From contig NW_025766991.1 in assembly GCF_003918875.1 (NCBI RefSeq), positions 2,914,001 to 2,978,000 of the forward strand: DNA of 64,000 nt. Direction: 5' to 3'. The DNA is from Haliotis rubra (Eukaryota). The position numbers and the translations under genes were made by a program. Under the pieces are notes generated by a model. That model did not search any database, was not told where the DNA came from, and saw only the letters and a list, made by a program, of their open reading frames with translations. This document shows, in pieces, positions 1 through 64,000 of the stretch. Numbering within the stretch: position 1 is the stretch's first letter; every line of letters starts with the position of its first letter.

Positions 1-354
1 CAACCCCCACAGCAGCCTGTAATAACCACTGGTCAACAGCATAATCTATTTCAGTTTGGATTATTCTCGGACAAGCTTGCAGAACTGGGGCCCATTTCTG
101 TCTGCACTTCTACAAAGTATGCAAATGTTTTATCAGACTTAAAGCTCTAAAAAACACACACCAAATACATTGTGATAAAGAGTATATAAAAACATGGGGA
201 AAGAACCTAGATCTTGTCTATACAAATCTTGTCTAAAAGAACCTAGATCTTGTCTATGACAACCTAACACATGAGATATGACAGTAGCCAGCTTCTCCTG
301 CTTATACTGCGTCATGACAGCAAAGTAACACATGTGATATGACAGTACACTCAC

Positions 355-3300
355 CAACAGCTTCTCCTGCTTAGACACGAGACAGTACGTCATGACAGCA
401 AAGTAACACATGAGCTTCATTGTGCCATGCACCTGGGGATCTGGAGAGAGAAGAGTACCATCAGGCCTCTGATAAAACAATATGCATTTAGCTTTTTTTG
501 CGTAAGAATAATTCAGACTATCTCCATAACTAATCTAGATTATTCAAAATAGCTTTGAGTTTTGAAAGAATCGCTGATTACATGCTAACTCACTGTAAAG
601 AAACCTTAAGATTTGACACTGAAGGTTCACACAGATCACTACTGTGCAACCCTGATTATAGGATACTTACATGAATGGCTGTAAATATTTTGGTAAAGTG
701 ATGTAAATTTACGGTACTACTTACCAACATATAACCTTGCCCGTGACAGGAGACTCAATAAATGCTCATAGACCTAGAACAAAAACAAACTTGTCCAACA
801 ACTGTGACCAAAGTTACATAAAAAGCAATAATGTCAATTATGTCGATGTTTAACAACCATTTAACCTGTTTATCTCACAGACAATAAATTAGTCTTATAA
901 AATCTCCTCACCTGATGCAGGACCATGAGTGCCTCTGTGGACATCTGAAAACAACAATACCAAAGTGAACATTCAAAACAAAATATTAACTTTATCATTG
1001 ACATGTGGTGTACATTTCAGAGTTCAATGCCCTGTGAGGTGAGGTGAGGTGAAATTGGGTTTAACGTCGTGCTTGAGAATATTTCGCTCATATGACGACT
1101 ATGTGTATGCGGCTGCTTGTACTAGGCCAGACTTCAGCTGGTTTTATAGTGCTAGCCCACAGAGATACCATGCCGCAGTGAAGCTTGAATACCCCACTCA
1201 GACACATTATACTGACTCCGAGCCGACCAGTCCTTGTTGTACCCATTAATGCCGAGTGCCAGGCAGGGACCAACAAGTACCATATTTTAACGTCTTTTGG
1301 TATGACATGGTCGGGGATCGAACCCGCGACCTTCCGTCAATGCCCTGTAACAAAACTGATATCAATGCAATTCCCTATTTTGACCTGTACCCCATGATGT
1401 CAAGTTTTTCAGGTGAACAAGAGCCATGTTTTTACATGTGTTTCTGACTGGCAGGCAGGATACGCTAACTTTTTCAAAAGCAATTCATACACCCATCTCA
1501 TGACATGGTGAAAATCTTACAATCCACTCTGCTTTTGGCAGAGATTTCTCATGATTATGAAAAGGATTTTGTCGTTTCGTTTTAATAACATTATTACTAG
1601 CCATTACAAGACAATATGCAGATATATTTCTCAACTTACATAAGCATGTAAAAAGGGTCAAATTTCAGGATTAACACTAGTGCTGCAAATAGTTTATTGG
1701 AAACTATGGTCGCATAATGTTAGCCAGATATGATACTCACAGCAAACTCCTTGTGCGGACTGAGCATGCTCCTGGCGGAGCGGAAAGACTGACGGAAGTG
1801 AGTGCTGGGTACTAGGGACACCAGCAGGAAGGCAGCAGCTGTAGCAGAACAAGATCTCAGTCAGTACCAGTACATTGTACAGCATTGGTCGACCATGTAC
1901 AAATACAAAGACTAAGTATGTTATATTTTGGATTACACTTTCTTAGTAATTTATACTTGTCAGAGGGAGCACAAAGTATGTGGTTTAGACCAACAGTTGT
2001 CTGACTTCCACATTGGTTACACTGTCTTGATTACACTGGTTACAATGGCCTGGTTACACTGTCTTGGTTACAAGGACCTAGTTACACTGTCTGGGTTACA
2101 ATGGCCTGGTTACACTGTCTTGGTTACAATGGCCTGGTAACACTGTCTTGGTTACAATGACATGGTTACACTGTCTTGGTTACAAGGACCTGGTTACACT
2201 GTCTTGGTTACAATGGCCTGGTTACACTGTCTTGGTTACACACTTGGTTACACTGTCTTGGTTACAATGGCCTGGTTACACTGTCTTGGTTACACACTTG
2301 GTTACACTGTCTTGGTTACAATGACCTGGTTACACTGTCTTGGTTACAATGACTGTCTTGGTTACAATGGCCTGGTTAGACTGTCTGTGTTACACTGGTT
2401 ACAATGTCTGTGTTACACTGGTTACAATGTCTTGGTTACACTGGTTACACTTTCTTGGTTACACTGGTTACAATGACCTGCTTCCCATGTTCTCTACCTA
2501 CCATTACGGACCCGGACATTGTTGTGAGCTATGAGGTACGACCTCCACTGTCTTGGTTACAATGACCTAGTTACACTGTCTTGGTTACAATGACCTAGTT
2601 ACACTGTCTTGGTTACAATGGCCTGGTTACACTGTCTTGGTTACAATGGCCTGATTACACTTGCTTGGTTACCATGACCTGGTTACAATGTCTTGGTTAC
2701 ACTGGTTACAATGTCTGTGTTACACTGTCTTGGTTACACTGGTTACACTGTCATGGTTACAATGGCCTGGTTACACTGTCTTGGTTACACTGGTTATTGA
2801 CCTGGTTACACTGGTTACACTGTCATGGTTACAATGGCCTGGTTACACTGTCTTGGTTACACTGGTTACACTGTCATGGTTACAATGACCTGGTTACACT
2901 GTCTTGGTTACACTGGTTACACTGTCTTGGTTACACTGTCATGGTTACAATGACCTGGTTACACTGTCATGGTTGCAATGACCTGGTTACACTGTCTTGG
3001 TTACACTGGTTTCACTGTCATGGTTACAATGACCTAGTTACACTGTCTTGGTTATAATGACCTAGTTACACTGTCTTGGTTACAATGGCCTGGTTACACT
3101 GTCTTGGTTACAATGGCCTGGCTCCACTGTCTTGGTTACAATGACCTAGTTACACTGTCTTGGTTACAATGGCCTGGTTACACTGTCTTGGTTACAATGG
3201 CCTGATTACACTGTCTTGGTCACAATGACCTGGTTACACTGGTTACACTGTCTTGGTTACACTGGTTACAAGGACCTGGTTACACTGGTTACAATGACCT

Positions 3301-6300
3301 GATTACACTGTCATGGTTACAATGACCTGATTACACTGTCATGGTTACACTGGTTACAATGACCTGGTTACACTGGTTACAATGACCTGATTACACTCAT
3401 GGTTACACTGGTTACAATGACCTGGTTACACTGTCTTGGTTACACTGGTTAAACTGTCCTCGTTACACTGTCTTGGTTACACTGGCTAAACTGTCCTCGT
3501 TACACTGGTTACACTTTCTTGGTTACACTGGTTACAATGACCTGCTTCCCATGTTCTCTACCTACCATTACGGACCCGGACATTGTTGTGAGCTATGAGG
3601 TACGGCTCCACCCAGTTGTCCATCTGGTTGAGAGTCCAGGCCTGGGCCAACTTGTTGCGGGTCACCTGACCGGTCATCCACTCCAGACATTGTTGCGGAC
3701 AACACTTGGTCAGCTGAAGATCAAGTTTAGTAAGAAGAACTAAATTACCTTTCCAATCTGGGTCTAGGCCATGCATGAAACTGGGACACTAACTCATAAG
3801 CAGGTTAATCGTTACCAGGTAGGTACAGTATTGTGTACTGATACAATTGCTGATATAACTGATATAATTTTGCAGTTGACAGTAAAGCAAGTTCTAAATT
3901 TATTCAAACTTGCTGATAAATCCACCTGACCAAAGTCTAGTCTCTAAACAACGCCATGATGAATTATCAACAAAGCTGTAGTAATATCTGTGAGTTCAAC
4001 AACTTATCTATCAGAGAAAACTGGTTTACCGGCTTTCACATCTTCCATATTAGTGTTCAATACCACATACCAAAATGTGGCTGTCATTTAATGAAATCCC
4101 TGATTATCTTCAACAGATGAGTACAAACAAGACTCCTCACCTCCCAGAACCTCTGCAGCACGTACTGAGTGTACTGCGGCATCCCCGGTGGGCCACCCAC
4201 AAACTCCACCAACATGGACAGCAGCTTGAAGAATGGTTGAGATTGCTGCAACACAGCATCATGCACCGTGATCATCATGTAAGTGAGTGAGTGAGTTAGT
4301 TTTACGCTGCACTCAGCAATATCCCAGCTATACGGGGCGGTCTGTAAATAATCGAGTCTGGACCAGACAATCCAGTCATCAACAGCATGAGCATCGATCT
4401 GCGCAATTGGGAACCAATGCCATGTGTCAGTGAGCCTGACCACCCAATCCCGTTAGTCGCCTCTTACAACAAGCATGGGCTACTGAAGATCAATATTCTA
4501 ACCCGGACCTTCACGGGTCTGATCATCATGTACTGAGCAGTGGGGCAAAGAAAGAACATCTTCCTTACACATAAACACTTCCATATTTACTTAGTCCTCT
4601 TTACTCAAAAAAATAATATCAATTGTCTTTCAGATACCTCACAAGCTAAACTGAGCAGATCTCTGGACTTCATCTAGTATAAACACTATGTCTACAAAGC
4701 AATCTCACTTTTCATACAGATATTTCTTGTGAATGTAAAGTCAACATAAAATCTCTCATTTATCAAGACATCTCATATACATTACTCTAGAGAAGTTTAG
4801 GACCCCCAATTCTTTCATATTGCTATGGTTCTTCTGTCCTTAACTTCTTTTGAGCAGTACATGGACAAAAGATGACTCACCTCAGGGTTCAGTTTCCTGA
4901 TGGCCCCAAACACCATATTTATCACCTGTAACACATTCTACATAAATGAGCACCAAGACATCGCAACTCAAGAAACATGGCAAAAACTCCAAAATCTTTG
5001 TCATCATGTGACAAAGTTAGTATTCTTGAACTGGGCTGGCACATTACATGTCTACAACTGAATTCAATCTCAATCCATGATATTTGTTATAGATATTTGC
5101 CGCACACCCATTTCTTAATATGGTCTTGTGATATGTCAACCAATAATCAATAAATTGGCCATTTATGAATACTATTTGAAGTATCCCTGTTTAAACAAAA
5201 ACAGTTTTACTTTGTTTAGAAACTGTATGCAACATACAGGTGAGGTGAGGTGAAATTGGGTTTAATGTCGTGCTTGAGAATATTTCGCTCATATGACGAC
5301 ATGCATGCGTGTGTATGTGTATGTGCGGCTGCTTGAACTAGCCCAGACATAAGCTGGTTTTGTAGTGCTAGCCCACTGAGATACCATGCCGCAGTGAAGC
5401 ATAAATTCCCCACTCAGACACATTATACTGACTCCAAGCCGGCCAGTCCTTGTTGTACCCATTAATGCCGAGCGCCAAGCAGGGACCAACAAGTACCATA
5501 TTTTAACGTCTTTTGGTATGACACGTTCGGGGATCGAACCCGCAACCTTCCGGCTCTCCTGGTGGACGCTCTACACCACGGAGGCGGTCGCAACATACAT
5601 ATGTAATACATCATCATCAAATGGCCCTATAAATGTGGACTATTATTATAATTATTATCATCATCCATGTCCGAGTGTTAAATACTTACTGCAACTGCTA
5701 GAGTTTCATTATATCTCGTTAAGCTAAAGATGAGATTGCACGACTGCCGGATGTTGATATTATCACGGATTTGATTGAACAGGAATGGAAAGCCCTGAAA
5801 ACAACAATGTAACAACTGTAATTCCATGTATGGGATTAAACAAAAATAATTTTAATCTGTCACAGAGCTACAATTTTGTGACATAGGTCCTTTATCTGTG
5901 CTCAAAGTAGTATCATAGACTTTAACATAGACTTTAGGCAGTCATAGTGCTTCAACCACTCTGTGACTCAGATCCTCCAGCTTCTCCTCACCTTGCCCCC
6001 AATGATGGAGTTGTAGTCCTTCTCCGAGAGATGCAGCTGTTTCTCTGCGCGAGACTTCTCCACCAGTAGAGCTATCAATGAGATCATCTTCTCCAGAGAC
6101 ATGGGGCGGTAGTTGTCATCAGTCAATGAGATCACATCTTCTTCCTCATCATCATCAGACAGGATCTCAACCTACAGTCGGAACAGAAATATAACATAAA
6201 CATTTATCTTGTGTGGGATCAATGTCAAGCAGTGTACTGAGAAAGATACAAGCAAGTATGCCAAAATCTCACACTGAAAGATTGAGAGTATAAATCCTCA

Positions 6301-9300
6301 ACTGAGAGTCTAAGGCAAGAAAGCTGTTTCAAGCTAGTACAGCGTATGTTCATGGTACTAAGACATTAAACCTCTGTACTGAACAATACAAGGAGAGTTT
6401 TGTTTAACACCACACTCAGCAATATTCCAGCTGTATAGTGGCAGTCTGTAAATAATCAAGTCAGACCAGACAATCTAGTGATCAACATCATGAGCATCGA
6501 TCTATGCAGTTTGGATAAATATAAGAGGAGAAGTGAAAGATTCAGAATGAGTTGATAAAGTGGTTTTGGTTGTACAGTTAGTAATATAAGTACTGAAAGA
6601 CAAAGGGGGCCACTTGAGAAGTAGTACCCTTGAAAGGAAAAATCAGCAGTATCACACGATAAGCTTTTAACTCTCTAACTACTGAATGTTGTTTCACACA
6701 GCTATTCAACACCTTGAGCAGTAAATAACTTAGACCCAAACAAACATACATAGTGATTGCAAGCAAGACCACAAGGCAACATGACTAGTCACAGAGCTTG
6801 ACCATCTAATCTCACTCCTTATCCAACTTACGTAATTCTCCTGGGCCTTCTGACCCATGTAGAAGGCGATCATGGTGGAGATGGCGTTGATGCTGATGAG
6901 GAAGTTACACTCCTCCTCCCCAGTTTTGGCAAACTCCAGCAGGAAGGCGAAGTACTCGGTCAGGTACTTGCTGTGCGGCCGCACACCATGTTCAATCTAC
7001 AAGACAAATACACGGTAATGATCATTTACATGTAACCGTTCAGGTGAAAGGGCGAGAAATATAAACACCAAATAAGTAAGTATTGTTGAATAGTTTATAT
7101 AAAATGTCAAAGATATAGTCACACAAGCATATACAGGCCGGAGTCCTTGAGATACCCTATGTTGAGTTCATCCCTGTCACTGATTATTTTCACAGTAAAT
7201 TGTGTCAGCACATATTTAGAGAATTAATCAGACTCTCTTTGAGAACAGGTGTGACAGTTGCGTATTCAACTTTAAAAATAAAGGATCATATGCTTTATGC
7301 TATAGATGCTATACTTTAACATTCTTTTGGATGAATTACATACGAGTACTGCGTGTATTCTACATTATTGAGTACATTATTTAATAGGCTGGTTGGTTGT
7401 TTTGTTTAAGGCCGGATTAATCTACATAATTGGGATACGATGACATGTGTCAAGCAAGTAAGCGAGCCTGACCACCCGATCCCGTTAGTCGCCTCAAAGA
7501 CAAGCATGGGTTGCTGAAGACCAATTCTAACCCGAATCTTCACGGGTACATTATTTAATTGACTCCTGCATCTATGGAATATGGGATGATAGCATAATCA
7601 GACTTACGATGGTAAGCATCTTCTTGATGAACCTTGTCACACACGACCTGTTCCCGATCTCCGTCACGTCCACAACACCATCCTCACTGCAACACCAGCA
7701 ACACATGAACTCAGACATTAATTAAATCGGGTGGTGGAAATAATTCACATTAAAAAAAATGAAGTAAATGTTATATTAACATTTCAGGAAAGTCATAACA
7801 TCTTTACAAGAGCAAGACAGTTCTCACCTCTCCACAATAGGCTGCATGTAGAGATCAAAGTGGGAGTTGACGCAGCTGACCAATTACGTGAATCACCAAT
7901 CTCTGGAACATCTGAACAAATTCAACAAAATATTATTATAAGATAGATGTCCTAAATATGACAAATCTTTAAATAAAAACAGAAAAAACAACAACAAATC
8001 TCTGTGTGAAAACTTTATTTCAACTTCGTAAGTCAAGATTCTACTTTTTAATACAATGCGCTTACATAAATAAATACATATAGATATTGTGTACAGGTGT
8101 GAACGTACCTGTCTGACCATCTGATTGGGACACTTGATGAGTATCTGCTGGGGCCACCAGTCACTGTCAGCCATGTGGTCCAGGAACCACTGCAACATCA
8201 ACACCGCCCATGAAGCAAACACTTGGCCTAAGCATGGTCAGATACTCGGCATGAATGACTGAATAACATTGGTGATCTTGTACCCTACAGAGAGTGAAGG
8301 GAGTGTGTGAATGTTGTTTTATGTCAACTGTATGTGCCTAACTTTGTGACTATCCAGCTAGACTCACCTCACAAGGGCCGGGGCAGGAGTTAAACTGTTA
8401 GGTGAGCAGTTCAATCTCCACCTCTGTATAATGTGCCTAACTGTGTGACTATCCAGCTAGAATGTCAAGTGACACCAGACTCACCTCACAAGCGGCCGGG
8501 CAGGAGTTAAACTGTTAGGTGAGCAGTTCAATCTCCACCTCTGTATAATGTGCCTAACTGTGTGACTAGCCAGCTAGAATGTCAAGTGACACCAGACTCA
8601 CCCTCACTAAAGTGGGGCAGGAGTTAAACTGTTAGGTGAGCAGTTCAATCTCCACCTCTGTATAATGTGTGCCTAACTGTGAGCAGTTCAATCTCCACCT
8701 CTGACTATTCAGCTAGAATGTCAAGTGACACCAGACTCACCTCACAAGCGGCGGGGCAGGAGTTAAACTGTTAGGTGAGCAGTTCAATCTCCACCTCTGT
8801 ATAATGTGCCTAACTGTGTGACTAGCCAGCTAGAATGTCAAGTGACACCAGACTCACCTCACAAGCGGCCGGGCAGGAGTTAAACTGTTTGGTAAGCAGC
8901 TCAATCTCCACCTCTGTATAATGTGCCTAACTGTGTGACTATCCAGCTAGAATGTCAAGTGACACCAGACTCACCTCACAAGCAAGGACAAGGCGGGGCA
9001 GGAGTTGAACTGTTTGGTAAGCAGCTCAATCCACTGTAACATTGTGGGCTGAAACAAAGGCAGACATGTGTTTTCAAAAACAATCTGTTCTTGTTTATAT
9101 TGAAAGTGAGAAATAAATCAATACAAGTGTTTGCCACTGATATGGCAATGTCCCCCGCCTCTAAAGAATGGAATATCTATCTTTACTACTAGATATTCAC
9201 ATACAAGATGCCCGTAATGACTGGTGTCTGCATAATCACCCAATGTAGGCTGTCAACATAATTGAAAACATTGGGTGCAATATTTCATGAGATATCGCGT

Positions 9301-12300
9301 TAACAAGAGTTAAAAGTGTGCAAAGTGCCGTGGTGACCTTGAAGGTAAGGTCAAGGTCGACTGGTGTCTGGGTAATCCCCCAATGTAGGCTGTCACCACA
9401 TTTGAAGACACTGGGTACAACAGTCCATGAGATATCGCGTTAACAAGAGTTTGATAAGTGGTCAGTGTCGTGGTGACCTTGAAAATAAGGTCAAGGTCAC
9501 CCAAATGGACTGGTGTCTGCGTAATCCCCCAATGTAGGATGTCACCAAATTTAAAGACATTGGGTACATCAGTTCATGAGATATCGCGTTAACAAGAATC
9601 GGGACGTACGTACGTACAGACGCCGCTGAATACATAGTCCCCCGTTCCGGCGGGGACAATGATCATAATACAACATTTATTACGTTATCACAGATGTGAT
9701 AAATCAGTAACACAATGCTTATCAGATTGTTGGCAACATCAATATGTGTGTCCCATGTTGCTGTCCCACCTTTTCTTTGGCATGTATGAGAGTTTCCAGA
9801 ACAAACGATGTGGAGAGTTGAGCTGCCTTGAGGGGGACGATACTGTTGTCATCCTTGGGGAGAGTGGTGGTGATGTACCCACAGATCTGCCACATGAACC
9901 TGAACACACAGCAATAACATCATCTCTTAACTCAGGGAACACAGACTCTGTGTTTGCTACTCATGTTGATATATTTGCATAAAAGACACCTTGATGAGAA
10001 AAACATGTAATAAGAAAGCAACCTGTGAACAGTTAAGATATGGTATACAATCAGCAAAGTCACACATCCCCATCTCAATCAACTCTCACGATAAGCATAG
10101 GTGGAGAAAATCCATTTCTAAACTTCACTGGTCAGAAAGTGTGAAAGTATTTCAGGCTGTAGCATTAAACAACATTGCACAAATTCAGCTGAGTCTCATA
10201 AGCTACCAATTGAAAAAAACATTTCTGGTGTTTCCTGCCATGATAATGCTGGAATATTGCTGCGTAAAACTAAACTATCCAAACCTTTGGGTTAAAATAA
10301 CATACAGTCACCAAGTCTGGCCTTTTGATCCTTTAAGTCACATGTAATGACCAGGAGGGGTTGGTAGGAACTGACTTATCAAATGACCATGAGGAACTAT
10401 CTAAGTATCTGTCTTGCCACTTACCCGAAGTAGGTGTGTTCGAAGAGATTCTTATCCTGTAGAAACTGAGTATTGTCTTGCCAAATCCACTGAAATTTTA
10501 CGATGAAATCAAGAACGTTAATCTGGTTATCAAGGTCTTTGTTCAAAGGGACAATTACACAAACCAAAGGATCTTGAAACATTGGAGTTACATAATTTCA
10601 TAAGTATGCAAACTTTCGCTTATACCATCACTTAACTTGAACTTAAGAGACCTCAGAGTTGTAGTGCAAAGTAACTTAATGTGGAACAACTTCTTAATAT
10701 TACACAATGAATACAAAAAGTATTCCTAGTAGTTTGGGGTTGTGCAGAGTTTTCCAGGACCATTTGCAAACATCTGTAGTGTGTTAAACAGTTATAATGA
10801 CTTTTATGCCAAGTGAGAGAGGTCTTGAGACATACATCACCAAGGTCCTTCGACAACTCAAAATTGAATTTTTTCCTCTCCTCTGTACTGTCCAGGACTT
10901 CCTCAGTCTTCTTGCCCTTGGGGCATCTCTCATAGAACAGCATGTACGCACTGTTTGTCTGGGGGCAAATGGGGGGCAAATACAGGAATAGTCTGTTTTG
11001 TCATCCTGGGTAGACACTTATTGAGACTTGAGTCTTTGACATTATTAACCATGCTTTTTAGAAGATTACTCATCTTTCAGCACTGGGATCAGACAGACCA
11101 GTGGTAGTCTCAAATCCTTTAATTATTGATATGACAGGGAATTCTTATTCAAAGTGGAAGAAAACAAAAACATATTCGTTATTTATTTGAGTACAAATAT
11201 ATACACATAATTTCTTACCTTTTCAAACGAGAAGTCCATGAACTTGTCAGTGACTGAATCATACGTCTTACTCTGTAATCAAGAAGATTATTATATGTAC
11301 TAATATACCTCTGACAAAGATACATACTTAGATGAGGTGAAGTGAAGGTATCTCACAAATTCACGATTATTTCACTCATATATTTCACCATCATATAAGT
11401 GTGAGGCAAGTGTGTAATATTGCAAGGTTCACATGGTCACCTACCGTCATTTCCCCTCCAAAACACTCTCCAGCTATCTGGCTTGGATCGAATGGCTTCA
11501 CCTCAGCATCATTGAACAGATACCTTTGAACACAAAGAGGCAGGATAACATTCCATACGTTTATCTCCTCAGCATATGTGAACATTACTTATCCTTACAT
11601 CCAAATACATCATAGCTTAATGGTCTTTAACTTCAAACAATTCATGTATAGTAGTCAATGCTGCAATGACCCTGTACAAATCCAGGTTAGAATTGGTCGT
11701 CACCAACCTATGCTTGTCATAAGAGGCAACTAATGGGATCAGGTTAACAGACTTCCTGACTTGACTGATGAGTGTCATCGTATCTCGATTCCATAGATGG
11801 ATTTATGTCAATTACATCTAAACTCAAGTACACACACAGTGCCATTATTTAACTGGAATAACGTTGACCAGAGATCTAAACAACAAACAATCTCGCAATA
11901 CACAACACTTGTCCATGTATTGTCTGGGGAGACTGACCATTTGTCCTGGCCTGTTTCCGTCTTGTTGAGTCGGTCTCGGATGAAGCTGTAGTAATGACCA
12001 CCATCGGCTGTTCCTGTGTGTACTGTCACCCCTATCAGCTCGTACTCGGAGCTCTCGTCCTCATCACTGGTGTCCACCCCCATCAGTGTCAGCTCATCCT
12101 CCTCGTCAACTACAACCACAGAACCACAGAACAACTACAACCACAGAACAACTACAACCACAGAACAATGTTACCATCATGAATGTTACCATTATGATAA
12201 GAATTCTTAACTTCGATCGTACCCAATGTGTTAAGAATGCGCCTTAGAAGTTCGTAGGGCTACGAATGTTTCAAAACTCTAGGCCCAGCTTGGCTTGTGA

Positions 12301-15300
12301 CCAATTGGGAACCAGAATATCTAATATTCTACAATATAATGCTCCTGCGGTATTTTCTATATCCATATTTTCATCATATCCTTGAAGAAAAATTTGTAAG
12401 AATGCTCCAGTATATAAGTATACATAATATACCAACTTGACTGGAAAGTCAGTAATTTAACAAATGCCTTCTCTAAGCAACTGTGCTGTGATCCTTCCTG
12501 AAGACAACTTATACTCAACTGCGTTATACAAGCGGTTCTCACACCAGGTTATCTCACCTTTGAGTTTGTCGGGGCCGAGGAGGTTCACCTCCATGTACGG
12601 CTTGATGTCCAGCCGGAGGGGGAAGGAGAAGTGGGTGTTGACCTTCTCCTTCATCATCGTCACCATGTTGAACGTGTACCTCATGGTGTTGAAACACAGA
12701 ATCTTTGGCAACTTCCGGAAACATGCTCTGAAACAACAGACACATCAACACTGACATCATGCGGATTCACTCAGCAACCCCTGGGATCTTTCCTCGCATC
12801 AATGTTACCTCTGATAGGCTGACACCGAAACTTTGTGCTGAATATTAACCTGGCTTTAATAAAAAACATACCATTCCCAATTCAGTCAAATATTCTTGAC
12901 AAAAAGGAGTGAAAGAGGCCCACCAGTGCTGTCAGCACTAGTTCAGCAACATGATAGGAGACCATTGTCAGAAAAGACATTTTAAGATGACTCTGGTCAT
13001 AGATGTCTAGGAAATCCTACAAACATCTCGACTCAAACTGATAGCAGGCAAGGGACATAACTCAGGACCTCTAACAATAGCACCGGGACACCATTCTACG
13101 GAGTGAGCATGGTTTTACTCTGCTGTTAGCAATATTCCAGCAACATGACTGAAGGACACCAGAAGTGGGCTTCACACATTGTACCTACATGGTGAATTGA
13201 ACCCACGTCTTCAGCTTGATGAGCAAATGCTTAAACCACTGGGATACCACGCCGCCCCTCATTCTAAGGAAAACTTAACAAGAATCAACGTTAACATCGG
13301 ACTTCATGGTTGCCTCTGATGATAGTTACATGTGACAGCAGAACAGATAGATTAAACAGACACTATGTTTGTACCTCTTCTCTGCCCTGACTTTCTTCTG
13401 ACACTTGGAGCAGGTGTACATGTTGTCTCCCTCTAACATGTCCTTCACTGTCACCTCATCTAACGACTCCTGCAACACAAGATAAACATCTGGCTTGAAA
13501 AATACTCACATCTTTGACCCCTTAAATTGAATCTAAATCATTACTTACAATACATAGAACTATTGTCCATACACAGAGCCAAAGTAGGGTTACTCACATA
13601 TAAGTCCTTCATGTCTGTCACCTGGCACCTCACAGTGTAGAACTCTTCAAATGTCCGACTCACATGCGGACAATCCTGCAAGGCAAGCATAGTGGCTTAT
13701 GTTGGGGTTAATTCAACAAATCCAAGTAGTAATGTTTACAGTGAGTAACTGAATTTGGGGTAGTAGCTTAAATTGGGGTTAATTCAACAGATTTGGTTTC
13801 AGTATTCTTATCTATCATCTTCACTGTTTAGTGAGATCAAGCCATATCCTAGAAACTGCATTACAATGCTTTGCTGACCATAGTGACATCAATTACTGGA
13901 ATTTGAACCCAAGACCATCAGATTCCAGGGAAACACATCAATGCATGATATTGATGACTTTGCCACCTGAGTCCCAGGTAATATTAAAAGACGACAGGTG
14001 GGGTGAGGTGAAATTGGGTTTAACATCGTGCTTGAGAATATTTCGCTCATATGACGACGTGCATGCGTGTGTATATGTATGTGCGGTTGCTTGTACTAGC
14101 CCAGACTTCAGCTGGTTTTATAGTGCTAGCCCACTGAGATACCATGCCGCAGTGAAGCAGGAATACCCCACTCAGACACATTATACTGACTCCGAGCCAA
14201 CCAGTCCTTGAACCCATTAATGCCGAGAGCCAGGCAGGGACCAACAAGTACCATATTTTAACATCTTTTGGTATGATGCGGTCGGGGATCGAACCCGCTA
14301 CCTTCCGCTCTCCGGGTGGACGCTCTAACCACTACACCACGGAGGCGGTCTTAAAAGACGACAGTTAAAAGAAGCAAAGTAATACTCACCAGAGAGACCA
14401 CATTGTTCGTGATGATTCCTCCAAACAGACTTTTAACAAGTGCTTTCTGAAATAGGAAATACAGTCTATCAATCCATATCAACAATGATAACATGTTCAA
14501 ATTGTCAAAAACTACACCAACTTGTACAAAACAAGCTTACATTTCCTTTAAGGACTGACTGACTGAGTTTGATTTTACTCCGCTTTTAGTAATATTCCAG
14601 CAACATCACGGCGGGGGACACCAGAAATGGGCTTCACACATTGTACCCATGTGGGAACTCGAACCTGAGTCTTCGGCGTGACGAGCCAACGTTTTAACCA
14701 CTAGGCTACCCCACCGCCCTTTCCTTTAAGGAAGATAAAACAAAATGGCAGAAGATAATATCTCACCATTTCTGGTCCCATCTCCTCCAGCTTTGTGATG
14801 AGATCAGTAAAGAACTCGGTCATATCTTTCTGTTCACCAGTGTTCAATGGTTGTTTGTCCATGGTATACGCCTTGCAAAAGCTCTTGGGGTTGTACGCCT
14901 TCCTCTCACTCTCCTAAACAACAGAAAAGCAATCGAGAGTCAAGTTACATCAACATCATCAAACTGAGTCTATAGCTGACCCCGTCTACTGAGGCTTCAA
15001 GTCACAGCTGGAAAATGTCAGGATCAACAAGAAGACAAAGTCATCAATATCCCCCGCAATGGCAAAAAAACTCTTCATGATTATGTCTACGAGGTATGAT
15101 TATGTCAAATATTTAGGTGTGTATATAGAAAAGTGGAAGGAGAGAACTGAAAGGTTTTGAAAGTTCTGCTCCAGAAAGGAGCACTATTACCAATTTCAGT
15201 CTAAGTCAAACTTGTTGCCATGGAAATGACAAAAAAAAAATTATTCAGAATTCCAAAACTACCAAAAGGCACCAGTACACCACCAGATCTATCTATGTGC

Positions 15301-18300
15301 CAAGTTTGGTGAAGAAATAGTGAATGGTTTTAGAGTTCTGCTCCGGAAAAGACAAATGTGCACGGACGGACGGACGCACACACGCACGCACGCCTGGACG
15401 GAGTCCATTTTAATACCCCCCGCAAAACGCGTTGCGGGGGATAATTAAACCAGTGGTCGATGGTGTGAGCAGGCATAGATCATTAACACCTGGACATTTC
15501 TACCACATTGAATGATATTTCATTAAAGCTTCAGTGACCAAAGCAATTCTCATATAAGATATGAAGTTGTACAAGAATCAGTACTGGGTCTACCAACTGA
15601 AAATGACTCTCATTATCATGACATAAGAAGCAAGGCATAGTTATTTACATTATTAAACATTATTGAAAATCACTTGTGGTAGAGATGGTGGCTTGCAAGT
15701 GCTTCATACTTTGATTCACAACAAGACTTGGATGTAGTCAGTGAATACAGGGAAGATTCAATAACCAACTCACCTGCAGATATGCAAACATTTTCTGTAG
15801 TTCTACAAGCGTTCCTTCATGCCTTGTATAGTCTGTCCTCTGCTGAAGGACACAAATACATAAATGCATACATTAAAAAACACACAGACAACGTATTCAT
15901 AGCATGCACAATGATCAATGCCATGGGGGCACCATGACACACATTACAAGACCTACGCCTCATCTTAGTGGGCTAATATGACAGGTATGGCACACTGACA
16001 TAGCTGGGTGTGGAATCAGATGACAACCATCCTTGTCAGCCTCCTGACAGAGATGGAGCTGAGCAGGTTCAGATCAAATTTGAGTATAATACGTCTTAGT
16101 ATTGCGGGCTTGATAAGGTTAATCTTCTTGTTTGTATGGACAAGATGTCTGACTTCAGCATCAGAAAGTCTGTGGTTTGAATCCTGTCATGGGATTCGAA
16201 CATTTATGGCCACTACACAGAGCCCAATCACTGGATTGTCTGGTCCAGACTTGATTATTTACAGACCGCCATCACATAGCTGGAATATTGCTGAGTGCGG
16301 CGTAAAACTAAACTCACTTGCTCACTCGCTCACAGAGAGCCCCAATGTAAGACAACATCAACACCACCAACCTTTGCCTGCAGCACGGACTGTCGAGCCT
16401 GTGGTATCATATACAGGTGCTGCATGCACGTCGCCATGTAGCAGGTGGCTCCCAGGTTGGTCAAGCCGACGTAGCCGCACTTGGAACGTCCGTCTTCATG
16501 AGGCCAGTAGTCCCAGGGGTAGGGGGTGTGGGAGTCTTTCGTATGTTGTGCTAGCATCTTGGAATGGAGGGCGGTGTAGTTGTCCACGCTGCCCTTCACC
16601 ATCTCCACCAGCAGATCGTATGCTGCAGACCGGGAAGCCTGACTCTTACATCGAGGCAGGTAGCGTTTGGTTGGTGAGGGCAGAGCAAACAGGCTGTCAA
16701 ATATCTCATCCAGAAGAGACTGAAACCAGATATCCTGTAAAATCACCAAGATGCATCATAACCTGTAACATTTTCTTACCCAAACTGGTCATCAGGAACA
16801 AAAAACAAAACCCCAAAAGAACAAAATTTGCCAAGTCTTCTTCATATCTTTAGCATTAGACAGACTTCAGCAGCGGACATTGAAAATTTACATACAAAAA
16901 TCCATGAATTAATTTAGTTTGGGAGATCAGAAAGCACATCAGTGTGCACTCACCTTGCCCTCTGATGATGTCTTGAATGGTGGGTTGTGCTTGAGCACCG
17001 CAGTAAGTAGATTGAGCAGACCAATCAAGCCATCGTCTTCTTCATATCCAACCCGAGTCTCCAAGTATGGACGCTCCATGATATGCTGGTAGGCCTCTTT
17101 TGCTAACGAGTTCAGATCCACACAGTTTTCCTGAAAGGCATATTTTCTCATTTCAGTCTAGTTGGACCTCTAACAAACACAGGTATACAGCATATTTTTC
17201 TAATTTAATAAAACCCAAATCATGTAGAGTAACATTATTACCAATTTTTGAAAACATGACACATAAACAGAAGTTACAAAATATGACAAAATATATCCAA
17301 GATGTTTTCTTATATGCATCACTGTCTCAGTTCTTGTAAGATATCTAAAAAATCAGTGACAATACAAGGACTTCAAGTCCATAAATCTGTGCTTGTTCTC
17401 GATCATGTCCAAATTGGTCTGGCTTGATCATGGCAGTGGTAATTCACCACTGACCCACTGAGTGTATTGAAAGACATTGCATGACATTCATGACTTACTG
17501 AACTGGCTTCCTCTTTGGAAATGCTGTCAACAAATCTGCACACGAGCCAGAAGTAGTCCCGACACCCTGGACCAAACGGTTCCTTTTCCTTACTGTCAAA
17601 CTGTCACAGAAAACCCAACATCAACCACAGCTCCATGCAGCAGACATTGATTCAGTCAATAACTCATGTCATCAATAGAAACATTTTCAACAATATCTAA
17701 GTGTCGCAGTTGGCAGTTTTCCAGCTATATGATGGCAGTCGTAAATAATCACGTCAGATAACCCAGTGACTGACAATCAAGAGGATTGATTTACACAACT
17801 GAGACATAATGACATGTGTCAGCGAGCCTGACCACCCACTTCCGTTAGTAGCCTCTTACGACAAGCATTGGTTGCTGAAGACCAATTCTAACACGGATAT
17901 TCACAGGTCATTTTGATTACAGCTATAGGGTTGTGTACCAAGTCTTATACAACCTTATTTTAGTCTTGCATTAGTAGCCTCTTACGACAAGCATGGGTTG
18001 CTGAAGACCAATTCTAACACGGATATTCACAGGTCATTTTGATTACAGCTATAGGGTTGTGTACCAAGTCTTATACAACCTTATTTTAGTCTTGCATTAG
18101 TAGCCTCTTACGACAAGCATGGGTTGCTGAAGACCAATTCTAACACGGATATTCACAGGTCATTTTGATTACAGCTATAGGGTTGTGTACCAAGTCTTAT
18201 ACAACCTTATTTTAGTCTTGCATAGAAGCAAGGTTTTCCACTATTGCCTTAACACCTCCTGTGAAAAACACTGACTTTAATAATGGCAAATTCATACCTG

Positions 18301-21300
18301 GTCCTCTACATGACAATTCAATTCAAAGCATAAACAGCTAGTCTTTGATTCAATTCACTAGTCAAGCTCAGTAATAATTCTGCTTGGTCAATTAAGCTGA
18401 GGTTATACCTATTTAAGCTCAGGTTATACCTATATAAGCTCAGGTTATAACTGTCATCATAATCTAAAATCTACAGAAAAGGAGCAAAGAGCTAATGTTT
18501 TGAGAAAGTAGAATCAAATGTTTTGGGCACCAATTTCAATAGACTACCCCATCTCTAACCCCAAGTAAACTCTTAAAGGCATATGTGAAATCTGAAATGT
18601 GGGAACAAGCCACTCAAAGAGCATACCTCAGTGTTCTTCTGTGGTTTAAACTCCAGCGCCACCTGTAGGAAGCTGAGGAGACTGGAGAGGATGGGGAGCA
18701 GGAAGCTGTAGCCTGGCTTGTTGTCCACTGTCTTCCCCAGTCGCAGGCGGTACAGGCCCATACAAGCTTCCTTACGTACGTATGGCTGAAACACCACCAG
18801 TTAGTTACCTACCTTGATCACTATCATATTCAGTTAAAGGTGAGGTTGAGGTAAAGGTGTTTAAAGCCACAACAATGTTCAAGCAGTAATACAATTTCCT
18901 GTAAATTATTGATTCTGGAGTGGTTAAACCAGCCTTATAGGCAATGTCTCCAACCATCACATGTGATCAACCCAGTCATCAAATCATTTAGTCTCCTCTA
19001 CTTCAGTTCTGACCACTGCTTCCGTGGTGTAGTGGTTAGAGCGCCCACCAGAGAGCGGAAGGTCGCAGGTTCGATCCCCGACCGCATCATACCAAAAGAC
19101 GTTAAAATATGGTACTTGTTGGTCCCTGCCTGGCGCTCGGTATTAATGGGTACAACAAGGACTGGTCGGCTGGGTCAGTATAATGTGTCTGAGTGGGGTA
19201 TTCCTGCTTCACTGCGGCATGGTATCTCAGTGGGCTAGCACTATAAAACCAGCTGAAGTCTGGGCTAGTACAAGCAGCCGCACATACACATATACACGCA
19301 TGCACGTCGTCATATGAGCAAAATATTCTAAGCACGACGTTAAACCAAATTTCACCTCACTTCATCTCACCTCAGTTCTGACCATGAATTGTCATATTGT
19401 TTCCAGGAAGAAACATACTTCTTCAATTACAGATCAAAAATAGTTGAAAACATGAATTAATGGGCTTGAAAAACAAAACCTAATGAGTAACAACACAAAC
19501 CTTGAGGCTGAAATTACAATCAATCAGCAAAACGACACAATAAGTCAAAACCCTATAGACAGTTCCTACCTCTGGAGCTTCCAGCGTGAGCCGTTTCAGC
19601 CATGCGTTGAAGTTGGTGGCGGTACACAGCAGTCCAGGTACCTCGTCACAGGAGTAGGCCAGGGAGATGAGGAAGGAGAGAGCACAGTGGACCACTGGGA
19701 AAGATTGATTGAGTTTAGTTTTACACCACTTTTAGCAATATTCTAGCAGGGGACACCAGAAATGGCCTTCACACATTGTGCCCATGTGGGGAATCGAACC
19801 CGGGTCTTCAGTGTGACGAAGCAAATGCTTTAACCACAGGCTATATGCAGAGACACAGAAAAGAGCACATCCATGTGATCTGGAGTATTTTTCTCAGGTT
19901 GAGGGAGTGTCTCATGTTAAATTCAGATTTAAGAGTGAGTGAGTGAGTTTAATTTTACACCGCTTTTAGCAAAATTCCAGCAATATCACGGCCGGGGACA
20001 CCAGAAATGGGCTTCACGCATTGTACCCATGTGGGGAATCGAACCAGGGTCTTCGGCGTGACAAGTGAACGCTTTAACCACTAGGCTACCCCACCACCCG
20101 TTAAGATATGGTATACAATCAGCAAAGTCACACATCCCCATCTCAATCAACTCTCACGATAAGCATAGGTGGAGAAAATCCATTTCTAAACTTCACTGGT
20201 CAGAAAGTGTGAAAGTATTTCAGGCTGTAGCATTAAACAACATTGCACAAATTCATCCTGAGTCTCTTAAGCTACAAATTGAAAATGTGAAACCCACTTC
20301 TGGTGTTCCCCGCCATGATAATGCTGGAATATTGCTGCGTAAAACAAAACTATCCAAACCTTTGGGTTAGAATAACATACAGTCACCAAGTCTGGCCTCT
20401 CGATCCTTTAAGTCACCTGTTTACAAATGTAAACTCATATATCTACAGATCAGCATATACCAACACTCACCTTCAGCCCTGCCCCAGGATCCAATGTACA
20501 GCTGATTTGTATCCCTGAAAAGTTAGGTAAAATGAACATCGGACTGACCTTTAAAACAAGTAAAGGCAACAAGAAGACAAAGTCATCAATGTCCCCCTCA
20601 ATGGCAAAATACTCTTCATGAATATATCTACGTTATGATTATGTCAAATGTTTTGGTGTGTATATGCAAAGTGGAAGGAGAGTATTGAAAGGTTTTTAAG
20701 TTCTGCTCCAGAATGGAGCATTACCACCAAATTCAGTTAAAGCCAAACTTGTTGCCATGGAAACACAAAAAAATATTTTATTCAGAATTCCAAAAACTAC
20801 CAAAAGGCACCGAGGAAGTACACCATCATTCATCGAAGTAATCTATGAAACCAAGTTTGGTGAAGAAATAGTGAGCAGTTTTAAAGTTCTGCTCCAGAAA
20901 ATAGTGAATGTGCACCGGCTCCAGAAAATACGAATGTGCGCAGCGATTTTAATACCCCTGCAAAATGCGTTGATGGGGATAATTATCAAGGAGAGAAAGA
21001 AACGAGTTCGGCAATGCTGAAGGCTCTTGGGTGCACGTACTAAAACATACAACCTAATCTTAATTAATCACAATGTAACTTTATGAGAACTTACTCAGGC
21101 AATGCAGCATCATACAGGATCTGCATGAGTATCTTCAACACAGTCTCTGTGTTCAGCATGTTGATGGTGGACTGCAGGTGAAAAACAGGCCATAAACAAC
21201 ATACCTTCTCAATATGTAAATTACCTATGACTATGAGTATATCATAACTTGCACGTGTATGACAAACAATGTTCTAACATCAAACAAGAGAATGTCCTGT

Positions 21301-24300
21301 TATGTATCGGTGTAAAGTATCCTCAAATTCAGCCCAAGTATATTTAGTTATTTTCTCCTCAAGAATGACAAATGAATGTAATGTTCTTCTCTGCGTTCAT
21401 ATTGCTTTGAAAACAATGGCACAACATTACAGTTTTCAAGCACTGTGCCATTAGATCATATAATTGTGCCCTTCTGTGTCATTAGTCTGTTCATCCTCAC
21501 CTGATTGAGTCTAGGAATGAAGATCTTCTCATGTGCTGACTTGGACTTTTTCACCTTCTTGCGGGGGACTCTCATACGTCTCTGACTGCTCTTCTGACCC
21601 AGTCTCAAGGTCTGCACGGTTTACGGCAAACTGACTGACCAGTCGAAGCAAGTAGGCCAGGCATTCCTGATTCCACTAGAGAACAAAATGGTTTGTTTTC
21701 TGTTTTTTTATCTTATTTTTTTATTCCATTTCAAGTTGCATGTACAGATAGAAGAGTGACATGTGTTGGCATTTACATCAAGTTAGTACAAAATTGCATA
21801 CACATATGAGGGTGTACATAAATAGATAAATAGGCGTTAGTTTGAAAACATTATTACTGTAGTGAACACAATAGTTTGAGGAAGTCAAACTGCATCTGTG
21901 CTAAATTAAAATGTCAGAATACCATATCGAAGTGTTGGATTTCCTAGTTAAGCAACTAAATTTATTAGTTTTCTTTGCAAGAAACCTTTTCGATACAGCA
22001 TATATAGTTAATCAACAAGTGTTCGCCACTGGTGTGGCAATGTCCCCAGCCGCTAAAAATTGGAATATCTATATTTACTACTTTTTATGTTTTGGTCACA
22101 TACAAAATGCCTGAAATGACTGGTGTCTGCATAATCACCCAATGTAGGCCGTCGACATACTTGAAAACATTGGGTGCAATGTTTTATGAGATATTGCGTT
22201 TAAATAAGTTTGAAAAGTGGTCAAAGTTAAGGTCAAGGTCACCCAAATCAACTGGTGTCTGCGTAATCCCCCCATGTAGTATGTCACCAAATTTGAAGAT
22301 ATTGGATACAACAGTGCATGAGATATCACGTTAACAACAGTTTGAAAAGTGTTCGAAGTATCGTGGTGACCTTGAAGATAAGGTCAAGGTCACCCAAATC
22401 TACTGGTGTCTGGGTAATCCCCTAATGTAGGCTGTCACCAAATTTGAAGACATTGGGTACAACAGTTCATGAGATATCATAAGAATCGGGACGTCATACA
22501 GACGCCGCTGAATACATAGTCCCCTGTTCCGTGTTGAGGCGGGGGACAATCAATTATAACAATGTCAGAAAAAGAAAAGGTCAACAAAGTTATTTTCTCC
22601 ATTTGACATATGAATAATACAATAAAGCCTCACATGTGAATACATCTGAACAGGGAAACCAGTGGTCACAAAACCTCTGAACATACATCAGGATTCTGAG
22701 TAAGAGATGTATCTCTTTAATGATGTTTCACTTTATTTATCATGAACTAATCACAAGCTCCAGATGATGGTAACATTGTGTGGTACCTGACTCCAGTTGT
22801 CTCCCTCTTTGGACTGAAGACTTCCGGAGATGAAGATGTTGAACAAGTGGCTCAGACCTCCCTTGGCAATAAACTGAAACAGAAAGTAGTAAGTTCAAGA
22901 CAAACTTCACATGACGTTCTTAATGCTGCATCAGCAGTTCGCAGCAACTTATGGCTGGGGAACCTAGTTATCCTCTCATGTCACCCAAATCCCTGAATTT
23001 TCATTTGGTTAAACACACGAAAATTGTGTCAACATCAAGAACAGGATGTCTGTAGTGTCACTTATAAGGGTTGGTAATGTGGGTAATTTAAAGATACCTA
23101 CCAACATTTAATCAAAGATTAGCCTTTCAGGGTAGGTAATCCAAACACAAAATCAACAAGACATTCTGGGACACTGGGGATGAGTTTCAAACCGATTTAC
23201 CATTTACTAGTTACAGATAACATACCTGAGAGCTCCAGAGATTTTCCGCTGTATCATGACTGCCTGATTCTGTGTCACCACCCGATAAGTATGCATCTCC
23301 ACCCCCTGACCGCATCTGCAACCAGGCAATGTGTGCAGTGCAATTCACATGTACATGTACACTGTATACATCATACATACTTGAACAACCCTAGCAAACC
23401 ACAATATGATTTTAAGTCCAAGCTAATATCTTTTCACAAAGTGAAACTAGTGGCATGATTTCTGTTAAACATTGTCCCTGACTATGGACCATTTGTATTA
23501 AAATTTACTAGCAAAGCAAATACCAGGGATAGCCAGTGAATGCAGAATTGACAATGCCATTAAATCACCTGAAACCACGAAGGTACTATCAAAGAAATCA
23601 ATTGCCAGCAGATACACACCAAATATCAAAGAAGTGTGTAAATATAGACACTAAGAATAATTGTGGCAATCTTTTCCAACATGTAAAAATATATTCATGC
23701 CTTGCCCAACCGAACATGGTTATCTTAGTGGTAATAACAAGGTGTTACCAGTGACTTGCGCCTGAGCTTCTGGCTGTGAGACAGGACTTCCACTATCTGG
23801 AGTGAGTAGTACAGCTTGTGGGGGCTGGAGGGGGGCAGCAGGTTGTTCCACGCCACTGTCAACTGGTCATCCCCACTCTCACCAGACTAAATACAAATCA
23901 ACAGTCCACATGAAAATATGTACAGCCAGCTTGTCATCGGTGAGGCAGAAAGGAACATTCTCCTCATAACTTGTGACCAAAGTATAATTCCATGCAATAT
24001 TTTTCAAGTATACTGATATTTTGATAGTCTAGAAATGAAAATACATTTCACAACAAACGCAAATGGGCAGGCACTAAAGGAAAACAGTAACATTGCTGAC
24101 AGTAGTTTGGAGGTGTGTTTTAGAAAAACCAGAAAACAGAACTATGTATTGATGCATTTTGAAATGATGCTACTGCAGTTTCTATATTCCCTGATGTACT
24201 CTACATCCTCATATGAACTTGGCCCAAGGCACATATTACTCACCCTCTCCATGATGAGACTCTTGAACCCATTGAGATGATTCGGACTGGTCGGGAGGAT

Positions 24301-27300
24301 CATCAGTAGTTCCCACACATTCCGAGACAGACGGCGCGACTCCGCCAAAAGACCAGCCCTTTCAAGTGGATCCTGGGACACAAGCCAACCAAATGAATAA
24401 AACTAGAGGACTTTTAATGAAAAGTTTATCAGGTGACTGCTGACACATTTCATTAGAAGGAGTATAATACAAGATGAAAGCCTATTTGATCTTGTAATTG
24501 TCACACTTCAGCAAGGAAAAACATCATCCAGCAATTACACAAATAAAAAAGTGTCACTCAGTGTTGCAAAAACTTATATACACTTACATATACTTATTTA
24601 AAACTAGATCTAAAGGCCTGCCAGTGCATTCTTTACTGGTTTCAAAGTCAGATTAACTTCAGATGTAATCACAAAATTTAGTCAGGTCATATGACTGTCT
24701 AGTGTTGGTGCTTGTACTATGTGATTGTCTATCAGACAGCTACAGGAGTAGTGATATGAAATACAATGGCCAACTGACCATGTCGGACAACTCCACATCA
24801 AGGTCGCCAAGTCTCTGTAGGAGCATGAAGAGGTTGTCAAAGTGAGGCTCCTGCAGCAGAAGCATCATGGGAAGTCTGTCCCGGAGCGGTGATGGGAGGC
24901 TGGAGGAAGGCAGGGATCCGTCCATCTTCCGCGGCTGGCGGCTGGCACCAACAGACACGAACACAAGCTGTGGATGTGACAACAGGAATTAGATGTAACA
25001 TGCCAGAGAAAATATAGAAAGAGACAGACACTGTAAATAGAGTTATCCATGCTAGCTGTGCAGTATTGTAACACTCAAAATCCCCATACAGTGAGTTGGG
25101 ATTACACCACTTTTAGCAATTCCAGCAATATAACGAGTAAGAGAGAATGGTATTATGTGGCTTTTAGCAATATTCCAGCATTATCACAGTGGAGGACACC
25201 AGAAATGATCTTCACACATTGTACCCATGTGGGGATTCGAGCCTATACATTTTGTGTGGTACCTTTTAACCACTCAGATACCCCATCACCCCAATCTTCA
25301 GACATGAACTTAATGACATTTATTTGTACATTGAAAAAAAATATGGGCTAGGATTTGTTTTTGCCTCATCATACACAGGAGTGCATTTTTTCTTTCTTGT
25401 TTAAGCCATATCACAACCGTAACACAAAAATGGTATCAAAGTTTAGATTATGTGAAGCAAAGATGTGTTCCATTATCTCCACTTCAAAAATTCACTTACA
25501 AGCAGTCTTCTTTATCTACCAACTGCTCAGTGACTAGTATTTGTGTTCCCACATTCTTTAGCCAGTCTATCACTTCGCCTGCACTTAACATAATTATAGT
25601 AACAATGATAGTTACATAAGTTTAACACCACAATTTGGATACCAAATCATTCAATATGGGCTGTGTTCTTTCTGACATTTGTGATAGTGCTTACATAAAA
25701 ACACAATTTAAAACAAACAACTGTGCTCCCGCACCTGCATGTTCTTGAACTGCATTTCCCCGAGTGTCTTCTCATCCATGTCGACCGTCAGCTCCTGCCC
25801 CTGTGTGATCATCCGGATTGGTCCGTCCCCAAGCATGGCACCAAGGATCGGGGACAGCACACCGTGAGCCCTCTGCCTGCTGACGCTGTAGCTGTTGTTG
25901 TTTCTGTAACGCCTCCCACCACCGTGCCACCTCGGCTCGTAGCTCGGCAACAAGGTCAGTGGTCATCATCTCTAGCTGGTTCTGTGCACAGATACACACA
26001 TAGATGTCTTTCTGTATCAGATCTACATGATCATTAAACACAATTCACTGACCCTCTTGTCATCTCTTAAACAATCAGAATACTGTCTAAGGCCATATCT
26101 GGAATTACCTTTTATTATATTCAGAGATCATTAATCAGAAGATAGTGGGTGAGTTTAGTTTTACGCTGCACTCAGCAATATTCCACCTATATGGTGGCGG
26201 TTTGTAAATAATCAAGTCTGGACCAGACAATCCAGTGATCAACAGCATGAGCATCAATCTACGTAATTGGGAACCGATGACAAGTGTCAACCAAGTCGGC
26301 GAGCCTGACCATAATCAGAAGATACTTATTTAGTCAGTCATTTCAGGCTGTAACATTTAGTGTTTGGCATCCTATAAAATCACTTTTATAATTACAATTT
26401 AACACATTTACGTGTTTACTGTATATCTCCTGACATATTTAGGGGAACTTAAAACTCAAAATCTCAAGTAATATTCAAGCTTAGGGACAGGTAAGTAACT
26501 GAGACTGTAATACAGTGACATCCATCAGGGCAGTCAGTGAGCCAGACCAGGCCATGATCTTGTTGGTCACCTCATACAACAAGTATGGGATGCTGAAGAC
26601 CAATTCTAACACAGATCTTCAAGGGGTTCTCCAAGGTCAGATCTCCTTACCTTCTCTGTCATGCCAGCTGGCTGCAGCAGCACACATATGGAGGTGCAGT
26701 GCTTCTCCATCCGATGCTGCTGATGGCTGGTAATGCCCTTGCCGTCAATCTGCCAGTTGCGCAGGTGGTAGGCATAGCGACGCCGGAAGGCTTCCAAGTG
26801 GTTCTTCAGAAGAGTCAGGCCCTGTTGGATAATCTGGAAACTCCCACATGTGTCCTGCAAGGGTGAGAAAAGCATGAGAAAAATTTGAAAAAAAAGTGAG
26901 ACAAGGGCGAAGGAAAGGTGACACGAGAAAGAAGGGTAAGACAAAGTGAAACAACTGTGAAAAAAGAATAAGACAGTAAGCGAGGCGCAGTGAGACAAGA
27001 GAGACATATGAGTGAGATAGGAGAGACACAAAAGTGAGACAAGAATGAGACAAGAGAGGAAAGCTAAAACATTTACCGCTTGGGCAGGAATTAATGAGCA
27101 AAGGTGTTGACAATCAATCAAATTCAGGCATCTAATCCATGATCATAGTACTGTCAGACAACCATGTCATGAATGTAAGCAATACTGAAAAGTGAATACA
27201 GGCATACAGGCAACCTGACTGGATCATACACACTTAGGGATGGTTCATAATTTATGGCTTTTTTTTTTTTTTTTTTTGAGAGAGAGAGAGAGAGAGAAGA

Positions 27301-30300
27301 GAGAAAGAAAATAAAGGAAGGAAGGAGGGAAGAAAGAGGGGAGAGAGAGGGGAGGTCACCCATTTTGTTCTGGGGAGCTGGGGGTCAGCAATTTTGTACA
27401 CATGTACTTGGGGGTGGGGGTGTCAGCAATTTTGTTATTAAAAATTATGCTTAGAAATTATTGAAAGGTAACCCTTGTCCGATGGAAGCCCAAATATTAA
27501 TAAAGTCTGTTTGGGGTCCATCTGGACCCCAAACCGCTAAGGGTCCGCAAATTGTAGTTCATGGGGTTTCTGGCGCCACATTTTACATCGGGAATCATGG
27601 AGGCTGCACTGCGATCAGCGTTTACTTCTGAGAGGTAAATATAACAATTTCACTATGTAATAAATTCACTATGCAATATAAACTCGTGACGTGCTTTATA
27701 GCAAATATATGGTTGACAGATCAATGTCTATTTCTTTCTTTCATAGTCTCAATTGCCCTGTTGGACTGGAACACATCGTGTTCCACACAGGGAAAAAGCG
27801 GAAGGATGTGTATCGAGCATTGTATGGTGCGCTTGTGGTAAGTATGTTAAACCATAAATAATTTCAGTTTCATCATTGTCGTTTTCATGTAGTACTTTTC
27901 ATACACTGATTTGTAAGACAAGAAACTGCAAAAAAGTTATTCAGACACTGTAAACAGTTGGGTTTTTTATGTGTGCAGTATGGAGAGAAGCTGGCACCCC
28001 CGGGAACCACCTTGGTCTATCCGACTGCTGTGCGGGAGGCAGTGAGGGGTCGTTTCCCGGAGGAAACTTCAGGAAAATACGATGACCAATACCTTACCAA
28101 GGTAAGTATGTATACATTTGCGTCTGCGCATGTAATCCATTTCATAATGCTTTTCTAATATAAAGTTACGTCATGTATGATATTGACATTGTTCAATAAC
28201 TTAATTGATGTTTGATCTCTTTATTCGTACACGATATGTAGAACACTGATTCACACAAAAATAACTTTATTTCTCACCTTATAAAAAAAAGTAATACATC
28301 GGTACAATGTACTGTGTGAAGGAATAGGTACCAACAAATGAATGCTTATATGGGAATGATTCTATTTGCAGGGTCGCCATGTCACATTGGCAGAGATAGC
28401 ATCATTGAAATTGAGGGTCCCCCAAACCTGTGCCAAGTGTCGGGCAACAAGACCAGCCAAACCAGAAAGAACCAGATCTTCCACTGCCCCATACTGAGGA
28501 TACTTGTGCTGAAGAACACACTTTCTTACTACATACATTGTATTAAACTCAATTTCACAAAGAATGTGTTACTCAGTTACTAACTTTGCATTACGCAAAC
28601 TAAATTAGAACAGAAAAACATGAATGATTACCATGTATGACGTATCAGGACAGTTAAAAGTGTAACGAAATACAACATTGTTCAGTAGTGTCAACATTCA
28701 CTATTGACTCGAGCCCATGTCTGAAACGAAAAATTGTTACTTCCAGCACTGAGTTATTATTGAGCGCAGTCATGACACACAAACCGTCCATGTTGTGGAC
28801 ATGTTGGTTTCATGCACTTGGTGCAGCATGTTTTCACCTTCCTATCACTGCTTCTGGGACAAGAATGACAGCGTCTTTTCTTTGCCGGTGGACTTGCTTC
28901 ACTGCTTGTTGTACGTACTTCAGCTGTGTAACCAGCATTTGCAAAGTCACATCGAAGTTGCTCCCGGGTGTTTGATGCCATCCGTCTTTGAATGTTTGGT
29001 CCTGTTAGTGCCTCGCCCAGTTCCAAAAGGAAATGTCGGCGCCTTGTTCTCTGTTTGTTCTGCCACAGTGGATTCTTTCCCAGCCAGATGATATAGGCAG
29101 CAATGGCAGCTATGTCGACCATATTCATGAAATACACAACAGGCCATCTGTTGGTTTTTCTCTTGACACTATATCGGTGTGCAAGCTGGTCTAGGGAATC
29201 CACACCACCTTTTGTTTCATTGTAGAACAGAATCATTTCAGGCTTGTGATTCTTGTCGACAATGACATCAGGAGAGCTATGCATGGTTGAGAGCAAAATG
29301 ACAGCTTTGGACTTCTTTGGTACATACGACACCATAGTTGCAGTTTCCCGAAAGCCGAAAATGGATGATTCCACTTCTCGTGCACGTTTTGGTAGAAATT
29401 CAGCTGGAACAAATGTTCTGTTTGAACGCACCGTTCCAACAAGAGTAAGTTGATCCTTCTGAAGGTTCAGAGCCAGATTCAGAGAAGTGAAATAGTTGTC
29501 CATTGTAATATTTCTTCCAGAACGGGCATAAGGTCGTGCCAGATCCATGACGACCTTTTCTCCAAGACCAACTTGCACTCTACCAGCCTCCTTTCCAATA
29601 TAGGGGTACGCCTTCAGTGGGTAGAACGTTTTGGCATCAACGATCCAAAATATTTTGAGTCCATATTTGTCTGGCTTTGAGGGAATATATTGCTTGAAGC
29701 CGCATCTTCCCCTAAAGGGCACCAATTGTTCATCTACTGTGAGATACGCACCTGGAGAATAAAAGCGTTGAAGTCGGGCATTGAATGTATCAAACACTTT
29801 ACGAATCGGGGCCAGTTTATCACGTTCTTGTCTCTGGGATCGTTCGGCTTTGTCATCAAATCTGAGATACGTCATCAGGTGTTGAAACCGCTCCCTGGAC
29901 ATGGTTGACCGTACTTGTGATAATCCATATTTGGTGCTCCACAGCATCTCTGTACTCTGATTGTTGTTGTGGGTAACACCAGCGATAATCCATATCCCAA
30001 TCAGTGCTGTGACTTCAATACCATCTGTTTGCTTCCACTGTGTGCCAAGCTTAGTTTCAGCGAACTGATTTGTCCATTTGACAATATCGTCAACAATTTC
30101 AGGACAGACATACAAACTGAAGGCTTCCATTGGATTTTGAAAATCTCCATTGACATTGGTGACCTTTCCATTCAGCTGGCGAATAATATTTCTCTGAGGC
30201 GTTCGAGCTAATGACATTGGGTGCTTGAACCACTGTGTTCCATCACGGCTGCAATAACTGTCAGGAGCTTGTCTTCGCACATCAGTCTCATTGTCTGAGC

Positions 30301-33300
30301 TGGAAGTACTCTCAATCTCTAAGTCACAGTCAGAATCTGTGCTTTCAGATGCTTCAGATGGTTGATAATCTTCATCAGATCCATCATCACTTTCATCAGT
30401 GTCATCACCACCAAGTTCCTGTTGCATAAGTTCAAATAAGTTTTGATAGTCCATTTAGAACGTGCTCTAGGCCCACAAGTCAGAGAAGACTTGGAAGGGT
30501 TCAATGAATCTGATTGCCTTGAACAATTCTGAATGCTGGTCAAAGATTTGTCAGTGGGGTCTGCACGGGCCCCATCAGTCCCCAGTAGGGTTTGTGCAAT
30601 AACACATCTAATACTTTATGATGGAAATTGTTTCTGAATCTTAAACCTGATTTAAAGAAAGAAAAATGGTAAATTGAAGATTACCTAATGTCCCATTAAG
30701 ATATTTTACCACTGACTGATTCTATCACAATATTTATAGTCTTGGGGTCCGTATGGACCCCGCTCCATCGGACTAGGGTTAATTGAGTCTGACCACCCGA
30801 TTCCATTAGTCGCCTCTTACGAAAAGCATGGGTAGCTGAAGACCAATTCTAACCTGATCTTCACAGGTAACTAGTTTCAGATTTAGCACGCCCGTGGGGA
30901 TTCTAGAAAATAATATGGGTCCCCAAAACCTATCCTTGTCATAAGGTGACTACATGGATCAGGTTGATTGCATGTCTTTGTATCTCAATTTGGTGTTTTC
31001 AAAACATCCCAACTTTGGATGCACTATATCACTGGATTATCTGGTCCAGACATAAATAATTAGACAGCCATCTAACAGCTGGAACACTGTGGTGTGTTCA
31101 ACAACCAACCAACCAATGAGATAAGCTATCTAGAAGTTGAAGTTGTTGTTATCAATAAATAACGATAGAAACTCACTGAAACTGTCAGGAGAACCCATGG
31201 AGGAGAACACACAGGTCAGGAAGTCTAGCCTCACGCCCGTCTCATCCTTGTGGCTGTACCTGGGGGGAAAGGCAACGTTTCTTTACAACTAAAACAGAGT
31301 GCTCCTTCCCTTATGGCCCTCTCGGACATTGTCACCAATGTTTCAAATATTTAACAATACCTTAAGTAACACATAACTGCATCAATCCACCTGCAACAAA
31401 GAGCTTAATTCCTATCATAAAAGTACAGTCAAACAGCATTGTGTTGAAGTTAAAGGGCCTAAGTAAATACTTCAAGTTATCCCAAGTTTGACACAAACAT
31501 AAAATGATGACTAAATCATGAATATTTCAGGCATCCAAAAGTTGACATGTCATAATTTTGACACAGGGTGTTAGACTGCAATTGGGTGATCTATTTTGTA
31601 TATGTAATGCTAATACACAGCTCATAAAAAGCTCTATAGGTACTACAGTCATCCTTGCCATAACAAGGGTCTTGGGGTAAATGGATGACCTCCCACTCGC
31701 CCACCCACCCCATCCCCAGCATTATGACTGACTGACATTTACGCCGCTTTTAGCAATATTCCAGCAACATCACGGCGGGGACACCAGAAATGGGCTTCAC
31801 ACATAGTACCCATGTGGGGATTCGAACCCGGGTCTTCGGCGTGACGAGCCAACGCTTTAACCACTAGGCTACCCCACCGCCCCCCCAGCATTATGAGACA
31901 CAGGCATCATACATAACACAGAGTAAAGGCCAAGCATTGCCATTTTGCTAATTTACAACACAACAGCGGACGATAACATTAAGATGCATGATTGCTGGTG
32001 AACTTTTTTTTATGGGAGCAACAGATTACCTCACGGTTTAACCAAAAACGTGGTATCGCAGAGGGCGTTATTGTGAGGGATGACTGTATATGGGGAGTGA
32101 CTGAGCTTAGTTGTACGCTGCTTTTAGCAATATTCCCATAATATCACGACAGAGGACACCAGAAATGGGTTTCACACATTGTACCCATGTGGGGATTCGA
32201 ACCCTTTAACAACAAGGATACCCAACCATCCTGACTGTATATGGACCATAACAAAATACTTCATAGATCCCTTACCAAAGCAGGCTTTACCTACTCACAA
32301 TGACAGCAAGTAAAGTGGCAGTATATGCATGTTTGTTCCTCATAATATTCCCATGACAACTTACAGGGAGTTTGACCTGTTCCTCCTGTTCTCAGTGTAA
32401 TACACTAGATCCCGGAAGTAATGCTTCATCATGCCAAGATTGTTCTCTGACCACCTGTAAAATCAAAACAGTCACGGTACATATATCTAGTTGTGGTTTC
32501 ACATATTGTCTCTATACCATTGTTTGTTTGTTTTGTTCTTGTTTAACGCCACACTCAGCAATATTCCAGCTAAATGGCGGCAGTCAGTAAATAAAAATTG
32601 ATCCTGGACCAGACAACCCAGTGATTAACATCATGAGCATCAATCTATGCAATTGGGATACGACATGTGTCAACTATGTCAGCAAGCCTGACCAGCCATT
32701 CCCGTCAGTTGCCTCTTACGACCAATTCTAACACAGATCTTCATGGGTCCCTTCCATACCAAGCAATGTAACAGTTCGTAAGGTTAAGATCTGAGATCTC
32801 TCTATTATTCTTTTCATTTCAAGTGATGCATCCAAGATTATACTGTGTCATACATGCACTGGGGGGTGGTGGGGGTAGTTTTGGACTTTCTTGTTTCATT
32901 GTATCAGCCGATTCAGACACCACGCCCTGGGGTGGAAATAACTTTAAAATTGCTAATGTACACCGGTACAGTGACACATGTAAAATCACTTGCCCTGATA
33001 ATTTTCCACTGTACCGCCGGTTCTTATTCATTTTCAAATAAACAACAGCTTAACATTGAAAGTCAACTGACACTGGTACAGTTTGATATACAAATTTTTT
33101 TGCCCGATTCCAGAAAAACACTGGACTTGGACGCCGGGCAATGGGCTTCACACATTGTGCCATGTTCACAGGATTCAACTTCGGTTTTTCGCTGACGAGC
33201 CTATAACTGTTGGAAGTCCACGCTACAGTATAGGAAGTAAGACAGTCATAGCGCTACGACAGCTTTATGAAACGGGGCCCTGTCGTTGTTTTATCTCCTC

Positions 33301-36300
33301 CATAGAGAGTGAGTGAGTGAGTGAGTGAGTGAGTGAGTGAGTGAGTGAGTGAGTGAGTGAGTGAACGTTTATCGTCACATCGGCAATATTTCAGCCATAT
33401 CGTGACTCCATAGAGAGTGCGAGGCAGGGTAACAACAAGCACATCCCTTACACCTTTTGGTATGACGCAGCCAACTGATCCAACCACCAACCTTCTGTGC
33501 AGACACTTGTTGGATTGTAACTAACAGAGGAAACATGTTGCCATGCCAACCACATACTCACATGGTGACGGCATGAGTGTCCGCCCCACTCCGGTACTGC
33601 TGGAAGGAGTTGAAGATCTTGGGCAGGAGTCGCAGGGACACCACAACTGACCTGACAAACAGGATGACAGTTCAAACATTTCATAAGAGGATTTGGTCAC
33701 AAACATGAAGAAGAAAAATAACACTTAGAGAATACTCCACACATAGTTCATCATAAGCATAATGGGAAAATAATCTGAATTTAAAGTTTTTATTTTAAGG
33801 GTGTGAGTGTGTTAGTTGCTTAAGGTCATCTGCAATATTCCATAAACATGTAAACAATAGAGTCTGGACTGGACAATACAGTGATTCCTAAAGTAAGTAA
33901 TGGTCCATGTTATCAGGCTTCGATGATGGTCAACAGTCAGAAGGTTTGACAATCCAATCCATTTGGATGCATTTTTGCTGCTGTAGAAAGATTGTCATCC
34001 CTAATTCTCAGGGGTGTTTTGTTTTAAAAAGATACCATGATATGAGAGAGCTTTGTGATACTCGAAGTGGCAACCATTAATGAGTGAGTGAGTGAGTTAA
34101 AATTAAAGTCACTTTGGCAATATTTCAGCCATATCGTGACTAAAACAACATATATATTAACAATAATTAGAGATAGAGTATAAAATCCTGTCAACAAAGG
34201 ACAGTAAAACAACTAGAATATCACAGATATAAATGTAAAACTAGTAATTAAATCGAAAACATTTTAACTATAGAGGACAACACAATACAACCATTAATGA
34301 AAGAAGTCAGGTATAAGGTATGGAATGAATACAAAAGGCAAGAGGACAAAACATTTTAAAATGTGACATACTTGTGTGAGGCCAGGTTATCTATGCAGGC
34401 TTCTATAAATTTAGTCTTGATCCTCTTGTCGGTGGAGAAACACACAAGGTTGTGGAGGGCCTTCTCTGCTCCCAACAGTAGTCCGTCTGGCAACAGGTGC
34501 TGCAGGAAGTAAAATGTGTATCATAACACAAGGCAGGGATTTCCACGTAATATACTATCTTGATTGTCGTTAACATCAAAGTTACATTTAGAAGGGTGAA
34601 GTGCTGCAACAAATGATGCTGATTGATGTGTGCATGACTGACTGACTGACTGAGTTTGGTTTTACGCCGCTTTCAGCAATATTCCAGCAACATCACGGCG
34701 GGGGACACCAGAAATGGGCTTCACACATTGTGCCCATGTGGGGATTCGAACCCAGGTCTTCGGCGTGACGAGCCAACGCTTTACCATTAGGCTACCCCAT
34801 CACCCCGATGTGTGCATGAGCTTGTCATGAAGTACCACCGTCGTAATCTGTGAATCTGCTTAAACTAGTGAGACTTACTGCCACATCTTCCTGTACAATG
34901 TCCCACAGCAATGTGGTACCCTTCTTGCACACATCGTCAATGGTGAACTCAGGACAGCTCTGCAGCCCGGCATCTCGCTGGGTTGGTCGGTGGTGTATCA
35001 CAGCTGGAAGGAATTTTACAGGGAGTAGGAGGATGTTCTTATAAACAGCTGTCATCAAGTTTACAGCTTTATCATGGTGCTTTTTCTGAAGTACCAGGTA
35101 CACGAGTGGCATGATGGCAGGTGGTACAGATAGAGGACTCAAGCAAAGGAAGGTGGTACAGATAAAGGACTCACATGGAGGAAGGTGGTACAGATAGAGA
35201 CTCACATGGAGGAAGGTGGTACAGACAAAGGACTCAAACAAAGGAAGGTGGTACAGACAAAGGACTCACATGGAGGAAGGTGGTACAAATAAAGGACTCA
35301 ATGGAGGAAGGTGGTACAGATAAAGGACTCACATGGAGGAAGGTGGTACAGATAGGGGACTCACATGGAGGAAGGTGGTACAGATAAAGGACTCACATGG
35401 AGGAAGGTGGTACAGATAGGGGACTCACATGGAGGAAGGTGGTACAGATAAAGGACTCACATGGAGGAAGGTGGTACAGATAAAGGACTCACATGGAGGA
35501 AGGTGGTACAGATAAAGGACTCACATGGAGGAAGGTGGTACAAATAAAGGACTCACATGGAGGAAGGTGGTACAGATAAAGGACTCAAACAAGGAAGGTG
35601 GTACAGATAGGGGACTCACATGGAGGAAGGTGGTACAGATAAAGGACTCACATGGAGGAAGGTGGTACAGATAGGGGACTCACATGGAGGAAGGTGGTAC
35701 AGATAGGGGACTCACATGGAGGAAGGTGGTACAGATAGGGGACTCACATGGAGGAAGGTGGTACAGATAAAGGACTCACATGGAGGAAGGTGGTACAGAT
35801 AAAGGACTCACATGGAGGAAGGTGGTACAGATAAAGGACTCACATGGAGGAAGGTGGTACAAATAAAGGGACTCACAGTGGTGAGGATGGTGGGCACAGG
35901 TAAAGGACACATGGAGGAAGGTGGTACATAAAGGACTCACATGGAAAGGGGATACAGACAAGAGACTCCGCATGGAGTTAAGGGTACAGATAGGGACTTA
36001 CATGGACAAAGGTGGTACATATAGTCAAGGAGCTTATGGGATTCCGAGGAAGGTCACCAGATCTTTTAGTTTGATTTTAGTCTTAAATTTACATTAAAGA
36101 GTCACTTTTAGCTCTAAAAGTTATAATGATGAATAAAAACACCCATTTCTTCACAAGGCATATATTTTGTATAGAACAAGTACAATATGAAAAATGAATA
36201 TACTTTTACCCTGTTTATCAACTGTAGAAGAGGTCTTTACATGAAACTGCGTAATCCAGAAATATACTCTTCAAAAAAAAAAACGCGACTAGCCATTTTT

Positions 36301-39300
36301 AGATCTAATTTCTTGCATTAGTTTAAGAGCTATTATTTCATGTAATCCCAATGGTAAAAGGTGAAAATTCAAACGCCTACAGACAAAGCCTTTACTGTTG
36401 TGTTTCTGTTTGCTTTGAGTCCTCAATATGGCGCCAAAGTCAGTTCTTTGTATGGCCACCATTGGCAGCAATTACTGCTCGGCACCGCCTCGGCACAGAT
36501 TGGATAAGTTGACAAAGTAGCTATTATCATTGCAGGCTTAATTTCAATTTCCATTTTGACAACAAGGATAACCATGACACTAAACTAATAATTAATCTCC
36601 TTGAAGTCCACAACTGTGTACAACTTGTGTCAGAGGTGCCACAGAGGTGGGACACACTCTGACTGGATAGTTACACATGCTTCAGACGCCGCTTGTCAGT
36701 TGTGTACCTGTATAGGATCTACAGCCTCTGACCATTTCCATATCTTTGTGAGCTTGGACCTCTCAATACCCAGTCCAAATGTTAAGATTACTCGCTGTAG
36801 GAACATGCGCTTCCTGGATATGGATACTGTTAAAGACAATTTGCTAAACTCAGACCTTATACTTGAGCCATCATCTGATGCCGAGTGTCTTGTTCTGCTA
36901 TACAACAGAGTTCTATCTGAGCTGCTATATAGACAAACATGCACCAGTTAAGGACAGAGTCATATCAGTGACTAAAACATCTGCTTGGGACTTCACACCT
37001 GAAGTTCGACAAGCTTTGAAAAAAGACAAGAGGAAAGCAGAACGTTAGATGGAAAACAATCTTTCCTGGAAATTCATTGCCAAATGTATATTTCAGCCAA
37101 AAAATCACTCAACAACGGTCATCAGACAAATCAACATCTCAATTCTAAGATTGAAGCCAACGAGTCAAGTCCAAAGTTGCTGTTCAAAGTTTTGTTCAGT
37201 ATCTTGAGTAAACACTTTGAATCGACACTTCTGACATCTGATGACAATGAAGTAATAGCACAGACATTTTCGGATTATTTCTACAAAAAGATCCAAGAAC
37301 ATTCATGACAAGATTTCGCCTTTCATGGCTGTGGATGAAGCTGATATTCCTCCAAAAATGTTTGATGGCATGCCTCTTACTCATATTGATAGTTTCAATT
37401 GACATTTACCAACACTAGTCACTGTGTGTCACAGACCAACTCCAATGCATACAGAATTTAGCTGCTCGTGATTACCTCCCCAGATCACTCACACAGAAAA
37501 AGCACATCACACCAACACTAAAGGACCGCCATTGGCTGCCCGTGAAACAAAGTATCTCCTTCAAACTATCATGTCTCGTGATACCACTGCATGACTAACA
37601 CGGCTCCAGTCTAACTCTCGGATCTTCTTTCAGGCTTATGAACCATCTAGATCTCTCAGATCAGGGAATCAACACCTTCTTGTTATCCCCTAAAAGTAAA
37701 ACAAGCTTCCCAAATATGGACACCGTGTCTTCTCCTATCCCTGTTGATAAAAAAAATTTCTCCCCACATTTATTTGTATATCTTTTTTTTTCAAAGATTA
37801 TAACCATTTTAGAAAGTTATTCGATCTGATGACTTGAAAATTATTTCAAGGGATTTAATAGAGAGAGTGTGAAGCAGAAAATAGTGTTTTCTCCCCATCA
37901 TTTCATTATATTCTTTATCTATTTTCCAAGAACTCTGCTTTTAGAAGAAAACTTCTGCCGCATAAATAAGAAATTGATAAATCATAATCTGATATTGACA
38001 TACTACATTTTGAAATAAGGATTGCTCCTTTACTGACAAAAATAAACATCTCTGGTACATGCTGTACCCATCCTACCAGACTAATATATAGGACTCACAT
38101 GGAGGAAGGTGGTACATGGATGCCATGTTGGTAAGGTGCTGCATCTGACTAGCGTTGAAGTGGGCGTGGGCATTGATCTGGGCCAGTTCCTCCTCACTAA
38201 GACCCTCCTCCCCATCAAAATCGGCCATGTTCTTGTCAGACTTGGCACTCATGTGGGAACTATGGCAACTGCCATCATCCGGACTCAGGATGTCCTCAGT
38301 GAACTCCCTGGAAGAAAGCAACAAGAATCATCAGAAGATGACAAATCCCCCCAGGCCCCACATATTTGAAAGAACATCTGACAGTTACCTAAAATCCAAC
38401 TTGATATTATTTAGACTAAGTCCATATCATTTCCATGGAAATCATGAAAATATAAATGCCAAAAGTCTGTAAACAGCAAAAGGCTCCACTTTGGGATCTG
38501 CCTCATATATCTGCCAAGTTTTGCTCCAAGATATCAAAAGGTTTTCGAGCTGTGCTCCAGAAACGAAGCTCACCTCTCCCTTTTGAGACCAAGTCCGAAT
38601 CCTTTCATGGAAACCGGGAAAAGTAAAAATGCCAAAAATCTGTTAATAGCAAAGGCACCACTTCAAGAACTGTCTCATATATCAGCCAAGTTCTGTTGGA
38701 AAATATTGAATGGCTTTTGAGTTATGCGCATCAATCCATGGGCCACCGATACAGTGAATCGATACATAATTTTACATTGTCGTATGTCCCGATATGATAC
38801 TTTAAATGGGCCATGATACATCAATGTTTTACTTTGAATATCGCCGAATCGCGATATCTGTCAAGAAAGAATTGGTGCAAGTCGAAACATTGATTACACA
38901 ACAGTGTCGTTTCCTGCTGACTGGGTTCCGTCCTATTGCGCAACTTAGTACAATAACCAGTCCAGAATTTTGAGACCAATTCATCCAACTGGATACATAA
39001 ATATTAATCAGTATTATTTGATACATCTAAGCACTTGTATATTGCAACACTACGCTCCTTCTAATCCTTGCAAACACGCCTTACAGCGTGCTCCGTCGTA
39101 CAGCGTGCTCTGACAAACGGAAATCTGGAAATCATGGAAATCTCAAAACGAGGCTCTGCCGCTAGAAAAGTTTGGCAGTCTGGTACGGACTTGATATTAT
39201 ATCAATCACATTGTGCGTCACAAAACTACACTGAATAAGCGCAAAGAACACATAACAGGTATAACCAGTGAGCCAGATGAATTGTGAATCATTTTACGAC

Positions 39301-42300
39301 CTCATCAAACAGGGGCAGTCTGTGACATCTTAGTTAAGGTGATGCTGCCGACACCTCGCCATAAAATATAGAAATACGATGTTATTAAAGTTTAAACTTA
39401 AAATTAACTTGTAAATACCATTTTATTATGAAACAAGGAATTGGAATTCAGTGTAACCATAGTTATGGTGTCTCTTTTCACTTTCACACGAGAAAATTCA
39501 GATCGGCTGAAAAGTAGGTCATTGTCTGAATAGGTTAATGAGACTCATGTTTCGGTTTGTTAAAATCTATGCATACTTATTTTCCCTTTATAAGTTTCTC
39601 GGAAATTCTTGCGTCAGGAATTGTGTCAAACATAGCGCTCACATTTTATTAACATTCACAAAGTCTGTGTATGAACTTAATTATCTCATTTCCGATTGAA
39701 CATTGAAAAACGCTGGCAGAATTTGACGAAAAGTGGTTTTGTCTTGATCTTAAGGTGTCTTATAGTTGGTGTTAGAATTCAAGATTTTAGTATCGTGATA
39801 CATATCATATCGCCACCCTTGTATCGGGATTCGTATCGTATCGCAGCTTCAGTGCACAATACTTTGACAATATATCATCGTGACTAAAATTTTAGTATCG
39901 GGATGTATCGTATCGCAGTTTGTATGCCAATACCAGCACTAATATCTATTTTTGCTTCAATGGGATAAACATTTGAAATTGAAGATACTTTCAATAGTAT
40001 GTACTGCCATAAACTATCAAACATTAATTAGACATTCCAGTAAACTATTGTGAAGTCTTAAAATTTTGAATCAATATCACTTAAAGAGTCATCTGCTTAT
40101 GGGAGTTGCCAGTTTGAAAGAACAGCTGTAAAGCTCGAGAAAGCTGCTTTCTGACTGGCTAATGTTGACTTCTTGTTAGTCACATTATTAGTCGGTCAAA
40201 GGTTACACGAAGGTCATTCTGATGTGATGCTTAATGTGATTTCCATGGATCATTGTTTAGCAGTAGCTAGAACTAAGATCTGATATCAATGAGACTGACA
40301 TGACCCTGAGGTTGAGGTGTTGGGATCGAGCCCACCTGTGACCGGGTGTAAAAGATCAATAATCAGTGTTGAGGTCAGTAATTGATCAACAATCAATATA
40401 ATCATAAACCCCAGCACACAACTCAAGTTGGCAGTAACAGGACACAATCATAACACTGTGCAAAGGAAACAGGCAATTAATACAACTACAAGACAATCTT
40501 GGATAGTTCCTGTTGAGACATGCACACAAGGATGTTGTTTATGGATGTTGTAACAGCTAATATAACAAAATTCTGAAATTTTTTTAAAAATAGCTGACAA
40601 AGGCACATCAATGGGTAATGATTAACATGTGTGTGAAGTTGGTGAATCTAATCATAACACTTTAAGAGTTATGCTCCAAGACAAAGTTTGTTGAGACATG
40701 GACAAGGATCGTTGAATGCAGTTTTACAAGTCAGGAAACTGCATCAGTTGATTATATCTTTATCTAATAAACATAACAATATATGAGGTGAGGTGAAATT
40801 GGGTTTAACGTCGTGCTTGAGAATATTTCGCTCATATGACAACATGCATGAGTGTGTATGTATGTGCGCTGCTTGTACTAGCCCAGACTTAAGCTGGTTT
40901 TATAGTGCTAGCCCACTGAGATACCATGCCGCAGTGAAGCATGAATACCCCACTCAGACACATTATACTGACTCCGAGCAGACCAGTCCTTGTTGTACCC
41001 ATTAATGCCGAGCGCCAGTCAGGGACCAACAAGTACCATATTTTAACGTCTTTTGGTATGACGCGGTCGGGGATCAAACCTGCAACCTTCCGCTCTCGGG
41101 CGGACGCTCTAACCACTACACCACGGAGGCGGTCAAACATAACAATAAGAAACATACTTCCTAAAGTTTAATTTCATCTTTTATGAATATTGATTACTCT
41201 CCCATCGATAAATGCTGAACCAAGCGAGATAGATCAATCACTCCAGCACTACCTCAGACTATGGTTTAGCAGTAACATGAAGTAAGATCGGATTTAAATG
41301 AGATTGAACTTGAGCATAAATATCTGTTCACTGATGAACTTACCCCTGTAATGCCCTCTGTCTCTGTGCAGCTCTCATCTTCTGTATGATGGAGGTACAG
41401 TCACATATCTGTACACTGATGAACTTACCCCTGTAATGCCCTCTGTCTCTGTGCAGCTCTCATCTTCTGTATGATGGAGGTACAGTCAAACACGTCTGTG
41501 TCCTGACCCTTCCCAGACATCGCAGGCTGCTGATGTGAATCAGCTGCACCAGACGACACCCCTTCCTGAAAAAAACAGTAACTACAGTGGAGACAGATTT
41601 CTTGGTCTATGTGTTGCCAAAGTCAAAACATATCTGTGATAAACAGTGAATATCATATAGACCAGACTTCAGAGATTAATTGTATGTGACTAATTTTGAT
41701 TCAATAATAAATGTAATTATCCTTTGTTAAATCAATGAATGTACACATAAACCCATTCATCAATCAGTCACAAATCAATATTTTCAGTGAAGAATAAGCT
41801 CCAAAAATTGCAAAGCGAAAACATTGACAAACAATTCTTATAAATGCAGCCAAAAAGGAAAAGAAAACCATGTAGATATTAAGCAGTGGCAGGTTCAATA
41901 AACTGATTTATCCAGTAATGACTTTTGAAATAGCAACAAATTCCAATCATTCAGTGTGGTTACCTGTGCTGCAATTTCTGCCAATTTGACCTTGTCTGGA
42001 CCATCTCCGCTGGCATTATGCTCCTTTCCAGCATCTTCATGAGCCTCATGCATGACATCTTGCATGACTTCGCTGACCTTCTGGATGTTGACGTGGTCAT
42101 GGTGACACAGCTTCCCCTGTCGCCGCAACATCATGTGTGCCGCCTGCTGCAACAACTGGTGTTGGCGCTGTTCAACAAGCTGCTTCTTCTGTTTCTGAAT
42201 TTCCTGTTGAGCCTGAAACAGTTTCATCTTACGGAACACTTTGGTCTCCTCCTCAATATCATCGAAGTCCGAGCTATCCTCACTCTCACGAGGACAAAGC

Positions 42301-45300
42301 TGTTTCAAACGCACAAGCTTTGCCTGCTTCAACAACTCTTCATCAGAGTTTAAGTAGTCAGACTCCTCCTCATCATGACTATGACCACAACATTCATCAA
42401 CTTCGGAACTCTCGCCTTCCGATTCTTCCACCTTCTCCATCTTTCTGCCCAGTTTCTTCATCCCCTTAATGCCCTTGACTTTCCGATGCCCAATGAATCC
42501 CTTCCCACCTTCCTTCACTTCTCCAGTATCATCACTGGACTCAGTACATTCCACATCACTTTCACTCGCCTCCCCTGGGTGACGAGCCAACTTTTTCTGT
42601 CTAATCTTCATCTTCCGAAGCTGCTCAGTCTGAGCCTCTCCCTCAATGCCACTTTCTTCGCTCTCATTGCTGAAGTCCGATCCTACCCCGAGACTGCTCT
42701 CGGACTCATCTACAACCTTGTGGTGATGGTGGTGCTGACAGCAGTGGTCCCTGACAGCTCCCCTCAGACCCTCCTCGGCACCCAGGTGCCCTCGCTTCAC
42801 CTGCCAATCAACACAGCATTTCACATTGTATTTTGTTGAAGCAACTTTCAAGAAACAACTAAAGGTGTCAACATTAATTATATCTTTCCATCTTTGCAAA
42901 TCTAGATAAAACATTAATGCGTAAGGCTCCAGTGTTGGTAACCATCTTTAATTTTCACTAAGCCAACCTAACATGTCCTCTTCATCAACTTGTGTAATGT
43001 ACACCATTCTTGGGAAGAAGTTTCATGAAAGATTGCTAACTGAAAAAGCACTTTAACTCTACAATTCTTTTTTTCCCCAATTATTTGTTACTAACTGAAT
43101 TAAAAACAAAAGCAACAAATAATTAAGCTCTTAGCAACTACTGACCCTATGCAGGTGCTCCCCCTCTTCGGACTCCTGGATGCTCTCACTGCTGCTGATG
43201 TTGTGTTTGCTTGGCTTCCCCAGACCAGCTGCAACACAAAGCAGCACTCAACACAACATTTTTCACCTCACAAACAAAAATTTCCTACAGTGGAACCAAC
43301 ATGACATCTCATTCAGGTTTCATACAACTACTCCAATTTTGAAATCATATTATAGCTTAAAACATCAGAAATGGAGCCGTTACATTCATGTTGCTAGCTG
43401 TTCAATGTCACCCAATGTTATCACCTGTTGAGGAGGACCGGAGGCAGGTATGTAAGAAAGAATATGACACAACAAACTGAGAGTGTGAGTACACTTTACC
43501 ACTGTCATATTTTGTCTGTCTGTTGGCTGCAAACCCATGAAGATTCAGGTTAGAATTGATCTTCAGTAACCCAAGATCTCGCTGACTTGGTTGACACATG
43601 TCATCATATCCCAATTGCATAATACCATGATCACTGGACTGTCTGGTCCAAACTTGATTATTTACAGACCATCGCCATAGAGCTGGAATGTTGCTAACTG
43701 CAGAGTAAAACTAAGCTCACTCACTCACTGTTGGCTACACTTGGTCTGTAAATAATCCAGTGATCTGTTTGTTTGTTTGTTTGTTGTGGAATACCGCACT
43801 CAGCAATATTCCAGCTATTTAGTGGCAGTCTGCAAACAAGCAGTTGTCACTAAGGTAACATAATCCCCCACTGCAAATTATCAAATCAAACTTAAAAAGT
43901 AATGAAAGTGAAGGTCATAGTTTAAGATGAAATTAAATGACAACAAAAACATGACCAGTCAACCTCTCTTGATATCTTGCTCTGTAGCTGTTCAAACACA
44001 AATACTTTTAAGACTCACTTTGACCTTGACCTGAATGTCATGGTGTATGAAATATGCAAAAAAATAGTAATAAAGAAATTGCTTATAAAAACATTCAAGA
44101 GAAGTCTTGAAAGTCTATGAAGAAAATCCAGTGAACGGTTCTTGAGATATCTTTCTGACAAGCTTAAAATGCGGAAATCTTCAAAGTGTCGCCATGACCT
44201 TGAAACTTATATGAAGGTCACCAAAATTGCCTGGGCCCTGCGCCTTCCTTAGATGAAGCTTGGTGTCAAATATGAAGAAAATCCAGTGAACGGTTCTTGA
44301 GATATCTCGCTGACAAGCTTAAAATGCAGGTTAACATGCTAAAATCTTCAATCTGTCGCCTCGACCTTGAAATTTACGTGAAGGTCCCCAAAATCGACTA
44401 CATTCAGTGATTGACATCATGAGCATCTAAGCAATCAGGACACAATGACCCTGAAGTTTACTTCCATTAAACTTTGTTTGTTAACACAGCTTTCAATAGT
44501 CCAGCTACATGACATGAACTAAACATTTGGGATACAATGACATGTATCAACCTAGTTGGAAGCCACCCAATCTGATTAGTCTGGATTGTTGAAGACCAAT
44601 TTTATGATGATTTTCACAGGGGTTACCATGATACAGTATGACAAAAGTATGCACTGCTGCAGTCGCTATTCAACGAGTGAATGACTTCTGTTAAAATTCA
44701 TAACAATGATTTCTAAAACATCTGCGAAAAACAATATTAAAAACTTTCAAACATACAAATAAATCCCACATCTTGATGCACAGTTTATCGTGTTAGTAAG
44801 ACACAAAATCGGGAAAATATGAGGTACCTATTCAGCCCCGGATCATCACAGGGTCATGTAAACGTGTGTTATATTCTCACCGATCTCCATCTCCTCCTCG
44901 TCCTGCCTGATGGCTGTGTAGGACGCCTGTAGGTGTGGTTGTAGATGTTGCTGTACCATTGCACCGTGGTGTTGTGCCGTCGCACACTGGTTCCAGATGT
45001 ACTTGATTAATGCAGATGCCAGGTAAAGGGTCTGCAGCACAGAAGGTTGTGGTTGATAGTCATACTAATACAAATAGGTTGTACAACTTGAGATGTGATT
45101 GAAATAAGGCATGAATTATGAACTTAAATTTCCCCAGATTACAAAATCTTTTGAAAGTTTAAATGCCCCAGATTTAAATATCCGGTGAAATTTGAAATGC
45201 CCCACATTCAAATATTTGGTGAAATTTGAAAAGCCCCACATTCAAATATCTGGTGAAAGTTGAAATGCCCCACATTCAAATATCTGGTGAAAGTTGAAAT

Positions 45301-48300
45301 GCCCCACATTCAAATATCTGGTGAAAGTTGAAATTCACCAGAGCTAGGATGTTAACAGAGGGACATCTAGTTTTACATATTTGGCATGCAGAAAATATCC
45401 CTAAACATTGTCATTTACAGCTATCATAACCTTCTGACAATAACCAAAAATAAATCATCAACTTACAGATTCTGTGAGCACCGTCGGTTCTAGAGCAGAG
45501 ACCAGTTTCAGCAGATGTTGTACAGGAGGCAGATCCAGGTTTTTGATCAAAGAGATGAGGATGTCATACACTTGTTTACTGCAATGCTTTAGCTGCAACA
45601 GGTACACAAGTACTTAATACATGAACAGAAGCAGTTGCCAGTGCATTGGGTTGTTTTCCTGTCCCTGACAAGCAGCCCACACACAGTCTACGTACATAAA
45701 CCTGACTAGCAGCCCACACAGAGTCTATGTAAACTAACCTGACAAGCAGCCCACACAGTCTACGTACATAAACCTGACTAGCAGCCCACACACAGTCTAC
45801 ATACACTAACCTCACTAGCAGTCCACACACAGTCTACGTAAACTAACCTGACTACCAGCCCACACAGAGTCTACGTACATAGACCTGACTAGCAGCCCAC
45901 ACACAGTCTACGTACATAGACCTGACTAGCAGCCCACACACAGTCTATGTAAACTGACCTGACTAGCAGCCCACACACAGTCACTGACCTCACTCTATGT
46001 AAACTGACCTGTAAACTAGCAGCCCACACACAGTCTACGTAAACTAACCTGACTAGCAGCCCACACACAGTCTATGTAAACTAACCTGACTAGCAGCCCA
46101 CACACAGTCTATGTAAACTAACCTGACTAGCAGCCCACACACAGTCTACGTAAACTAACCTGACTAGCAGCCCACACAGTCAGTCTAACCTGACTAGCAG
46201 TAACAGTCTAACCTGACCTGACTACTAGCAGCCCACACACAGTCTACGTAAACTAACCTGACTAGCAGCCCACACACAGTCTAGTCTACGTAAACTAACC
46301 TGACTAGCAGCCCACACACAGTCTACGTAAAAACTAACCTGACTAGCAGCCCACACACAGTCTACGTAAACTAACCTGACTAGCAGCCCACACACAGTCT
46401 ACGTAAACTAACCTGACTAGCAGCCCACACACAGTCTACGTAAACTAACCTGACTAGCAGCCCACACACAGTCTACGTAAACTAACCTGACTAGCAGCCC
46501 ACACACAGTCTACGTAAACTAACCTGACTAGCAGCCCACACACAGTCTATGTGCTCATTGGTTATTCTCCACTCCATCGCCAGGAAGTTTAGGATTATCT
46601 GACTCTGCTTGATTATCTGCAATAAACAACAAACAACAGTCAACAGCAGTCAATTACCGTTAGCTTTACGGCAAGAAAATAAACAAGCTTTACATCTTAT
46701 TCATAGGCAACCAAATCTAAATGATATCTTCCTGTAACTGCTCTCCATATAAGCACATATACATATAGAACCCATATTCCTCTCATGACAATTTGAGGGG
46801 CGGTGGGGTAGCCTAGTGGTTAACGTGTCCGCTTGTCACGCTGCAGACCTGGGTTCGATTCCCCACATGCGTACAATGAGTGAAGCCCATTTCTGGTGTC
46901 CCCCGCCGTGATATTGCTGGAATATTGCTAAAAGCATTGTAAAACCATACTCACTCATGACAATTTAAACGCCAGCGTGGCAATGAGTTACCAACCAACC
47001 ACCATTTCAGAGACTGACATATAATGACTTTCTTGTAATGCTTGCTTTCAATAATTTAAGAGAAGTGTTAATGATGCAGTTGACTGTTTTTCCAGGAATT
47101 TCTGCAGAATTTATATGCAACATTTATTGCCCCTGTTTCTCATGCTTACTTCCACATGAAGATTCGGACCAAATATATGCTCTATTATCTTGTTGTCAAT
47201 CAGCCACTGTGCCACCTCATTACCAACTCTGAAATAAAATAACAAAGTGAATAATATGCACTTGTAAAACAAAACACCTTACATCATACAAATTTACAGC
47301 TCGGCCTTTGCGGTGAATGCAACGAACAGCTCAGCCTTTGCATTGAACCTAACAAAAGCTCGGCCCTTGCAACACAATGGAGAGCTCAGCCTATGCACTG
47401 AATACAACGGACAGCTCAGCCTATGCACTGAATACAATGGACAGCTCAGCCTATGCACTGAATACAACGGATAGCTCGGCCTATGCACTGAATACAATGG
47501 ACAACTCGGCCCTTGCACTGAATACAACGGACAGCTCGGCCCTTGCACTGAATACAACGGACAGCTCAGCCTATGCACTGAATACAACGGACAGCTCAGC
47601 CTATGCACTGAATACAATGGACAGCTCGGCCTATGCACTGAATACAATGGACAACTCACCCTATGCACTGAATACAATGGACAGCTCGGCCCTTTCACTG
47701 AATACAAAGGACAGCTCGGCCTATGCACTAAATACAATGGACAACTCGGCCCTTGCACTGAATACAACAGACAGCTCGGCCCTTGCACTGAATGCAACAT
47801 ACAGCTCGGCCTATGCACTAAATACAACGGACAGCTCAGCCTATGCACTGAATACAATGGGCAGCTTGGCCTATGCACTGAATACAATGGACAACTCGGC
47901 CCTTGCACTGAATACAATGGACAACCCGGCCCTTGCACTGAATACAACAGACAGCTCAGCCTTTGTGTTAAACACAACAGACGGCTAAAGAGAGAAGTGA
48001 CTGTTCGTAACTTATTGTTTCACATGATTAGATCAACAAAAGTTGAATATAAAATATTTCCAAGCCAATATATTGATATGGAAAATGCCTGAAATTTAGC
48101 CAAACCCGTTTAACATTAGACAAAGACTTGGGCAAGTGCAACTGTGCTGTCCTAAGGTCTCTATGATTCTCTGTGCCCAATTTCTTTGTTCAAACATCAC
48201 ACTTAATTCTCAACTTCTGAAATCATTATGAAAGACATTTTCTTTGACAATAATCCAGTAAACTCTCACCTGTCCGCATCTACAAGTGTTTCATTGTTGC

Positions 48301-51300
48301 AGCTCTCATTGTACAAGTTTATCTGGTTCTGGAACGAAACAGAAAGCTTCATGGACACTTACAACAGGCACTTTTCACCACATTCTCAGATCAGTGTTCA
48401 ACCTTTAGTTGTATGTAATGACACAATTATATTAATATACAATGTCACATAGTTCCATGATTAACTGCATCAGTCTTCAAATGTACATGATATGTCTTTA
48501 TAACAGGACTCTTGAATATATTTTTTTCTTACAACATTCTCATAAAATGTATTTCAAATAATGTTTCCAAAGTGACAAAGCATTCATACAAAACTAAACA
48601 TGGCATTTTGAATTGGTGAGAATATGACAGAATGATAATAGACATTGTCTTTACATCAGTAACATAAGCCATAAAACAGCAGTATCAGGGCTTTATCACA
48701 AAAATATCAAGGCACAATGACAATCAATCTGATGGTGGCCATCCGTTGCCTATTGCCAGCAGTTGGAACATTTCCTGCTTCAGAATCTCAATGATCACAG
48801 AAAATCCTGGTAGGCAGTCCTTACAAGAAATATGGGTTGCTGAAGACAAATTCTAACCCTGAGCGGGAGGGTGGGGTAGCCTAATGGTTAAAGCGTTTGC
48901 CCATCACACTAAAGATCTGGGTTCAATTCCCCACATGGGTACAATGTGTGAAGCCCATTTCTGGTGTTCCCCACCATGATGTTGCTGGAATATTGCTAAA
49001 AGCGGCGAAAAACTAAACTCATTCAGTGTGTGTTTTTTGTAATTTGTAATAACATTGATTAAGTGATATTATTATGGGTCACAATGTTTAAAGTTTTGAG
49101 TGTGGGTTGTGGCTCACATCTCGCATATCATATATGTTCAATGGGAATAGTATTTTTAGCGGCACGCCTTATTGATAGCACTTTAGAGTTGCCTCCCTTG
49201 GCAATCTTGTTTATTTACGGCTTTCATCATGCCATTTGCTCCACCGATTTCGTGAACATTCTGAGTGCATAATGAAGCTGCCTAGCTTTGCTAGAATGTT
49301 TGAGAATCATGTAAGAGCTATATAAAGGCTGGTTGTTGCGTTGTGCGTAGAACTTATTCCATGACTGGAGTTATACACATCTGTCTGCTGTCATCGAGCT
49401 GATACATCTGCCTACCGTCGTCAAGTCTGTCTGTCAACATTTCAAGACCGTGCTTGACTATTCTACAACTGTCATTGTAAACAACCTTCAATCAGTATAT
49501 CTGTTCTCACCATGAATGTCAAGACTGGTGAGTTAATATTTTAGATTTGTGACCCAATATTTTAGATTTGTGTTTCAATTGCATTGTACTAGATATCTGT
49601 ATTGGCATTCATTGTAGCTTGCTCATTGTTTGCTCAATATATTATTGAATATTTTAGACTTGTCTGTGTTCTATTTTGCTGGTTCAAAGGGGACTCTTAA
49701 ACCTTTTGTCACAGCAAATTTATTAACCGTAACACAGGTGAATGACGAAGCAGCAATGAGTAACTCCAAAAGGTGTATGGCTAACAGTGAGTGAATGAGT
49801 ATGGTTTTACGCCGCTTTTAGCAATATTCCAGCAATATCAAGGCAGGGGACACTGAATGCATAACAAAGAACTAGTTATCCACAATACTGCTTGTCATTA
49901 TCCAACCTCTAAATACCTATGCAGACTATCATCACGCTAACATGTTATGTGCTACTTACATTGATCTGCGCAATGCCGGCTAGTCTGATTGTCAGTGTTG
50001 AACACGTGAAGTACTTAAAAGCAAGGTCAAGACCTTCCTTGTCGAAGGTGAAGTGTGTGTCCAGTGGCTCCTTCACTGCAGCCCACATGAGGTCCGTCAT
50101 GCTACGATTTCCAGCTACTCGTAAGTCTTTGTCGGATAAGTTGCACATGTACCTGAAATAGAAGTAATGAACAAGAAAGTTTGAAAATGGGGATAAAAGT
50201 AAAAGGGTCATTTTTATAAAAGCTTAACTCAAACCTTGATCAGTACTCTGCTCATAATGTAGATACTACTGTCAATGACGCTTATAATCATTAACACTTA
50301 CAAATGAAAATATACCAAATTCTCTATGCCATATTTGATTGTAGTTTTATACTGTGCAATATTCTAACTATATGACAGCGGTCTGTAAATATAGGTCAAG
50401 TGATAGCAGCAGCAGCTAATGGACGCCTACCTTATCACAGAAGTTCTAAGTGGTATTATACACTGCAGCACGGTGGGGATGTTCATCCATAACCTCAACT
50501 ACAAAAGAAAACATACAGAACTTAGTTCTCAAACACCACCACATCAATATCATTAGGTAGTGAACAAAAAACACAAACAATCGGGACAATAGGGGATTTT
50601 CAAGGACAAAGGCCCCAGCTGGATCAAAATTCAAAAACATATTATATATCATATTATTATGCTATTAACCTAATACATATATATTACATATCAATGATTA
50701 ACCAAGAATAAAAAAAGTGGTAGAGAAATGGCAAATGGCAAATGAAAAATGGCAAATTCAAAACTACTTCTATGGCAGCCATCTTGAAAATCTAATCAAG
50801 TCAGAATCTGTGAACACTTATCAAGGTCGTGTGGTTTCAGGCAAGATGTTGAAAATGTAAAATGAGCCAGGACATTTGTGACCTTCAAGTTTTCATTAAA
50901 ATTGAGCAGACCCAAGTCAGACCACTGATGATAACACATTGCACCAGGAATCAATAAAGTCAAGTTTGAGGAGGTCAACAACTCCTGCACCTGTCACCAA
51001 CTGATGTCCTGTCCACAATAGCCTCATGTTGCAATATAGTGATCATCATCTTAGTTTCTTAACATAGCAAGAAATAAAACTTCAAACTTTAAAAAAAAAA
51101 TTATACTCCTTTGTCTTTGACAATTAACAAACTGAATTGTTAGTTGAACATCACTTAGGAACAACGAAAATATCTTTTGCCCTTACCAGTTACCCTTCAG
51201 AGGGAAAAAGATAATTGTGACCATGTGACCTTCATTTCAGTCAACTCTTACAAAAAGAAGGCATTCAAGGGATCTGTTCTTACTTTGCTAAACGAAACCA

Positions 51301-54300
51301 AGACAAGCATCTACTGTAAACTCACATTAGCTATAAGAGTGATCAGGAGATGGGCGAAGGTGAAAGGAAGCGTATCCGGTGTTGCTTTCTCAAAGCACTG
51401 TCGTAGTGACGTGATGCCGTTACTGTCACAGAAGAAACACACGTTCCTCAGCAGATACAGTGGCACCTCTGGATCCTGAAATAAACAGACATACACTGAA
51501 GTATACAGAGTAGATAGGGAACAGGCTTATAGGGCTCCACTGTAAGCTAGAGAACTAAGGATAACCAAGCTAGTCAAGTTTTAGTTCATCTGTCATCAAG
51601 TAGAAGACAAGTCTCCGAATTCTTGTCTAATGATTCCTAACCAACATAACAGTAGCAGAAGTACATTGGCTATTGGAAATGAGTGAAAATGAGTGGTCTG
51701 TTGGCTATGAAAAGGTCCTGTGATAAGATATCTCTAACAATGCAGCTGACCAGCAGGTTGATCACCTTGATACTGGACAAACCATGTTCTATGGGCATTC
51801 ATACGATAGCTACAGGACTATATAAAAATACACGTCCATATGTAAACACATTTAATGTGAATATATCAGTGTTTGCGTCAGGCACCGACAGCAATTTGGT
51901 AAAGAAGCAGGGAATTTTTTTAGTACAGAATGATCATAGATTTTTCTCAAATATAGTTTTCCAAAATCAGGTTCCCCCTTAAAAAAATATCCAGTTGATC
52001 TTAAAGTGAACATATGGGTTTCATTTGATAACAAGACAAGCTTCATAATTTTGTTCTTGACTTTGCTTTAGACAAGAACCAGAAGTCAGTCTATGAGACT
52101 GAAACACCTACAATTTTGTTTCAAGAGCTTGATTTGATGTATCACAACACCTGTGCAACATAAATGGAAATGAAACCTGTCTTTGTGTCAGCTTTTATTT
52201 GCTGGTATCAATTTATCACTTTCTGTGTATGATTATATTTGTTAACAGCAGAGCGTTATCAAGACCACATTGGCCAATTTGCAGCCTGCAGCAAATGTTA
52301 ATAGAAATTCCCAATTCAATTTCAAATGTTACAATTCAATGTTAAAATAACTCATGATTTAGGAAAAGAACTTCTTTAAAAACTCCTAATTTTGGCAAAA
52401 AAACCCCATTCTTTCCAATTGGCCAGCCAAGGCACTTCATTTGAAATCATAGCTACACCCCTAAAAAGTCTGAATGAATGTGAATTTAATCTTAAATTAT
52501 GGTCATGTCTTAAATAAGAGCAAGTTAGGTTTTACTCCGCTTTTAGCAATATTCCAGCAATATCATGGCGGAGGGACACAAGAAATGGGCTTCACACATC
52601 ATAAGTAAGAAATTAATTCATATGCATATTCAGCAAATATGTTTCATTGTTTCTTTCTGCTCAAGCCTGGTTCAGAGGTATCTGTGATAATCCTACCATG
52701 AAAAAGAGGTCTAAGAGCCAATGTAATATTGAGTGGAGAGGCAAATTATTTAGGCTGTTCAAAAGGAGTTCCATATGTATGTATGCAGGCCATATACGCA
52801 AACTCTGACATATTGTAGAAAAAAAATTATTATAATCCTTGATGGGTCCTTACAGAAATTTCACAGTAGTTGTTGAGTGCACTGGTTTCCTGCTGTGATA
52901 ATTCCTGTAAAAGACAGACGCACAGACATGACACAATAAGCATATGAATGACCAACACTATTGCATAATTCAACTAGATACCTTGTACAAAACACTAGAG
53001 AAACAGGGATGTAATGGTAAGGTATCAAGGTAAGCAATACAAAAAAATATATAAACCCGTAACACTGTGAACACACATATGTAATCTTTTGTAATATTTG
53101 GCAAAATGGACCAAAAAATCACATAAAGTTGTTCATGTTATTTATGGATAATCAAACACAACAATATCTTCACACAGGTTGGAATCCTATTCTCTGTCAG
53201 TATGTGTCTGGTAATGGACTTGAGCACAAAAAATTATCTTTTTTTATTACAAGTTCAAGTTATGATGCATTTTCACAGTCTTAAGACAGATAAAAATCAT
53301 AACAATAGCATAAATATTTCGGTTCATCCTTGAGCGAAATGCATAGTAAAAAATCTACATTTAAAAGTGTCCATTTTAGAATGTGTACACTGCTGTCCAC
53401 CTTGTGATACCATCCCATGATGCCCCTGTCTAGTTACATCACTACTGCTATTGTCGAACTGCTTTCCTTCAACTACCTATCCTTTCACTCAAGTTTCAGC
53501 TACACTACTAACTGATAACTACATGTGGATGGAACGCTACCAGTTCTCAAAGCAAATTAAGGAAACCGCTTTAGCAATGTTCAAAAACTATTATTTCACA
53601 TAACTGAATTATTTTTTTTAAAGATTTGTACCATAATCGGTACATTCTTTATGTTAAGGTGTTAAAAACAAACATTTCTTAAGTACTTGGGGGGAAGTCA
53701 TCATAAATAATCCTTCATGTCACCTCCTTCACAAATAATATTCCAGACAATAAGCTGGCCATTGCCTCTTATCGGTCAAAGTTAAGGTAAGGGTATCCAG
53801 AAATTACAACATGTCTTTGCCGTAAGAGTAAAAAGTTAACAATAAACTTCCATCATTTGGATAGGCCCTGGTAATTGTAGTTTTAATTGTCACATTGTGA
53901 TAATAATACACAGTATCCGAGAGATTAAACATAATGAATGTGGGCTCTTGTCAATGTTGTTTAATTGTCAGGTTGTCAAATGACCAAGTGAGTGGTTAAA
54001 CAAAATAATGAATGGGTGACATTTTATGCCACAATCAGCAATATTCCAGCCATATCAAAGCAATCTGTAGAACATCAAGTCTATCCCAGGCCATCAAGTG
54101 ATTGATAGGATAGCCTGAATGATGACCCTAATGCTCGAGTGGGTAGATGACATCAGCTTTGTCACCAGATCATTACTCTAGCCAACTTGTATAACAAGCA
54201 TCTGGTGGTAACGTACTGATGTCTATGGTTTCACGGAATCTGAGACAACTGCTAATTTTGTCATCTTCATCAACAGATTCAGCTTATGCCATTAACACAG

Positions 54301-57300
54301 TTAGCCATTACCCAAAACTCTGGTGACAGAACATATATTTGTAGACTTCAGTAGACATATGATTGAAAAGAATGAGGCAGTTTAGATTGTAGGCCAAAAC
54401 ATCATTTAATGAAAGAGCCCACTTGAAGCGATGAATATACCAGAAATACTTTCAAAAATGCTGTATCAGCAAGATAGTGCCCCCAGTATTGTACAGTATA
54501 TCTCACCTCAAGTGATGAATGCACAATATGTTTGTAAGCCATGTAGGAGGGGAAGTTCATCAGGAAGACCTTGGTAACAAACTGCAACAGTCTCTCCTTC
54601 TCCTCCATACTCCAATATTCCTCTTCTTCTTCCTTCTCCTCAGCCATTTCTCGATCATCCTTTTCATTCTTCTCTTCATTCTTGTCTCCATCTTTACTTG
54701 CTCCTTCCTTCTCCTCTGCATCCTTCTTCACCTGCAGTATCTCTCTGTTTGTCTCCTTCTCGTAGTCAATAGGTAGTGTCTGGATGAAGCGTATCGCCAC
54801 AACCAGAATAACCTGTACGATGTTGTTCAGTCGCTCAAAGTTCTTGAAATCCTTGTAGCAGCACATGCATTGTCTGACAATGAATATTCACAGTTGCAAT
54901 GAACAGGGAAAATGATAACAATAAATATGTAAAACAATCACAAATACATGAAATGAGTCACATATAACAATGCAATCATTGATCCACACATATTCTAGGA
55001 GATATCATTTTCACAGTAGATTTTTGTACAATGCTATGATGTCATGAACTTGATGACATCACAATGCTATGACATCGCTGCAAGTCTAATGGTAGTACAG
55101 TGTTCAAAGATGTACATGTTTCATTGAAAACTAATGAAGAGTGATTTTTGATGATAAATAAAATCTCACCCTCGTATCTACCTCGGCAACCTCGGATATT
55201 TGTAACTTTTTCAACTTCGTGTTGATATAATTGATATCAGTAGACACTTGGATGAGATTCTCTATATATCATGATTTTCATGCTCAATTTCAAACTCTAA
55301 ACCATGTGAACATCATTCAAGCTATCAACTAAAAACATACTAAATGGGTTATAAGGCAAGGCATTACATGAAGAATACTCTTTTGTCATGTGTAATTTTT
55401 TCAAGAACTTGAAGCATTAGAGTGAGTGATATTGTTTTGAGCAACAGCTATATCTTGACAGTTTGTAAGTAAATTAGCCAGACAGCTAATGGATGGTTTA
55501 CTTTATTAACTACCCATGCTGCTGCATGATAGTGAACCACCCATTTTGTCATAGGTTTTGTGAACCACCAATGCTGCTGCAGGATAGTGAACCACCAATG
55601 CTGGGACAGGTGTGTGAACCACCCATGCTGGGACAGGTGAGTGAACAACACATGCTGGGACAGGATAGTGAACAACACATGCTGGGACAGGATAGTGAAC
55701 CATCCATGCTGATGCAGGATAGTGACCCACCCATGCTGGGACAGGATAGTAAACCATCCATGCTGGGACAGGATAGTGAACCATCCATGCTGATGCAGGA
55801 TAGTGACCCACCCATGCTGGGACAGGATAGTAAAGCATCCATGCTGTCACAGGATAGTGAACCTCCCATGCTGGGACAGGATAGTGAACCATCCATGCTG
55901 GGACAGGATAGTGAACCATCCATGCTGATGCAGGATAGTGAACCATCCATGCTGATGCAGGATAGTGAACCCATGCTGGGACAGGATAGTGAACCATCCA
56001 TGCTGGTGCAGGATAGTGAACCACCCATGCTGGGACAGGATAGTGAACCACCCATGCTGGGACAGGATAGTGAACCATCCATGCTGGGACAGGATAGTGA
56101 ACCAACCATGCTGGGACAGGATAGTGAACCACCCCTGCTGAGACAGACTGCAGGGATCAAAATAGTGCTAGATTTATGTACAGTGGCACGTAAATATCAA
56201 ATTGGGACTGATGAAATAATTTCAATGTGCCCTGGCGACACGACTAAAATAATAGAAAAAATACTCACCATGATTCATTTAATGAAAAATGCAATAAATT
56301 TGACAAACTCAAATGATTCAAAACCTGTTTTGGCACCCGATCAAATTATTTCTTGGTGGCTTTCAAGACTCTCATTTCACAGCTAAACATGGGTGTGGCC
56401 TATTTGAATGCCACAAACACATAACAGGAAATCCTGTTTGGGATGGTAACATAGTTTGTGGGTTAGCTTATACGTCCAGGACAAATGAAGCATAAGTATT
56501 CTTGCAGTCATGAAGTTTTCAGAAAATCAAGCTCTCAAGTTTACAGTTTTACATGACGTTTAATGATTTATTTAAACAACGGTCAAAAGTATATATGGGT
56601 ACACTGACTTTAGCAAAGGCACACCTAAATTATCTGTCTGGTGACCATTGGCACCCTTTCGAAACAATTGCATTTCTATTCCTGGGTTGTCTTCAATCCT
56701 CAGTTTCAGTACATTATTCCTCAACACCCTGGGGACCACCAGCTTCCAGCTGGGACTCAGACCAGGGGCTCCTTTCACAAAGCAACCTTTACTAAGGTTA
56801 ACCTTAACTCCCATTCTTTAACACTGCACCAAGGTTACCTTAGTGACTTACGATCACCTTAGTGCTTTGTGAAGAGAGGCCCAGGATGTTATTGTACAAA
56901 ACAACCTTAAGCTAAGGCTACCATAAGTCTATGTTAAAGTATGGGAGTTACGGTCACCTTAAGCTAAGATCGCTTTTGTACAAGCGAGACCCAGGATGTT
57001 ATTGTATAAAACAACATTAACGCTGAGACTACCTCAAGTCCATGTTAAGGTATGGGAGTTACGGCCACCTTAGTGCTAAGATTGCTTTGGACAATGGCAC
57101 CCAGACAGACAAGGTCACAAGACTGCTGGTCTGAGACAAGTCAAAATCCAAAAATCTAATTGTTCTACATTACCACTACTCAATACATTCTTTGACTAGC
57201 TGGATATGTCCAACCCTGAATGACTGAATTCAACAAAAATGTTCAAAATGCATACCTCTGTGGCCATGTGCATACATAGTGCAGTACAGCATTGATCTCT

Positions 57301-60300
57301 CTCTTGTTGAGGCGAAGGCCTTCTCCACGATGCACACGCTCATCATCTACAGCAATCAACAAACATATCTAACATCATTTAACACACAAGCATGATCTGT
57401 GTTAACCTCAAGAAAATCACATACTTCTGCTTGTGATATGCACCTCATTAACATATTCCAGTAATTAGCATGACACTCTATTGTCCACAGCCATCCAGTC
57501 TTCTTCAATCCAGGCCTAAAAACAAATGTTGTGTTTCCGATTACCCAACCGACCCTTGAATTCTGGTGCCGACACTAGTTGTTTTAGAGGTATGAATAAA
57601 ATAAGCTTTCAGATACCATTGTTTTTTCCTGGCACCAACGGACATTGGTCCTTCTGATAAAGAAAGTCAACATGATGGCCGCAAGCTTGATTGAATAAAC
57701 AATTACACATTGATAAATGTGTTATTAGTTTGTACTTTACTTCTAAAAAAAAATGTAAAAAAAAGAATTCCTACCTACCTACACTAAATTTTAAAGAGGT
57801 GTAATCGGAACCACAACATTTTTTTTGTTTGGCCCCATTGTCAATAACACACATGTAATTAAAACCAATTATGACTAAATGCAGGTTAAGATAGGGCTGA
57901 AATGGACAAAGAGATTACTTTTCATCAACAGCACTTTCTGGAGCTTACATTATGAGTGAGTGAGTATGGTTTTACACCGCTTTTAGCAATATTCCAGTAA
58001 TATCACGGCAGGGGACACCAGAAATGGGCTTCCCACACTGTACCCATGTGAAACAGGGTCTTCAGGGAGCACAGGGTCTTCAGGCTATGACAAGCTTATA
58101 ATATGCTGTAAAACCACTATAGCACTGTATACCCATGGCCACAGTGGAGCTTATATTATGATAGGTAAATGCAACACAAACACATAAATAAAGCACTGTA
58201 TACTAAAGAGAAACCTTAAGAGATAGTTTTCATGGAATTCTCAATAACAGTGTTCCCAATAGTGTCTGACCCTCTGACAAATGTCCACAGTATCAGTCTC
58301 TACAGGCCCCAATGTGAACATACTTTGACTGAATACATGTTTGACCCTCTTAAATGTTTGTTTAAATTAAAGATCATTGAAAAAATAATAATGATTACAA
58401 TAATTCAAAGTCAGACAGACATCCTTACAGAGATAGTGATAGATTGGAATACTTCAATAACTAGTCTGGTATGCAGGAAGAATGGGCTAGTGGGAAACAA
58501 AATTAATAGTAATATCATGGTGTGTCAGCTTGATGTTGGAGGATGGCATGAAGTGCAGGTCTCAGACATAACCACTTCTATGAAACCCACGAGCATGTGT
58601 ATGGTGCTGACAAACCTTCACACATAATCAGGTCAATCAGAATTACATCCCACAATAATAGTATCAATCAATCAAGGGGTGATTCTGATCACAGAAAATT
58701 GTAGCACAATATACAACTGTCCACCTGTGTCCCTGTGTGCACAAAATAGTACCAAAGGTCCTTCTTTAACAGTTATCACTATCAATAGTTATTGGCATAT
58801 TTTCCAAACAAGCAAGGGAAACATGGTACAAACATACCACTTGTAGTTAGAGGTGAGTAAAGTTTTACGCTGCACTCAGCAATATTCCAGCAATATAAGG
58901 CGGGGAACACCAGAAATGTTACTTACTTACTTCAAGACATATGCTATTTCGAAAGGTTTATTGCAAAGAAAAATAATAAATTTAGTTGTTTTACTAGGAA
59001 ATGCAACACTTAGATATGGTACTCTGACATTTTAATTTAGCACAGATACAGTTTGACTTCCTCAAACTATTGTGTTCACTACAGTAATAATGTTTTCAAA
59101 CTAACTTCTATTTATCTATATATGTACACCCTCATATGTGTATGCAATTCTGTACTAACTTGATGTAAATGCCAACACATGTCACTCTTCTATCTGTACA
59201 TGCAACTTGAAATGGAATAAAAAAAGATCTAAAAAAACACAAAAAACACCAGAAATTGGGTTCACACATTGTACCCATGACGGCAATTGAACCCGGGTCT
59301 TCAGCGTCATGAGCAAACACTTTAACCACTGGGCTACCCCACAGAGAAGAACTGACAGTGAAGAGAAGTGAAGTGATTTGGTGATTCTTGGAGATTTCCT
59401 CTGATGACAAAATACAGCAATACAAAACATGATAATATAGAGATTCAGGCCAATTACACACCTAATTCATCAGTTGAGATGCTAACAATGTCAAGATGTA
59501 GTCTTGTCAAGCAATAATTCATCAAACTACCTCTCTTCTTTGTTTACACTGACAATGTGACACAAAGACTTGATCAAGCCAGACAGCAGATTGTTGCGAC
59601 TAACTATATATTAGTGGATGCCTGCCAATGATTTCAGACATTTATGTTTTTGTAGCATCACTTATGTTTTAGTAACACTACAAGCAGTTATACATGTCCA
59701 TGATTCTCAGACACAAACATGATAGAGTATTGACATCTTAAAATGGTTTTCCTCAATATATAAAAAATCATTTTTAATGGATGGACAAAGATAATGTAGT
59801 GATTGTGATGGTATCGAAACAGGATTGTGTGCGTACTGTTAATGATGGTTTGTGAAATGACATTTATACCGTTTGTCTGTCGTTCCTATGTCTCATAACT
59901 ATCCGAGTACATATCGTGAGCTCATCACATATATTAGTAAAGAAAAACAAGGGAGGCATAACATTAGTCGTTTCTTTTAAAACGGAATATATCGTACAGA
60001 ACATGCAGCAGATTAATTCAATTTTAGGACAGTCATATTCTGCTAGTAGATTATTTCCCTGTTCCAGACATTGATGGCAAAAATTTCCAAAATTGGTTGG
60101 CTTGAATATTGGTCTCATCGCAACAATGCAAACTCACAATTTTATATGAGTTTTCACTCAAACAAGAAAATCGCGAAGTAAATATCTATTATAAATTTGT
60201 TGACACTGGGGGCACGTTTCGATTATTATTCAGATTTTGACCCCTAGGAAAGGCGCGCATGTTGAAAATATTGTGACGAAGCTGTTTTCACTTACGGTTT

Positions 60301-60338
60301 TCAAGAAGCACCAGCACGTCTGAGCAGACATCACACAT
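355..60338 (-). CDS. USP34: Ubiquitin carboxyl-terminal hydrolase 34 (multi-exon; 3' part outside window; apparently disrupted as assembled)
   Basis: Spliced translation follows human USP34 (recalled) colinearly from MCDVCSDVLVLLEN to DPQVHGTMKLMCYFAVMTYCLVSKQEKLL. All introns are GT-AG with consistent phases except where noted. Exons 5'->3': 60296-60338, 57256-57346, 54507-54873, 52854-52904, 51326-51475, 50431-50498, 49960-50152, 48270-48328, 47150-47228, 46524-46616, 45467-45592, 44881-45031, 43146-43228, 41964-42800, 41429-41565, 38099-38307, 34879-35003, 34372-34499, 33562-33651, 32365-32454, 31177-31259, [gap at piggyBac], 26651-26854, 25735-25981(fs), 24779-24967, 24244-24372, 23749-23886, 23226-23315, 22787-22873, 21501-21675(fs), 21095-21171, 20471-20514, 19570-19694, 18627-18785, 17499-17600, 16954-17130, 16372-16719, 15774-15842, 14767-14913, 14390-14446, 13598-13675, 13375-13469, 12558-12727, 11938-12109, 11445-11523, 11219-11272, 10836-10958, 10425-10489, 9770-9899, 8975-9048(fs), 8109-8189, 7828-7911(fs), 7608-7686, 6832-6996, 5992-6171, 5690-5794, 4881-4925, 4141-4245, 3566-3713, 1741-1838, 912-944, 725-773, 355-440. 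Confidence 0.96.
1036..1336 (-). mobile_element. tRNA-derived SINE family A, 5'-truncated
   Basis: Matches copies at 5239, 13998, 19011 and 40782; 12-bp TSD tcaatgccctgt; (CACCT)n tail. Confidence 0.9.
2010..3545. repeat. GGTTACA-based minisatellite (ggttacactgtctt / ggttacaatggcct units)
   Basis: Visible tandem array interrupted by a copy of an exon end at 2480-2540. Confidence 0.95.
3566..3713 (-). CDS. USP34: USP34 exon (PQQCLEW...NWVEPYLIAHNNVRVRN)
   Basis: Matches human NWVERFLLAHNYPRVR. Confidence 0.92.
4282..4519 (-). mobile_element. SINE-like retroposon family C (non-tRNA structured head)
   Basis: 13-bp TSD tgatcatcatgta; 3' tail shared with family B. Other copies or fragments near 6393, 7388, 11668, 16225, 17700, 26145, 26520, 30783, 30890, 32520, 43535, 44400 and 62700. 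Confidence 0.88.
5239..5589 (-). mobile_element. tRNA-derived SINE family A
   Basis: B box ggttcgatccc; TSD gcaacataca. Confidence 0.9.
6832..6996 (-). CDS. USP34: USP34 exon (HSKYLTEYFAFLLEFAK)
   Basis: Conserved post-catalytic region; canonical splice sites. Confidence 0.92.
8330..9030. repeat. ~117-bp tandem repeat (about 6 units) spanning a USP34 exon end and donor
   Basis: Unit contains gactcacctcacaagcgg...ggagttaaactgtt. Confidence 0.95.
9123..9659 (+). mobile_element. Non-autonomous Helentron-associated/pearl-like element with internal tandem repeats
   Basis: Second copy at 22015-22550; internal ~140-bp repeats (ggtcaaggtc...gagatatcgcgttaacaag); terminal hairpin gtccccc...ggggac. 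Confidence 0.65.
10031..10343 (+). repeat. ~315-bp dispersed repeat (second copy 20100-20416)
   Basis: Both copies run from gttaagatatggtatacaatc to ctttaagtcac at high identity. Confidence 0.9.
11938..12109 (-). CDS. USP34: USP34 exon with catalytic His box (YELIGVTVHTGTADGGHYYSFIRD)
   Basis: Peptidase C19 His box; the next exon supplies WYLFNDAEV. Confidence 0.96.
12558..12727 (-). CDS. USP34: USP34 catalytic-domain exon (LPKILCFNTMRYTFNMVTMMKEKVNTHFSFP)
   Basis: Near-identical to human USP34. Confidence 0.95.
13998..14350 (-). mobile_element. tRNA-derived SINE family A, full length
   Basis: A box tggtgtagtgg and B box ggttcgatcc; 14-bp TSD ttaaaagacgacag. Confidence 0.92.
14553..14719 (-). 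mobile_element. Short tRNA-derived SINE family B (~165 bp)
   Basis: Head gggcggtggggtagcctagtggttaa...ggttcga; TSD tttcctttaagga. Further copies or fragments near 13103, 19705, 19933, 25145, 32095, 33120, 49788, 52525, 57954, 58853, 59245 and 63840. Confidence 0.9.
14767..14913 (-). CDS. USP34: USP34 catalytic-domain exon (EQKDMTEFFTDL)
   Basis: USP QxD-type box; canonical splice sites. Confidence 0.93.
15026..15445 (+). mobile_element. Non-autonomous Helentron-associated-like element
   Basis: Second copy at 20568-20982; (GGAC)n/(GCAC)n microsatellite; terminal hairpin cccccgcaa...ttgcggggg. Confidence 0.65.
16372..16719 (-). CDS. USP34: USP34 exon with catalytic Cys box (VGLTNLGATCYM)
   Basis: Peptidase C19 Cys box, preceded by WDYWPHED. 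Confidence 0.96.
17845..18223. repeat. 126-bp x3 tandem repeat
   Basis: Units start at 17845, 17971 and 18097; near-identical. Confidence 0.95.
19011..19372 (+). mobile_element. tRNA-derived SINE family A
   Basis: Same family in the opposite orientation; TSD tcagttctgacca. Confidence 0.9.
20568..20982 (+). mobile_element. Second copy of the 15026-15445 element
   Basis: Same start aacaagaagacaaagtcatcaat and similar terminal hairpin. Confidence 0.65.
22015..22550 (+). mobile_element. Second copy of the 9123-9659 element
   Basis: Same start (acaagtgtt.gccactg) and same terminal hairpin. Confidence 0.65.
26651..26854 (-). CDS. USP34: USP34 exon (LKNHLEAFRRRYAYHLRNWQIDG), first exon after the piggyBac
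   Basis: Conserved USP34 motif; phase-0 acceptor ttgcag|GAC. Confidence 0.92.
27597..28497 (+). CDS. Second, spliced gene inside the piggyBac; 125-aa protein with P2X7-ballast/KolX-like motif (exons 27597-27634, 27747-27837, 27979-28101, 28372-28497; alternative in-frame ATG at 27561)
   Basis: Three GT-AG introns (AG|gtaaat..tttctttctttcatag; GTG|gtaagt..gtgtgcag; AAG|gtaagt..tctatttgcag), phases 2/0/0, join into one stop-free frame. Exons are GC-richer than introns. Kozak-like atcATGG; ATTAAA at 28542. Confidence 0.8.
28757..30454 (-). CDS. piggyBac transposase (PGBD4-like), 565 aa, intact
   Basis: DDD triad motifs TVDEQL, MDNYFTS, KGGVDSLDQ; QYIPSKPDKYGLK; GTVRSNR; acidic N-terminus; PAKKRR NLS-like motif; C-terminal Cys-rich domain CHSC..CTKC..CPQH..CHDC. 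Confidence 0.96.
   Translation of the reverse strand: MDYQNLFELMQQELGGDDTDESDDGSDEDYQPSEASESTDSDCDLEIESTSSSDNETDVRRQAPDSYCSRDGTQWFKHPMSLARTPQRNIIRQLNGKVTNVNGDFQNPMEAFSLYVCPEIVDDIVKWTNQFAETKLGTQWKQTDGIEVTALIGIWIIAGVTHNNNQSTEMLWSTKYGLSQVRSTMSRERFQHLMTYLRFDDKAERSQRQERDKLAPIRKVFDTFNARLQRFYSPGAYLTVDEQLVPFRGRCGFKQYIPSKPDKYGLKIFWIVDAKTFYPLKAYPYIGKEAGRVQVGLGEKVVMDLARPYARSGRNITMDNYFTSLNLALNLQKDQLTLVGTVRSNRTFVPAEFLPKRAREVESSIFGFRETATMVSYVPKKSKAVILLSTMHSSPDVIVDKNHKPEMILFYNETKGGVDSLDQLAHRYSVKRKTNRWPVVYFMNMVDIAAIAAYIIWLGKNPLWQNKQRTRRRHFLLELGEALTGPNIQRRMASNTREQLRCDFANAGYTAEVRTTSSEASPPAKKRRCHSCPRSSDRKVKTCCTKCMKPTCPQHGRFVCHDCAQ
30711..30738 (-). promoter_or_regulatory. Putative transposase core promoter (TATA + Inr-like)
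   Basis: Minus-strand TATAAATA (30738-30731) followed about 20-25 nt later by TCAGTCAGT, just inside the subterminal palindrome. Confidence 0.45.
31177..31259 (-). CDS. USP34: USP34 exon 21 (YSHKDETGVRLDFLTCVFSSMGSPDSF), last exon before the piggyBac
   Basis: Matches human YSHSAEVQVRLQFLTCVFSTLGSPDHF; ends in phase 1 at A|gtgagt. Confidence 0.9.
31646..32086. mobile_element. Tc1/mariner-type MITE
   Basis: Imperfect TIRs cagtcatcc...ggatgactg flanked by TA on both sides. Confidence 0.7.
31726..31883 (-). mobile_element. SINE family B nested in a MITE
   Basis: TSD ccccagcattatga. Confidence 0.88.
33305..33410 (-). repeat. (GAGT)n microsatellite, tail of a severely 5'-truncated retroposon
   Basis: Tail cacgatatggctgaaatattgcc, also seen at ~34080-34140; direct repeat ctccatagagagtg on both sides. 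Confidence 0.75.
34636..34806 (-). mobile_element. SINE family B
   Basis: TSD gatgtgtgcatga; (CAGT)n tail. Confidence 0.88.
35118..36020. repeat. 32-bp minisatellite (ggtggtacagataaaggactcacatggaggaa)
   Basis: More than 20 tandem units; matches the exon/donor junction at 38091-38116. Confidence 0.95.
36510..37720 (+). mobile_element. Degenerate L2/CR1-clade LINE ORF2 remnant
   Basis: Broken frames with APE-type motifs (HRGGT..D, SDHF), KHAP, and C-terminal HWLPVKQSISFK; RT core absent. Confidence 0.75.
38099..38307 (-). CDS. USP34: USP34 exon 16 (SAKSDKNMADFDGEE)
   Basis: Near-identical to the USP34 motif SAKSEKNMADFDGEE. Confidence 0.93.
38727..39940. mobile_element. hAT-like non-autonomous element, left end truncated
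   Basis: GATAC repeats at left, GTATC repeats at right, terminus ccagcacta. Confidence 0.5.
40782..41134 (-). mobile_element. tRNA-derived SINE family A, full length
   Basis: 13-bp TSD aaacataacaata. Confidence 0.92.
41964..42800 (-). CDS. USP34: USP34 exon 14, 837-nt low-complexity acidic/basic/Gln-His-rich exon
   Basis: 279 open codons inside ORF 41895-42914; ggcag|GTG acceptor and CAG|gtaacc donor; phase 0-0 fits neighbours. Confidence 0.85.
45130..45335. repeat. 34-bp minisatellite
   Basis: gccccacattcaaatatctggtgaaagttgaaat, about 5 units. Confidence 0.9.
45665..46550. repeat. 37-bp minisatellite spanning exon 10 end and donor
   Basis: ctgactagcagcccacacacagtctacgtaaactaac, about 24 units. 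Confidence 0.95.
46797..46956 (+). mobile_element. SINE family B
   Basis: TSD ctcatgacaattt; A and B boxes. Confidence 0.88.
47296..47985. repeat. 30-bp minisatellite
   Basis: acagctcggcctatgcactgaatacaatgg, about 23 units. Confidence 0.95.
48864..49024 (+). mobile_element. SINE family B
   Basis: Matches the family consensus. Confidence 0.85.
49027..49734 (+). mobile_element. Candidate solo LTR
   Basis: TG...CGTAACA ends and internal TATATAAA (~49319); left boundary and TSD uncertain. Confidence 0.4.
49960..50152 (-). CDS. USP34: USP34 exon 7 (YMCNLSDKDLR...LAFKYFTCSTLTIRLAGIAQIN)
   Basis: Conserved USP34/USP9/USP24-type N-terminal motif; canonical splice sites. Confidence 0.93.
54507..54873 (-). 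CDS. USP34: USP34 exon 3 (QCMCCYKDFK...WSMEEKERLL...YKHIVHSSLE)
   Basis: Lies largely within ORF 54402-54866; cag acceptor and gtgaga donor; matches the USP34 N-terminus. Confidence 0.92.
55515..56135. repeat. 27-bp minisatellite
   Basis: catgctgggacaggatagtgaaccatc, about 22 units. Confidence 0.95.
56765..57103. mobile_element. Cluster of small palindromic MITEs
   Basis: ttcacaaagca...tgctttgtgaa inverted ends followed by a ~115-bp tandem duplication of a related unit. Confidence 0.5.
57513..57834. mobile_element. MITE with ~32-bp imperfect TIRs
   Basis: ggcctaaaaacaaatgttgtgtttccgattac / gtaatcggaaccacaacattttttttgtttggcc. Confidence 0.75.
60296..60338 (-). CDS. USP34: USP34 first coding exon (MCDVCSDVLVLLEN)
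   Basis: accATG context, 43 nt, followed by gtaagt. Resembles human MCENCADLVEVLNE. Phase matches next exon (HDERVHRGEGLRLNKREINAVLHYVCTWPQR). Confidence 0.9.
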
Positions 60339-60399
60339 GGTGATACCTTGATAGACTAACAGAAATATTCTTGTAAAAGCATGTTACACGGATAAATCT

Positions 60400-60700
60400 A
60401 CAAATCATTCGATCATGATCGAATGACAACCGTTTCTTTATTCCTTCTAGCTAGGGACTGCAACAAATCCCCGCCATATTGTTGTCTTACATTTGTGCAT
60501 TTTTTATTTTATACCCTAACATAAAGTGTATTGTGCTGTTTTTCTCATTACATTAGCATGGAATCTTATTACTGCCCGGAAAATGAAAAATAATTATCAT
60601 ATAAATTTATCCAATTAACCGGAATAGGCCGAATATCCGTTACGTCATCATCGGAAGAGGGGAAGTAACTCCTCACTTTCTTCCTTCACTCACGTACCTG
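60400..60700 (-). promoter_or_regulatory. Putative USP34 promoter/5' UTR region
   Basis: Locally CpG-richer sequence upstream of the ATG; YY1-like CAATATGGCGG (minus, 60471-60481); CRE-like TTACGTCA (~60639) and ETS-like CGGAAG (~60652). Confidence 0.4.
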
Positions 60701-60899
60701 TTCCTCTTTACTGTTAAATGGCATGTTCAAATCATTGCCGTTCAATGATTTCAAACAGAGGGACAAATTTGGTATTTTGTGTTCTTAAATCTTCCCGAAA
60801 TCACATACCAGTACATATTCAACCGTGTCAACCAGAATAATATATTATATCAGGGATAATCTACAACGTCTTCTATTCTCCCTGATTAATGATTATATG

Positions 60900-61123
60900 C
60901 TTGATTGGCATTTTAGAAGATGATATTTGATGAACATAGAGATTTTTCTGGGTTACATCTTCTTTTTATTCTCGAGTACAACGTTTCAGGGCTTGTTCTG
61001 GCCCCATCATCAGGTAAAATGGTTGTAAAATGAGTTTTACCTGATGATGGGGTCAGAACAAGCCCTGAAACGTTGTACTCGAGAATAAAAAGAAGATGTA
61101 ACCCAGAAAAAAATCTCTATGTT
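60900..61123. mobile_element. Penelope-like inverted-repeat remnant with minimal hammerhead motif
   Basis: Arms 60933-61019 and 61035-61123; CTGATGA..GAAAC core plus AATAAA; flanking 14-bp direct repeat ttaatgattatatg. Confidence 0.75.
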
Positions 61124-61528
61124 AATGATTATATGTTTCAAAGTTTGGTAATTATCATTCAGCATCGGGGTGTACACTTGTCAGTAAAACACATTCACTT
61201 CGAAATGAGGCTATGATGGCGCCGCGTCTAACCTCCACATGCTTCTCGTATTGAAACTCGTTTATTATATACATACAATAATTTAGCAATCGGCAGTCAA
61301 CATTTTTTCATTTCACTAAAACTAAATACGTACTTAGAGTCTGCCTTATCCAACAATTTTTTTTCGTCAGCATGCGCAAATTCAATATATAGACTTTCTC
61401 GCACAAATTTCTCGACATCATTGATTCATTTCTACATTGTATAATTTCATCGTATTTTTTCTCTCAATGACACATATGATTCAGGTGCACAAACAGTTCC
61501 ATTCATGGATTGATATCAAAGAGTAATA

Positions 61529-61760
61529 TACTGACGTACATAAGAAAGTACACACCTTGTGTTTTGGGACTATTCCCAATAAAACCATCAATATTTTTCT
61601 AGCAATGTTGTAATTGGTACAATATCTGTTGTGTTTTGGAAACACTTGCACACTGTTTGTGACAAGTCAGAATCCAAACACTTTTTAAATATTTATGCTG
61701 TTTTCAAGAAAATATTTTACCAAAGAATCAGGTGTGTACTTTCTTTTTAACGTTAGTTTA
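61529..61760. mobile_element. MITE with imperfect TIRs
   Basis: aagaaagtacacacct / aggtgtgtactttctt inverted pair near the ends. Confidence 0.65.
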
Positions 61761-61849
61761 GTTCACAACGGCAGTCTTGGTCAGTGGTTGTGTGAGTAGC
61801 ACGTACCATCTCTAGTATGACTATATTACATTGGTTAAATGGGCACATA

Positions 61850-62654
61850 CACTAAACGCCAAAAGAAACGTAACCCTCCTTCCTGAATAATGGAGGTACC
61901 TATCTTTAGCTGGCGTTGTGATGCGTGGACGTCCACTTCTTAGTCTTTCGACGGTGACCCCATCTGCACCCTCCCAATGGCTCTTTCTCTCTCTTCAGCT
62001 GTTAATCGTGGCCTATTTCTCGTACTTGTGTGTCATATCATGTATTCTAGGCTCTCTCTATACCCGATAGAATCATTCTACATGTGAAATGGATGCAAAT
62101 ACTGCTTGAATATTGCTGCGTTTTGGCGATTGATATTGCTATGTGTAAACAGAAAATGGAAAAATGTTACTTTGCAAGCAAAATATGTTAACAAAGATAA
62201 TTTAAGATTATTTTTTCACAATATCAAAGTAAAGTTTTCCTTGTTTTCACTAATGCAAATCAGCAGAAAATGTTGTAAAAGACTGAAATCCCAGGAATGA
62301 TTATTTTACAATTTTACACACTCTACAACAGTTGTTTCTTGTTTTAATAGTTGAAAAATGGTGACTTTAAATGGTTTATCTTTGTCCCAAAGCAGAATTT
62401 TATTTCAACCTTTCTTTCGACATCTAAATCACTGTTATTGGTTTATTTCGGTATGGACGAAAATAGGACAATTTAATTCTTCTGAAAAAGATGCATTTCA
62501 CCTAAATATGAATGCATTTGAGAAATTTCTTTCGTGATTTGCATAAAGCTGTGTTGTTCAGCTTTCTGGTAAACTAATACATTCTAACATATCTTTGATA
62601 GTTTTTAAGTAATTCATAAAGGTAGGAGGGTAACGTTTGTTTTGGCATTTAGTG
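61850..62654. mobile_element. Non-autonomous Tc1/mariner-type element
   Basis: 31-bp TIRs cactaaacgccaaaagaaacgtaaccctcct / aggagggtaacgtttgttttggcatttagtg; TA on both sides. Confidence 0.8.
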
Positions 62655-62874
62655 TACACTATCAGTTCGTCTTGTGTTTGTATTGTTTGTTTGTTTGTTT
62701 TTTTGCATTACTTCCCTTTTGTGTTTAAAGCCACACTCGGCAATATTCCAACTACCAAATTTGTCTGTACATAATTGGTTCTAGACCAGACAACCCTGTG
62801 ATGGACACAAGCACCGATTAACGCCATTAGAATATGGTGGCATGCAATCAACCAAGTCACTGAGTCTAACCATC

Positions 62875-63040
62875 TGAGTGAGTGAGTGAGTTGTGTTTTA
62901 CGCCGCTTTTAGCAATATTCCAGCAATATCACTGCGGGGGACATCAGAAATGGGCTTCGCACATTGTGCCCATGTGGGGAATCGAACCGGGTCTTCGGCG
63001 TGACAAGCGAACGCTTTAACCACTAGGCCACCCCACCGCC
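62875..63040 (-). mobile_element. SINE family B
   Basis: Matches the family consensus; (CTCA)n tail. Confidence 0.85.
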
Positions 63041-63272
63041 TTGTTTGGAAGGATATCTGATAAAACAATGAAGATTACCTTTGTAGTATTAACCACATGT
63101 ACGTCATGAATGAAGTAAAGCGTATGGGCATTTAGGCAATGCTATGACAGTCGGGACACTTTTAGATAAACTGCAATTTATAATTTATAACCAAAATATT
63201 AACTTCAATGTGGTCTTTAGTGATTTGAATAAAAGGGTGGGTGTGTGGGGGTCCGACCCCCTGAATAAACAG

Positions 63273-63440
63273 GGATGGTGGGGTAACCTAATGCATGGTT
63301 AAAGCGTTGGCTCGTCACGCCGAAGACCCGGGTTCGATTCCCCACATGGGTACAATGTGTGAACTCCATTTCTGGTGTCCCCCGCTGTAGTATTGTTGGA
63401 ATATTGCTAAAAGCGGCGTAAAACCATACTCACTAACTCA
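63273..63440 (+). mobile_element. SINE family B
   Basis: Matches the family consensus. Confidence 0.85.
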
Positions 63441-64000
63441 TGAATCAAGTTGTATACACTGACTTGAAATCCACGAGGAAGCGAATCACCTCTTAATTTA
63501 CTGGACTCCTTTACCCATATCTGTAAATAATACTGTCACGATAACGTGCTCGGATTACATTAGCCCGGCACCATGAGTGGAAAATTTATTCCATGAAACC
63601 AAAAACTAATTTATGATGATAAATTAACAAATCCAGTAGCTCTATTCGACATCAGTCCGACGTAAGCGTAAAGAATGCATTGTGTAATAAAAAAACTAAT
63701 AAAGAATATATATTGGTCTAAGGTGGTCACACGTTGTAGATGTATATTGGCTTTCCGACTAATTGGAAGTCTAGTACAGAGAGAACAGAGAAAGATCGTT
63801 TCAGTAGAGAATGGTTGACGTGGCTTCATATAACACCATGGGGAATAGGGGTAGCCTAGTGGTCAAAGCGTTCTCTCGTCACGTTCGATAACCGGGTTCG
63901 ATTCCCCTCATGGGTACAATGTGTGAAATATTGCTGGAATATTGCGTAACATCACACCATCCCACCCACTCGTATAACGCTGCTTTATGTGACCCATGAA

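What the first reader, a model, noticed from the sequence alone, without database searches (positions are those of the whole stretch)
26855..31176. About 150 aa of conserved USP34 are missing exactly at the piggyBac, and its flanks do not rejoin
Seen: exon 21 ends ...GSPDSF in phase 1 and the next findable exon starts DTCGSF in phase 0. Direct splicing would shift the frame and stop at 26745-26747. Human USP34 (recalled) has about 150 aa here (RLSLEQVDILW...KCMESL), and I find no exon for them. The left flank is GTAA rather than TTAA and lies in a one-ended MITE-like sequence (from ~27234, ttagggatggttcataatttat), while the right flank is half of a family C SINE. Inference: several exons were lost by a transposon-adjacent deletion or recombination between two piggyBac copies, or the assembler collapsed two copies.
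Basis: partly seen in the sequence, partly recalled or inferred. Interest (0 to 1): 0.72.

Follow-up and report, generated by a model that had tools for sequence, protein, structure and literature searches.

The report
Three USP34 exons replaced by piggyBac
In the blacklip abalone reference genome, three conserved coding exons of the deubiquitinase gene USP34 are missing and an intact piggyBac transposon sits in their place, which breaks the gene into two in the public annotation. It is most likely one damaged gene copy, or else a local assembly fault, and not a new form of the protein.

Summary
The window is Haliotis rubra contig sequence, and USP34 runs on the minus strand. Exon 21 ends at 31177 in phase 1 and the next exon starts at 26854 in phase 0.

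Three other Haliotis species have three exons between these two (155+117+186 nt, 153 aa). These exons are absent from the window and from the whole 1.38 Gb assembly, and positive controls worked. RefSeq splits the gene into two models at exactly this point.

Compared with H. asinina, about 1.63 kb is replaced by a 3,307-bp piggyBac with an intact transposase. Its right end (TTAA) abuts the interior of an orthologous SINE. Its left end (TAA) abuts the interior of a MITE. Neither repeat has TTAA at the break, whereas another copy of this piggyBac has a normal TTAA on both sides.

This favours one transposon-linked deletion carried on one haplotype, a null allele (about 0.5). It argues against recombination or assembler collapse between two ordinary insertions (about 0.3 and below). 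The available public data were short-read contigs that break in the repeats, so real allele and assembly fault could not be separated.

The scan has noted similar transposon-linked gaps in two other conserved genes of this assembly.

The parts
31177..31259 (-). USP34 exon '21' (83 nt). Encodes ..YSHKDETGVRLDFLTCVFSSMGSPDSF and ends with one extra base A (phase 1).
   Evidence: 100% identical to H. rufescens residues 1063-1089.
30883..31176 (-). First ~295 nt of the intron after exon 21, orthologous to the H. asinina intron (L039 39211-39514).
   Evidence: blastn and MAFFT against L039.
30785..30868 (.). Terminal ~85 bp of a very high-copy SINE. The same SINE sits at this position, full length, in H. 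asinina. Here the other ~140 bp are gone.
30779..30782 (.). TTAA next to the right piggyBac end. It is followed by one or two unmatched T before SINE homology starts. It is not part of the SINE consensus or of the H. asinina orthologue.
27472..30778 (-). piggyBac element, 3,307 bp, with terminal inverted repeats CCCTTGTCCGATGG / CCCTAGTCCGATGG. It is absent from the whole USP34 locus of three other Haliotis species.
28760..30454 (-). Uninterrupted piggyBac transposase ORF, 565 aa, on the same strand as USP34. A TAA stop lies directly upstream of its ATG.
   Evidence: Pfam PF13843 DDE_Tnp_1_7, E 2.6e-78, covering the full profile.
27590..28500 (+). Spliced passenger gene inside the piggyBac, on the opposite strand (the subject of other findings). 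Not part of the USP34 lesion.
   Evidence: Splice-like GT/AG boundaries. One contig of run X12 skips 28100-28369 (table 8, record 11).
27469..27471 (.). TAA next to the left piggyBac end, read as a remnant of a TTAA. The preceding G (27468) belongs to the MITE.
27234..27468 (+). First ~235 bp of a ~400-bp MITE (terminal repeat TTAGGGA..GTTCATAATTTATGGC) with an internal poly-T/(GA)n expansion. The remaining ~170 bp and the second terminal repeat are missing. The MITE is absent at this site in H. asinina.
26855..27233 (-). Last ~380 nt of the intron before exon 22, orthologous to H. asinina L039 41216-41680.
26651..26854 (-). USP34 exon '22' (204 nt, phase 0 to 0), DTCGSFQIIQQGL...PAGMTEK.
   Evidence: Single copy in the assembly.

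Best explanation
The window is part of the Haliotis rubra reference assembly. On this contig a stretch of the USP34 gene has been replaced by an intact 3.3-kb piggyBac. The replaced stretch is about 1.6 kb in H. asinina units plus the far half of a MITE, and it held three coding exons (458 nt, 153 aa of the ARM-repeat region).

I read the contig as a true copy of one haplotype of the sequenced animal. The lesion is a transposon-linked deletion that makes a null allele:
- Splicing exon 21 to exon 22 shifts the frame and stops after 36 codons.
- The catalytic USP domain lies far downstream of the break.

The intact allele was probably on a contig removed by haplotig purging.

Inferred mechanism. 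The element carries its own TTAA (right) and TAA (left), and these are joined to sequences that have no TTAA. This is what is expected if transposase cut the element free with its flanking TTAA attached, the chromosome ends were resected, and the element was rejoined by end joining. Deletions that started at both cut sites would give the same picture.

Shown: the missing exons, the junction anatomy, and absence from the assembly. Inferred: that the structure exists in the animal, that it is heterozygous, and the repair route.
For: Source genome. RefSeq H. rubra proteins XP_046575729.1 and XP_046575727.1 match the window at 100% across the break. One ends by reading through the exon-21 donor. 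The other starts at an intronic ATG 21 nt before exon 22. G000 has 1,378,282,171 bases in 2,855 contigs. The published assembly has 1,378,265,264 bp in 2,854 scaffolds (PMC6774278).

Missing exons. Three relatives carry exons of 155+117+186 nt here, with nearly invariant protein. USP34 proteins from many animal phyla, including a dozen molluscs, cover the segment. No match exists in the 1.38 Gb assembly by protein or by exon DNA. Controls found 28-33 aa exons with a sea-urchin query and found exon 22 with H. rufescens DNA.

Breakpoints. They lie inside an orthologous SINE and inside a MITE. Neither has TTAA at the break.

The element. Another copy of the same piggyBac (C2149) has TTAA on both sides. 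piggyBac is absent from the USP34 locus of the three relatives. An excised piggyBac carries the flanking TTAA on each end (PMC7351741).

Assembly history. The pipeline purged about 530 Mb of haplotigs from an animal with 1.3-1.4% heterozygosity. The contig of run X1 over exon 22 differs from the window at two third-codon positions, so a second haplotype exists.
Against: No read or contig was seen that spans either junction. All public runs offered were short-read contigs that break in the MITE and the SINE.

The assembly came from about 30x Nanopore reads with an early wtdbg, DBG2OLC and QuickMerge. These can drop sequence between nearby repeats.

In run X1, contigs identical to the window's piggyBac over 29087-30038 have about four times the word depth of the unique flanks, while the assembly holds one copy of that exact type. 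So copies of this element are missing from the assembly. The tool warns that contig depth is not a copy number.

Over 27548-28404 the window's piggyBac letters were not seen in X1 contigs at all.

A loss-of-function allele of a strongly conserved gene is a priori rare.

The scan's notes report similar gaps in two other conserved genes of this assembly. That fits assembly faults as well as it fits genetic load.
Confidence: 0.5

Rival explanations
1. Assembly artefact. The animal has exons A-C. The assembler (wtdbg/DBG2OLC) or QuickMerge collapsed two nearby same-orientation piggyBac copies, or spliced two contigs inside the element, and dropped what lay between.
For: The pipeline was a draft long-read one with merging and purging. 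In run X1 the window-type piggyBac has about 4x the flank depth, against one such copy in the assembly. Part of the window's piggyBac (27548-28404) has no identical contig in X1. Other conserved genes in this assembly show similar gaps (unchecked notes). The exons are nowhere in the assembly.
Against: Collapse of two ordinary insertions predicts canonical TTAA sites in the MITE and the SINE at the retained flanks. Neither is there. Two insertions of a low-copy element in the same orientation within about 2.5 kb are themselves unlikely. An assembler cannot invent junctions that fall exactly at both element ends, so both odd junctions must exist in real DNA anyway.
Confidence: 0.3
2. A real deletion made by ectopic recombination between two piggyBac copies, one in the SINE and one in the MITE, leaving one chimeric copy.
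For: It would explain why the flanks do not rejoin and why a full-length element remains.
Against: It has the same junction problem as the collapse model: no TTAA in either host repeat at the break. The left flank reads GTAA. No relative has any piggyBac in this gene.
Confidence: 0.08
3. The state is fixed or functional in H. rubra. USP34 works without the 153 aa, or as two separate genes, or as a USP34-transposase fusion in the manner of CSB-PGBD3.
For: The transposase ORF is intact and on the same strand as USP34. RefSeq annotates two genes.
Against: Direct splicing shifts the frame. The segment is nearly invariant in Haliotis and is present across the animal USP34 proteins recovered. A stop lies directly before the transposase ATG, and no in-phase AG with a pyrimidine tract exists in its first ~110 codons. 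The two RefSeq models end and begin in intron read-through.
Confidence: 0.03
4. The exons are present in the interval but were overlooked.
For: None.
Against: Searches with a query whose neighbouring exons match at 96-100% found nothing in the window or the assembly. All non-piggyBac sequence in the intron is accounted for as orthologous intron, SINE or MITE.
Confidence: 0.01

Closest known systems
Canonical piggyBac cut-and-paste insertion (TTAA target duplication, seamless excision; Chen et al. 2020, PMC7351741)
   Same: DDE_Tnp_1_7 transposase, CCC...GGG inverted ends, and TTAA at the right end. A sister copy in this genome has TTAA on both sides.
   Different: Here the two flanks are not halves of one target site. 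The left tetranucleotide is GTAA, neither host repeat has TTAA at the break, and about 1.6-1.8 kb of target DNA is missing.
Flanking deletions made by aberrant transposition or break repair at cut-and-paste elements (P element, Ac/Ds; recalled from general knowledge, not checked here)
   Same: A deletion that begins exactly at a transposon end while the element stays in place.
   Different: Both ends are affected here, and the new junctions are not at the element's preferred target sequence. This points to end joining rather than transposase-made strand transfer. I found no described piggyBac case.
Local faults in purged long-read draft assemblies (repeat collapse, or retention of the damaged haplotype; Gan et al. 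2019, PMC6774278)
   Same: Conserved exons absent from the final haploid assembly, and the gene split in the annotation.
   Different: The junction anatomy is not what a simple collapse of two normal insertions would leave.
CSB-PGBD3, a host gene spliced onto an intronic piggyBac transposase (recalled from general knowledge)
   Same: An intact transposase ORF in an intron, on the same strand as the host gene.
   Different: There is an in-frame stop directly upstream of the ATG, no suitable in-phase acceptor, no RNA evidence, and downstream host exons are deleted.

Membership tests
piggyBac superfamily transposon | Transposase with the DDE_Tnp_1_7 (PF13843) catalytic core | tested here: met
   E 2.6e-78, profile positions 1-349 of 349, uninterrupted 565-aa ORF.
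piggyBac superfamily transposon | Short terminal inverted repeats beginning CCC and ending GGG | tested here: met
   CCCTTGTCCGATGG at 27472 and CCATCGGACTAGGG ending at 30778. Shared with the C2149 copy.
piggyBac superfamily transposon | TTAA target-site duplication on both sides, with flanks that rejoin into one site | tested here: not met
   Right flank TTAA, left flank GTAA. The flanks are the interiors of two unrelated repeats. The family itself meets this feature: copy C2149 has TTAA/TTAA.
piggyBac superfamily transposon | C-terminal cysteine-rich domain | tested here: inconclusive
   A Cys/His-rich tail is visible in the translation, but no profile was matched to it.
USP34 orthologue | Collinear match to USP34 of close relatives, including the USP catalytic region | tested here: met
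   About 60 collinear exon matches to H. rufescens USP34, most at 93-100%, including residues 1890-2270. Relatives carry PF00443, PF13423 and PF12030.
USP34 orthologue | Complete, uninterrupted coding sequence | tested here: not met
   Residues 1090-1242 have no exon, and the neighbouring exons are out of phase.
Recombination or assembler collapse between two canonical piggyBac insertions | Each retained flank is a normal TTAA insertion site within its host sequence | tested here: not met
   The MITE consensus at the break reads GGGAAGG|GGAGG. The SINE consensus reads AAGTCAGC|GAGTC, and the H. asinina orthologue reads GTCAGTGAG.
Recombination or assembler collapse between two canonical piggyBac insertions | Reads showing two copies around the exons | not testable with these tools
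   Only short-read contigs were available, and they break in the repeats.
Host-transposase fusion gene (CSB-PGBD3 type) | In-frame splice acceptor joining host exons to the transposase ORF | tested here: not met
   A TAA stop lies directly upstream of the ATG. No in-phase AG with a pyrimidine-rich tract in the first ~110 codons (a crude scan).

The most novel reading that the evidence does not exclude
The contig records a real, heterozygous null allele of an essential gene, made in one step. An active piggyBac was cut out with its TTAA ends, the broken chromosome was chewed back through three exons, and the element was ligated back by end joining. That would be a natural example of a repair outcome not described for piggyBac. 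It would also be a direct look at how a young transposon adds recessive lethal load in a wild broadcast-spawning mollusc.
Probability: 0.3. Interest if true: 0.45.

Novelty: new member of a known kind. Interest (0 to 1): 0.3.

Why it matters
Practical. The public H. rubra reference and its RefSeq annotation carry a broken USP34: two partial gene models, with 153 conserved residues absent. Anyone using this gene, or counting gene loss or split genes in abalone, should know this.

Biological. If the allele is real, it shows a currently intact, multi-copy piggyBac causing a multi-exon deletion with non-canonical junctions. This bears on how 'seamless' piggyBac can still damage genes, and on the source of genetic load in highly heterozygous marine molluscs.

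If it is an artefact, it adds a third case to the two the scan has already noted in this assembly (TUSC3, XDH/AOX). That argues for caution with this assembly.

Tried and rejected
- Finding the exons inside the interval. Stop-free frames on both strands and tblastn with sea-urchin, crinoid, Nucella and Haliotis USP34 found nothing.
- Finding the exons elsewhere in the assembly. Protein searches and exon DNA searches found nothing. Two longer DNA queries that included introns were swamped by interspersed repeats and are uninformative.
- Reads. Laid on 26600-32500 they were dominated by the MITE, the SINE and other repeats. No listed contig bridges either junction, and the joint and loose-end tables were filled by unrelated repeats.
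- A 14.5-kb contig of run X12 (another species, possibly RNA) covers exon 22, but its neighbouring pieces were not listed. It gives no test for H. rubra.
- Haliotis transcript fragments. A search of the protein collection for fragments covering exons 21-A-B-C-22 found nothing above 67% identity.
- A USP34-transposase fusion reading. No in-phase acceptor was found.
- H. rufescens isoform X4 was not on record as a gene product. The longest isoform was used instead.
- A joined spliced USP34 model was not built or searched.
Full report
**What is in the sequence.** USP34 lies on the minus strand of the window.
- Exon 21 (31259..31177) encodes ..SSMGSPDSF and ends with one extra base, A. A GTGAGT donor follows.
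- The next recognisable exon (26854..26651) begins DTCGSFQIIQQGL directly after a TTGCAG acceptor. It is 204 nt long and runs from phase 0 to phase 0.
- Joining the two exons shifts the frame and reaches a stop at 26747-26745.
- The intron between them (26855-31176) holds a 3,307-bp piggyBac (27472-30778). Its 565-aa transposase ORF (30454..28760, same strand as USP34) is uninterrupted and matches PF13843 end to end at E 2.6e-78.
- The tetranucleotide to the left of the element is GTAA and to the right is TTAA.

The only adjustment is that 153 residues are missing, not about 150.

**Which genome and gene.** A profile-free search with exon 22 found USP34 proteins across animals. The closest is Haliotis rufescens USP34, and most of its exons match the window at 93-100%.

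In the 90% cluster of that protein, Haliotis rubra is represented by two partial RefSeq proteins. Both match the window at 100% across the break:
- XP_046575729.1 (734 aa) ends ..GSPDSFSEFLSLFIDNNNFNF. This is exon 21 read through its donor into the intron.
- XP_046575727.1 (2,305 aa) starts MLFSPLQDTCGSF. This is an intronic ATG seven codons before exon 22.

The assembly size also fits. G000 has 1,378,282,171 bases in 2,855 contigs. The published H. rubra assembly has 1,378,265,264 bp in 2,854 scaffolds (PMC6774278). So the window is the H. rubra reference, and the public annotation is broken at exactly this place.

**What is missing.** I fetched the orthologous loci of H. asinina (L039), H. 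rufescens (L040) and H. cracherodii (L041). In all three, exons 21 and 22 are separated by three exons of 155, 117 and 186 nt.
- Together with the carried-over A, these encode 153 residues (RLNQTQVDELW...ENVKK) and restore phase 0.
- The peptide differs at only three positions between H. asinina and H. rufescens.
- The segment is covered in USP34 proteins from many phyla, among them about a dozen molluscs.
- It overlaps the end of the ARM-repeat domain PF25010.

**Absent from the whole assembly.** I searched the 1.38 Gb assembly with this segment.
- Protein queries from a sea urchin, from Nucella and from H. rufescens gave nothing below E = 0.3.
- H. rufescens exon A and exon C DNA gave no hit.
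- Positive controls worked. A sea-urchin query found the 33- and 28-aa neighbouring exons. H. rufescens exon 22 DNA found the window once, at 93%.

**Breakpoints.** Against H. asinina, intron homology runs from exon 21 to window 30883. It then continues into a SINE that sits at the same position in both species.
- Right side: H. asinina has the whole SINE. The window keeps only its last ~85 bp (30785-30868), then one or two unmatched T, TTAA, and the piggyBac.
- Left side: homology to the H. asinina intron resumes at 27233, 160 nt downstream of H. asinina exon C. Between 27234 and 27468 lies the first ~235 bp of a MITE. Full copies of this MITE are about 400 bp and end in the inverted terminal repeat. 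The window copy stops mid-element, followed by TAA and the piggyBac.

Relative to H. asinina, about 1.63 kb (L039 ~39585-41215) is gone, plus the far ~170 bp of the MITE.

At neither break does the host repeat have TTAA:
- The MITE consensus reads ..GGGAAGG|GGAGG...
- The SINE consensus reads ..AAGTCAGC|GAGTC.., and the H. asinina orthologue reads GTCAGTGAG.

**The element.**
- The closest other copy in the assembly (C2149, 97%) has TTAA on both sides. So the family behaves normally and the window copy is the exception.
- No piggyBac sequence occurs anywhere in the USP34 loci of the three relatives.

**Reads.** Laid on 26600-32500, they break in the MITE and the SINE, so no listed contig bridges a junction. 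Three side observations follow.
- The contig of the best holder (X1) over exon 22 differs from the window at two third-codon positions, so a second haplotype exists.
- X1 contigs identical to the window's piggyBac over 29087-30038 have about four times the word depth of the unique flanks. The two other assembled copies differ there by 8-10 mismatches. This hints that copies of this exact element are missing from the assembly. The tool warns that contig depth is not a copy number.
- Over 27548-28404 X1 shows only a variant with a 12-nt insertion.

None of this decides between a real allele and an artefact.

**Interpretation.** Both junctions fall exactly at the element's ends, so they must exist in real DNA. 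An assembler does not invent them.

If two ordinary insertions had recombined or been collapsed, each retained flank would be a TTAA site of its host repeat. Neither is. That model also needs two same-orientation insertions of a low-copy element within about 2.5 kb.

A single event explains the anatomy more simply. An excised piggyBac carries the flanking TTAA on each end as a hairpin and then as an overhang (PMC7351741). If the donor break was resected and the element was joined back by end joining, TTAA or TAA would sit next to arbitrary sequence, as observed.

The assembly pipeline removed about 530 Mb of haplotigs from an animal with 1.3-1.4% heterozygosity. That would explain why the intact allele is nowhere in the assembly.

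My estimates:
- Real haplotype-specific deletion: about 0.5.
- Assembly fault: about 0.3.
- Real two-copy recombination: about 0.08.
- Any functional or fixed reading: about 0.03.

The scan's earlier notes report similar transposon-linked gaps in TUSC3 and in an XDH/AOX pair of this assembly (unchecked). This fits either genetic load or assembly faults.

**Consequence if real.** The allele would encode at most the first ~1,089 residues plus a short out-of-frame or intronic tail. It would lack the catalytic USP domain, whose exons lie at about 16,700-12,000 in the window. It would be a null allele.

**Comparison and novelty.** The parts are known kinds: a piggyBac, a SINE, a MITE, and a transposon-linked deletion or draft-assembly fault. 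The unusual points are the double non-canonical junction and the clean replacement of three exons. A literature search found no described piggyBac case of this type, but this was one search of open-access text. I rate it a new member of a known kind and of modest interest until read-level evidence is in.

Exons were handled one by one by reference.

Noticed in passing
window 27590-28500 (+), inside the piggyBac: A spliced passenger gene lies on the strand opposite the transposase. One 581-nt contig of run X12 (possibly RNA, another Haliotis species) lies on 27979-28099 and 28370-28519 and skips 28100-28369. This fits removal of the predicted last intron. The contig then continues to 28826, antisense to the transposase 3' end.
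   Followed up: partly
window 26714 and 26723 (exon 22): Contigs of runs X1 and X12 both read G where the window reads A, and both sites are third codon positions. The assembled haplotype therefore differs from the other sampled sequences inside this exon.
   Followed up: no
window 29087-30038 versus flanks 26600-27248 and 30839-31672: In run X1, contigs identical to the window's piggyBac have about 4x the word depth of the unique flanks. The assembly has only one copy of that exact type (C2149 and C173 differ by 8-10 mismatches per ~500 nt). The element may be more numerous, or more polymorphic, than the assembly shows.
   Followed up: partly
window 26858-27059; L041 27700-31200: The intron just upstream of exon 22 contains a short tandem-repeat-like CT-rich motif. 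In H. cracherodii it is expanded to about 3.5 kb of tandem copies, which makes that intron about 4 kb long.
   Followed up: no
window 8485-8532, 8741-8788, 8858-8905 (-): Three nearby copies of a 16-codon stretch each match H. rufescens USP34 residues 2426-2441 (94-100%). This may be a tandemly repeated micro-exon or an intronic duplication. H. rufescens has nine isoforms that differ by a few residues.
   Followed up: no
window 31722-31918 and 32116-32312: Two stretches in the intron upstream of exon 21 have word depths in the millions in every run laid. They belong to extremely abundant repeats that produced most of the joints and loose ends in the read tables.
   Followed up: no
L039 39529-39720 versus window 30785-30868: The SINE after exon 21 is shared at the same position by H. 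rubra and H. asinina. The alignment does not show it in H. rufescens or H. cracherodii. It is a possible shared-insertion marker grouping the first two species.
   Followed up: no
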